From Mobula hypostoma (Eukaryota), in contig NC_086097.1 in NCBI RefSeq assembly GCF_963921235.1, positions 135,410,001 through 135,474,000 on the forward strand: a DNA stretch of 64,000 nt. Reading direction: 5' to 3'. This document shows, piece after piece, positions 1-64,000 of the stretch. A program made the translations under genes and the position numbers. Within the stretch, counting starts at the first letter, position 1, and each line of letters starts with the position of its first letter. The notes under the pieces are model-generated. The model searched no databases, had not been told where the DNA came from, and was given only the letters and a program-made list of their open reading frames with translations.

Positions 1-591
1 CACGCAGTCCTCTTTTATTGTCATTTAGTAATGCATGCATTAAGAAATGATACAATATTCCTCTGGTGTGATATCACAAAAACACAGGACAGACCAAGAC
101 TGAAAAACTAACAAAACCACATAATTATAACATATAGTTATAATGGTGCAACAATACCATAACTTGAAGAACAGACCACGGCACAGTAAAAAAAGTACAA
201 AGTTTCTCGAAAGTCCTACATCTCACGCAGGTGGGAGAAGGAAGAAAACTCTCCCTGCCATGCCCGACCACAGTCCGACAATGAGTCGTCCGAAAACTTC
301 GAGCTCTGATCAGCCCTCCGACACCGAGTACCGAGCACCATCTCTATCCGAATGTTTCGACCTCAGCCTTGGTCGCCAGCAGCAGGCAAAGCTGGGGATT
401 TTGGGGCCTTCCCTCCGGAGATTCTCGATCGCACAGTAACAACAGCAGCGAACCAGGTATTTCAGAAATTTCTCCAGATGTTCCTCTGCTTCTCACGTCT
501 GTTTTCATCAAATCAGAATTGTCCACGGCCCCTATTTAACAGATACGATATCATTTCACCGGAGAGCTGCGCGATGCCATCTTCTCCTCCC
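1..591 (-). mobile_element. Young non-coding, non-autonomous retroelement (SINE-like) with a Rex1/Babar-type 3' tail; tail runs to the window edge
   Basis: The minus strand begins GGAGAAGATGGC and ends ...AAATGACAATAAAAG, like the Rex-type tail at 61724-61735. CpG-rich with no credible ORF. Family assignment is by resemblance only. Confidence 0.5.
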
Positions 592-963
592 GATGTACCA
601 GGTTTCAGATTTGGAGCTCCTCAAAAATAAAGACGTCTCAGATAATACATTATCCATTAATTGTACAGCATTACATTAGTGATATCCTAGACTGGATTTC
701 ATGTGTCTGGGATGGGACACTTAAGTCGCAACTTCCTTGGGGTATTAATTGAGCCCTGGTAATAGATAAGCGTAATCTAAGTTGAATGGCATGTCTGAAG
801 TAACTAACCTCGGCCTGAACAGAAATTAAAGAACCTCTGCTGGCCTACAATAAAATTAGTCATGATGCAAATAACTTTTGTTGGGGAATATACACTTAAG
901 ATGTATTAGTATGTAGTGGGAAATAACATGCTGTTAAAGTTTTCCTGATCAATACCATTACAG

Positions 964-990
964 ATTGTTGCATTACTCATTGGAATGCCT
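964..990 (+). CDS. DERL1: Derlin-1-like internal micro-exon (27 nt, IVALLIGMP), equivalent to DERL1 exon 4
   Basis: TTACAG|ATTGTT...ATGCCT|GTAAGT. Phase 0/0, hydrophobic, and in frame with the next exon. Size matches the 27-nt DERL1 exon 4 as recalled. Confidence 0.75.
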
Positions 991-1719
991 GTAAGTATTT
1001 TTGGAGGGTTAGGGTGCAGTGTGCTTCAGAACAGAATCATTTCTATCTTTGTGTTAATAGAAAACCTGGCTGTTCAGGATATTTTCTGTTATTGCACAAG
1101 TAGTGAAGAGTAAGAGGTAGTGCTGGAAGGGAAGAGAGAAAGTGGAGATGGTAATGATTCACTTTTGTACCCAATACCAGCCAGAGTTAATTAAAGCACA
1201 AAATGAACAAATAGTTGATTTCTGTTAGTAAGGAAGAAGTTTTGTTTTAGGATACTTGGCATGAGATGAGCCCTCTTTTCAATTTCACTATAGTTGGTAA
1301 AGCCTTCATTGATGGTAGTTTCAAATCCTTGACACCTTTCCTAACTCTGCATCTCTTGCTGTCCATGAAAATTTGCTCAGTTCTCTAGTAGCCCAGCTGT
1401 CTTGTGCTTTTCCAATTTCCTTCCTTAGAACAGTACAATGCTGGAACGAGCCCTATTGTGCTGAACTAATTAAAATAGTAATCAAATGGCCAACTAGCCT
1501 AATCCCTTCTTCTAACACAATGTCCATATCCTATCTGCGCCATTGTGCCGGCTACCATGCTCCTTCCTGGTTGCGACATCTACCTTCCTCTCAATCCCTT
1601 TACTTTCTGACCTGGTGCTCTGGTTCCTATCTCACCCCCCCCCTCCCTTGACCACCCCCCCCCCCAATCGAACTAGTTTAAACACTCCCAAGTGGTACAA
1701 GCCAACCTCCTAGCCAGGA

Positions 1720-1945
1720 AACATACATCAAAGTTGCTGGTGAACGCAGCAGGCCAAGCAGCATCTATAGGAAGAGGCGCAGTCGACGTTTCAGGCCGAG
1801 ACCCTTCGTCAGGACTGACGAAGGGTCTCGGCCTGAAACGTCGACTGCGCCTCTTCCTATAGATGCTGCTTGGCCTGCTGCGTTCACCAGCAACTTTGAT
1901 GTATGTTGCTTGAATTTCCAGCATCTGCAGAATTCCTGTTGTTTG
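1720..1945. mobile_element. Non-autonomous Penelope-like element: inverted pseudo-LTR pair forming a perfect hairpin, plus a 38-nt tail
   Basis: Arms 1720-1812 and 1815-1907 are exact reverse complements. TSD CCTCCTAGCCAGGA at 1706-1719 and 1946-1959. The same sequence follows PLE ORF ends at about 5940 and 44250. Confidence 0.9.
1780..1817 (-). ncRNA. Minimal type I hammerhead ribozyme (intact core)
   Basis: CAGUC-CUGACGA-AGGGUCUCGGCCU-GAAA-C-GUC-GACUG. Stem I CAGUC/GACUG, CUGANGA and GAAA boxes, GUC cleavage triplet, and a palindromic ACGU in place of stem III. Confidence 0.8.
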
Positions 1946-2369
1946 CCTCCTAGCCAGGATATCATTTCCCCTCCAGTTAAAGTCCCACCTGTTGCTTTTG
2001 TCCAAGTCACCCCTATCCCAGAAGAGATTCCGATGATCTTAAAAACCTGAAACTGCCCCCTGCACCTATTCCTCAGCCACTTGTACAACTGTTCTATCTC
2101 TCCATTCCTGTTCTGATTAGCATGTGGCACTAACAGTAATCCAGAGACTGTGACATTTGAGATCCTGCGATCCTGCCTCGTTCCTAATTTTCTGTATTCA
2201 CTGGGCAGGACCTCTACCCCTTTTCTACCTATGTCATTGTGTCAATGTGCACTGTGACCTTTGGCTGCTCACGCTTCCCCATAAGAATGTTCTGCAGTCA
2301 CTCTGAGAAATGCTGAACCCTGGCACCTGGGAGGTAACACACTGTTTTCTTTGTGTGAAGTCAAGAAAC

Positions 2370-2855
2370 AGGCTTCAATTACATAGGACAGTGTAGTACA
2401 GGAAAAGTCCCTTTGTCCCATAATATCTGTGCCAAATTAAACTACCCCCTATTCCTTGCATATTCATGTGCTTATATAAAACCCTTTTGAATGTCACCAA
2501 CATGTCTGCTTCCCCCAGAACCCCTAGTAGCCTGTTCCAAAATAAACTCCCCCCCCCACCCCCACCCCCACCCCACCATAAAGCTATGCCCTCTAGTTTT
2601 CAGCATTTCTATCCTGGTGGAAAGATTTTGACTGTTTACCCTATCCATTTTTTTTAAAACCTCTAACAGGTCTCCCTTGTCTCTTGACATTCCAGAGAAA
2701 ACAACCCAAGTTTGTCCAAACCCCTCCTCATAGTTAGTATCATCTAATCCTTACAATATCCCAGTAGACTGGTGCTGAACCTCTTCAAAACATGCACATC
2801 CCTCCTGTGATGGAGCATCTCGAACTATACACAATACTCTAAGTGCAACCTAATC
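2370..2855 (-). mobile_element. CR1 LINE 3' fragment
   Basis: Reverse complement matches the CR1 ORF2 C-terminal region (RL..LGLFSLE...RGDL.EV.K). Confidence 0.65.
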
Positions 2856-3257
2856 GAAGACACATGAGGTACTGCAGATGCTGGTAATCTAGCACATTAC
2901 ACACAATGCGCTGATGAAGGGTCTAGTTTTATATGGGATTATGAACCATAAGTAATGATGTATTAATATCCTTCAAACTATGCAGTGTGAGGCTGTGAAT
3001 ATATCACAGACTGCTAGATGCTGATAAGTTGTGACCATGCAGTCTTAGCTGCTTCAACCCCACCTCTTTCCCCCACCCAGAAGTTGCTTGACCTGCTGAG
3101 GTTCTCCGGCAGATTTTGTTCCTCGTTGTGGTGATGTTGACAATGGTATTTGAACACAATCAAAGAAGATTGTAGACAGGCACTAGGATCACTTCACTTT
3201 ATTTTTAAGGCAGATAACTACCAGTTTCATAATGTGATAATTCTTCCCTTTTGACAG

Positions 3258-3353
3258 ATACTGTTTATCCCACTAATTCTGACGATGGTTTATGTATGGG
3301 CACAACTGAACAAAGACCAGATTGTGACATTTTGGTTCGGGATGACATTTAAG
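3258..3353 (+). CDS. DERL1: Derlin-1-like exon (96 nt): ILFIPLILTMVYVWAQLNKDQIVTFWFGMTFK
   Basis: Pyrimidine tract plus GACAG acceptor and AAG|GTAGGA donor. Carries the Derlin-1 motif YVWAQLN..IV.FWFG..FK. Confidence 0.92.
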
Positions 3354-4140
3354 GTAGGAATATTTCTAGCTGCTGCTGTTGACCTACTCATTGAAGCTAA
3401 ACTGGTTGTTCTATGTTTCCAACTTCTCTTGGGGAAACATACAGTTGACCTAATGCAGACCAAAAATGTTCCTGGATCCATCCTCTGGTCTGTGCATCAG
3501 TGGTTGATTCAACCAGAGCAGCAGTACGGTGCAATAGTCAGCCTTTAGATAAAGTACCTCTTTGGACTTTCCAAGGGTCTACTTTGTTCATTCATGTTGA
3601 CATTTGCAAGGTATGCAAATGTAAAGATCTAAAGAGCAATATCCCACAAAGCCCAGTGAGAGAAAGGTTTGGGAGTTGTTAGTGATCTTTGCTGAGGGAT
3701 ATTTATTGACATGGTAGCAGGTTTGAAAACCCTGCTGTAAAGTCAGAACTCCCCTGTTGCTGTGTTGAGTCTTGGACTAGTTTGAGCAGTCATGTCTTGT
3801 TGGAGTTGGAGCTCCAGTTCCTGATCCACTTCACCAGGCAGCAGATTGAATGTTGAACATTACCAGTTCCTCTGTTTAGTTTTTCTATTGATCCTTTACA
3901 GAAATGTAGTACTGTACTCATTCTACATTCTCCCCAGGGATTTTGTACAACCTAGGTACTTTTGGGGAGGGTGGACATAGTGCTGCACTTTCGAGTAATT
4001 TTGTACTATACAATCTTTGCCACGGAGTCCTGGTCCCCACTCTCCACCTTTTCAATAATGGATGTAAGATGGTGGGGCGAGGGCGAGGAGGAGATCACCT
4101 ATTATCAGTTTATGCACATTTTAAATTTTCTTTTACACAG

Positions 4141-4193
4141 GCTTGTTATCTACCATGGGCTCTGCTAATATTCAATTTTATACTGAGAAATGC
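4141..4193 (+). CDS. DERL1: Derlin-1-like exon (53 nt): ACYLPWALLIFNFILRN(A)
   Basis: TTTTCTTTTACACAG acceptor and GC|GTAAGT donor. Derlin ACYLPW motif. Confidence 0.92.
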
Positions 4194-4454
4194 GTAAGTA
4201 TGCAGATTATATATGCTCTATCTGGTATATAACATTGGGAGTTTGAATGTAGACCAGGAACAGTGGGATCTGAGATTGGGGTACGGTGTGACCAAAAGGG
4301 AGCCAATAGCAGAGCTGTGGGATGTGCTACAAGCCAGACTATACAACAGGCAAGGGGAAAACTGAACCAAAATAATGTCCTATTTCTGTCATTATTTTCC
4401 CCCAAATCAAACACATATCCTCCCTCACCTTCTCCCTTACTGAAATCTAATTCG

Positions 4455-6042
4455 ACCCTACTGAATCTGACCAGTTCCCTCCACACCACCCTCCTCCATC
4501 TGGCAGGACTGGGCCTCACCTTCAATAATTTCTCCTTTGGCTCCTCCTATTTTCTCCAAACTCAAGGGATAGCATGCGCCCCAACTATGCCTGCCTTTTC
4601 ATTGGCTACAGTCCATGTTCCAAGCATTCCTTGCTAATGCTCCCCAACTCTTACTGCACTAGTGATGACTGCATTGGTGCTGCTTCATGCACCCATGCTG
4701 AGCTCATCAATTTCATTAACTTTGCCTCCAACTTCTCTCCTCCACTTAAGTTCACTTGGTCCATTTCTGACATCTCTCTCCCGTCTCAATCCTTCTGTCT
4801 TTATCTCTGGAGACAAACTGATTTTTAAAAATATAAACCTAGCGATTCCCACGGTCATCTTGAATATCTCTTTCCATACCATCTCCGGTAAAAATTGCTA
4901 TTCCCTTTTCTAAGTTTCTCCTTCTCCACTGCATCTTTTCTCAGGATGAGGCTTTCCTTTCCAGGACATCAGAAATGTCCTCCTTCAAAGAACAGGGTTT
5001 CCCTTCCTCCACTATTGATGTTACCCTCACCCCGGATATCCACTGTCACTGCATCTTACCTTAACATGGATCGAGTTCATCGTCTTCACCTACCATGAGC
5101 CTCTGCATCCAGCACATTATTCTCTGCAACATCCGCCATCTTCAACGGGATCCTCCCACCAAAGACATCTTTATCTCCGCTTTCCACATGGATCATTCCC
5201 TCAGCCATTTGTCCATCTCCATCGATCACCCTCCTGGCACATTTCCCTGCAAGCAAGAGAAATGCTACACCTTCCCATTCATTACCTCGCTCGCCTCCAT
5301 TCAGGGCTCCAAACAGTCCTTCCAGATGAGGCAACACTTCACCTGAGAATCTGTTGGGGTCATTTATTGTATCCGGTGTTCCTGATGCAGCTTCCTCTGC
5401 AATTGGTGAGACCATTGGTGTAAATTGATGGACCGCTTTGTCGAACATCTGAGTTCCATCCACAAAGGGTGGAATTTCTCGAGGGCCAGCCATTTTTATT
5501 CCCATTCCTGTTCCAACATGTTGGTCCATGGCTTCCTCTTTTGCCACAATGAGGCCACACCTCCTATTCTGTCCAGGTAACCTCCAACCTGATGGCCTGA
5601 ATATCAATTTCTCCTTCCTTTGGTAATTCTCTCCACTCCCTTCTTGCAGGCTCAAAGGGCCGAATGGTCTACTTCTGCACCTAATGACTATTCCCCACTT
5701 TGGCCTCGTCTCTTTTCCTCGGCTGCCTTTCACCCCTTCTCCTTTCCTTTCTCCATGGTCCACTCTCCTCTCCTATCTGATTCCTTCTTCCCAGTCCTTT
5801 GCCTTTTCCACCTATCATCTCCCAGTTTATTTCATCCCCTCTCCACTACCCACCTGGCTTCAACTATAATCTTCTAGCTTGTCCTCCTTCCCTTCTCCCT
5901 CCCCTTCTTATTCTGGCATCTTCACTCTTCCTTTTCAATCCTTGATGATGGGTCTCAGCCCAAAACCTTGACTGTTTATTCATTTCAATAGAAGCTGCCT
6001 GACCTGCTGAGTTCCTCCAGCATTTTGTGTGTGTTGCTCTGA
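4455..6042 (+). mobile_element. Degenerate Penelope-like retroelement (RT plus GIY-YIG endonuclease, Neptune-like) ending in a pseudo-LTR
   Basis: Frameshifted motifs NNFSFGSSYFLQTQGIA, PNYACLFIGY, DDCIGAAS...LKFTWSISD, FPCKQEKCYT, GVIYCIRC...IGET and LQPDGLNINFS. A pyrimidine tract and a decayed hammerhead (about 5938-5973) follow. Confidence 0.85.
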
Positions 6043-6563
6043 AATCTAACTTATTCTTTCCCAGTTGTGATGAAGGGCTATGGAGCTGGAAGGTTGACAA
6101 ATGTTGTCTAACCTGAGTTTTGTTGCCAACATTTATTCTTAAAAGAAGACGCAAGTCGGCAATAATTTGACTTTCTTTTCCTTTAGCTAAAATATTTGGT
6201 TTTGAGGGCATTTGGGTACAAGGTGCCCAACCATTAGGTTTTTACATCATAGTAGATTTCACTCTGTCTGATCTTTGTATCCATAGCACATAGCAACTTC
6301 AAGAAAACCTGGGAGGGTGCACCCCATGTGGAGAGTTCACAATCCTGTACCACTATAGGAACTTTGTTAGAGGCAAGGAGTGCACCAATGATGTTTCCTT
6401 TTTTCTCTATTCTTCCCTGCCACAGAGGTCACTACTGAAAATCTCAAGGCTGTTAACTGTAACTCAATGGTACTGGGAGTGGGTAAAGAATGCTGGTAGT
6501 CTTTCATTAACCAAAACATTTTAAAACTGCTTTTGAATTTTAATTTTTGTGTAACCCCAACAG

Positions 6564-6674
6564 GATAATGGATGAGCTGGTTGGTATCTTTGTTGGCCAC
6601 ATGTATTATGTTCTTATGTTTAAATACCCTCAAGAATATGGAGGAAGAACATTTCTTAATACACCACAATTTCT
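6564..6674 (+). CDS. DERL1: Derlin-1-like exon (111 nt): IMDELVGIFVGHMYYVLMFKYPQEYGGRTFLNTPQF(L)
   Basis: CAACAG acceptor and CT|GTAAGT donor. GxxxGH TM6 motif of rhomboid-like Derlins, then YP...GGR.FL.TPQFL. Phase fits the neighbouring exons. Confidence 0.92.
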
Positions 6675-6766
6675 GTAAGTAATAATAGTTGATACTGTCA
6701 TTTTAGTTGCATAGATCCAGAAATTTTATGATAACATTACTTTTTCCTTTCATCTTCCCACTTCAG

Positions 6767-6911
6767 GGTCCGATGGTTTCCACCAAGGAGAGGTGGTGTA
6801 TCTGGTTTTGGAGTCCGGCCAGATAGTAGAAGACCACAAGCTGAAGATCAGGGAGCTCGATGGGGGAGAGGATATTTCTGGGGCCAAGGTCAAAGGCTAG
6901 GAGACAACTGA
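6767..6911 (+). CDS. DERL1: Derlin-1-like terminal coding exon: VRWFPPRRGGVSGFGVRPDSRRPQAEDQGARWGRGYFWGQGQRLGDN*
   Basis: Strong pyrimidine tract plus CAG at 6764-6766. RRGGVSGFGV motif and C-terminal p97-binding SHP box (WGQGQRLG). TGA at 6909-6911. Confidence 0.93.
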
Positions 6912-7062
6912 ACTTTAAAAAAAAAATGCAGCCCCCAGCAGTAGCATTTGAATCACTTTCTGTACAGTGTGTTGCCTGACAGTATCTTGTATTCTGAAGT
7001 TAAATCTGAAGGATTAGAAATGACAAGGGATACCTGTATAAGTACAGCTTCTTTGAGTAAAA

Positions 7063-7068
7063 AATAAA
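7063..7068 (+). terminator. Candidate proximal poly(A) signal of the Derlin gene
   Basis: AATAAA about 150 nt after the stop codon. Confidence 0.35.
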
Positions 7069-8459
7069 ATATTAATATAGAACAGTATAAATGTATACTT
7101 GCAGTTTGTAGCTGCCAGGAATCTAATTATTCTTCCAACCTTCTTTCCTACACTATTCCACAAATTGACAGGACATTAATAATTGCAAAAATTGTGCCCT
7201 TTGCTAGGTAGACCCTATATGAACCAGGTTGGTGGCACAGGCAGGCGGCAGGGGACTTGTCAAAGAGGATGAATCGGCAACAGGCATTTTGTTCTTGTGC
7301 TGATGGGAGAGTGAAAGAATGTTGCTTTCTCTTGTAGAAATTTCGATTAAATGGTTCCTCGTGTTTCTGTTCAGCACAGATGGAACACTGAAGTCTTCCA
7401 GCTGAGAAAATCTGTTAATTTTGTGTATGCAGTGTTCTTTTGTGCATTTCTTCAGTACTTTAAAATGGATGTCAGAATTATCATCAAACTGTCTATTCTT
7501 GTATTTGAGAACCAAAATAGTTTGGTTGATCCTTCATCAGTCAGAATCCACTTCCTTGAGAGCAAGGCAGGAAAACAGCAACTCAAAGTGATCCTGGTTT
7601 GCTGTTCTTGATCAGGCCTATTGCTCATTTTAATTGGTTGCTGAATGGAATCAACTGAGGAAACAGTCGTGAAATTAGCTTGTTTATCCTTGGCCCTGTA
7701 CTTGATATTGTGGTGAGGTAATGCACGTTTACCTCAGGTGATATCACAAATCAACCTCAGTGTGGATGTTTGTTACTTGGCACCATGGTTTAAATTTCTA
7801 TTTGATTTGAAGGTAGTGATGGCTCCTTGTATTTTGTCACCAAAAGTGCCAAAATTTCACATCAAAGTTTGCATAGGCTATTATAAATGTGAGGAAAAAG
7901 CTGAAGGTGTCGAATGGAATAGCACGAGGCCAGAGATTTCTGAGAACCACCATTTATTTGCATTGTGCATGAGAGATTGAGTATTTCAACGGTGTTGCAA
8001 TTGAATTTAATACCACCTTTGGTTGAAAAGAACAAAATTGTTAAAGTCCTTCTGATCCTTAATCCACTTATAAATTAGCAGTTGTGAACCAGAAGGCTTT
8101 CTACCAGCAGGACATGGAAACGTGATTAAATATTGTCTTGCTATGTCACAGCTCGTGCAGGAAATCTCCAACCCACAGTCACTTGGGGCTAAGCTGGGTG
8201 TGAGTGTGGGGTTAGTGAATTAAACACTGAAAATAATTTAATTTGAAAAGCCTAGAATTATTTTATCTACATTTATACTTCAAATACATTTTGTAATCCT
8301 AGCTGAGGAAAAGTTATGCTCCCAGAATATTTAAGATGAGGCAACTTTTTTTATTTTAGTTTTATTTAGCTTTTCTATTACATGTGGAAAAATTAATCTT
8401 GATTCAGTATGAATTGGGCTTTGTGCTAGTCTGTTTCATTAAGAGTGAATGTAAACATG

Positions 8460-8544
8460 AATAAAATATATTGGTGGATCTCTCACATGATGTATTGATC
8501 CCTTGAGCTCTTTTGTACAAAAGATTTATGCTTTTGTAATTAAA
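8460..8544 (+). terminator. Candidate distal poly(A) signals of the Derlin gene (AATAAA 8460-8465, ATTAAA 8539-8544)
   Basis: Near the end of a repeat-free, AU-rich 1.6-kb stretch after the stop codon. Confidence 0.4.
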
Positions 8545-9049
8545 GTACAAACTGACAATTCTACATTGAATAGAAACCTTTCATCTGTCTTGATCTTTTA
8601 AAGAGATTAGACAATATCCTATGGTACAGTACTAAGAGCACTCCTGGAGCTTATGAAGTCCAACACATTAAAAATGAGTACTAATGAATGAAAGGAGAGG
8701 CAGATCCAAGTTTCCAAGATTTCTGCATTTTCATTCTTACCCTTAAATTTTTTGGTATGCTGTCTTCGGGCCTGAAATATTAATTATCAACAAACAATTG
8801 AACTCAACAGACAGCCTTGTCCCTTTTATTGAAGTACAGCCAATCTATCTTTCCGTTTCCAATTTAAAATGGTTACAGGCTATGAAAAGTTTTTGGATGT
8901 AGATGGATGAAATAAAAGGCATGTGTCACTGAGACAATAGTGCCCACTTCACTGTTGGTTACTCTCAGTCCTGCTTTCTTGTACTTATACAAGTCCAATC
9001 ACTGCAATCTATAATTTATTGTTTGAAACAAATTTTAAAAAGTCAAAAC

Positions 9050-9200
9050 TGCAGGCAAGACAGCAGCGTTGGTTACCTGGGGGCATTGAAGTTCAGAGTT
9101 CAATTCTGGCACTACCTTGTAAGCAGGCTCCCCATGGAATGTGTGGAGTTTCCCTGGGTTCTCCCACAGTCCAAAGATACATCGGGTAAGTTACCTGGTC
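9050..9200 (+). mobile_element. V-type SINE 5' part; the 3' part appears to resume at about 10650-10750
   Basis: B-box-like GAGTTCAATTC and central CTCCCACAGTCCAAAGA, shared with copies at 22880, 33510 and 62465. Confidence 0.55.
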
Positions 9201-9269
9201 ACAACTGGTGTTGGTCTATTATGTTAGATGATCCAGAGGCTCTAAAAATCCTCTGGTCTGGTGTCTTAC

Positions 9270-10335
9270 TGATGTTATAGAATGGATGAGGTCAAATTTC
9301 CTAAACTAAATAAGGAAAAAACATCATGGTTATTGGTAGCAATAAAAAAAAGTGTGCATCTTAAAAATAAACTTGATCATCTGCCCTTACAAATCAAGCC
9401 AGAAGTGAAAAATTTGGGTGTTACTGATTTTGAGGTAAATTTCAAATCATTAGCTATATTACTAAGACTGCGCTCTTTCATTTAAGGAAGAATTCAGGAG
9501 TTCATTGTCTTATAACATCTCAAGATGCAGAAAAATTGATGAATGCTTGTGTTTTTAGTGGATTAGATTATGGTAATGGACTCAGCTGAAGACTGCCTAA
9601 GAAAGGTATAAATCAGCTGCAGCTTGTTCAAAATGCAGCAGCAAGAATCTTCACCAAAATAAAAAAAATGTGAGCACATTACACTGGTTGCCTGTGTCCT
9701 TTAGGATCAATTTTAAAACACTCTTTAAATGTATACAAGGCTCTGAATAATTGGGGTAACATGAGGGGGAACAACTTTACTCAGAGTGGTAGCTGTGTGG
9801 AACGAGCTTCCAGCAGAAGTGGTTGAGGCAGGTTTGATGTTGTCATTTAAAGTTAAATTGGATAGCTATATGGACAGGAAAGGAGTGGAGGGTTATGGGC
9901 TGGGTGCAGATTGGTGGGACTAAGTGAGAGTAAGAGTTTGGCAAGGACTAGAATGCTGAGATGGCCTGTTTCCGTGCTGTAATTGTTATATGGTTAATCT
10001 AGCTCCTCTCTATATTTTGGAGTACTTATTCCCTTGCATCCCTAATCCATGAATATTTGTACGCTTAGTGTTCTTAGAGCCAAGTATACAAGAACTAGTG
10101 ATGTGGCCTTTTGTTCTCATGCATCAAAAATGTGAAAAGCACTTCTGAAGATTTACTTAAAAAAAAAAATTGGCCTACTTAATGCCCATTGATGACATTT
10201 TTATAATTTGCTATATTTGATTACATTTTATTCTATTTGTCTTATTTTTAATTTTCTCATTTTTATTATAGTGATCTATCGATACAGCCTATGCAAAGCA
10301 CTGTGAGCCTGCATCTTAATATACTAAAGGTGCTA
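9270..10335 (+). mobile_element. L2-clade LINE 3' remnant
   Basis: Motifs VKNLGV, DAEKLMNACVFSGLDYGN, LQLVQNAAARI and WLPVSFRINFK. Split by a CR1 tail at about 9755-9995. Confidence 0.8.
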
Positions 10336-10338
10336 TAT

Positions 10339-10645
10339 AAGGGGCCACAGTTTGAGGATAAAGGGGAAGCCTTTTAGGACTGAGATTGGGAAAAACTTCT
10401 TCACACAGAGAGTGGTGAATCTGTGGAATTCTCTGCCACAGGAAACAGTTGAGGCCAGTTCATTGGCTATATTTAAGAGGGAGTTAGATATTGCCCTTGT
10501 GGCTAGGGGGGTCAGGGGGTATGGAGGGAAGGCTGGGGCGGGGTTTTGAGTTGGATGATCAGCTATGATCATAATAAATGGCGGTGCAGGCTCGAAGGGC
10601 CGAATGGCCTACTCCTGCACCTATTTTCTATGTTTCTGTTTCTAT
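10339..10645 (+). mobile_element. Young 5'-truncated CR1 3' end
   Basis: Near-identical to 39367-39668. Ends in a (TTTCTATG)-type tail. Confidence 0.9.
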
Positions 10646-11253
10646 AATTAGTTATTATTGCAAAATTGTGTCATGATTAGGTTAGGTTTAATCAGGGCTG
10701 GTTCGCCTGAAGGGCTTACTCCATGCTGTATTGCTAAAATGAAAATAATAAAACTTTTGTATGGAGCTGATTCTTTAGGGACAAGCTGGTCCCCTATCTT
10801 GTTCAAACATACTGGATAGTGAAATGCCCGGATAGAGTAAAAGTCGAGAGGGTGTTTCAATTTGTAGGAAAGCCTAGGATCCGAGGGTACAGTCTGAGAA
10901 TAAAGGGATGTTGTATTAGTACTGAGATGAGCAATGGTGAATCTGTAGAACTCATTGACAATACAGTAGGTTCTGGTTAATTGGGTTACCTTGGAGAGGG
11001 TGTCCCTTTAAAGCTGAGGTAGTTTCTTCAGCCAGAGGATAGTAAATCTGTGGGAATCATTGCCCCTGAGGGCTTTGGAGGCCAATCATTCTTTTTATTT
11101 AAGGCAGAGACTGAGAGATTGTTAATTGGCAAGAATGTAAATGAATATGAAGAGAAGGTGGGATAATGAGGTTGAGAATCAGTCAGGAATGAATGACAGC
11201 AGACTTGATGGGCCAAAGAGCTTAATTCTGCTCCTTTATCTTATGGTCTATGG

Positions 11254-12483
11254 TAGTGGTTCCCGCAGTGGGTGATATTGCCTCCAGCTGATTCTGCCAG
11301 CAGTAAAGGAGATTCTTATGATTTTACATAAGATACCAGATACGAAGTGTGAGTCAGTATTTCAGGTTGAGCAATTTTTCAAAGAGGGACATTTTGCTCG
11401 CCAACATTCTTGCTTGTGCAATTGATGGGGCACCATCAATGACAGGACGTCACTATGAGGTTATTGCTTTCTTGAAAAAAAAACTATAACATACTTACCA
11501 TTCACAGACAACATCTTGTTGCAAAAAAAACCTAAGTGATCTGTTGCACAAATCATTAAATACTGTCATCACAGCAGTGAATAAAATCAAGCCCTATGTT
11601 CTCAATTCTTGACTATTTTGAGATTATACTGAGAATGAACAGTCTGTACACTTGCTGTTGCATGTCAGATGGCTCTCAAAAGGAAACTGACACTTTCAGA
11701 AACTAAATTTTTTTGAAGAATCGAATGTTTCAGTAATAACTCAAAAATATTAGGCTGACATTATTTATTTGCAAGGTTTAATGAAATCAATCTTCAAGTG
11801 CAAGGAAGTGTGAACCTTATCAAAGTCAGATCAGTCATCTCCACATTTCTGTCCAAATTAACCCTATTTAAGTGCAGCACTGGCTGTCACAATCTTTTCC
11901 AATTTCCGAGTTGGGGAAAAAAAAGTACCAGATGATGATCTTCAAGCTGAAGCTGAGGTTCAAAAAAAATCAAAGACTTTGAATGCTATCCTGCGCTGTG
12001 GAAAAAGGTCAAGATGTTCTTTATTGCCTTTCCAGCATCATATTTCATGGAGCATGGTTTCAGTGCAGTCGCCAAACTTTTTTCAAAACAATGAAACAAA
12101 GAGCAAGTAACTTTACTTGGGGATCTGAAATTCCTTGAGTGACAGTCTGTCTAAAGTTGAGAAGCTTTTATCACTACACTAAGCATACCTCTCTCATTGA
12201 AAAGTGAAAAGGAAATAAAGTTGTGAACAGTTGGCTACCAATGTACATGAAAACTGTCGATGAAAATGGTATTTACTATAATTAACTATTTGTAGCTTTA
12301 CATAGTTGCAAAAATATTCAAATCTATTTCTCACTGCATTTGCAGTTCCTATTTACTTTCACTGTGTACCATAAATCGAAATTCTTAATAGTTTTTATGT
12401 ACTGGCCGAAAGGGAGAGCGGGTCACTGGGGATGTGGTCTGGGAGCCAAGGAGGCGGTAACCAAAAAAGTCTGGGAACAACTG
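11254..12483 (+). mobile_element. Internally deleted hAT (Buster/Charlie-type) DNA transposon
   Basis: TIRs TAGTGGTTCCC...GGGAACAACTG. Transposase remnants CAIDGAPSMTG, IHRQHLVAK, LLHVRWLSKG and FPASYFMEHGFS. Degenerate 8-bp flanks GTCTATGG/ACCTGTGG. Confidence 0.85.
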
Positions 12484-13911
12484 ACCTGTGGTCTTACTTC
12501 ACAAGTACAACACCTGAGGTTAAGATCAAACCCAGGTCTTGTTATCTAATTACCTCTGTGCTACCCACCTTTACAATGGCAATTTGGAAAAGTGAGAGCA
12601 CGGTACACAAAGTGGAAAATGTCACACATTTTGATGCAATTGCAACTAAGCTTTAAGCTGATTGACGTAGAAGAACAAGACATGGCTGTGCTGCTATTCA
12701 CTCCAAGTAAACAACCCAAGTCACATTGGGTCTTAATACACAAGAAAAACAGTTTTCAATTTATTTCTTTGAAAAGGATTCTGTGCACTTTCCAAATGTA
12801 ACAAATTTTTAACCATTGTTGTCAGCCAATACGTTCACAGAACTATCAGCAAGCAGGAGAAGATGGAAAAGGGAGTTTTAATTACTGTTTTATTCACAAA
12901 TTATTAAAAATAATAAATATGATAAAATATTTAGAATAGAAATGCTGAACATTTAAGTGTATGAATAGTGAACTGGTTATTTTCTCTCTACTAGTTAGTG
13001 GATCATGCAGGACATATAAAAGAAAGTCTATATTTCTGGTAACAGTATTCAGGAAAAGTCACAAAAGCAACTTGAACATTTTACAGTCAGTTGTACATCA
13101 CAGATACAGACCCTGCTGTCCACTTGACCACAATCCCTATTCTATGTGTTAATTCCATTTGCCTGCGTTCCATAACTCCTTTCCTATTGCAGCACCCATC
13201 CAAATAAGTTTTAACATTGTAATTGTAACCATCTACAGCTTCCTTTGGCAGTTCAACACACACACCATCATATGTGAAAAATCTTTAAATTTCTCCCCTT
13301 TCACCTTAAACATAGATTCACATCCCCTGAACCAAGAAAAAAGCAAGACTATCTATGCCTTTCAATTTTATACACCACTGTTATCCCTCAATCTACATTC
13401 CAGTCAGAATAAACGGAACCTATCTTATCTCTTGTTATATCTTTAGGTGCTAAAATTAATTCCAAAGAAATTGAGTATCAAAATAGATTTGCACAAGGTA
13501 ACAGTGTGGATCAATAAAAGGATTGGTACATTTGAACAGGTAAATTTCATTTAGCTGTGTTCAAAATGCTTGAAAAATGCAATAAAGGTATGACTAAACC
13601 AAATGCAGATGAATATATATTGACAATGACAAAAGAATAGTTTACTTCACAATGAATTAAATCACTTACTGTGTAGCAGAAACTTACACAAGGGATAAAT
13701 TTTATATCTCAATGATCTTTGCAGGATTTATGTACTGACCGCAATTAAAAACATAGGAAAAAGACTTAAGTTCTCCTGCTTTGAAATTTATGCATGATTA
13801 TAATTCACTTTAACAATAATACTTTTGTCTGACATTTTGTGCTAATTAAGACAAAGATTGCAGGATTATGAATGACAACTTTTTTCCTCTGGAGTCAATT
13901 GCAAACATTTA

Positions 13912-14200
13912 CACTCAGTGGCCACTTTATTAAGTACACCTGTTTTTTAATGCAAATATCTAATCAGCTAATGATGTGGCTGCAATTTAATGCATAAAAC
14001 TTGCAGGTTGTTGTTGTTCAGACCAATCAGAATAGGGAAGAAATGTGATCGAAGTGACTTTGATCATGGAATGATAGTTGGTGCCAGACAGGGTGGTTTG
14101 AGCATCTTGGAAACTACTGATCTGCTAGGGTTTTCATGCACAACAGTCTCTAGAATTTACAGAGAATGGTGCACAAAAACAAACAAAAAAAATCCAGCAA
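13912..14200 (+). mobile_element. Tc1/mariner left-end fragment
   Basis: TA followed by the TIR CACTCAGTGGCCACTTTATTAAGTACACC. Paired-like HTH remnant SDFDHGMIVGARQGGLSILETTDLLGFSCTTVSRIYREW. No right TIR seen. Confidence 0.75.
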
Positions 14201-15439
14201 ACTATACTCAGACAACTAATATTGATAGGGGTGTGCAGTTTCAAAATATGCCTGTGAAAATGCAAGGTATCGTTCACCTTGGCCAAGGCTCTTTCACCAC
14301 ATACTTAAAATAATTGAGACCTTTACTGTCCAAGATATAAAGGGTGGCCATATGGGGAACACTAACATGAGGGGTCAATGTCGTCTCACCCTGGAAAATA
14401 TCTGACTCTAAATCTCTGAAGTCCTTACTTAATCACACTGCAGGGAGAAAGACCTTCAACATATGGACAACATTAGTTCAAGAATGTGATTCATCACCTT
14501 CTTGGGTGTAATTAGGAATAATGATTAAAACCCAACTACAATTGATGTTGAAATGCAAATTGCTTGGGAACACAGAACTACAGTGGCAGTTATATTACTT
14601 GATTAGAATTCATTAATGTACAGACACAGCATGAACAATATCAACCCAGAGACATGTTCAAATGTCGACTTGGCAGAGTAATTAAGTCATTCTGCATCGA
14701 GAAGCTAATATCATTTATGGTCATTATTAAATTACTGGATTGTCAAGAAGAAAAGAATGGTTCCCCAATGAGAAGGTGAGCATCCACCATCCTTAACCTG
14801 CCAAGGTTATATGTGACTCTAGTAACCATCAGTGCAGATAGTGGTCCCTCTACAGTCGGGGAAAATTGTACAGCATAATAGACATTGACCTTATCTGTGA
14901 TGTTCCATGAAACAAAGCAAAACTACACTACAAACAGTGCCCAACATCAGATTAACAACTAGCGAGGATGTGCACAAGCTTTTAATCAGTTAATACCGAG
15001 TTTAGTAAACATAATCCAAATAGAAATAAAAGTCAAAGCCGTTATTAAGGTAATAAGGCAATATAATCTTTTCTTACCTTTTTATTGGAGTTACTGCAGT
15101 CATATACAATACCATCTCACCTGCACAATTCATACATCCTTGGACTAGCAGTAGATCCAACTTGTTCTATTTACAATTAATCAGTAAAGTTTTCTTTCAT
15201 TTGATTGGTTTAAGGTTTGGTAACCCAGCCAATAAAATTAAGGCAGTCCAGTGCAGCAGCCATTTTGAGATGGGCTGCTGTCTGGTCAAAGTGCTGTTGG
15301 TTGTCCAGGTGTGGGCTTTGGTGAATGCTATGCTTCAGCAAGGAAGGCAAACAGCACCAGGGTGGTGGTTTTCTACTACTTCTTAAGCTGATCAGATTTC
15401 TCCCCTCAAAGCTTGTAGTCATGGCAGGTGAACTTTGAG

Positions 15440-18135
15440 CTGTGTCATTCCCCTCCTGTGCAATGTTGAGACTCAGGAAGGCTGCCAGAGTCTCTGATGA
15501 CTACGTGTAGTAAGTGCATCAAGCTGAAGCTCATCACAGTCCGCATGACGGCACGGAAGCTGTGCACGGGTCCACTGGTCACACTGCAGCCTAAAGATCT
15601 AAAGGAAGATAGGAAGTGTTTGACCAACAGGAGGAGCAGTTGCAGTAAGGTAGTGGAAGAATCTATTGCAGCTATCTCCCTTCAAAACAGATATATGTGG
15701 GGGTGGGGGGGGGGGAGGAGGGAGATGGCTCATCTTGGGAAGGCTGTAGCTAAGATATTAGTGGCTCTGCTGTACAAGAGGGCATGAAAGAATGGCAGAG
15801 CTATAGTGGTAGGAGATTCCATAGTAAAGGGAATAGACAGGAGCTTTTGAGGCCACAAACAGGATTTCTGGTTGATACATTGCCTACCACGGATGTCTCG
15901 GAGTGACATTCTAAAAAAAGGGAGGGTGAAGAGCTAGTTGTCAGTCTGCATGTCGCTGCCAATGATATAGGGAAGAAAAAAGCAGGGTGTGCTGCTACAC
16001 GCTGAATTTTGGGAACTAGGAGAAAATTTTTTAAAAGGACCTCAAATAGAATTATCTCAGAACTGCTACCTGTGCCCATGCTGGTCAGACTGGGAATGGC
16101 AGAGTAGCTAGGGTGATTATGTGGCTTGAGCAGTTTTCAGATCCCTGGGGCATTGCAGTTGGTTCTGCAGGAGGTGGAATCAACACAAACCAGACACTCT
16201 GCACCCGGGCAGGGCTGGGATCAGTATCCTAAGGGGATTGTTTTCTGGCAGAGGGAATGGGAATCCATGCAGAAAGGCAGAGGTATGCATTGCAGAAAAC
16301 CTACAGCACAATACTGGCCCTTCAGCCCACGATGCTGTGCCAAACAGGTACTGTACTTACTTTAGAAATTACCTAGGGTTACCCATAGCCCTCCACTTTT
16401 CTAAGCTCCATGTACTAAACGTTTAAAGAAAAGTGAGGATGGAGTATAGAAAACTCAGATGCAAAAGACAAGGACTTCATAGAATGCATCTGTGACCTTT
16501 CTTGAACATCATGTCATTAAACCTACGAGAGAACATGTAGACTTAAATCTGGTCCTTCAACCTACAACCACTATATTATACCTAAACAAGGGAGATGACA
16601 AAGGTATCGGGGGGGGGGTTAGCTAACATAGTAACATAGATTGGGAACAGGGGCTATATGCGGGCCAGTTGATGAACAATGGAAGACTTTTAAATATCTT
16701 TTAGAGCTAAATAAAAGTATATTCTGGTCAAAAGCAAGGACTGAAAGTGTGGGGAGAGCCAGTCTTGGAAAACTAAGGAAATAAAGGAAGGCATACAAAG
16801 TCACCAAGAGTAGTGAGAAACTGGAATAATGGGAAAATTCAAAGAGCAACAAAAAAAAACACCAAGTAAAAGATAGATTATACTAGCACAAAATATAAAA
16901 ACATAGTAAACGTTTTACAATTATATAAAGCAGAAAAGGGTGCCTAAAGTGAATGTAGGTCCCTCAAAGACAAGAAGGATGAATTAATATTGGATAATGT
17001 GGAAATAATCGAGGCTTCCAACAAATGTTTTGTATTAGTCTTCATGTCTGACATGTCAAAGGAAAATGTTATTGATGTGATGGAGAATAAGGCCATCTTA
17101 GAGAGGTACTGCTGAGCTACCTAGTGGGCCTAAAGGTAGGGAAGTCCCTTGGTCCTGATGACAGTGTACTGAAAGAAGTAGTGGAAATCATAACAGAGGT
17201 GTTTGTAATAATTTACCAAAAGTCACTGCATTCTGAACAAGTCCCAGCAGATTGGAAGACAGTGTTTAAAAAGAGGATGTAGGCAGAAGGCTGATTAGCA
17301 TGACATCTGTAGGTAGAAAAACGCTTGAAGGTATCATTAAGGATGAAATCATGAGAAATCTAGATTGAAATGGTTTCATCAGCAGACGTTACATGGATTT
17401 TGGAAGGGTAGGTCCTGTCTGACAAACTTATTGGAATTATTTGAGGAAGTGCAGGGCAAGTGCAGTGGATAAAGGGGAAATACAGAAGGATGTGGTATAC
17501 CTGCATTTCCAGAGGGCATTCAATAATGCTGCAAGACTTATCCAACAGGTTATCAAGGCAGCAAAATAATGTTGGCCTTCACTGCTAGAGGGACTGAATT
17601 TAAAAGCAGGGGGGTTATGCCGCAACTGCTGAGGCTACACATGAAGTACTGCATTCTGATCATTTTACTTGAAGAAAGACATACTGGCTTTGGAGCAATT
17701 CAGAGGACATTCACCATGGTGATTCTGGAGATGAGGGGTTAGCCTGTGAATATACTCACTGAATTCAGAAGAATGAGGGAATCCTATTGATCCCTTTCAT
17801 AATTTTACATGTTTCTGTAAGACAGAGACAGGAAGGTTAGGGGACATGGCCTCAAGATTCAGGGAAATAGATCTAGAATGGAAATGAGAAAGAAGTGCTT
17901 TTCCCAGAGATGAGTGAATCTGTGGAATTCTCTGCCAAGGGAAACAGTCGAGGCTACTTCATTAAATATATTTTAAGACACAGATAGACTTTTGTAGAGT
18001 AGGGGAATTAAGGTTTACGAGGAAGAAGTGGATAAGGTGGAGATGAGTCCACAGCAGATTAGCCATGATGGTAATGAATGGCGAAGTAGACTCGACAGGC
18101 ACTTGGGCTACTCCTGCTCCTATTTCTTTGTTCTC
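15440..18135 (+). mobile_element. Old, internally deleted CR1 LINE (ORF1 plus ORF2 remnants plus 3' UTR)
   Basis: ORF1 CxKC and GDS remnants, KSLGPD and GRSCLTNLLELFEEV in ORF2, and a CR1 3' UTR. A reverse CR1 tail is nested at about 16290-16425. Confidence 0.8.
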
Positions 18136-18235
18136 CATTTACAAGCATCTCCAAAGGATGGCACATCTTCATTCAAAGGAAAACTTTGATAATTTCTTAG
18201 ATTCCTGAAGGAAGCAAAGGGATGATTACTAAATC

Positions 18236-18366
18236 TTCCTGAAGAAGGGCCTCGGCCTGAAACGCTGACTGTTTATTCATTTCCATTGATGCTGCCTGGC
18301 CTGCTAAGTTCCTTCACCATTTTGTGTGTGTGCTTTGGATTTCCAGCATCTGCAGAATTTCTCGTG
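18236..18366 (+). mobile_element. Solo PLE pseudo-LTR with a mutated hammerhead and tail
   Basis: CTGAAGAAGGGCCTCGGCCTGAAACGCTGACTG...TTTCCAGCATCTGCAGAATT. Confidence 0.8.
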
Positions 18367-18904
18367 GGATGAATAGTAAGCTTGGAAGTGCTGGTTTAGG
18401 TCTTGCAACTTCACAATAACTATATTTTATAATGAAAACTAAAATACATGTTTGTACAAAATCAAATAATTGAAACAAATTGTGTAATAGCAGAATTTTA
18501 AAAAAATAGTTGGCCCTCATAATAACACACATGATAAAAAAAGTCTAAACTAATAGCAGCTGCAGTCAATCAGCTGGGATGGTTGTTAATAAAACACATG
18601 CAGATTTAATGTGCATAATAAATTAAGTGACATTCTATTAAATATAACTATTTGGGGCCACTAGCAGAGTTTGTTATTAAATCACAGTGTAATCACATTC
18701 ATTGTTCTTTGATGTATTAGGCTATATTATTTTCACATCTTTAACTGTAACTTAGCAATTTTAAAAGGGGCAGGATTATTTTTCCAGTGTAACTTTTAAC
18801 TCTCACCTGTCCAATTTTTAAATATATGCCACAATGCTTTTCCATTTTTTTTTTGCAATTAATCCCACACTCTAATTAAACCGAACCCTTCGGGGTAGAG
18901 TGGA

Positions 18905-19705
18905 CAGGACAGCAAGGAAGTCCATCAAAGCTTGAAGTGTGATCTGGACCAGCTAGGAAAATGGACTGGGAGAAAAAAGGGCAGATGGAATTTAATGCAG
19001 ACAAGTATGATGTGTTGCACTTTGGGAGACAAACCAGGGTAAGACTTGCACAGTGCATGATAGGCTCTGAGCTGTGCTACAGAACAAAGGGACCTGGGAA
19101 TGCAGATCCATAACTCCTTTGAAGCTGCATCATAGGTAGGATTGTAAAGAGCTTCTGGCACATTGACCTTCATAAATCAAGACACCGAGTACAGAAGACA
19201 GGATGAACATGGCATCGTTGAGGCCAAATTTAGAGTACCATATACAGTTCTGGTCACCTACCTACAGGAAACGATCAATAAGCTTGAAAGAGTGCGGAGA
19301 ACATTTACATGGACGTTGCTATGATTTGAATGCAAGATTTAGGGAAAGGTTGAAAAGGAGTGCAGGAAAATGAGGGGAAATCTAATGGATGTGTACAAAA
19401 TTAGCAGGGAATATAGATATTGTGAATACATGCAGGCATTTTCCCCTCAGGTTGGCAGAGACTAGAATTAGAAGTAATTGGTTTAGAGTAAAATGTTAAA
19501 AGTTTAAGGGGAGTCTGAGCGGAACTGCTTCACATCACTTGAGGGGGCAGTGTGGGTGTAGAATGAACGGCCATTGGAAGGGTAGATGTGGGTTCAATTA
19601 ACATTTAAGAGAAGTTTGTATAGGTACATGGATGGGAAGAGTTTGTTGCAATGTGATCCAGGTGCAAGTAGATGGGCCAAAGAGCTTGTTTCCATGCTAT
19701 AGTAC
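18905..19705 (+). mobile_element. CR1 LINE 3' fragment
   Basis: QMEFNADKYDVLHFG, RPNLEY.IQFWSP and downstream CR1 motifs. Confidence 0.75.
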
Positions 19706-20339
19706 CCTGAATACAAAAAGCCACCCCTTGCAAGTGGCTGTTTAGAGTTCTCGACTGAAATGTGATTACTTTCCCTTTGCAATGTTACTTAATCAGACAA
19801 TAACAAGGATGGAGATTGAATTCATGACTGAGACCTTGAATGAGTTAATAGAATTATAGAAAACACAAGAGAACAGGCAAATTAAGCCTCTCAAGCCTGC
19901 CCCATCATTCAATTTGATGATGACGGTTGATTAACACTGTTCACAACTCCTCTTCTGTGACATTTCCCTCGTCTTTCAAAAATTCATCTGCCTCTACCTT
20001 AAAAACCTGTCATCTGGTCTCCACACCCTCTGGGATGAAGAATTCCAGAGATTCACTAACTTCTGTGGAAAGAAATTTCTATGGCATCTGTTTTGAATGA
20101 GCAGTCTCTTATCTTGCAGTGATCCTAGACAGTAATCAGGATAGAATTTGAATTCATCATTGCCATGCAAGTTGAGGTCTTATGGGAGATCACAAAGTCA
20201 GATGTGTGCCTTTCAGCAGCTGTTAACAGCATAAACCCATCTGTCCAACTCCAAAAATCTAACTCAGACACTGCCAATAAGTCTCCCAAACTTTGATAGC
20301 GACTAGAATGACAACAAAAATGCAAACCGGGGACAACAC

Positions 20340-21072
20340 AGTTTATTTTCTGAATATGCAATTTTGCAAAAGATAGGAAACAAGTTACTGCAACTTTAAT
20401 GATATCATACTGACATAAATAAGTCAATATTGCACATCTCTAGCTGAGTGAAGCTGGCTAGAGCAGTTTGCATTCCATTATAAATGTAGCCTCTTACAAT
20501 AAAAAGCTGCTAACAATAATGTGCTTGTTAAATATTTTCTTCCTGCCATTTTGTATGTCAGAGATCAAAAGATGTCAAAAGATTCAGTCTCTCAGTCCTC
20601 CTTGATCTGGAGGTCCAGACTTTTTTTATTATTTACTTCTAGTTGTGAAGTAGTGACAGTAAAAGATGCCAAAACAACAGCCTGATAGTGGTTACTAAAT
20701 CTAAAAAAAAACAAGAGGGCGCAAAGAACAGACCCTGATCTGTAAAGTTAACTCTCACCAATTATAAATGTAATAAAATTCCTAAATTGTACAAATCTGT
20801 TCAAAAACAGAAAAAAGATATTTACAAAGACCCTTTTGATTGCAGTAGTAGTAAAACTTTGGCACTGTGGATAGAATTGAATCTCTCACTTTCAGAAAGA
20901 TACTTGTACAGTAAGTCAGTCTTTCATTCCGTCTCTCTTTGCTGTTTCACACAATACAGAGCGCGAGACAAAGCCTCAGTTACTTTCTTTGCATCATAGA
21001 GAATAGAAATGGTAGTTGTAGTTTTCTTTAGACACGTTGCTATGTGCGTCAGTTATTTTCTCATTTGGTTTT
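20340..21072 (-). other. ZHX2: ZHX2 terminal non-coding (3' UTR) exon; 3' end uncertain
   Basis: Strong acceptor TCTCTTTTGTTTTCTCCTTTGCAG| with AG at 21074-21073. Repeat-free, U-rich sequence follows. AATAAA on the - strand at 20347-20342 is one candidate end. Confidence 0.65.
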
Positions 21073-22319
21073 CTGCAAAGGAGAAAACAAAAGAGATGTT
21101 ACATACTTTAACTAAAGACAAACCCTACCAAACATAATCACACCAGAGTTGCAAATCACTTGCCCTGGGATCGGTTTTTCACCTCTTCTGCCAACTTGTG
21201 TAACTTAATCTCATTTTGACCTTGAAGCATTCACTGCCTCTCTTGCCAGAGATACTACTTGACCTGCTAAAAATCACCGGCAATTTTGTTTGTTTGTTTC
21301 GGTTTTAGTTTTAGATTGCCACTTTGTTCAATTTTCTCCTTCATTCCTTTTCAAGATCCTTGTGAAGGGCCTTGGTCCTCCAGGACACATTATTCTTTAT
21401 GTGCCTTGTAAACTACCTGGTTCCAAATGCACTACAATGGCCAGGTGGCTGAGGAGGAGGAGGAGGATTTCAAGAAAGTACCAGTCTCCATAGTTAAGGA
21501 AGAAGTTTGAAATAACACGGGTTTACTAAATGAATACCCAGGTCGGTGGGTTGTCTGATGAGGTATGGTCACACAGTTTAAGCTTATATCAGTTGGAATG
21601 GTCACACAGTTTAATCAAGTGATTTGATTGAAGCATCCAAGAAGCAGAGGGACTGGGAGAATATGAAGTGGGTATTTAGTGGGAGAAGGTAGAATGACCT
21701 CTCTGCTTTTATACTACATGCCTCAGCGTTGCAGCTTCTACATTACAAGAGTTAATTCCACACCTCCAGCAGCCTGTAGGTCATTGAAGGGAAAAGTTAG
21801 ACGAGAACACAAGGGTGAAGGAAACAGAAAAACATGGTAAGCATGAGGCGGAGGAAAACTGGAAGGAGGATGTAATGCAGCATTTCGGAGACTGGTCAAA
21901 GTTCTTGATAAATATTGACCCAAAAGGGTATTCTACAAAAGGTTGGAGTAATCTTTCCACTAAACATATCCAACTCCTAATTTTGTTTTATTTATATAAA
22001 TTACAACAGCATATCAACAGAAAATTGGTGGCACAGTAGTGCTGTTGGTATGACTGCTATCTCACTGCTCTAGTGAATTGTGTGTGGAGTTTGCACATTC
22101 TCCCTGGGACCACTGGAGTTGAAAAGAATTGATGTTTTGGGTCGAAACCCTACATCAGGAATCTGATGTGCCCCAACAGATGCTGCACAACTCGCTGAGT
22201 TCCTCCAGAAGATCATTTGAGCGAGAATGCTGCACTTTTCTGGAGAAATAACCCTGCATTTTACTGGAAGGTGCTTGAGATTATTTCCTTTGCTCTTTCG
22301 GAGAGTCAGGAGAACACAC

Positions 22320-22875
22320 ACCACCCCTCACTGAGGGGTCAGCAGAGCAAAGGGTGAGTAGCTTCACATTCCTGGGTGTGAACATCGCAGAGAATCTAGC
22401 TTGGGCCCAACACACTGATGTGGGACAAAGACTCATGCAGTGGCTCCGCTTCTTTAGGAGTCTGAGGAGATTTGGACTGCAACCAAAGACTCTTGCAAAC
22501 CTGTAGTGTTCAAAGAAGCATTCAGACTGACTGCATCACAGCGTGGTACGGGGGATCCAATGCATAGGAATCAAAGAAGCTGCAGACTCAGCTACCTCCA
22601 TCATAGGCACAACACTGCCAGAGGACGTCTTCAAGACCAGGTGCATTAATATGGTGGCATCAATCTATAAGGACCCTGAAACACCCAGGACACGCCCTCC
22701 TCTCATTACTACCACCCGAAGGCAGTACAGGAGCTTGAAGGCCCACACTCAGTCCCTGAACATCATTTCATCATTGCTTTTATTTTGCACTATTTTTGTA
22801 ATTTGTAGTAATTTTGTCTTTGCAATGTACTGCTGCTGCCACAAAACCACAAACTTCATGTCAAGTCAGTGATAA
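22320..22875 (+). mobile_element. Rex1/Babar-type LINE 3' remnant
   Basis: SFTFLGVNIAENLAWAQH, CITAWYG and YRSLKAHT remnants. Confidence 0.7.
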
Positions 22876-22879
22876 CAGT

Positions 22880-23108
22880 GGGTGGCACAATGCTTGACAG
22901 TACAAGCAACCCGTGTTCAATTCCCACTGCTGTCTGTAAGCAGGTGGTACGTTCTCCCCGTGACCGTGTGGATTTCCTCCCGCAGTCCAGTTGGTACGTT
23001 AATTGGTCATTGTACATTGTCCCGTGATTAGGCTGGGGTTAAATCGGGGGGTTGCTGTGCAGCATGGCTCGAAGGTCTATTCCGTGCCGCGTCTCAATAA
23101 ATAAATAG
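22880..23108 (+). mobile_element. V-type tRNA-derived SINE
   Basis: GTTCAATTCCC B-box, central GTTCTCCCCGTGACCGTGTGG domain, and (AATA)n tail. Confidence 0.75.
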
Positions 23109-23795
23109 ATAGAGAAATAAAATAGTGGACGTGGCTTCCAGTAGAAAATACTTCTCTGTGAACGTATTCTCCAATTCATTGGCTGATAGTGCTGCCAAGA
23201 GAGCCATTTATAAAAAGTCTGCAGGGAGTTGATGGTAAGTTCTGGAGCTGCATCTGTGCTGTCACACTGTCAGTTTGCAGACTCCAAGTGCTGTGTGTTC
23301 ACCCAGTAGCAAACTTGTCCATGGAGCCAGTGCCTCACAAGCCCGCAATGTGAGCAGACGAGAACAACTCCCAGGAAGCTCATTCTAGTCAGCAGAAATA
23401 TTGAAGTTGTTTTCCAACCTCATTTTCTATCCTTATTATTGTTTTTAACCTACTTCTACTTCAGACAAGCTCCTACCCAAACTGGAGCAGGTGTAGAACC
23501 AACACATGGAGGGGTGAAGGTACCAAAGCAAAATTACATTGCAGTGGCTGCTTGGGAGATCCAAAGTGCTTTACAACTGAAGCAAACATGATATGAATGA
23601 ATTGTTAACAAAGCATTTAAGTATTTCTATTAAGTATTTAAATTATTAATCCAAACATTTTTTTAATATAGGAGTTCAACTTTGTCCCAAGGTTCTGATT
23701 AGTTTTGAATGTTTATGATAGTCACAGACATTCAATCTCTGACATATCACCCACACTTGTGCAAGAGCTATAACTAGCTGTCAAAAATATTTGTG

Positions 23796-23980
23796 GCAAC
23801 ACACAAAGGCACTGGAGGAACTCAGAGGGTCAGGCAACATCGATGAAGGAAAATGGAGTCGATAGGTCTCAGCCCAAAACATCAACTGTCCACTGTTCTT
23901 CAAAATGCTCCCTAACCAACTGAGTTCCTCTAACACTCTGTGTTACTCCAGATTCCAGCAGCAACAGTCTCTTGTGTCTC
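23796..23980. mobile_element. Old, decayed PLE inverted pseudo-LTR hairpin with tail
   Basis: GGAGGAACTCAG...CTGAGTTCCTC inverted arms around GGTCTCAGCCCAAAACATCAACTG. Confidence 0.7.
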
Positions 23981-24906
23981 CAAGAGATTTCTGAGATCTT
24001 TTTTGGCAAGAAAGCCCTGTGCTGTGAAGAGTTTCCTCAGCAGGTTCTGTCTGTAGGGAACCATTGCTATGTAGGGTTAGGTGAACAACAAGCGCAGGGA
24101 ACATTCTGCCCAGTGACTGTACAGAAGCACCCTATAGGCTGAAGCCAGACTTTGGCCTGTACCACTGCACCACAGCTCTGCAAAGCCCAGAGAAAGTATG
24201 ATGGGACCCTTCTTACGCCACCAAAAAACGGTTTCTCACAAATAGAATCCCCAGTACTAACAGGCCATCTCCAGATTACGAACCACCGACTTACTGACAC
24301 CACTACATACAAACCACCTCCCATTATCATACTAAATTCAAAAATCTAACGTATGTACATACATTTGATCCTACAAACAGCAGAACCTGCCCCCCCATTC
24401 GAGTAATTGCTCTTTCTCATCAGTCTTGTGTTTTTGATCCTTTTCTGAACAACATGCTGAGTATAATTACCACAGACTGATTTTTGTGCATCTTCTGACA
24501 TACGAAGACAATCAACTCATTGATGTCTGTAAAAAATGGAATCACTTTGTTAACCAGGGATGGCTCGTGAGTAACACATCATGCATAATTAAGGTCTGGG
24601 CACAACACTATTAGCCACCAGTTGCATGCAGTCCCGAGACTCAATTCTGTTAGTTGTAGTGTAACTGAAGAACAATGGGGACAGTGCCTTACAATTCCTT
24701 TTCAGTACTCGTGACGGAAACAGAGACAGAATTTTACCCCTGAAACCAACGGGCCAACAAGCACTCTGCCCCACGCAATAGCCTGGTCACCAACCCCTCT
24801 CCACCCCCTTCCAAAGTGGGGCTGGCCAAAGGCCCAACAAATCCATTCCCCTGCTCAGAAGACCAAACACATTTAAATCCTGGTGGACAAATTAGGTCAC
24901 AAATTC

Positions 24907-24914
24907 CTTTACCT
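24907..24914 (-). promoter_or_regulatory. ZHX2: Splice donor of the ZHX2 coding exon, 5 nt after the stop codon
   Basis: TAG CTAAG|GTAAAG, so the exon ends at 24913. Confidence 0.7.
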
Positions 24915-24917
24915 TAG

Positions 24918-27518
24918 CTATATGTTCGAATTTTCGGCAGACATGCTTTCTGAATCCAGTTCATTAAACCCAGTCGAGCTGCACTGTGACGCACGAGCCC
25001 AGTTGCCAGTGTACTCAGACAGGACATAGTCATCTCTCTCATTTATATCGTCCACCATAGTCCAGTCTTCGTGCTCATCCTCCTCGCTGCATTGCCCGTC
25101 TCTGCTGTTGCTCTCAGACGTGTCCATAGCGTCCTCCGTTTGCTTCTCCGCGAACCAGTCCCTCACCTGCTCATAGCTCATGTTGGACTTTGACACTAAC
25201 TCATCCAGGTCTTCTTCCTTCAGCTGCCTGTGCTGCATGTAATACTGCAATAGGACCGACTTACCGCTCCGGCTTTGCGTCGAATGCGCTGCTCCACTCC
25301 AAGCACCCGCCATTTTGTGCCCTCTGCTGCCCCGTGCCCCGCTGCCATTGAAGTTACTCTGCCCATTGTGACCATCTGAATTCGCTCTTTGGTAATGGTC
25401 AAGCCATTTTAGATTGCCATTTTTAATTGCATATCTGTTGTCGCCGAACCAACGCACTATGTCATTTCGAGGCAGTCCAGTCTGCACCACTAACGTGTCA
25501 TACTGCTCCACGGTTGGCCATTGAGTGCGTGCAAATGCACTCTTCAGGATATGTAGCTGCTCCTGGCTCTTTTTATGAGTCCTGTCAATGGGACTGGTGG
25601 TTTTAATATGCTGCTGTGCTCCACTTGGAGGGGCAGTCCCAGACTTGGATAGGTAGTGTGCAGCAGACTGTGACATTTTGACGTGGACGTTTTCAGCGAT
25701 CTCTGATTTTATATTTTCTTGCTTCAGGTCGGCTCTCCTCATTTCTAGAATCCCTCCTTCTAAAGAGTCTCGCAGTTTCCTCCGCTCGGAAAACCAGGCA
25801 TCTATTTCTCTCCTGGTCAGCTTCGACTCCACCCGCAGTCTATCCTTTTCCTCGTCCGTCGGGAAGGAGCTGTTCTGGAAGCTCTCCTCCAGCACCTTCA
25901 GCTGCTCCGCGCTCTTCTCTTTGAACTTATGGGACCCAAAGTCAGAGAAGGTGCTCCATCCAGATCGGCGAGCTCCGTGGCCACCAGCAGGTTCGTGTGG
26001 GATGGTGACCGTGGTCTCAGCAGAGGTGTGACTCGAGTGTCCCTTCTGGGTTCGGTAGCGGTTGTCGCTGAACCACTTTTTAATCTCTGACCGGGAGAGC
26101 TTGGTGACCTGCATCAGCCGGAAAACCTCGTCGTCATCGGGGAACTGACTGACAGCGAAGCTGGCTTTCAGTTCCGCCATCTGCTCCTTAGTCTTCTTGC
26201 GGCTGACGCCGACGTCCACGTTTCCCGGCGAGAACAGGACCGAGTTGCCTTGCGACGCCAGCTGCGCAGTGCAGACCTGGATGACGTTCGCCTGCTTCGA
26301 ATCCGCCAGCACTTGGGAGGGCAGCATCCCCCGCTTCTGGGATTGGGCTTGACTCGAGCTGCCGGCCACGGTCAAGGTGATGGGGGAGCACGATGTCGCT
26401 GCCCCGTTTGCAACTTGAGTCAACACGATACCGGTCTGACCAACCAACTGGCACGGCACCCCCGTCTGGACAATCTGCTGCGTGCTGCCTTTGGCGGCGG
26501 CCGGCACAACGGTGATTGTTGGCGTCTGGATAGTACCGTTGAACATCATCTTCCTGGCTTCCTCCACCTCCTCGGGAGCCCAGCTGATGCCATGTTTAAG
26601 GCGTTGCGTTGAGAACCACATTTTAATTTGCTCTTCTGGATACTTCGACACTGCCGTCAGCCAGGACAGTTCTGCTTGGGTAGGGTAGGGGAATTTGTTA
26701 AAGGAGCCTATCAGGTTTTTGTTAATGTCCATTGCGGTGTTATACTTGCAGCCATGCATGGGGATCATGACTTTGGGTATTAGGTTGAAGTTTGGTGGTG
26801 GCTGTATAGAAGGCATCACATGAGCTACCCCATCCTTGATCACAGTCTCTGGAACAACCAAACCAGTGTGGACAGGGCCATTGGCGTTCTCTTCTGCCTT
26901 GCTCTCCTGCGTGGCGCCAAACTCATCTTTCACTCGTGACACCGTATTTATCCTCTTGCTGTCGACTTTGCTTTTGTTCATCTTCATGATGGGAGTTTTG
27001 CTGATGGAGATTCCGGCGGGAGGCATCTCCTCTTTATCTGCGTTCCTGCCGCTCGTGGGGTCGTCAAGGGTTTGTTCTAGAATGGTCTGGTTGTTGCGCT
27101 TTATCAACTTTAACTTGAAGCTGCTCTCTCCTGGATGATACCTACTATTGTGATCAGTAAAAGTATCATACCTTTTTGTTGTAAAGTTACATACTGCACA
27201 GACGTAAAACGGATTGAGGATGACATTCGGATGTAGGGTATCAACATGTTCTGTAAATTCATTCAAGTCCTGTGATTCAAAGGTGCAGTATTTACATTCA
27301 TAACCTCCTTCCAGCTTCTTGGTCTGGTGAGTGTCTAAGGCAGCTTTCTCCAAACCTGGATCCCCATCACTCATCCCACTCTCTGCTGGCCAGCTCCCTT
27401 CAGACAACTGGTGCGGGGACCCAGCAGCCAGCCCAATGATCTCCAAGTCTGGGTCTTGCTCTCTCACGTCTGTGGCACGAACCATGCACGGCGTTGTTGA
27501 CTTCCGTTTGCTAGCCAT
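24918..27518 (-). CDS. ZHX2: Zinc fingers and homeoboxes protein 2 (866 aa; two C2H2 fingers, five homeodomains), CDS in a single exon
   Basis: N-terminus MASKRKSTTPCMVR, fingers YECKYC...HVDTLHPNVILNP.YVCAVCNF, and HD1 FNKFPYPTQAELSWLT...RLKHGISW (ZHX2 type). Convergent with DERL1, as at human 8q24. Confidence 0.95.
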   Translation of the reverse strand: MASKRKSTTPCMVRATDVREQDPDLEIIGLAAGSPHQLSEGSWPAESGMSDGDPGLEKAALDTHQTKKLEGGYECKYCTFESQDLNEFTEHVDTLHPNVILNPFYVCAVCNFTTKRYDTFTDHNSRYHPGESSFKLKLIKRNNQTILEQTLDDPTSGRNADKEEMPPAGISISKTPIMKMNKSKVDSKRINTVSRVKDEFGATQESKAEENANGPVHTGLVVPETVIKDGVAHVMPSIQPPPNFNLIPKVMIPMHGCKYNTAMDINKNLIGSFNKFPYPTQAELSWLTAVSKYPEEQIKMWFSTQRLKHGISWAPEEVEEARKMMFNGTIQTPTITVVPAAAKGSTQQIVQTGVPCQLVGQTGIVLTQVANGAATSCSPITLTVAGSSSQAQSQKRGMLPSQVLADSKQANVIQVCTAQLASQGNSVLFSPGNVDVGVSRKKTKEQMAELKASFAVSQFPDDDEVFRLMQVTKLSRSEIKKWFSDNRYRTQKGHSSHTSAETTVTIPHEPAGGHGARRSGWSTFSDFGSHKFKEKSAEQLKVLEESFQNSSFPTDEEKDRLRVESKLTRREIDAWFSERRKLRDSLEGGILEMRRADLKQENIKSEIAENVHVKMSQSAAHYLSKSGTAPPSGAQQHIKTTSPIDRTHKKSQEQLHILKSAFARTQWPTVEQYDTLVVQTGLPRNDIVRWFGDNRYAIKNGNLKWLDHYQRANSDGHNGQSNFNGSGARGSRGHKMAGAWSGAAHSTQSRSGKSVLLQYYMQHRQLKEEDLDELVSKSNMSYEQVRDWFAEKQTEDAMDTSESNSRDGQCSEEDEHEDWTMVDDINERDDYVLSEYTGNWARASQCSSTGFNELDSESMSAENSNI

Positions 27519-27623
27519 CAGTGGCTGGGAGATAAGGGCAGCTGGCCAAGGGCCTTGCTGAAGGCCAAGGGTCTCTTGAAGGAAGCCTGTCCAGCACGAT
27601 TTCAGGTTGCGGTAGCTCTGCCT

Positions 27624-27668
27624 TTACTGACTGCCGTCAGCTCCCACTAGCACCTCGTTTGGCCGCAT
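27624..27668 (-). other. Upstream ORF (14 aa, MRPNEVLVGADGSQ*) in the ZHX2 5' UTR, in frame with the main ORF
   Basis: ATG at 27668-27666 and TAA at 27626-27624. The ATG is 150 nt upstream of the main ATG, inside the predicted exon. Confidence 0.5.
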
Positions 27669-27678
27669 CACAGTAGAA

Positions 27679-27700
27679 CTTTACCTGCAATACACAACAG
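27679..27700 (-). promoter_or_regulatory. ZHX2: Splice acceptor of the ZHX2 coding exon (exon starts at 27684)
   Basis: CTGTTGTGTATTGCAG|GTAAAG, giving 166 nt of 5' UTR in this exon. Confidence 0.6.
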
Positions 27701-28298
27701 TGATGTTGGTGTTACGTTTGTGCGGAGCAAGAACGACAGCAGAGCAGTAGGATTAAGCGTTTTTACTGAGATACGTTCGGCACAGTACAACTTACAGTGC
27801 GGGAGTCATGAGCCGAGACAAACACGTGCACTCGAAAACAAGCATCAAAGGAGAGGGCCTTCTGCGTATAGGAAGCCCAATTGATTCACCACATGAACAA
27901 TCAGCAAGCGTGTGCGTGCACACTGGTCACGTTCTTGAATTGACCTGATACGGTTCAGTTAGGTTTCTGTATTACAGTTTGCAAAATGCACAACAGTGAG
28001 AAACAGAATTGAGAAGCCGCTTACTGACACCAAGTCCAGTGAAAATCTCTAAGTTCCTGGCATCAATGGAGGCTATATGACACCAACATTTATTGAGTTC
28101 TTATGAATCGTGGTGAATTTGTTTTCATTAGTCTATCCAGCCCAGTTAAGAAATGGAAAACTTACTGCAAATTACTACATTTTGTAGTCAGTGAGTCTAT
28201 GTATAGGAGGTACGTGTCCTCAAATAAGGACTTCAGTGTTATATTTAAAAAAAATGAACTTTTCTCCATCAAAATTGATAGTCAAAAAGTTTAAATTA

Positions 28299-29657
28299 TG
28301 TTTTGGGTTTTTTGGGTTTAAAAATTTTTTTGGGTTTAATCAATTTATTTTAGCAAGTCCTATTATATCTAATTTCCTTTTTCAACCTTCCACAATGGAT
28401 CAAGCTTACTTTGATTGGAAAACCGAAGGTATAGTACGTTTTTGTGATTTATTTTTGGATAATTGTTTCATGTCTTTTGATCAACTTACTAATAAATATA
28501 ACTTACCCAGATCTCACTTTTTTAGATATCTACAGATTAGAAACTTTTAAATTACTGCTTCTCCTAATTTTCCACACTCATATCCAATGGATACTTTGGA
28601 AAAAATTTTAGATCTAAATCTCTCTCAGAAAAGTGTTGTAGCAATTATTTATAATATAGTTATGAATTTATGTCCTGATGTTTCCAATAAAATTAAAGCT
28701 GATTGGGAAAGAGAACTTAAGATTATTATACTGACTGAAAAATGGGAAAAAAATTCTTCAGTTGGTGAATTTATCCTCTGTATGTGCTAAACATAGGTTG
28801 ATACAGTTTAAAGTAGTGTACAGGGCTCATATGTCCAAAGATAAACTATCTCGTTATTATTCTCATATTAATCCAATATGTGACAGATGTCATTCCGAGA
28901 TAGCTTCTTTAACCCACATGTTTAGGTCATGTCCTTTGTTGCAAAAATATTGGAAAGATATTTTTGATATTATTTCAACGGTTTTGAATACAGACTTACA
29001 ACCTCATCCAATTACTGCTATTTTCGGATTACCAATGATAGACTCAAATTATTTAACCTCTTCAGCACGTAGGATGATTGCATTTCTTACTCTAATGGCT
29101 AGAAGATCCATTCTGCTGAATTGGAAAGAGATTAGCCCTCCTACTGTATTTCATTGGTTTTCACAAACTATGTTGTGTTTGGATTTGGAAAAAATTAGAA
29201 GTGTGGTTTATGACCCTTCCATTAAATCTGAAAAAACTTGGAGACCATTCATTCAGCATTTTCATATGATGTAATTTGACCATTTTCAAACTTATTTTAC
29301 TTCTCTGTACTGTTGGTTGAGAGGAATGGAGTCGTCGACATTAAGGTTTTCTTCTTTTCCATTTTTACGTTGTTAGAATTGCCCAAGTCTTTTTAGTTTA
29401 GTTGACTAATTCTGTTTAGTTTTTCTTCTGGGGTGGGGTTTGTTTTTTTTTCTATTTTTTTCTCTTTTTCATGATTTTTCTCCAGTTTTTTTTGTTCTGT
29501 ATTATTCATTGTTATCCTACACGATTGGGAGTTTTGTCAATTTATACTATTTGGTTTTATAATTACTCATTTTAAGTACAACTTTGTATCTCCAACTAGT
29601 ATTATTGCTATGTTATGTTTATATTTTATGAAACTAATAAAAAGATTGAAAAGGAAG
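28299..29657 (+). mobile_element. 5'-truncated L1/Tx1-clade LINE with 16-bp TSD
   Basis: ORF2 C-terminus with LIQFKVVYRAH and the CCHC motif CDRC...THMFRSC. T-rich 3' UTR and AATAAA. TSD CAAAAAGTTTAAATTA at 28283-28298 and 29658-29673. Confidence 0.9.
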
Positions 29658-30269
29658 CAAAAAGTTTAAATTACTTTAATATGTTACCAAGAGGAAAAAC
29701 TGCTCATTTTAAGTTTAAGTAGTTTACATCCTTTAACCTATAGCCAACATGTTTGACATAAACTTCGCAAATGATAGGTTGTTCAGTAGGGTTTTATGTT
29801 GAGATGTCTCAACTTCTCAGGGAAATTCAATACATTGGGGATTGGGGAGGTGGGTGGTAAGTTGGTTACAAATGAACGCAGTAGTAAAGAAAATCCTTCA
29901 GTGAGAGCAATGAAAATCGGAACTTGACCCTCAAAGGATTCCAAAGGGAATGTGGAATATATTTTGAGGAGAAGGCACACAAAGCATAGAAGGATGTGGC
30001 AACAGGCTGAGATAGGGCAGATGGTGTAAACTTAATACAATGTTTTATACATAGCAATATAACTAACGGTCCAAACAGAATATCAGCTGTGGATTAATTG
30101 TTCTGAAGTAACAGTTTCAGCTGCACTCCTGATATTTTTAAATTTGGAATTTTCTGTAATAGCAAGAACAATCAATTGCAATTGCTGTTCATTAAGCAAA
30201 TTGGTAGCAATATACTTCCCATTTATCCAGTGCCCATCTATACATTTTTTATACAGTCCTCAGGCTAAT

Positions 30270-30560
30270 GTAACTTACTTACTGGTGTTTAGGGCAGCAG
30301 TGAAGGTCCTCCATCTCTGTACAGAAGGATTCTTCATTGCTGCTTCTATATTTTTTTGTCCAGTCAGGGTTGTTGGCCCCGAGCTGAACCCCAAACCTGG
30401 AGGACTGGTGGACCACTCTTAATCTGACCTCTACCTTTTGACCTGTTTGCCATAGGTGACCCTAGCAAGAGCCAAACTCTAACTCTGACCAAGATAGCTT
30501 TCTGGGTCATTGAGGCACACAAGTCTCCAAACCCTATGGCAAGCTTGTGGTCCTCTTGGA
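30270..30560 (-). mobile_element. Bipartite non-autonomous RTE derivative (RTE 5' UTR fused to the RTE 3' end)
   Basis: Minus strand TGTGTGCCTCAATGACCC...TAGGGTCACCTATGGCAAACAGGTC resembles RTE/Expander 5' UTRs. It ends in QRWRTFTAAL plus a TAAGTAA tail. Confidence 0.65.
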
Positions 30561-31215
30561 GGAGACTAATGTAAAAGTTCCACCAATTGCTCACATGACT
30601 TGTGCCCCTGCACATATACTACAATTTACAATTACCTCTTCTGCTGGACACTGATATTTCTCAGCTCTCTCAATTGTCACAACATGAATTTTGGATATCA
30701 AAGATATATAAACCTTAGGCAAACTGGGCATGAATAAGATTGGCCAAAGGGCCCATTTCCAATGATATGTGACTCTACTATGACATTGAAGAGGGCCATT
30801 TACCCCATCAGAGCAATCCCAACAGTATCATCCAAACCTTTATACAGCCATACAGGATGTTGAAGTTGCTCTATAAATGCTTCATTGCAAGAGGGGATGG
30901 CGGGGGGTGGGGGAAGGAAGGGCAAGGAATATTGAGAAAAGCCTGGCATTGCAAAGACACAGAAGGATGTATGTGGCTAGGTTCCTCATAAGAACTTGGC
31001 TGTATCATTGTTACAGAGTTGCTGGTGACCAAAAAAAATAAGGCCAGACCCTAGGAAAAGCACTGCCTCAAGAAGGCATTGTCCAGCAAAGGCCCCACTA
31101 TCCCGACCGTGCTATCTTCCCACATCTATCATCGGGCAGGTGGTACCGAAGTCTTGTCCTACGTCACCTGGTTCAAGAGCACCATCTTCCCTTGAACCAT
31201 CTGGAGCAACCGTAA

Positions 31216-31727
31216 AGGCTGATTTATACTTGTGTGTGAAGTAACCTATGCAAGTGGCCTACGTGCGTTGCGAGCATTTATACTTGTGCGTTGGTGTGTC
31301 TGCATCACTCTGCAATTCATGCATGTCACGGATGTGCACACACCTGCCCCTGCAAGGCTTCGTGGCCATGGTAGTCTTTCTCAGGGTAAACAAGAAGCGA
31401 GTGTCTTTTTTCGTAAAAGCGAAGTGTGTCCTCCATAATTTCGGAGGTCTGTAAAGCTTTATGGAAAGCATTGCAGCCAGAATTCCTTCCCTGCCCCTCA
31501 GTCACCCAATGGGAAGCTATTGCAGCGTAGGATGAAATGCGATGCTACCAAGCAGACTAATCACAGCTGTTGTGGTCTGCGTTGCCGCGACGTGCGGTGA
31601 CATTTTGGGAGAGGTGCGCGTTGCAGCAACGCAGGCTCTCACGTAGGGTTCCGCGTCGGCTTTGCGTAGGGTTTGCAGCAACGCAGTACTTAAGGCGACG
31701 CGTTGACGCAGAAGTATAAATCAGGCT
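31216..31727. mobile_element. PIF/Harbinger-type MITE inserted in a Rex-type LINE tail
   Basis: TIRs AGGCTGATTTATACTT / AAGTATAAATCAGGCT flanked by TAA and TTA. CpG-rich interior. The host repeat continues on both sides (about 31050-31210 and 31731-31925). Confidence 0.75.
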
Positions 31728-33159
31728 TTAGCACTACCTCAGTATAGCAACACTACTTTGCACTACAGTAGACTTTTTTTGTTCTATGTTCTTCTTGCAC
31801 ATTTTTGAATAACTTGTTTAACTTCTGCTTTTCTTGTGAATGTTGTATATCCAATACCATGTGCCTGTGACGCTGCTGTAAGTTTGCCCCATTACACTTG
31901 TGCATATGACAAACTCAACTTCTTTTTAAACCCTTCCTGATCAATGACTGTCCATGAAATAGCTGTGCACATCAGACAGAAAGCTACCACTTCATAGCTC
32001 ACCCACAAGTGTCTGCCCTTTTATCCAGACGTATGGGACTGACTGTGGTTTATGCATGGAAATGAATAGGTCAAAAGTATGCACTAGGTCAAGGTTTTGA
32101 GTAGGAAAAGCAGCAAGGGGTGTCAGTAATGAATCACATTGAATAATCTTTAGCAAGGCTGGCAGACTAAGCCTTAAATCATAATCATATTTATCACTAT
32201 CTTATATGACATGAAATGTGTTGTTGTGTGGCAGCAGTACTATGCAAAAACAAAACTTACTATAAGTGTCAAAAAAGAGGAATAATGAGGTAGCGTTCAT
32301 GGGTGCTTGGACTGTTCAGATATCTGAGGTCAGAGGGGGAGAAGCTGCTTTTGATTGTTGAGTGCAAGGTAGAATTTTTAATTTATTACCCCAAATTATA
32401 CAAAAGGCAAACTAAGACAAAGGGGTTGAGTGTAAGAAAAGGAAATATAATAGCTATATTAAAGTTTCTACTAATTACTGTTGGCTGTAATTAAACGTAC
32501 TCTACCAATAATAATGGACTTACACTTGAATGGATACGTGCCAACCTTTTCTTGGCATGAATAGTGGGTTTCCAAATACTGGAATTTCAGTGCATTGATT
32601 GTTATCAGAGCAAAATATTGGTAGAACAGGGAAACCCCATACAGAAACATCCTGGGCACAGATGTGAGAAACTGCTGGCTAATTCACTGTTCACCAACGG
32701 TAGTCATTTTATCAATACTCGTACTAACGTCCCTCCTTGCAATTTTACAGAGTAAATGTGGATACAAATTTGATTATATTAGATTCTTGAGGATCAATAC
32801 CCTCCTGGTAACTAACTGGACTTCAGTTTGACTGATTTGCAGAATTCTTTAGAAGTTTGTAGACGGTAAAAAGACAATTTATTCACAACACTCTGAGAAA
32901 AAGTTCTCCCATTCCTCAACCACAACAACTGTTGTTTAGCAGAATCTAAACACTCTGAATCTTCTTGGGTACATTGTGGCACTGAACAACATCCCACAAG
33001 CAACATCGCAGTGAAACTTACGAAGATTTCATTTTCTTGCTCAATAAACTTGGAAACAAGAAACCAGTTTGTAAACACTAAAACTTGATAGACCTGTAAC
33101 CTTTGAACATATAGTAAAGGTCTTTTACTGTCAAGTGGTCCAGTATTTCCTCATGTCAC

Positions 33160-34090
33160 CTGGACAGTACACAGTTAATGGAATGACCCTTCAGTGTCAA
33201 TGGGGTCCAAGTCCATAGCTCGCTGGAAGTGGCTGCACAGGTTGACAGGGTGGTAAAGGTGGTATACGGCATGCTTGTGTTTATTAGTCCTGGGAGTGAC
33301 TTCGAGAGTCAGGAAGTTTTAGGTTGCTGCTTTATAAAACTCTGGCCAGGTCGCTTCTGGAATATTGCATTCAAATCTCGTCACCCCATTATAGAAAGGA
33401 TGAGGAAGATTTGAAGAGGCTACTGAAGAGGAGCACCAGGACCCTGCCCGAATCAGAGGGCATGTCGTATAAACAAAGGCTGGACAAACTTGGGCTATTT
33501 TCTCAGAAATGGTTACGATAATGATTTGGTTCGCACACCGCTTTACAGTAATAGAGTCCTGGGTTCGTTCCCCGCCACTGCCTGTAAGAAGTTCGTACAT
33601 TCTCCCTGTGACCTCGAGAGTTTCCTCTGGGTGCTCTAGTTTTCTCCCACAGTCCAAACATGTACTGATTGGTAGGTTAATTAGTCATTGTAAATTGTCC
33701 CGTGATTAGGCTAGAAATAGGCGACGCTAATAAAATATTAAAAATTAATAAAATGATGAGAGGCACAGACAAAGCATGTTCTTCCCCTCAGGGTTGAAAT
33801 GTCTAGTACTAGAGTGCAAAGGGGAAAAGTGTTCGAAGTAGATGCTCGGGGCAAGTTTTATTAAAAAAGAGTAGTGGCTGCCTCAACAATGCTGCCAGGG
33901 GTGATAGTGCAGGTAAATATGCTAAAGGCATTTATGGGGCTCTTAGATAGGCACATGAATATACAAAGAATGAAGGGATATGGACAACGTGTAGGCTGAA
34001 GGGATTAATTTAATTGGACCTTTAATTATGAGTTTAATTAGTTCAGCATAGCACCAATGGCCTGTTCTTGGGCTGTACTGTTTGATCTTC
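33160..34090 (+). mobile_element. CR1 3' fragment interrupted by a V-type SINE (about 33510-33715)
   Basis: AAQVDRVVKVVYGML and LYKTLARSLLEYCIQ..SPHYRKD. SINE core CTCCCACAGTCCAAA. Confidence 0.75.
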
Positions 34091-35289
34091 TAATTAAAAA
34101 CAAAAGGCAGAGAGATGTGGAATGAATGATCAGAAACTGCAGGGTTTGCAGTTTTCAGCCACTGGGTTTTCTTGGAGCTAATTTGGACTTTAGACTCCTC
34201 TGCTATGTTACATTATTTTCCAAGAGGGTAAAAGAGAAGAGGGCTTTAATTTTTAAGGTCTGGAGTCTGTAGTAGATCAGCTGGGACACAACACTGCCCT
34301 AAAGCGAACAGTCAAGTCACATAGCAGACAAAGGCTGCTTATGCTAAATTGTGGAGAATCATGACTCAGACATGTTGAGGTGACTGCCACTTCACATTTT
34401 TTCATTTTCACTGAGCACGTCACAAAAAATAACGTTCACCAAGCACACGGGTGAAATAAACTAAATGTTGTTTGAATACAAGGACATGTTCAGCAAAGCG
34501 TTCGAGATAAAGTCTACCCCTAAAGTCTTGAGGTGGTGGCGAAAGGGGAAAAAAGTTCGTAAAGGTAAGGAGCAAGTCACTGACCAAGGGGTCAACGTTC
34601 TCACTAATCTGATTTACAGCCGCGCAGACCAGCCATTACTCTGAGAAGAACATTTATACACGGCCTGAAAACGTGCAGTACTTTATAACAACATTATATG
34701 AAAGAAAATTCCAGCTGTGCAGCAAGAAAGGCCATGTGCACGGGAGCATTACAGGGAATGCTGCACCCGCAGAGTTTAGTGGCATTAGTGCAAGAGGTAT
34801 ACAAGTTTATTTGGGGATGGCACCACCGGAGCTGCAGCCAGTTTTTGTTCCCATCATGACAGCTGGGGAATTCAAATTCCAGCAATTAAATGTAGAAGTT
34901 TAGCTTTGGAAAACAACCAGTTATATTAAAAATATTCTTTTACATACAAAACCATAAGACATAAGAACAGAATTAAGCCATTCGGACCATCGAGTCTGCT
35001 CTGCCATTCCATCATGGTTGACTTATTATCCTTCTCAACCCCATTCTCCTGCATTTGACACTCGTAACCTTCGCCACCCTTACTAATCAAGAATCTAACC
35101 ACCTCCGCTTTAAATATAGCCAATAACTTGGCCTCCATAGCCGTCTTGTGACATTGAATTCCACAGATTCTCTAAAGATATAAAAATCACCCAGTTGAAC
35201 AGCACCCTTCTGAGGAGAACCTCTGTTGTGAGAACAGGGACAGGCTATAATTTAAGCTTGAGAAGTTAAAGATATAACAAGTGTAGGCA

Positions 35290-36240
35290 GGATGGTAGTT
35301 CAGTGCAGTGGAGTGCTCCTCCTGTGAGCGTGGGGTTTCAGGGTGCCTAACGATCTCCTGGATAACTAATCTACAGGAAGTGCACCCAACCTCAGCTCCT
35401 GACTGGCAAGGTCAAGGAACTGGCACTGGACCTGGAGCTGGATGCACTCAGGACCATCTCGGAGGATGAAAACTTCACAGACGAGTCTTTCACTAGGGTA
35501 GTCACACCCAAACAGCAGGCTTCAGACTGTCGGTGGGCAAACTCCAGGAGAAGCAGGGGAAGTAAGCAGCCAGTGCAGGGTTCTCTTGTGGGCATCGCTC
35601 TTTGAACACTGCTGAATTTGACCCATGAGGGCACAGGAACAGCAACCAAGCCAGAGACACTGTAGTTGGCTCTGAAGCTCAGCGGGGAAGGGTCAAGTCA
35701 GGCAGAGTGGTAGCGACGGAAGTTTTGGTAGTGAGGAGGATGGACAGCAGATTCTGTGGCTGCAAATGAGAAGCCAGGTTGATGTGCTGCCACCCGGGTG
35801 CTAGGGTCCAAGACGTCTCAGAGCGGCTGCTGAAGACTCCCAAGCGGGAAGGTGAGCAGCCAGATGTGGCGTTGCACATTGGCACCAATGACGTAGGTAG
35901 AGAGGGGAAACAGTGAGTACAGGGAGTTAGGGAAGAGGTTGAAGAGCAGGACTTCCAAGGTTGTAATCTCAGGATTAATCCCAGTACCACATGCTAGTCA
36001 GGGCAAGAATAGTATGATACAGATGAATGAATGACTGAGGAAGTGGTGCAGGGAGCAGGGTTTCAGATTTCTGGATCACTGAAATCCCTTCTAGAAAGTT
36101 ACAACCTGTACACAGGAATGGGTTACACCTGAACCAGAGGGGTTTCATATCCTTGCAGGCAGGTTTGCCTGTTTAAACTAAGCTGGTAAGGGGATGGGAA
36201 CTGGAGTGATAGGGCTGAGGATGGAGCAGTTGGTTTACAA
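35290..36240 (+). mobile_element. Old CR1 ORF1 remnant (Zn-finger/coiled coil plus SGNH esterase)
   Basis: ELDALRTISEDENFTDESF, CCHPGARVQDVSE and LHIGTND motifs with stops. Confidence 0.75.
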
Positions 36241-36510
36241 GTTGATGTAGTGCTGGTATTGAACAGAGTCCACAGGAGGGTCACGTGAATGATTCTGGGA
36301 GTGAAAGAGTTAACGTATGAGTAGTGTTTGACAGCTATGGGACTGTATTTGTTGGAGTTTAGAAGAATGACAGCTGATCTTATTGAAACCTGTCGAATAT
36401 TGAGAGGCCTAATAGAGGTGGAAGTGGAGAGGCTGTTTCCTATAGTGGGTGTGTCTAGCACCAGAGGCTTCAGCCTCAGCCTAGAGGGTTGTCCATTTAG
36501 AACAGAAATG

Positions 36511-39500
36511 CCAATATCCTGGCAGGGAGATTAGCGAGGGCTACTGAGGTGACTTTAAACTAGAATGGTTGGGGGGTGGGAATCAAATTAAAGAGGCTAG
36601 GCGAGAGGAGGTTAGTTCACAACAGGGGGATGGGAACCAGTGCAGAGAGACAGAGGGGTGTAAAATGAGGGTAGAAGCAAAAAGTAGTAAGGAGAAAAGT
36701 AAAAGTGGCAGGCCGACAAATCCAGGGCAAGCATCAAAAAGGGCCACTTTTCAACATAATTGTATAAAGGCTAAGAGAGTTGTAAAAGAGCGCCTGAAGG
36801 CTTTGTGTGTCAATGCAAGGAGCATTCGTAACAAGGTGATGAATTAAAAGTGCAGATTGTTATTAATGAATATGATATAGTTGGGATCACAGAAACATGG
36901 CTCCAGGGTGACCAAGGATGGGAGCTCAACATTCAGAGATATTCAATATTCAGGAGGGATAGACATGAAAGAAAAGGAGGTGGGGTGGCATTGCTGGTTA
37001 GAGAGGAGATTAACGCAATAGAAAGGAAGGACATAAGCCGGGAAGATGTGGAATCGATATGGGTAGAGGGGCATAACACTAAGGGGCAGAAAATGCTGGT
37101 GGGAGTTGTGTACAGGCCACCTAACAGTAGTAGTGAGGTCGGGGATGGTATTAAACAGGAAATTAGAAATGTGTGCAATAAAGGAACAGCAGTTATAATG
37201 GGTGACTTCAATCTACATGTAGATTGGGTGAACCAAATTGGTAAGGGCGCTGAGGAAGAGGATTTCTTGGAACGTATGTGGGATGGTTTTTTTGAACCAA
37301 CATGTCGAGGAACCAACTAGAGAGCAGGTTATTCTAGACTGGGTATTTAGCAATGAGGAAGGGTTAATTAGCAATCTTGTCGTGAGAGGCCCCTTGGGTA
37401 AGAGTGATCATAATATGGTGCAATTCTTCATTAAGATGGAGAGTGACACAGTTAATTCAGAAGCAAAGGTTCTGAACTTAAAGAAGGGTAACTTTGAAGG
37501 TATGAGACGTGAATTAGCTAAGATAGACTGGCAAATGACACTTAAAGGGTTGACGGTGGATATGCAATGGCAAGCATTTAAAGATCACATGGATGAACTA
37601 CAACAATTGTTCATCCCAGTTTGGCAAAAGAATAAACCAGGGAAGGTAGTGCACCCGTGGCTCACAAGGGAAATTTGGGATAGTATCAATTCCAAAGAAG
37701 AAACATACAAATTAGCCAGAAGAAGTGGCTCACCTGAGGACTGGGAGAAATTCAGAGTTCAGCAGAGGAGGACAAAGGGCTTAATTAGGAAGGGGAAAAA
37801 AGATTATGACAGAAAACTGGCAGGGAACATAAAAACTGACTGTAAAAGCTTTTATAGATATGTGAAAAGAAAAAGATTGGTTAAGACAAATATAGGCCCC
37901 CTACAGACAGAAACAGGTGAATTGATTATGGGGAGCAAGGACATGGCAGACCAATTGAATAATTACTTTGGTTCTGTCTTCACTAAGGAGGACATAAATA
38001 ATCTTCAGGCAATAGTAGGGGACAGAGGGTCCAGTGAGATGGAGGAACTGAGGGAAATACATGTTAGTAGGGAAGTGGTGTTAGGTAAATTGAAGGGATT
38101 AAAGGCAGATAAATCCCCAGGGCCAGATGGTCTGCATCCCAGAGTGCTTAAGGAAGTAGCCCAAGAAATAGTGGATGCATTATTTCTGGACTAGTTCCTG
38201 AGGATTGGAGGGTGGCTAATGTAACCCCACTTTTTAAAAAAGGAGGGAGAGAGAAACCAGGGAATTATAAACCAGTTCACCTAACATCGGTGGTGGGGAA
38301 ACTGCTAGAGTCAGTTATCAAAGATGTGATAACAGCACATTTGGAGAGCGGTGAAATCATCGGACAAAGTCAGCATGGATCTGTGAAAGGAAAATCATGT
38401 CTGACGAATCTCATAGAATTTTTTGAGGATGTAACTAGTAGAGTGGATAGGGGAGAACCAGTGGATGTGGTATATTTGGATTTTCAAAAGGCTTTTGACA
38501 AGGTCCCACACAGGAGATTAGTGTGCAAACTTAAAGCACACAGTATTGAGGGTTAAGATATTGATGTGGATAGAGAATTGGTTGGCAGACAGGAAGCAAA
38601 AAGTGGGAATAAACGGGACCTTTTCAGAATGGCAGGCAGTGACCAGTGGGGTACCGCAAGGCTCAGTGCTGGGACCCCAGTTGTTTACAATATATATTAA
38701 TGACTTGGATGAGGGAATTAAATGTAGCATCTCCAAGTTTGCGGATGACACGAAGCTGGGCGGCAGTGTTAGCTGTGAGGAGGATGCTAAGAGGATGCAG
38801 AGTGACTTGGATAGGTTAGGTGAGTGGGCAAATTCATGGCAGATGCAATTTAATGTGGATAAATGTGAAGTTATCCACTTTGGTGGCAAAAGCAGGAAAA
38901 CAGATTATTATCTGAATGGTGGCCGATTAGGAAAAGCGGAGGTGCAACTAGACCTGGGTGTCATTATACACCAGTCATTGAAAGTGGGCATGCAGGTACA
39001 GCAGGCGGTGAAAAAGGCGAATGGTATGCTGGCATTTATAGCAAGAGGATTCGAGTACAGGAGCAGGGAGGTACTACTGCAGTTGTACAAGGCCTTGGTG
39101 AGACCACACCTGGAGTATTGTGTGCAGTTTTGGTCCCCTAATCTGAGGAAAGACATCCTTGCCATAGAGGGAGTACAAAGAAGGTTCACCAGATTGATTC
39201 CTGGGATGGCAGGACTTTCATATGATGAAAGACTGGATGAACTAGGCTTATACTGGTTGGAATTTAGAAGATTGAGGGGGGATCTGATTGAAACGTATAA
39301 AATCCTAAAGGGATTGGACAGGGTAGATGCAGGAAGATTGTTCCCGATGTTGGGGAAGTCCAGAACGAGGGGTCACAGTTTGAGGATAAAGGGGAAGCCT
39401 TTTAGGACCGAGATGAAGAAAAACTTCTTCACACAGAGAGTAGTGAATCTGTGGAATTCTCTGCCACAGTAAACAGTTGAGGCCAGTTCATTGGCTATAT

Positions 39501-39668
39501 TTAAGAGGGAGTTAGATATGGCCCTTGTGGCTAAAGGGATCAGGGGGTATGGAGGGAAGGCTGGGGCAGGGTTCTGAGTTGGATGATCAGCCATGATCAT
39601 ACTGAATGTCGGTGCAGGCTCAAAGGGCTGAATGGCCTACTCCTGCACCTATTTTCTATGTTTCTATG
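36511..39668 (+). mobile_element. Young CR1 LINE: end of ORF1, near-complete but disrupted ORF2 (APE endonuclease plus RT), and 3' UTR
   Basis: NARSIRNK, GITETW, VYRPP, MGDFN, SDHN, KSPGPDG, YLDFQKAFDKV, GVPQGSVLGP and FADD, spread over several frames. TTTCTATG tail. Nested in an older CR1 tail (36245-36510, 39669-39910). Confidence 0.95.
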
Positions 39669-42600
39669 ACAAGGAATTTCTTTAGCCAGAGGGTAGTGAA
39701 ACTGCGGAATTCGTTGTCGCTGCCAACTCTGGAGGCCAAGTCATTGAGTATATTTAAAGCAGAGGTTGATAGGCTCTTTGTTAGACAGGGCGTCAGCAAG
39801 GTTACGGGGAGAATGGCGTTGAGAAGGACAATAAATCAGCCATGATGGAATGGCACAGAAGACTTGATGAGCTGAGTGGCCTAATTCTGTTCCTACATCT
39901 CATGGCTTTATCCTATTTTTGTGACTCCACACCCACCAAAGTGGCAGCTCCTCAGTTTGAATATGAAATTACGTTGCTGCTGGCTGAGTATCATCTCAAT
40001 CTGGTGCCATTTTTCAGTTCTGAAGCAATTAGAATGAACAATAAATGCTGGCATTGCTACTGACTTGCACATCTCACAATGAGGGGTAAGAAAAATATTT
40101 AAAGCGGGCAATCTATGTTTTGTTCAGTTAAAGCCCCAAGCTGCTTGTGACTGAGCTACACTGCAGGTTGAACAGCATTTGTGAGAGGAAAGGAATTGTT
40201 GACAGCTTGGGTTGAGACTCTACATCAGGACCTTGGACACAGTAGTGCCAGACACAATGAAAAACCGTGCAAGGAGAAGTGATGGATTATCACAGCCAAT
40301 CTATGGGAATTTTGTACGTGTTCCCAGAGGTTTGGGAGTTCAGCAGAAGCTCTAGATCAAATCTCAAGTCCTGGAGGTGAGTGGAGAGAATGACAAATGC
40401 TGAGTGCTACACTGGGCAGTCACCCATGACAGTCTGTCAGACTGGGATGCTGGGACTGGAACCTTGCTCCGAGAATGGAGAATCGCAGGTACAGATAGGG
40501 CCAAGGCAACTTTGGTCTGCCACATCAACGGCCCTTCATCAAGAAAAACAATGGAGCCAAAGAAAGAGCTGGTTGGGCTGGCGGCTAAATTGTAGGTCTT
40601 CCCACCACCACCCCCGACCCATTCCACTGATGAATAACCTTAACTACAGTAAGCAGCCTTCTCCTCTCCATCAAGGGACTTGGATGGTTAGATTTTATGA
40701 ATCCAGGCACACAAATTACTCTTTTTAATATAATTTAAATGGCTTATATCTGGCTTCTATTAAATGACATGATGCTGAAACCTATCAAGCCCTTGTCTCC
40801 CTCTGCTCCGCAGAACACAGAGGAACAAATTCAACATTTGCGCGCTTGCCAAACCATAGGAGCCTGAGCCAGCAATGTCTTAAATGCTACAATTCTCATC
40901 CTTCTCCAATACACAACCACACTTTTCCCCCAACTTTGCAAACACATGCAGCCCTGCAACCCCAAGAGATTTCTGAGCTCCTCCAATTCCAATCTTTTGT
41001 AATTCACTTATTTTAAATCACTCTACTCTTGGCAGCCTTTGCCTTCAGCTGCTGCCCCCCCCCTCCACCCCGTCCTAAAATACCCTCCCTTAAACTGTCA
41101 CATTATCACTTTTTAGAAGACTTGTCTTAAAAATCCACCAATATCCTTTTACAGAGGATAAATGGAGTCTGTTGCTTTATGCAGCTAAACTCAACATTTT
41201 TTATTTTAAAAAAAGGCAAAAGGAAAATTGTGTTTTCTTTGTTCCGGATGATCTCAACTGACCACAGCCATCTGAACTCTCAGATGTAAAAGACGAAAGT
41301 CTCTGAGCCAAACACAATAGGACAGGAGACAGCCAGGCTCTCTGCTAATTCCATCTTTAGTACTGGATCTCCTGACAAAAATGTAATTAATGCTTTTGTT
41401 TTTAATACAATTGCAGCAGATTGAAGAAAAGCTTTAATTAAAATCAAATAACATTTCAGATGCATTCATCTCAGCGTTATTCTATATTTAACGCTGTATC
41501 CAACATTGCCCTCTCCTTTGCTGGGGGCCGGATTTATCACTTCTATGTTTAATTGCTGAAGTGCCAAGTGGTTCAAGAAAAACACTTATGGGCCCTGTCC
41601 TCTGGTTTTCCAAAACAGGTTTGAATCATAAGCAAAGCAGTTATTCTGCAAATACTACAGCTTCCACACTTATTCCTAGATTTCTCACCAGGTCACAACA
41701 CCTATCTGTGAAACTACAAACAACCATGGTTTCTGCATTATGTTTACAGTGATTGTTACTGCTAGCTTTTACTTAAGGAATTAGTAACAAGTGACAAGAA
41801 TCTACACAGAAAGATGCAGCTAATATTACAGGAGTTTGAAGAGATTCAAATTTCCTACTCAAGTTTACAAATTTATACAGACGTTCAGTGGAGAACGTTC
41901 TGAGTGGTTACAACACTCAGGTACCGATGCACAGGATCATGAGAGACTGCGGATTCAAGCAGTTCCATCAGCCCAACCCTCCTCAGCATCAAGGGGAACC
42001 TTCGAGAGATGGTGCCTCAGAAAGGTGACATCCATCACTACAGCTCCTCGCCCTCTTGTTACTAACATTAGGGATATGGTACAGGAGCCCGTAGACCCGC
42101 ATTCAACGAATCTGGAACAGATTCTACCTCGCTGCCAGATTTCTGAATGGGCCATTAACATTACCTTGTTGGTTTTTCAAAAATCCATTTTTTTTCTTTA
42201 CACTGCACTACTGCTGCAAAACAACAAATTTCCCATCAGCAACAATAAACCGAATTCTGCTCATTTCCAGATGAAGGATCTCAACCCAAAACTTTGACTG
42301 ACAATTTCCCTCCATGAACACTGTCTGACCCTCTGAATTCCTCCTGCATTTAGTTTGGTGCCACAGAGTCTAGCATTTGCAACCTTGTATCTCCATGCAA
42401 TCACTCGAGTCTGTGCCATCACTCAATGGGATCAATGGTTTCATGGTCAACTCTGCCTCACTCAAATACACTTTGCGCCTTAAATATTGAACGTACTCAC
42501 CGGCCAGGCATGGAAAGCTCTTTTGGAAAGGGAATTTAACAATCTGAAATTTCACAGAGAGTCATACAATAGGGAAGCAGACCATCCAGTCCACTGAGTC

Positions 42601-43840
42601 CATGTTGACCATCAATGACCTATTCCTGAGTAATTTTCCATAGTTCCAATCTATCCCGTTCAGTATCGAGTATCTCAAGAGATCACTTTTTCCTTCAAAC
42701 TCCACAAATACAGGTGAAGCTCACTCAGCCCTCACTGGACAATTCCCTCATCCCTGGAATCAACTCGGAATGAACTCCAAGGCAAGAATCAGCTTCCTGG
42801 ATAATGTACTCCAGGTGTGGGTCACGGCAAAGCCCTGCACAATCTCAGTGACCTTTCCAACTTTTGGACGCCAACCTTGACGCATTACAGACCAACCTAG
42901 CAATGGCTTGAGTGAGAATATTGCACAGGATTTAGATGATCTTCCCCGGATATTGGCTTTGTTTTTGCCAATGTGCCATACTCAGGCAGTGACACTGAAG
43001 GTGTAAGAGGGACTAGTCCAGGTGACAGGAGCATCAGTGTTAAGCTTGAACCAATTGTGCAAGACACCATGAATGCTTGGGAAACAAGGCAGTTAAAGTT
43101 AGACTGATATCACATTGGTTACATTCAGGTTATAGAGTAAGGCAGCATGCAAACAGACACTTTGGAACAACTAGTCCACGTCGCCCATAGTATCCTACCT
43201 CTAGTCCCAGTTATCCACAATCAGCCCATAACCCCCTCCCTTCTACATACCTACAAAAATGCCTTATAAATGTTGCAATTGTACTGACCTCGATCACATC
43301 ATTGCACCTCATTCCAGCTACTCACTACCCACTGTGTAAAGATGTTATCTCTTAAAATGTCTTCTCTCTTACCTTGTATCTGTGCTCTCTAGAACTGAAC
43401 TCCCGAACCCTGGGGAAAAGACAATGACCATCCACTTTATTCATATCCTTCATCATTGTAAACATCTGTGAGACCACCTCTCATTCTCCAGCCAATCTCT
43501 CACTACAATTCAGGCCCCCTAGTCCAGGCAGCATCCTTGTTGCTGGAAAGGGTGCATCTTTTGTGACTGAACAGTGTCTGAAACCTCCAAGTGCAGCCTG
43601 ACCGATAACTTACACAACTGCAACATAATGTTTCTATTCCTACGGTAATTGCCCTGACTGATAAAGGCAAACAGCCTGTCTGCTTGAGCGGCCGCTTTTA
43701 ACGAATTGTGCACTTGCACCCCCAGGTCCCGCTGTTCCACAACTCTTATTAGTGCCTTGCCATTCACTGTCCAAGTCTTACCCTCGTCAGACTGTCCAAA
43801 ATACATCACCTCACACTTATCCAAGTTGAAATCCATTTGC

Positions 43841-44346
43841 AAACAACAGGAATCCTGCAGATGCCGGAAACTCAAGCAACACACACCTTATATTCCGTCT
43901 GGGTAGCCTCCAACCTGATGGCATGAACATCGACTTCTCTAACTTCCGCTAATGCCCCACCTCCCCCTCATACCCCATCTGTTAATTATTTTTATACATT
44001 CTTTCTCTCACTCTCCTTTTTCTCCCTCTGTCCCTCTGACTATACCCCTTGCCCATCCTCTGGGTTCCCCCCCCCTTGTCTTTCACCCCGGATCTCCTGT
44101 CCCATGATCCTCTCATATCCCTTTTGCCCATCACTTGTCCAGCTCTTGGCTCCATCCCTCCCCCTCCTGTCTTCTCCTATCATTTTGGATCTCCCCCTCC
44201 CCCTCCCCCTCCCACTTTCAAGTCTCTTACCAACTCTTCCTTCAGTTAGTCCTGACGAAGGGTCTCGGCCTGAAACATCGACTATACCTCTTCCTAGAGA
44301 TGCTGCCTGGCCTGCTGCGTTCACCAGCAACTTGGATGTGTGTTGC
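43841..44346 (+). mobile_element. Young 5'-truncated Penelope-like insertion: inverted tail, GIY-YIG C-terminus, and pseudo-LTR with hammerhead
   Basis: TSD TTGAAATCCATTTGC at 43826-43840 and 44347-44361. Encodes HLIFRLGSLQPDGMNIDFSNFR*. The left 45 nt are the reverse complement of the element tail. Confidence 0.9.
44247..44284 (+). ncRNA. Minimal type I hammerhead ribozyme (AUC triplet variant)
   Basis: UAGUC-CUGACGA-AGGGUCUCGGCCU-GAAA-C-AUC-GACUA. Stem I is intact, and the ACGU palindrome is changed to ACAU. Confidence 0.65.
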
Positions 44347-46479
44347 TTGAAATCCATTTGCCTTTTCTCGGTCCATCTCCCAAACTGATCAAGATCTCTT
44401 TGCAATTCATTGTAACCAGGTTCAACAAGAACAGAGCATCACCAGCAAACTTATTAACTGTGCCATGTGCATAGTCAAAAGCAGACTTTAGTTTGGTACC
44501 AGAGCAGATCTGTAGTCTGCACCCAGCAGAATTTGTACTATTAGTCTCATTGTTGTTTAAAATTGTTCAAATGGAAACTTACACATTTATCGCCTTTAAT
44601 CCATTGTCCTCTCCAAGGAAGTACTTCACTGATATCAGCAATTAGTGGTGTAAATCATGGAGCCAATAGAAAGGATCCTAATTACTTTTATATGTCTTCA
44701 GGTGGAATTTGCACAAATGATACTACTTTATATCCATTTCTAAATTAACTTACAAAGTTCCATTGTGTTAATATACCTCATCATACTCAAAAGTACAAGC
44801 TGATCTAAAGTTTACTGTACAATTCTAAAAGTTGCGGAACAATGGAGATTCAAATGCTAGTGTCTTCTGCACCCATTTGTGGCTTTGCACCAGCTCTTTG
44901 GAGGCAGACATTTTAAGAACTTTGCTCGTTGTTAGCCCTCTGCCTCGTGACATCATGAATGACAACAATTAGATGTGAGCATTACTTCACACTGCTGGGG
45001 TCAGCAGAGCGGAACTTTGTACAGAAAACGTTCCAGAATGTCTTGGATACACAGGAGACTGCAGATTCAGAACACTGACAATTCCTTTCCTCCCACAGAT
45101 ACTGCTTGACCTGCTGAGTTCCTCCAGCAGGTTGTCATTAGAATCGTAGAGCACAGAAACAGGTCTTTTGGGCTAACTCATAATTTCTGATTGTGTTGCC
45201 CAGCAAGCTAGAATCATCTGCCTGCCTTTGGCCCATCTCTCCCTGTAGATAGCTTTTACAGGTTGCTGATGTGGCCACTTCAACCACTCCTTCTGGCAGC
45301 ACATTCCAAATATGTACCACTTCTGCGTAAAGAGGCCTCCCCTAATATCTCTAATTTCTTGTTTCTGATGTTAAGCCTATGTCCTCTCGTTTTCTGCCTT
45401 CCCTCCATTGGAAAAAGACCATGTGCTTTCACTTTGTCTATGCCTCTTGTGATATTGTACTCCTCTCATCAGGTCACCCCTCAATCGTCTAAATTCCTGG
45501 GATTAAAGTCTCATTGTTTGAAAATATTCTTTTAACTCACCTTCGAGAGGGTCCTCACAATGTTAGCATAATGATAAAAGACACAGGAGCAGGAGGCTAT
45601 TTGGTCCCTCAAACCTACTCCACTATTTAATATGATAGCTCATCCTGTACTTCTATACCATATTCCTGATGCTTTGTCCCACCTCGAAATCTTTCCATCT
45701 ATAATTCAGCGTAATGGCTCCTTATGGTAGCAAAATCGACTGCTTTATCACCCAAGGGAAGAAATTTCTCCCCTCTGCCCTGATCAGTACCCCGAGGCCA
45801 TGCCCCATTGTTCTTGACAGCATATCCAAGAGAAATATCAGCCACGCATTCATCCTAACAAAATCTTCCATGGTGCAATCAGCTCTCCTCTCATTCCTCT
45901 AATCTCTGCTGGATACAGATCTAGTCAACCCAACAAAAGTCCCATCACCTCAGGAGCTCATCTGGTGCATCCTCTTAATGGCAAGTACATTCTTTCTTGG
46001 TTAAGGAGACCAAAACTGCACACAATACTCTAGATGTGGTCTCACCAACGTCCTTAATACTAATAGAAATATTTGACATTCTGGAAGCAGGAAAAATCTA
46101 TGCCAAGCTGTTGATACGGTGAATTGTACTGCACTTCTATTAACATGGACCCAACTTGCATAGGAGGCCATTTGGCCCTCTTAGGCCCATGCTGATTCTA
46201 TGAAAGAGCCCTCTAATTAGGGACATTCTCCCCTGATCTCCACCCGCCCCCACAACCTATTTCGGCATTTCTTTTTGACGAAGTTCCCATTGAGTCCATT
46301 TCTGATCTTCTTTCAGTGTATTCCAGATCACAACCATCATGTAAAAAAGAATGCATCTCTCTTGTTTTCAGTGAAATTAGTTTTAATTTGGACCAATTTA
46401 CTGATTCGCGTGCCAATGGGTGTTCTAACAGCTTATGCAACCCCTGATAAAGCCCAGAGATGGTTACAGGATCAATTAT

Positions 46480-46790
46480 TAGTCACAGAAAGGTACAGAG
46501 ACCCGTTGAGTTCATGCCAACTATCAATCACCCATTTACACTAATCCCACATTTATTGTTAAAATGGTCCCTACTTTCCCAGCAGCTCCCCACAGACTCT
46601 ACATCTACCTGCACACTAGAGGGATAGCTTACAGAGGCCAATCGACCTACCAATTTGCACTTCTTTGGGATGCAGAAGGAAAGCCACAAGGAAAACATGC
46701 AAACTCCACAAAGACAGCTCGAGGTCAGGACTGAACCTGGGCCTCTGGTACTGAGAGGCAGTGGCTCTGCTTTCTGCACTAATGTGCCGT
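46480..46790 (-). mobile_element. V-type SINE (with CR1-like tail)
   Basis: Reverse complement has CCAGGTTCAGTCCTGACCTC...TGTGGAGTTTGCATGTTTTCC. Confidence 0.7.
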
Positions 46791-48239
46791 CTTTGAATGG
46801 AGAATTAAAAACAAATTAGAATCACACTGTTAAAAAATAAAACATCAGCTCACACAAGCATTCATCTCAGATTGGGTAGTTTTATGACACCAACTGAACT
46901 GTGAAGTCAGTTGCAATTCAATCTCCAGGCAGCTGGGTGGAATTTTCCCCTAGATTCTAATACTCACTTTGGGTTTCATTGTAAGCAGAGGATGTAGTTC
47001 ATAAAAACAGCAGCCCAAGCTATCATCATTGAAGAAAATGGGGCAACAGCCTCAGATTGAAGAGATGTTGGGGAAAAGGGCTTCCAAAGTCTCTTAGTAG
47101 CGTCTAAACCTGGAATAGCATTCAAAATCTGATTAGCACAAAAGTAATCAATGACAGATCACTGTCAAATCAACATTCATTCATTTCCACGTGCTCGTTT
47201 GGCCCTTGTCTGGTTCAAAAATTGTATCCCACAAGGACGGTTGAATCTCAACTGGTAGCATGCAGTCCAATTTCTGGAGTGGAGAGACTGGACTAGAAAT
47301 AGATGTAATTAGATTTCAATTTGGGAGCAAGGGAAATTAATTTTCAGATGTGCACCACTGAAATAACAGAATGAAGTGACTGAATTTCTTCCAAACTATC
47401 TTTAAATTATCACGTAATCTGACATTAAATTCTCACTTCAAGTGACATTGAATTTTAATTAATGCATCAGCTCAGAAGAGTGATCAGGTTTGCTTTGTAA
47501 ACCTAATCTTTTCTTGAAGGCTTTATTGAAGAATTTCAAATGTTGGGCTGGAAACAGCAAACTTTGGAAAGAAATGCCAGGTAAAGGGACATTTGCAGGC
47601 TAGCTCTGTAACACTGTATGCAATGAGAAATTTCAAAATGTACCTTTGCACACAGGAGATACCTAATTAGGGTTTCCAAAATTATGATATAAAAGCCAGC
47701 ACCTTTTCCCCAGGGTCAAATTGTCTAATACTGGAGCATATTCATTTTATATGGGGAGGGGTGAGTTTAAAGGAGATGTGCCAGGCAAGTTTTTGCTTAA
47801 ACACAAGAACGTTGGGTGCCTGGAATGGGATGCCAGAGTGGTGGGGAAGGCAAATATAACAGAAGTGCTCAGGAGACCCTTTGATAGGCACACGGTTGTG
47901 CATAAATCAGGGAGATATGGACACTGTGTAGGCAGAAGGGATTAGTTTAGTTAGGCATTTAATTACTAGGGAAAAACATCTTGGGCCAAAGGGCCTGTTA
48001 TGATATACTGTCCTATGTTCTATACTGGTCCATTTGAAATGGTTGCAAAGCCTGGAGGGCAAAGGGCAAGGCATTTTAATCACCAATGAAGAGTGCAGTG
48101 GAGAGTCATATAGCACAATCTATGTTGTATGGCTCAGACTGGTTCAGTCCAATCAGTCTATGGCCCATGATGCCCATCTAAGCTAGAACCATTTGCCAAC
48201 GGAAATGAAGTGTGATAGAAAATATTTTTAAACCGCAAG

Positions 48240-48565
48240 GTACCCAGGGCATGCCCTTTTCTCACTGTTACCATCAGATAGGAGGTACAGAAGCCTGAAG
48301 GCACACACTCAGCGATTCAGGAACAGCTTCTTCCCCTCTGCCATCGGATTCCTAAATGCACATTGAACCCTTGAATACCACCTCACCTTCTTTTATAGTA
48401 TTTCTGGCTTTTTGTACGATTTTTAATCTATTCAATACATGTATACTGTAATTGATTTATTATTATTACTTAATTTTTTTCTTCGATATTATGTATTACA
48501 TTGAACTGCTGTTGCTAAGTTAACAAATTTCACAACACATGCTAGTGATAATAAACCTGATTCTG
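48240..48565 (+). mobile_element. Rex1/Babar-type 3' end
   Basis: HALFSLLPSDRRYRSLKAHTQRFRNSFFPSAIGFLN plus an AATAAACCTGATTCTGAT tail. Confidence 0.75.
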
Positions 48566-49259
48566 ATGCAACCTCGACTGCTGATCGTGATTTTAGCAGA
48601 GGCAGGTGGACAAGGTGACCATTCACTCTCAGAACACAGAGTATTCTGTATAGTCTCAAGATACAGGCACAATTTGGTTAATTCAATATCGTCCCTTTAA
48701 ACATGCACATCGTGGGTTTTCCTCGCACACGAATCTAATCAGGTAAATGGAGGCAAACACGAGTGGCAATTATTTTTAAAACAGTATGGCTTGTGACGAT
48801 GATTTTACACACCTATTCAAGGCCCAAGCTTGTCAATTGCAAGACCAACCTTCTCTACACAGCAAATGATTATCAGGACGTGTTCAGCCATTGTGCTGTG
48901 GAACTAAAAGCCTCGAGCACTCCAAGCAGCAAAAGCACGCTTTTGGTTTTAAATGTCATGTCATTTCACGTCAGGGGAGATTTCCTCCTCTCTCCAAGAG
49001 GAATTGCTCGTCTCAAAGCCTATGGAACAAATGTAAGGTCTCGAGCTTTTTGATGTTACACATAATCAGAAGCGGAACTGAACATGGCTTTCCATTCTCC
49101 ACAATTGTATTGTGAACTAAGCATCAAAGGAGCTCCCTCAGATTATCATGGGGCGGATGTAGACAGATTCCCCTCCACAAGCTTATAAATACCTGACTCT
49201 AGTACAGCCTGTACATCTGAACAAGCATTCAATAGACCACAGGGATAGATTTTACTGGC

Positions 49260-49625
49260 AGCTGCAGAGCTGTAGGCATCTTCTGCCAGGTGAGAACGCT
49301 CTTCCCGGCCACATAAGTGATTGATACTTCCTCTTAAAACTTGCTCTTGATGGTGGGGAATGTTGTGATTGTAGTTGGGCTGGTACAATCCTTTGCATTG
49401 GAGCCCCCATACCAGGCTGTGATGCAACCAGTCAGAGTGGTCTCCACTGCTCATCAATAGAAATTTGCTCGCGTCTTCAGTGACATACCAAGCCTCCTCA
49501 AACTCTGAATAAATTAGAGTCACCGGCGTGCCTTTTTCATGATTGCATCAATGTGTTAGGCCCAGGATAGATCCTCCGAGATGCTGATGCTCTGGAACTT
49601 GAAGCTGCTCTCCCTTTCCACTGCT
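49260..49625 (-). mobile_element. Rex1/Babar-type ORF remnant
   Basis: SSFKFQSISISEDLSWA and LTGCITAWYG on the - strand. Confidence 0.65.
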
Positions 49626-50689
49626 GACTCCTCGACGAAGACTCTGTTATAATGACCATCTCCATTCACAGTGCTACCAAACACTCGGCACACACTAAGC
49701 TGTCTGCAGTTGCAACACTGAGGGATGATAATTAAAGTACACCCTGTTGCCTGGACTCTACACCGACGGCAGGTACATGCAGTGGGAGCGACAGCAGCAA
49801 GTCACTTAGCCTTCAGTTCCATTCCCCACCGAGGACAAGAACAGAAGGACCACACTGCTCGGGAGTCACACGTAGAGCAGTATGGGAGGTCTGAGTCCAG
49901 CCATCTACAATATGAGGCCAGAAATTCAAGATTTGCAACCATCCACACACCATCCTCGCTTCAACACACATCACTTCATTATTATTGCTGGAACTTGAAT
50001 GTAGAACAACACAACAGGGGAAGAGGAAGCTATTCAGCCCATTGCCTTTGTTGGATCTTTTCAACAGCAACCTGTGTAAAAAAAAATTCTGTACCTCCCC
50101 AGCTTTCTCTCCATAATCTTCTCGTTCAAAGATTCATACAATTCCTGATTAAAACTCCTGTTGAAACAGTAATCACAGTCCTACCAGGCAATGATTTCCA
50201 AATCCTAACCTGATGATTTAACTACCATTCTCTTGTCAAACTCTCAGAATCTGGTCTCTTTAATAAGACACAATTCCTATTTTAATGACTTAGTGTTTGC
50301 TATAATGCACTCGGACTGCATGTGCAAAAGGTAGAGTTCATATTCTGCTATAATTCTTCAACCTGTAATGCATGTAGGATTGAAGAACTCTGAAAGAATG
50401 GAAATCTTAGTTACATTTTGTAAAGTTAAAAAAAATCATCTTCAATATGGTTTACTCATGAACGTAAGACACTGGAAAAACAGTAGACAACAGCCACTCA
50501 AGCCTGCTCCCCATTCCATCACATCATGGTTGACTCCACTTTCTTGCCTGTTTCCCATAAACCTATTATCCAAAAAATTCCTAGCCTTCAATATATTCAA
50601 AGCTTCTAAATCCCTCCTGGGGCGAGAATTCCAGAAATTCACAATCCACAGACAAGAAAGTCAGCCATACTCCATCTTAAATCCTTATT

Positions 50690-52226
50690 TCCAGTACCTA
50701 GGAAGGGCTGACTGAGTCTTGAATGACCAGCGTCCAGTGGCCCTGACCTCACACATCATGAAGACTCACTTCCGACCCTTAGTCAGATCAGCCGTCAGTT
50801 CCCTGAAGTTTGCCTACCAGGAGCATATTGGAACCAACGATGCTGTCATCTACCTTCTGAAAGAAGCCTATTCCCATTTGGATAAGTGGGGCAGCACTGT
50901 GAGGATCAGGTTTTTTTTTTATTTCTCAAGCACCTTCAATACCATACAGCCCTCATTGCTGGGGTGAAAGCTCTGTTCAATGCAGGTTGGTACTTCCATT
51001 GTAAACTGGACAAAGGACTACCTGACCGGCAGACCACAGTTTGTGCAGCTTCAGAGCTGTGTGTCAGACATGGCCAGAAGCAGCACTGGGGCCCCACAGG
51101 GGACTGCATTGGCTCTTTTTCTATTTACACTGTATAACTTGGATTTTAGATACAACACTGAGTAGCGTCATCTGCAAAAATTCTCTGATGATTCAGCAAT
51201 AGTTGGGTGTACAAAGGGAGGACAGGAGGATGAATACAGGGGCATGGTAGAGGACTTTGTCAAATGGTGCAAGCTGAATCATCTGCAGCTCAGTAAGATA
51301 AAGGAGACAATGATGGACTTTAGGAAGACTAAGCCTGCACTGCTCCCTGTTACTATTGATGGTGACGACGTGGATGTGATGAGGACCTATAAGTACCTGG
51401 GGGTGCACCTAAATGACAAACTTGATTGGAGCACTAAAACAGAGGCTGTGTACAAGAAGGGTCAGAGTTGCCTCTACTTCCCGAGGAGACTGAGGTCCTT
51501 TGTGGAGTATGCAGGCCTCTCCCTCATGTGCTCTACCAATCAGTCTGTTGTCACCAGTACAATCTTCTACGCAGTGGTTTGCTGGGGCAATGGCATCAAC
51601 ATGGGTGATGCCAACAGGCTCAATAAACTGATTAGAAAGGCTGGTTCTGTTAAAGGAGTCAAACTGGGCATACTGGAAGCTGTGGTAGAACAAAGGTCCC
51701 TTTGGAAAGCCCTGGCAATTCTGGACAATGTTTCTCACCCTATGCATGCCAGAGCTGAGCAGAGGAATACTTTCTGTAATAGACTAAGCCAATCGCACTG
51801 ATCCAAAGAGCGCTGTATGAGCTCATTCTTACCCTCGGCTATTAGATTCTATAATGAGTCAACCTATAGCCAGGGAAGTGATGACCCCTCCTGTTAGACT
51901 GTTATTAACCTCCGTTTACCAGAGCTCTGTTTAGCACACCATGCTATCGCAGATACCTTGTGTAATACTATCATCAGTTCTTATCTGGACGGTGTGAATG
52001 TGCACCCATTACTGTTTAATATTAAGGTAATTGTTGTACTACCATCTTATTAGTGTGAACTTGTAAATCTTGTTAACTTTGACTTGTAGATCTTGTCCAC
52101 TTTATTTTTAAGATAACTTACTTATTCTTTCTTATTCCTTTTCTAATGGTGTATATCTGTGCACTTGTAATGCTACTGTGACACTGTAATTTCCTTTGGG
52201 GTCAATAAAGTATCTGTCCATCTGTT
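50690..52226 (+). mobile_element. 5'-truncated Rex1/Babar LINE (RT region to 3' tail), degenerate
   Basis: NDQRPVALTSHIMK, GAPQGTAL, KFSDDSAIVG and YKYLGVHL motifs. Tail AATAAAGTATCTGTCCATCTG. Confidence 0.85.
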
Positions 52227-52477
52227 TAATACCAGAACCTTATCCTCAAAGTGATCAATTACTACCTAATCTTCCACCTTTTTATAAAGTGAATAAGAAT
52301 ATTAGAAAAAAACTGCAGGTGTTGGAAATATAAAATAAAAACAGCAAATATTGGAAGTATTCAGCTGGTCAGGCAGAATCTGTAGAGAGAGAAAAAAAAA
52401 TCAATGTTTCAAGAACTTTCTGCAACACACAAAATGCAGAAGGAACTCAGCCAGTCAGACAGCATCTGGAAAAGAGT

Positions 52478-52479
<2 letters not shown>

Positions 52480-52511
<32 letters not shown>
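52480..52511 (+). repeat. (GATA)8 microsatellite, the retroelement tail
   Basis: Direct reading. Confidence 0.95.
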
Positions 52512-53050
52512 TACTTTATTAATCCCGAGGGAAATTTGGTTTCGTTACAGCCGCACCAACCAAGAATAGAGCGTAAATATAGCAATACAAAAACCACCAA
52601 CAATCAAACAACAAAATGCAAACTATGCCAGATGGAAAATAAGTCCAGGACCAGTCTATTGGCTCGGGATGTCTGATCCTCCACGGGAGGAGCTGCACGT
52701 TCGATGGCCACAGGCAGGAACGACCTCCCGTGCCGCCAGGTGTTGTATCACGGTGGAATGTGGCCGAAGTCCAACAGTAAAAAGTTCAATATCCAGTCTG
52801 CAAACACGTTCCTTGATTGTAATATACCTCGGATTGCACCATCCGTTGTCAGCCAGATCAGTAAGCACCCAACTCCTTTATGCTTACCGCTCTCAGTGAA
52901 CTTCCGGTCAGCTGGAACGGTATTACCCACTGAACTCCTCTTCTCCATAAGTCTCCGTTCTCTCGACCCGGTCCTCTTTCCTCGGCTTTGTGATTCCCCT
53001 CTGCATCCTCTGTGTGTTTTCCTCCGGATTTCAGCAGAGGTGTCTGCCGC
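52480..53050 (-). mobile_element. Internally deleted non-autonomous Rex1/Babar derivative with (TATC)n tail
   Basis: Endonuclease-like ESGKHKGVG / NGWCNPRYITIKERVCRLDIELFTVGLRP joined directly to the C-terminal RSFLPVAI. Followed by AATAAAGTATATCTATC repeats. Confidence 0.65.
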
Positions 53051-55574
53051 AGTCAATGTTTTGGGCCGAGACCCTTCATCAGGGTTGGGGGAAAAAAGAT
53101 AAGAACTTCTCATCTGTTTTTCCAGTTCCAATGAAGGGTCTCGGCCCAAAACATTGACCGTTTACTCTTTTCCATAGATGCTGCCTGACCTGCTGAGTTT
53201 TTCTAGCATTTTGTATGTGTTGCTTGGACTTCCAGCATCTGCAGATTTTCTCTTGCAAAGAACTTTCTGCATTTGCTTCACTTCACAAAGTTATCCTTTA
53301 AACTTATTAATATAATTTGCAAACTGTAGGGAGATTTACATGAACAAATTTTCAAGATCTATATTTGCTTAAATGCACTCCCATTGGTAAAAATGCAAAG
53401 CTTCCAGACTATTTCACATCTTACAAAAACAAGTCCTGAAATAATAGTTCTCCCTTCTTGCCACTCATTCTTTATCATTTGAGTCATCTTTCTTATTCAT
53501 CCTTTTCTCCTTTCTCTAAACTCAGTGGAATAATGCAGATTCATCACCTGAGAGAATGTATCTGGGCTTGCTTCCAATATAGCACTCAACATCTCACCCA
53601 TTTCTCCCTTAATTTTGTTTACTCTCCGATTTGGATTAATTCCTTCATCAAACCAAAAGGTGCTGGAAATACTCAATAGATCAGGCAGCATCTGTGAAAA
53701 GAGAAACAGGGTTTAAAACTGAAGAGTCTTTGCTTTGGACTGGATAGAATCAAATCTACTTTTCTTTCCATCAGCGCCACCCGATCAGCGGAGATTCTCC
53801 AACATTTTCTGTTTTTATTTCAGATTTCCAGTCTTTGCCGTTTTTCTTAGATCTTCTTTTATCAAAATATAACTAACTTCTGTTTATTAAACTTTTTTTT
53901 AAAAAAGTAATACACGAGGTTAAAAATAATTTGGGATAGGTGCTGCGAAGTATTGGTAATCTTAACCCTGGTACAGATATTATGGAGAAGCAACCAAAAG
54001 GAAAACCATACACCAGGGCTATGCTACAAGACAAGTCAATTAAAAAAATTCCATCTGACAGCCTATCAAATAACAAACCAGGTACAAACTCAGCAGTGTT
54101 CAGCTTGGGCAGCTGAAAGAATATTGAGGCAGAAATGACATTTTCCTTGTACAAAGTGCAATAGAAATCACTTTATTGAAGATACAAGAGAGATGGTTAA
54201 AATAAGAGGAAAGGACAGCATATGGCTACTTGTAGACAGTGTTGCATCATTGGTGTACACCACAAACAGGACAAGTTCAGTAGAATCTCAAAGCATGAGA
54301 AACAGAAAGCCCTCAAAAGCAAGACCTGCTTATGAGTATTACTCCATAAAAGTCAGAACCCCAAGGTAAAGAAAAGCCAAGAGTCACACAGGAAAGGGGA
54401 GATCCAAAACTGAGTAAGAGGAAGAAGGTTCATTAATACAATTGGCCTCAAGTAAATTTAAAAATAACCACCCTAGTGAAAAAAGAGCGACACAAGGAAA
54501 GGGAACTGAGTGAGCCAGCTAGTGAGTATGAGGGAAAGGTTCATTCATACCAGTCATCAAGTTAAAAAAAAGTCATTCCCGTGAATGCATAGTCAGAGAA
54601 ATTAACAAGGATAAAAAGGTTTCTTTTAAAAATTACAGGTTTTCTTTCTAAAAAAAAGGAAACTGAAGTAATATGCTATGAAGGATTTCAGTTTCATCTT
54701 GAAGTCTTAATGCCTCATAACTGGTGGATAAAGTCTGCACAGAAATTTTAGCCATGTAGTCATTTTAAATAGATAAAGCAACAGTGCAAGCTAGTCTATA
54801 AATGTTACTGAATGAGAATACTGTCTAACAATCACACATTACATCAAACACATCAGTTATTTACAATTGCATTTTGATAGAGGATCAAGAATGCATTAAG
54901 TTTCAGCATTCAGACACTTGAATTTGCAAGATGTTCTTGGTTCAAGAAGAATCAGCAACTCAAATTCAACATCAACAAGGCTCAAATTAAGCAGCATGAA
55001 TATATAAACATTGTCAAACCCTTACATTTTGTAACATTAAAAAATACACCTTTCCCCCCCGCAGAAATTAATTCAAGACAAGGGGACATAACAATTTATT
55101 ATTTGTCACATTGCACCTGGACTGAAGGGGCACGAGCCAACCACAGGTCTAGGGTCACATAAAGAGCAGACCGAATCTGGGCGGCCGACTGCCTTCCTTT
55201 TAAGTTCAGAATGAGCCAGGGAGTACTTAAGATAATCTGGTAAATTTGAGGTAACAGATACTAATGTTTTTCAATTAATTATTTAAAGTTAACACTATTT
55301 AGAAAGCTATGACCACACCAATATCTCTATTTTATTAGACATGGCACTCCAAATTCCAATCTCCCACTGTATTAACACAATCAAGATTGTGTTGGCGGTA
55401 AAAACTCAGGTCATGTGGAACGTGTGGTTTCACTTTGCTTCAAACGTGCAAGAATGCAAGCAGCTACAGGAAGCAGACACTTGTCCAATAAAGCATGACC
55501 ACATTCCTCCCCATGCTTGGTGTCACTATCGCAGAGGACACGTGCTGGACCCATTATATAAATACAATTGCGAA

Positions 55575-56610
55575 GAAAGCACCACAGCACCTCTAGTCTG
55601 TGGAGATTCAGCATGTCATTGAAAACCTTGGCAAACTTCCATGGATGTGTGGTGGAAAGTGTACTGACTGGCTGCATTACGGCTTGGTATGGGAGCACCA
55701 ATGTCTTTGAGTGGAAAATCCTGCAAAAGGTAGTGAATTTGGCCCAGTACCTCACAGATAAAACCCTCCCAACCACTGAGCACATCTACATGAAACGTTG
55801 CAGTAGAAAAGCAGCATCCATCGTCAAAGATCCTCACCACCCAGGCAGAGCTCTTTTCTGGCTGCTGCCATCAGGTAAAAGGTACGGACCATCAGGTTCA
55901 GGAACAGTTAGCACCCCCTCAGCCATTAGGTTCTTGAACACAAGGGGATAACTACACTCATTTAAGGACTCTTGTTATTTCTTCCTCGTTATTTATTGTT
56001 ATTTACCATCTCCATTTGCACAGTTTGTTTACAGTTTACTGTTCCTGATGTTTACAGTTTACAGATCCTGTTAACAGTTACTGTTCTATACATTTGCTAA
56101 GTATGCCTGCAGAAAAAGAATCGCAGGGTTGTACGTGGTGACATGTATGTAGTCTGATGATAGTTTTTTTACTTGCAACTTTATCTACAGAAAGCACTGC
56201 CCCAAGAAGGTCACATCAGTCAAAGATCTCCCCTTCCAGACCATGCTATCTCCCTGAAGCTATCACTGGGTAGAAGATACAGAAGCCTGAAGTACCACAC
56301 CACCAGGTTAAGGGCAGCTACCACCAGGTTAAGGGCAGCTACCTCCTTTCAACCATTCCGTTTCTGAAAGAACCAGCACAACCTTATTCACTACAGCAAC
56401 ACTGAGTCTTTGATCATTTTGCACTAAAATGGACCTTGCTTTATTTCTACTTTAATTGTGTTCTCTCTTGTAAAAGTTGTGCATAACTTGTGCTTTTCTT
56501 GTGAATGCTCCCTATGTGTTGCTGTGTCTCTGATGTCACTGCAGATACCTTTTTATTGCACCTCCTCTGCATATATGTAGTTGTGCATATGACAATACAC
56601 TTGACTTTTT
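55575..56610 (+). mobile_element. Two adjacent Rex1/Babar-type 3' remnants
   Basis: VESVLTGCITAWYG...KDPHHPGRALF.LLPSGKRY. The second copy carries a 21-bp tandem duplication at about 56300-56342. Confidence 0.75.
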
Positions 56611-59099
56611 AACCAATCACTTCAAATTTGGGTATGCTGATTATCAACCCTGGGAAGTGTTACTGGTTTAATCTTTCTCAAGGATTTCTTTAAATATTTC
56701 TATTACACCACCCATTGTTACCTCCAGATGACGAACCCCAGCTTCTCTAACCCATCCCAGTAACTGTAAACGCCTCACCCCAGGAAATCTGCAGTCAATT
56801 CTCACCCGCATGTCCTTGACAGCCTTCATTGCCTTCTTACATTTTAGCCCAAAACTGTTGGGCAGTATTTCATTTGCACCTGAGCTTGTGTTCTACAAAA
56901 GTTTAGCTTAAGTTCCTATGCATCCTGCCCATTTCCAAAGTCACTGAAACACACAGATTTTATTGACTGTAACGTTCATGTGTTCTGCCACCTTCAACGA
57001 TTCATGCAAGTACCGCCCCGAGCTTCAAATCTGTAACACCCTTTTATTCCTGCCAAGATCTACATACATCGGCTTAACAAGAGCAAAGGTTCAGTGTTAG
57101 CCTTGGAACATATCAGCAAGTACACTGGTACCTTGATGCTAAGTGATAGGCGAAAGGAGCAGTCTCAGACTTCTGTCTACTTGCAGCCAAACAAAGTCTG
57201 AGGAGTCCTGAAGGTCAGATACAAGGCTGGACTCAACATAGATCCATGGGCAGAGCACTGAGCTGCAGGACAGGGCTCCAAAGACTGCGCACCGGCCTTC
57301 AGATTCACACTACGAGGTGTACAAATGACAACCTCATGCATTTAAATAGGCCTACTGACTCCTTGGAAAAAGTTAAAATGCCAAGCTTTTGACCGTAAAT
57401 GTCTTTTTTTTCCACACAATTTGCATTTTAATGTGGTTTAAATAATTTTAACAAGGCACCTACCCTAGTCCTGAACTTGTCTGGTTGTCTGCATCCACAG
57501 AGGACAAGTGAGGCTGTGTGATGACCTTTGGCAGAACATCTGCTTTGTCAGTCAGATCCAAGACAGACCAGGTTACATGCTGCTGTACAGATTCATTATC
57601 TTCGATTGCAAGTGTTCAGTGATACCAACTTCACCTGCTCTTGAACAACCTGGCGGATTGCAACACCCAGTCCAATTTTCATGCACATGAAATGGTCTCT
57701 AATCTTTTCTCAGATTCAGTGATAAATTTAAACTGATGTCCACATTCCTTTTCCCCCCATTTATATTTCTCACACTATAGGAAATACTCTTTACCCTACA
57801 TAAACTCCAACTTTAAAAATCTCAAATGAATATTCTGCATTCTCCTGCACAATTGCAAATAATCCCACTGTAATTTAAAGGTCTGCCTTTCTATGTCAAA
57901 CCTTATCCATGATATTCAGTTTACCTTCAAGGAATACACAGAACATCTCTAACCCTGGCCTACATGTGTCTTATATAAAAGCACTATTGTTTACTTACTC
58001 TAAGCATTTATTTATGAGAAAAGATTGTTTGCTTTTTCTCCCCACAAAATTTTAACACTGCCTGCACTCAGGGAATTGTGCAATTAATTCTGAGGTCTCA
58101 ATTTTCATCCACGTCCTTCAATGTTTTTTTCATGAAGTGAATACCTCACCCACAATAAAATTCACATGCTCTCTTTTTCAAGCATACAAGTAGAAGGGCA
58201 TGCCAGCCTCGATCCTGCACTGTCATTCATCAAGATTGGCACACGTTGTGCCTCAGTGGCTTTCTCCTCTCCTATACCCACATCCGTCCAATCACTAACA
58301 GCCAGAAAGGTATTGTTCTGTTCTGAATGAAATCAAGGACCGAGTTTCCACATCCTTCTGGGATAGAGAAACCCAAATGTTCACCTCCCTCTGCCTGAAG
58401 ATGTGTTTCCTTATTTTAATCCTACACGATTGTTCTAAAATTGCTAACTCTGATTCCGGAATCTTCAGACAGGGAAAGCACTCTCCATTCAATCAACCTT
58501 TTCTAAAAATTTCAATCTTACTTACAGCCTGTCAATTATTTTAATTAATGTTCTCCTATATCTTGCTGTAAAATGATGATAGTTTAAATAGCACTGCATC
58601 AAATGGTCTGGACTCCCAGACTGCAGACGGTGTAGCTCTTGAGCAACACAAAGGGCTAGAGGAATTCAGCCGTTCAGGTAGCATCGCCTGGCCAAATCCC
58701 TCCATAGGCGCCGCCTGACCTGCTGCGTTGCTCCAGTGTTCTGCGTGTTGCTTCAAATTACATGTCTGATTAAGGGGAGCTTGCTGGTCATCAACTCTAC
58801 ATGCAAAATGTTTTCTACTTTTAGCCTTTGGCGCTTTCTACATTTTCCAGAGATTAGAAAAGTGCTCGAGCACAGAGGTTACTGCACTGTAACATATTTC
58901 ATCTCCAACTGCAGTCACCAGAGACAGCAGATGCTGGAATCTGGAGCAAGAAGAACAAGATGGTTGAGGCCCTTACAGAACATTGAAACAGTACAGCATA
59001 GGAAGACGCTCTTCAACCACAATGCTGTAATCAAATGGCTAATCTCTTCAACCTACACAATGTCTATATCCTTCCTTCCAGTACAGATCCCTACAGAAC

Positions 59100-60200
59100 A
59101 CCACTAGTCACCGACCTCCAGTGAGATAGAATAAGTCCCTTTGACCATGACCAAGCTCATCACTGAATCCAAATGGCCAATTTACTATGGATCCCCTGCA
59201 TGTTAATCTTGTGGATCAGCCTCCCATGAGGAACCTTGTCAAATGCCTCACTAAGTTCCATGCAGACAACATCCACAGCTCTACCTTCAACAACTACCCT
59301 CGTCACAGCGTCAAAAAAACCCAATCAAGACGGGATTCCCTTGCTCAAAGCTATGCTGGCTCTCCCCAGTTAGGCCATGCTCTTCCAAAGGCTCATAAAT
59401 CCTAAGAATCATCTCCAGTAATTTCCCTGCTACTGACATGAGACTTACTGGTCTATAGTTTCATTTGTGCAGCACTTGGGGAATGAAAATCAGCATGGCT
59501 CTGTGAGGGGTAGGTCTTGCCTCATGAGCCCAACTGAATTCTTTGAGGATGTGATAAGAAACATTGATGAAGGTAGAGCAATGGATATGTTGGATTTGTT
59601 TTCAGCAAGATGTTTGATAGGGACCCAAGGAAACTTGGCTGTGTGGATACAGAACGGGCTTGCCCGTTGAAGTGTGAGGGTGGTAACAGATGGAATGTAT
59701 TCTATCTGGAGGCTGGTGACCAGTGGTGTTTGAGTCCACTTCCACAAATTCCTCAAAGTTGCTGCACAAATTGATGGGGTTGTTAAGAAGGTGTATGGTG
59801 TTTTGGCCTTCATTTGTTGGGGATTGAGTTACGAAATAATGTGGCAGTTCTACAAAACTCTGGTTCGACCACACTTGGAATAGGGTGTTCAATTTTGATT
59901 GCCTCATTATAGGAAGGATATAGAAGCTTTAGAGAAGGTACTGAGGAGGCTTACTGGGATTATGTCTTGATTGCACAGCATGTCTTCTGAGGTTAATTTG
60001 AGTGAGGTAGGGCTTTTCTCTTTGGAGCAAAGAACAATGAATGGTGACTTGATAGAGGTGTACAAGATGATACCAGGCATAGATTTAGTGGATCGCCGGA
60101 GAATTTTTCCCAGGGCAGAAATGGTTAATACAGGGGGCATTATTTTAAGGTGAATGGAAGAAAGTATAGGAAAATGTCAGCAGTAAGTTCTTTCCTCATG
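59100..60200. mobile_element. Two CR1 RT fragments in opposite orientation (- 59100-59460, + 59465-60200)
   Basis: NYRPVSLMSVAGKLLE on the - strand and QHGSVRGRSCL...EFFEDV on the + strand. Confidence 0.75.
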
Positions 60201-60802
60201 GTGCAAGGTGTCTTCTTTTATACCCATCGTTAAGAATAATGCAAACTTTAACTTGCAATTACCAATTTCAGTCCAGGATTATTGCAGTCTTGATTTGTCA
60301 GTTCACAAACATGCAAATTGATTAGGTCCAAATATAATTTAAAATGTTACACTATGTTTCTATAATGAGGAAGTACACGTATCAACTCTTTCAAACATTC
60401 CGGGTATATGCTTGGAGTTTAGCAGGGCAGTGACAAAAAGAAAAACAATGTTGTGGTTTGCTTCATTGGTTAGACTTTATATTTTAGTCACAGAGATCAT
60501 CTCTAGAAACATGGCAAGTATGCAGAAAGCTTTTGCTAAATAGCAACAAGCAACTAGGTATGCAAAACTTGTCTAGACACTGCGAACCAAACATGAATCA
60601 GATGAAAGTAGAAGGTGATTGCTCACACCGTGATTCATTTTATAAAAATTTATATTCATATAAAAGCAAGACCAAGTAGCTGTTCTTAAATCTCCTGGGA
60701 CTGATTAGCAACGCAGGAGCAGAAGATCTCAAGTCAATAGCTGCAATTATGTAAATGCTTCACTGTCCTGTAAAGCCACAATTTTTTTTAAGAAAGGGGG
60801 AT

Positions 60803-61752
60803 ATTGGCGTGCCTCAAGGCTGTGTGCTGAGCCCTCTTCTGTACTCCCTTTTCACCTATGACTATGTTCTTGTACATGGTTCTAACTCCATAATCAAGTT
60901 TGCAGACGACACCACGGTGGTTGGCCTGATCAGAGGGGTTGACGAGACGGTCTACAGGGACGAGGTCCAGCACCTGGCTGCGTGGTGTGCCGATAACAAC
61001 CTGGCCCTTAACACCCAGAGGACCAAGGAGATTATTGTGGACTTCCGGCATGCTAGGAGCCATACTCACGTCCCCATCTACATCAACGGAGCTGTAGTGG
61101 AGCGTGTATTCCTTGGTGTCCACATTTCCGAGGATCTCTCCTGATTCCTGAACTCCTCCATCCTGATCAAAAAGGCGCAACAGCGGCTTTATTTCCTGCA
61201 GAGCATCATGAAAGCTCACCTCTGTCCCAGGATACTGACGGACTTTTACCGCTGTACCATTGAGAGTATACTCACCAACTGCATCTCAGTGTGGTACGGC
61301 AATTGTCCTGTATCGGACCACAAAGCACTCCAGCGTGTGGTGAAAACTGCCCAGTGGGTTACTGGCACCCAATTGCCCACTACTGAGAACATCTACCATA
61401 AACGCAGGGCGAAAAGCATTATCAAGGACGCATCTCACCCTAACCATGGACTTTTTACTCTCCTCCCATCCAGTAGGCACTACAGGAGCCTCGGCTCCTG
61501 CACCAGCAGGTACAGGGAGAGCTTCTTCCCTGAGGCTGTGACACTGCTGAACCTCTCAACACAGCGCTAAGCAGTATTGCATCCGTATTGTACTGTCTCA
61601 GTACTTTTATATTTGTGTGCTGTTGCACTTTTTATTCGCAGTTATTCTGTAAATAACACTATTCTTTGCATTTCTGGTTAGATGCTAACTGCATTTCACT
61701 GGCTTTGTATTTGTACTTGGCACAATGACAATAAAGTTGAATCTAATCTAAT
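60803..61752 (+). mobile_element. 5'-truncated Rex1/Babar LINE
   Basis: GVPQGCVLSPLLYSLFT, KFADDTTVVGLI and ESILTNCISVWYG. Tail AATAAAGTTGAATCTAATCTAAT. Confidence 0.88.
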
Positions 61753-62027
61753 AGAATCATTATTAATTCTTTTAAGATTTAAAAAAAGAGTGCAGTTTTA
61801 TGGTAAAATAGTTAGAGAATGTATTGAGGATATCGCTTTACGAGATCCTAGTGGAAGCAACCTGGATTCCTGAGAGTTGCAGGTACTATTACCAAAAGAG
61901 CCAAGGACAGCACTTTAGTATTGGCTTTGCTCTCACTGATCAACAACAGCTCTGACCCCCAGTCAGCCTCACCCAATCGCAGACTTCAATTTCTGCATTC
62001 ATCACCTCTTCAGCTCTCACTCTAGAG

Positions 62028-62109
62028 TAGGGGTTCCCAACCTTTTCTATGCCATGGACAGACCCCTACTATTAACTGAGGTCTGTGGATCCCAGGTTGG
62101 GAACCCCTG
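62028..62109. mobile_element. 82-bp hAT (Charlie-type) MITE with perfect 8-bp TSD
   Basis: TIRs TAGGGGTTCCCAACC / GGTTGGGAACCCCTG. TSD CTCTAGAG at 62020-62027 and 62110-62117. Confidence 0.9.
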
Positions 62110-62464
62110 CTCTAGAGGGCTTCAGGTCTTGCAAGTTACTGAACCATGAAACATATAATATACCAGGGTTGAAAATAATCTGATGCTCTTACTCTACAGT
62201 TCCTCATGAAAGAGGCAGTACCACCTCTGAGCCACAAGCAGTAGCAGGTTGTAAGGCAAGATCAACACACTGTGGTCACATGGGCTTATTGCATGCAAAA
62301 TGATTTACAGGCACCAGTCAAAACTGGATGCAAGCGAATGGTCTCCTCGCTCTGACCGTCACCCTTTCTCCATTAGTGATGCAAAAACCTTCTCCGAAGC
62401 AATTCCATTCTCCTTCCTCCCACTACACACTCCAGACAGCTGCCCTCCTCCCATCTCCAAATGA

Positions 62465-62745
62465 GCAAACGGCACCTTAGCACAGCGCTTAGCACAACGC
62501 TTTACAGTACCAGCGACCTGGGTCCAGTTTCCGCTGCTGTCTGTAAGGAGTTTGTATGTTCTCCCCGTGAACGCATGGGTTCCTCTGGGTGTTCCTGATT
62601 CCAAGGACCTACCATTTGGCAGGTTAACTGGTCATTGTAAACTGTCCTGTGATTAGGCTAGGATTAAATCGGAGGATTGCTGGGCGGCACAGCTCAAAGA
62701 GCTAAAAGGGCCGATTCCATGCTGTGTCTCAATTAATCAATAAAC
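62465..62745 (+). mobile_element. V-type SINE
   Basis: Same family as 22880-23108 (GTAAGGAGTTTGTATGTTCTCCCCGTGA...GTGATTAGGCTAGG). Confidence 0.75.
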
Positions 62746-64000
62746 CCACTTCCCTCGCCAAACTAATCAACTTCAACATGAAGCAACACACACAAAATGC
62801 TGGAGGAACTCCGCAAATGAAGCAGCATCTACGGAGGCACATGGACAGTCGAAGTTTTGGGTCAAGACCTCCATGTTCAAGTTCTCTGGCTGACCTGCAA
62901 GCTGTCTCTATCATTGCTGCGTGATCTAACGGAAAAATCCGTCATCCCACCCATATTTCCAGATTCACTGTCTTTATGGCCTTGAGACAGACTGTGAAAG
63001 GTCAGTGGAAATGCCTCAGTTCCTTTGCCAACTATTTGTTCTCTCCAATAGTTTCATGAGGAACTATTTGTTTCTGCCAGTGAAGAAAGCCTTCTGGTGT
63101 AGGTGACTGGGTGGTGTGGGGGAAGTGAATAACCAAGATGGTGGAACAACAGAAATAAAAAGAGAAAATTCTGGTAACATTGGGCGTCAACTGTGCAAAC
63201 AGGAACAGAGTTAATATTTCAAGTCAATGACTCTTCATCAGAATCAGAGAAGTGAGAAAACCATTTTCAGAATTATTCATAATTATACTGTACTCATTTG
63301 GTGCGAACATCCTTGCATCTGATACACAAAATCATTAAACACCTTTTTGTTAAAATTATACTAAAACAATCTTCTAATTTTACCATGCAAACATCTGTTA
63401 GGTTTTATTTTAACTTGGTTTGAATGTATTGGCTTTATCTGAAACACTGTATTAAAACTTTTGATTCAAAACTAGCAGCCAAAATGGAGTTAGGATCAGG
63501 ACAGGAGCAGAAGCTTTGAAATTGATTCATGACCACTTCAATGAACCAAACCTTCATTACAGTCTTATTTATCACTTAAACCCCAACCTAAACCATACAA
63601 AAATCAACAGAGGTCATACATGAAGCGAAAACATGAACAATAACTGCACTAGGAGGTCATTTTGTATAAATTAGCATCAAGACTGGCACATTGCTGGCTG
63701 AGTGGCCTGTCTGCTCTACTGTTCCATGTTCTACTTTCTGACTGAAACACAGCTTTGTTTTTCCCTCTTTCCTCCAGCTGAAGGAATCAAACATTTTCTT
63801 CCAATAATAAAGTTCCACTTACATTATCCTGCTGAGCACTGGCAAAAGACTCAACTTTCACCCCATAGGAATTAAATATTTAAATTGGACTCCACATCTC
63901 TATCTGCCAGTCCAGAAACTTCATCACTAAAGCTGCTAGCTATCCAACAAATATTTAGTTTAAAGCCTCTTTTGGTCAGTCTTTCCCATAAAACACAGTT

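Follow-up and report, generated by a model that had tools for sequence, protein, structure and literature searches.

Architecture of the insert and its host intron

The window analysed here is a stretch of 64,000 nucleotides of the Mobula hypostoma genome (NC_086097.1, positions 135,410,001 to 135,474,000, forward strand). Near its start, contigs of the runs X5 and X10 (RNA type, a presumed label) joined position 990 to position 3258 with GT..AG ends, and the next exon (3255-3353) matched Pfam DER1 with an E value of 1.9e-7, above the cut-off. This splice joint, together with the DER1 match, placed the insert within an intron (991..3257) of a plus-strand Derlin (Der1-family) gene, as the earlier note had claimed. 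The intron was spliced across in contigs of organism A and of the related organism B.

The insert was flanked by two exact 14-bp TSD copies on the plus strand (1706..1719 and 1946..1959) and consisted of three parts. Arm B (1720..1814, minus strand) is an inverted, 5'-truncated pLTR piece without a tail. Arm A (1815..1907, plus strand) covers +1..+93 of the pLTR in sense orientation; its hammerhead core lacks the two core-proximal stem I pairs, and the arm is followed by the 38-nt tail of a Penelope-like element (PLE) (1908..1945, plus strand; pLTR +94..+131), which lies between two end points of the family. Here and below, pLTR positions were mapped on the full-length locus L148, with +1 at the C of the CUGA core. 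In this numbering, arm B runs from +93, the second family end point, to -1, or to -3 if the 2-nt microhomology is counted. The head-to-head junction (1813..1816), delimited by comparison with the natural sequence upstream of the pLTR in L148, comprises a 2-nt loop and the 2-nt microhomology between the arms, and we infer that it is the joining point of two cDNAs. A 226-bp insert with exact 93-bp arms (1720-1812/1815-1907), a GA loop (1813-1814), an unpaired 38-nt tail and an exact 14-bp TSD had been described before, and all of these coordinates held. Each arm contained bases of its own, with 2 nt of arm B absent from arm A and the tail of arm A absent from arm B. The predicted fold of 1700-1965 had a free energy of -214 kcal/mol (z = -25.8), and none of 200 shuffles was equally good; the 93-bp hairpin is predicted to place a long dsRNA in the Derlin pre-mRNA.

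No differences were observed between the two arms or between the arms and the pLTR of L148, and this identity bears out the proposal that the insertion is recent. One X10 contig of organism B fitted the window from 1946 onward, with 58 letters of the contig before this point unaligned, which is consistent with an empty site at the insertion position in organism B; no empty allele was seen in organism A among the contig records listed. The right junction was covered without difference by the DNA contig X1 (1924-2542) and by an X5 contig (1926-2166; other sample and study), whereas none of the contigs listed spanned the whole hairpin or the left junction. Such a gap would be expected if the hairpin were a fold-back chimera of the assembly or library. 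The chance of such an artefact is negligible, however, given the exact TSD and one-sided tail, the thousands of similar loci that each have their own TSD, the older decayed versions in the same window, and the coverage of the right junction in two studies.

The source element is an abundant Penelope-like element

The sequence at 1815-1944 was identical at 130/130 positions to both complete pLTRs of L148 (C12:173174500-173184499), in agreement with the PLE origin claimed previously. L148 holds two or more PLE units in tandem, each 3,515 bp long and 99.4% identical to one another; it contains an RT frame of 935 aa, and both units carry the same frameshift between RT and endonuclease. At a second locus, L151, RT and GIY-YIG were found in a single frame of 885 aa. 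The Pfam matches of the source element (RVT_1, E 4.8e-5; GIY-YIG, E 9e-4) were both below gathering scores, and the motifs were seen directly. In longer copies, the region upstream of the pLTR consisted of a pyrimidine-rich 3' region and then the GIY-YIG and RT reading frame. The description of the unit as protein-less therefore holds for the window stub alone, because its source element encodes RT and GIY-YIG.

The L151 frame contained a DKG motif, a CX4CxxC linker and a CxxC inside the GIY-YIG motif. Neptune elements are described in PMC8557442 as having a CX2-5CxxC linker between RT and EN and a CCHH-type EN motif, and the linker and EN motifs of the source element agree with that description. 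The features of EN+ PLEs were all found, namely derivation from a pLTR, RT and GIY-YIG in one ORF, an inverted or tandem partial copy with the 38-nt tail, and a TSD. Across the genome of 3.48 Gb, a 30-nt piece of the tail was matched exactly 35,312 times. Judged by its sequence, the 226-base hairpin is two back-to-back scraps of the end of an abundant PLE.

Decayed relatives of the same pLTR were also observed in the window at 53048-53255, 18239-18362, 5943-6043, 63241-63217 (minus strand) and 2853-2926, with 72-86% identity where aligned. The one at 53048-53255 was again a head-to-head pair, and the one at 2853-2926 was a remnant in the same Derlin intron. An older family copy at 43826-44360 had the mirror arrangement, in which an inverted short tail piece (43840-43885) lay beside a sense arm that extended from the ORF end to about +97, between 14-bp direct repeats (43826-43839 and 44347-44360).

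The hammerhead motif lies beside the inversion point

The minimal type I hammerhead claimed on the minus strand (1780..1817) was recovered when read from 1817 to 1780, with the CUGANGA...GAAA core, a 5-bp stem I, the GUC and a predicted cut between 1785 and 1784. Its stem II consisted of a bulge and 4 bp, its stem III was loopless and palindromic, and the outermost pair of stem I was supplied by the junction. The plus-strand core had been described as lacking its 5' stem I strand; the two core-proximal positions were indeed mismatched (G.A and A.G), but three distal pairs are still possible. The inversion point, placed right at the hammerhead in the earlier note, lies at the 5' edge of the motif and is 28 nt from the cleavage site. 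This position, 28 nt 5' of the cut, indicates that both arms were copied from uncut RNA.

We compared the motif with the min-HHRs of metazoan PLEs described in PMC4209133, which are also noted there as pairs 100-700 bp apart on opposite strands. The two share the core, an extra nucleotide before stem II, a stem I of 4-5 bp and a palindromic, loopless stem III of the kind that requires a dimer; according to that paper, the monomer that was assayed failed to cleave, and cleavage by dimers was weak. They differ in that stem II is short here (4 bp) and closes with G.U, or with A-U in a 3-bp register, instead of the highly conserved G10.1-C11.1. This was the case in the young subfamily to which the window copy (1822-1834) belongs and in most motifs of the fetched loci, a minority having G-C. 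Stems I and II, the core and the minimal palindromic stem III of a PLE minimal hammerhead were thus found, both on the minus strand of the insert and in the natural pLTR, without the G10.1-C11.1 closing pair. An Rfam scan of 1000-3000, which the earlier note had proposed, returned no hammerhead model at E<=5. The top Rfam matches were generic miRNA hairpins below the gathering score, and a miRNA identity was rejected. The motif belongs to the element's own pLTR and is of the dimer-type minimal kind.

In transcripts of both strands, five of the seven CUGACGA bases were predicted to be paired with a probability above 0.999. In a head-to-head pair, transcription of either strand reaches the antisense arm before the sense arm, and every RNA read across the insert is predicted to have both ribozyme cores locked in the hairpin.

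Related copies have preferred 3' ends and variable junctions

To describe the family without regard to structure, we used a sample chosen by the tail alone, consisting of the first 90 of 100 listed exact tail matches in the first 6.1 Mb of contig C1, each mapped on L148. An adjacent inverted arm was present in 53 of these 90 copies (two-arm copies), and 37 had a single arm. The arms with a tail ended at +127..+142 in 90/90 copies, all of which had been selected on an exact tail, and the tail-less inverted arm ended at +85..+102 in 44 of the 53 two-arm copies. The 3' ends thus favoured two points, separated by about 37 nt, of which each arm used one. The 5' ends were spread between +91 and -2866, and those of the two arms varied independently of each other. 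Either arm could be the longer (L046, L090 and L093 versus L084, L128 and L131), by up to hundreds of bases. Since either arm may be longer, and since the arms in the window each hold unique bases, neither can have been copied from the other.

The junctions were likewise diverse. Genome-wide, 3,297 loci inverted within 30 nt between two stem II anchors, via many junctions, and among the first 50 listed the window junction was unchanged in none; the commonest (about 8/50, counted by eye) was a different one with a 3-nt microhomology. A fixed inversion point had been suggested by the 40 best DNA matches to the unit and was rejected by the structure-blind sampling of copies.

The window junction itself had 224 exact matches genome-wide to a 24-nt pattern. 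Its mirror forms, with the tail on either arm, were found 93 and 118 times, and the first 30 loci of each form gave a same-junction set of 60 loci, in 40 of which the second arm was long enough to type. The arms were concordant at four subfamily positions in 31 of these 40 loci, compared with 10.5 in shuffles (maximum 19, n=2000), and six of the nine disagreements in discordant arms fell at CpG positions. The subfamily types differed between loci, and an exact TSD of 13-15 bp was found in 39 of the 60. The mirror forms and the several subfamily backgrounds indicate that the window junction has arisen repeatedly from different source elements, with no single master.

In 14 of the 60 same-junction hairpins (L160, L163, L169, L171, L177, L185, L195, L197, L200, L203, L204, L206, L210 and L215), the tail-less arm was short and ended at +33..+75, not near +93; nine of the 14 had a clean TSD of at least 11 bp. 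Short arms were equally common in both mirror forms (6/30 and 8/30). In the 90-copy sample, four of the five short-arm copies (L042, L082, L103 and L122) had near-symmetric junctions.

These observations bear on the proposal that the insert belongs to a self-propagating, non-autonomous family, either retrozyme-like or a hairpin SINE, in which a 226-nt master RNA would be processed by the hammerhead and reinserted whole. The 40 best matches would seem to speak for it, as all 40 spanned nearly the whole unit with 98-100% identity and 28 of the 30 fetched had a TSD of at least 11 bp, but they were selected for likeness to the query. The short arms could similarly be read as 5' truncation of a hairpin RNA, yet they occurred at similar frequencies in both mirror forms. 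The two mirror forms themselves, and concordant arms on several subfamily backgrounds, are difficult to reconcile with one master RNA, and many copies overran the ends of the window copy, with arms that reached as far as +102 and +142, deeper in the tail or in the first part of the ORF. Short tandem arrays were absent from all 90 sampled copies, the hammerhead cores are predicted to be masked, and no strand bias was seen in A-to-G changes (15 versus 15 in the 60 hairpins). These changes were also not clustered, and an ADAR scar or re-mobilisation of the whole hairpin was rejected. The variable junctions, a refuting test set beforehand, together with the mirror forms and subfamilies, largely refuted the self-propagating ribozyme-bearing unit, which we regard as very improbable. 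The alternative given in the earlier note, a minimal PLE insertion product, was supported by the pLTR identity, the two-arm copies and the TSD.

Two-strand priming as the most probable origin of the hairpin

An inverted pLTR with a one-sided tail of 30-40 bp and a TSD is a described PLE signature (PMC8557442, PMC3846280). Arkhipova et al. (PMC3846280) read the palindromes at such junctions as self-priming on an antisense template, and in a snap-back of this kind either the antisense template would prime itself or the cDNA would fold at a short palindrome near the hammerhead and copy itself. The subfamily letters shared by the arms and the near-symmetric junctions of the four short-arm copies are what this route would leave behind. 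However, a snap-back arm cannot exceed its template, and here either arm extended hundreds of bases past the other, the arms in the window each held bases missing from the other, and the stop of the second arm at +85..+102 in 44/53 copies would be unexplained; we therefore consider it improbable as the general route.

The explanation that we prefer, with a probability of roughly 85%, is that a single insertion produced two 5'-truncated pLTR copies head to head, with reverse transcription primed from each of the nicked target strands and the two short cDNAs then joined. Its first steps are modelled on the PLE PAc (Anolis carolinensis), whose protein, according to PMC11167929, cleaves and extends both target strands in vitro and starts RT internally at two sites bounding the tail; the initial 172 nt of the ORF, a stretch that continues beyond both start sites, are required, and the RNA used as template is mainly uncleaved. 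By analogy with this in vitro work, the element protein would cut both target strands with a stagger of 13-15 nt, reverse transcription of the element RNA would be primed near +130 by one target end and near +93 by the other, and the two antisense cDNAs would be extended toward the RNA 5' end. We further propose that extension frequently halts close to the hammerhead's 5' border and that the cDNA 3' ends anneal through 1-4 complementary bases and are joined by microhomology, which would give a product in the order TSD, inverted arm, arm, tail, TSD. Such a stub would be a dead end, without sequence downstream of the tail and with a ribozyme predicted to be masked, the antisense arm being transcribed first on either strand.

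Some observations stand against two-strand priming as a complete account. Two fixed start sites do not explain the 14/60 second arms that ended at +33..+75, nine of them with a clean TSD, and later gene conversion would likewise make the arms concordant. PAc is of the Poseidon clade and the source of the window insert has Neptune-type motifs; the later steps of PLE integration are described in PMC11167929 as still to be validated. Because of the short second arms and the near-symmetric junctions of four of the five short-arm copies, a minority of copies may have been formed by snap-back, from other start sites or by re-mobilisation.

Arm 5' ends pile up at the edge of the hammerhead

Among the 142 arms of the 90-copy sample, 43 had their 5' end within -8..+8. 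The rate of stopping in this interval was 2.3% per base of arms still at risk, compared with 0.14% at -100..-41 and 0.15% at +41..+84, and was thus about 15-fold higher at the 5' edge of the hammerhead. Single-arm copies likewise ended at this edge (9/36), which indicates that pairing of one arm with the other cannot fully account for the pile-up. In the whole genome, 3,054 arms started at -3 after two non-element letters and 588 at -7, the search pattern for -7 being 4 letters longer than that for -3, and 52,494 read through to -5. The 30 loci fetched among the -3 matches were mostly true truncations, and a few came from older related families. In a DNA run, the strongest loose contig ends shown included +130 (186 contigs) and -3 (94 contigs).

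Further clusters of 5' ends were observed on both sides of this edge. A second, weaker one at pLTR -23..-9 (L148 4864-4878) comprised 15/142 arms, seven of them single-arm, close to a sequence that resembles a branch point and is followed by a pyrimidine tract and AG, with no splice joint among those listed. A small excess (13/142 arms) was seen at +24..+40, in the region of the predicted cut site and of the 3' stem I strand. In a genome-wide count for a possible scar of in vivo cleavage, arms starting at the cut site (+29) numbered 335 and those at a control position (+31) 139, with patterns that both excluded the youngest subfamily and that differed in the flanking letters allowed (purine versus pyrimidine).

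With a pyrimidine tract and AG upstream of the hot spot, a splice acceptor was considered, and no GT..AG joint was found there in the 15 joints listed of 281, although contigs can miss splicing and do not show RNA ends. One X10 contig of organism B skipped 308 bases at L148 4859-5168 and landed exactly at -3, without splice-site ends. There was also no excess of a cap-derived G before -3, the preceding letter being A in 44, C in 32 and G in 24 of the first 100 listed matches (counted by eye).

The sequence around -3 fits the vertebrate initiator consensus. For this reason, and because an internal promoter is reported for Drosophila Penelope (PMC2377424), the cause that we prefer for the pile-up is that it possibly marks the 5' end of the element RNA. 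A more specific proposal is tentative, and we give it less than even odds. The main RNA start would lie at about -3, driven by an internal promoter, the hairpin stub would be the default product, and the ORF would move only by tandem read-through. RT would start internally about 95 and 135 nt downstream and copy from both target strands until it ran off the template. If this were true, tens of thousands of copies would form a base-resolution in vivo record of two-strand priming creating the inverted pLTR and tail.

Comparison with known systems

The window insert is a real, recent and minimal PLE insertion of an already described architecture, one among thousands, and is ordinary except that copies of this sort end at a regular place. 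Taken alone, the locus is of little weight, since truncated PLE insertions number in the thousands and this one lies in an intron that was spliced across in the RNA contigs seen. The copy population carries more, as it offers a testable in vivo readout of PLE integration through the 37-nt spacing of the two end points, the stagger of 13-15 nt, the joins by microhomology and the frequent stops at the hammerhead edge. The copies also imply several thousand near-perfect hairpins in the genome, some of them intronic, with effects on dsRNA editing or sensing that are only potential. Our literature search, which covered the main texts of mostly open-access papers, returned no report on PLE hairpin stubs of sharks or rays, twin-type PLE priming or a pile-up at the hammerhead edge.

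Compared with the EN+ PLE insertion units described in PMC8557442, PMC3846280 and PMC2377424, the insert has the same head-to-head arms, a tail at one end only (38 nt here) and a TSD, and the family has the same heavy 5' truncation, palindrome at the inverted junction and partial tandems of the full element. It differs from them in that both arms are cut to the last 93-131 nt, by which the whole insert becomes one hairpin, and in that arm 5' ends accumulate at the hammerhead's 5' border; neither feature was found stated for PLE insertion units in the passages of these papers that were consulted.

With PAc, as presented in PMC11167929, the family shares a pLTR hammerhead that is followed closely by the two end points between which the tail lies. 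Priming from both strands would give the head-to-head structure, and the use of uncleaved RNA as template is in keeping with arms that continue across the cut site. In contrast to PAc, the element of the window carries linker motifs of the Neptune type, and its tail is followed downstream by the ORF start. A word search of the main text of PMC11167929 found no link between two-strand extension and inverted genomic copies.

Non-LTR retrozymes (PMC7229834; bioRxiv 10.64898/2026.07.22.740005) resemble the insert in that they are described as non-coding, PLE-related and of similar size, with a type I hammerhead and a long TSD. They differ in being tandem repeats in head-to-tail order, each unit with a hammerhead of its own, and in forming circular RNAs. 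None of the 90 sampled copies was a short array in this order, and their variable junctions and ends did not define a fixed, propagated monomer. Unlike a retrozyme, the insert in the Derlin intron is a head-to-head pair with a minimal motif that is predicted to be masked.
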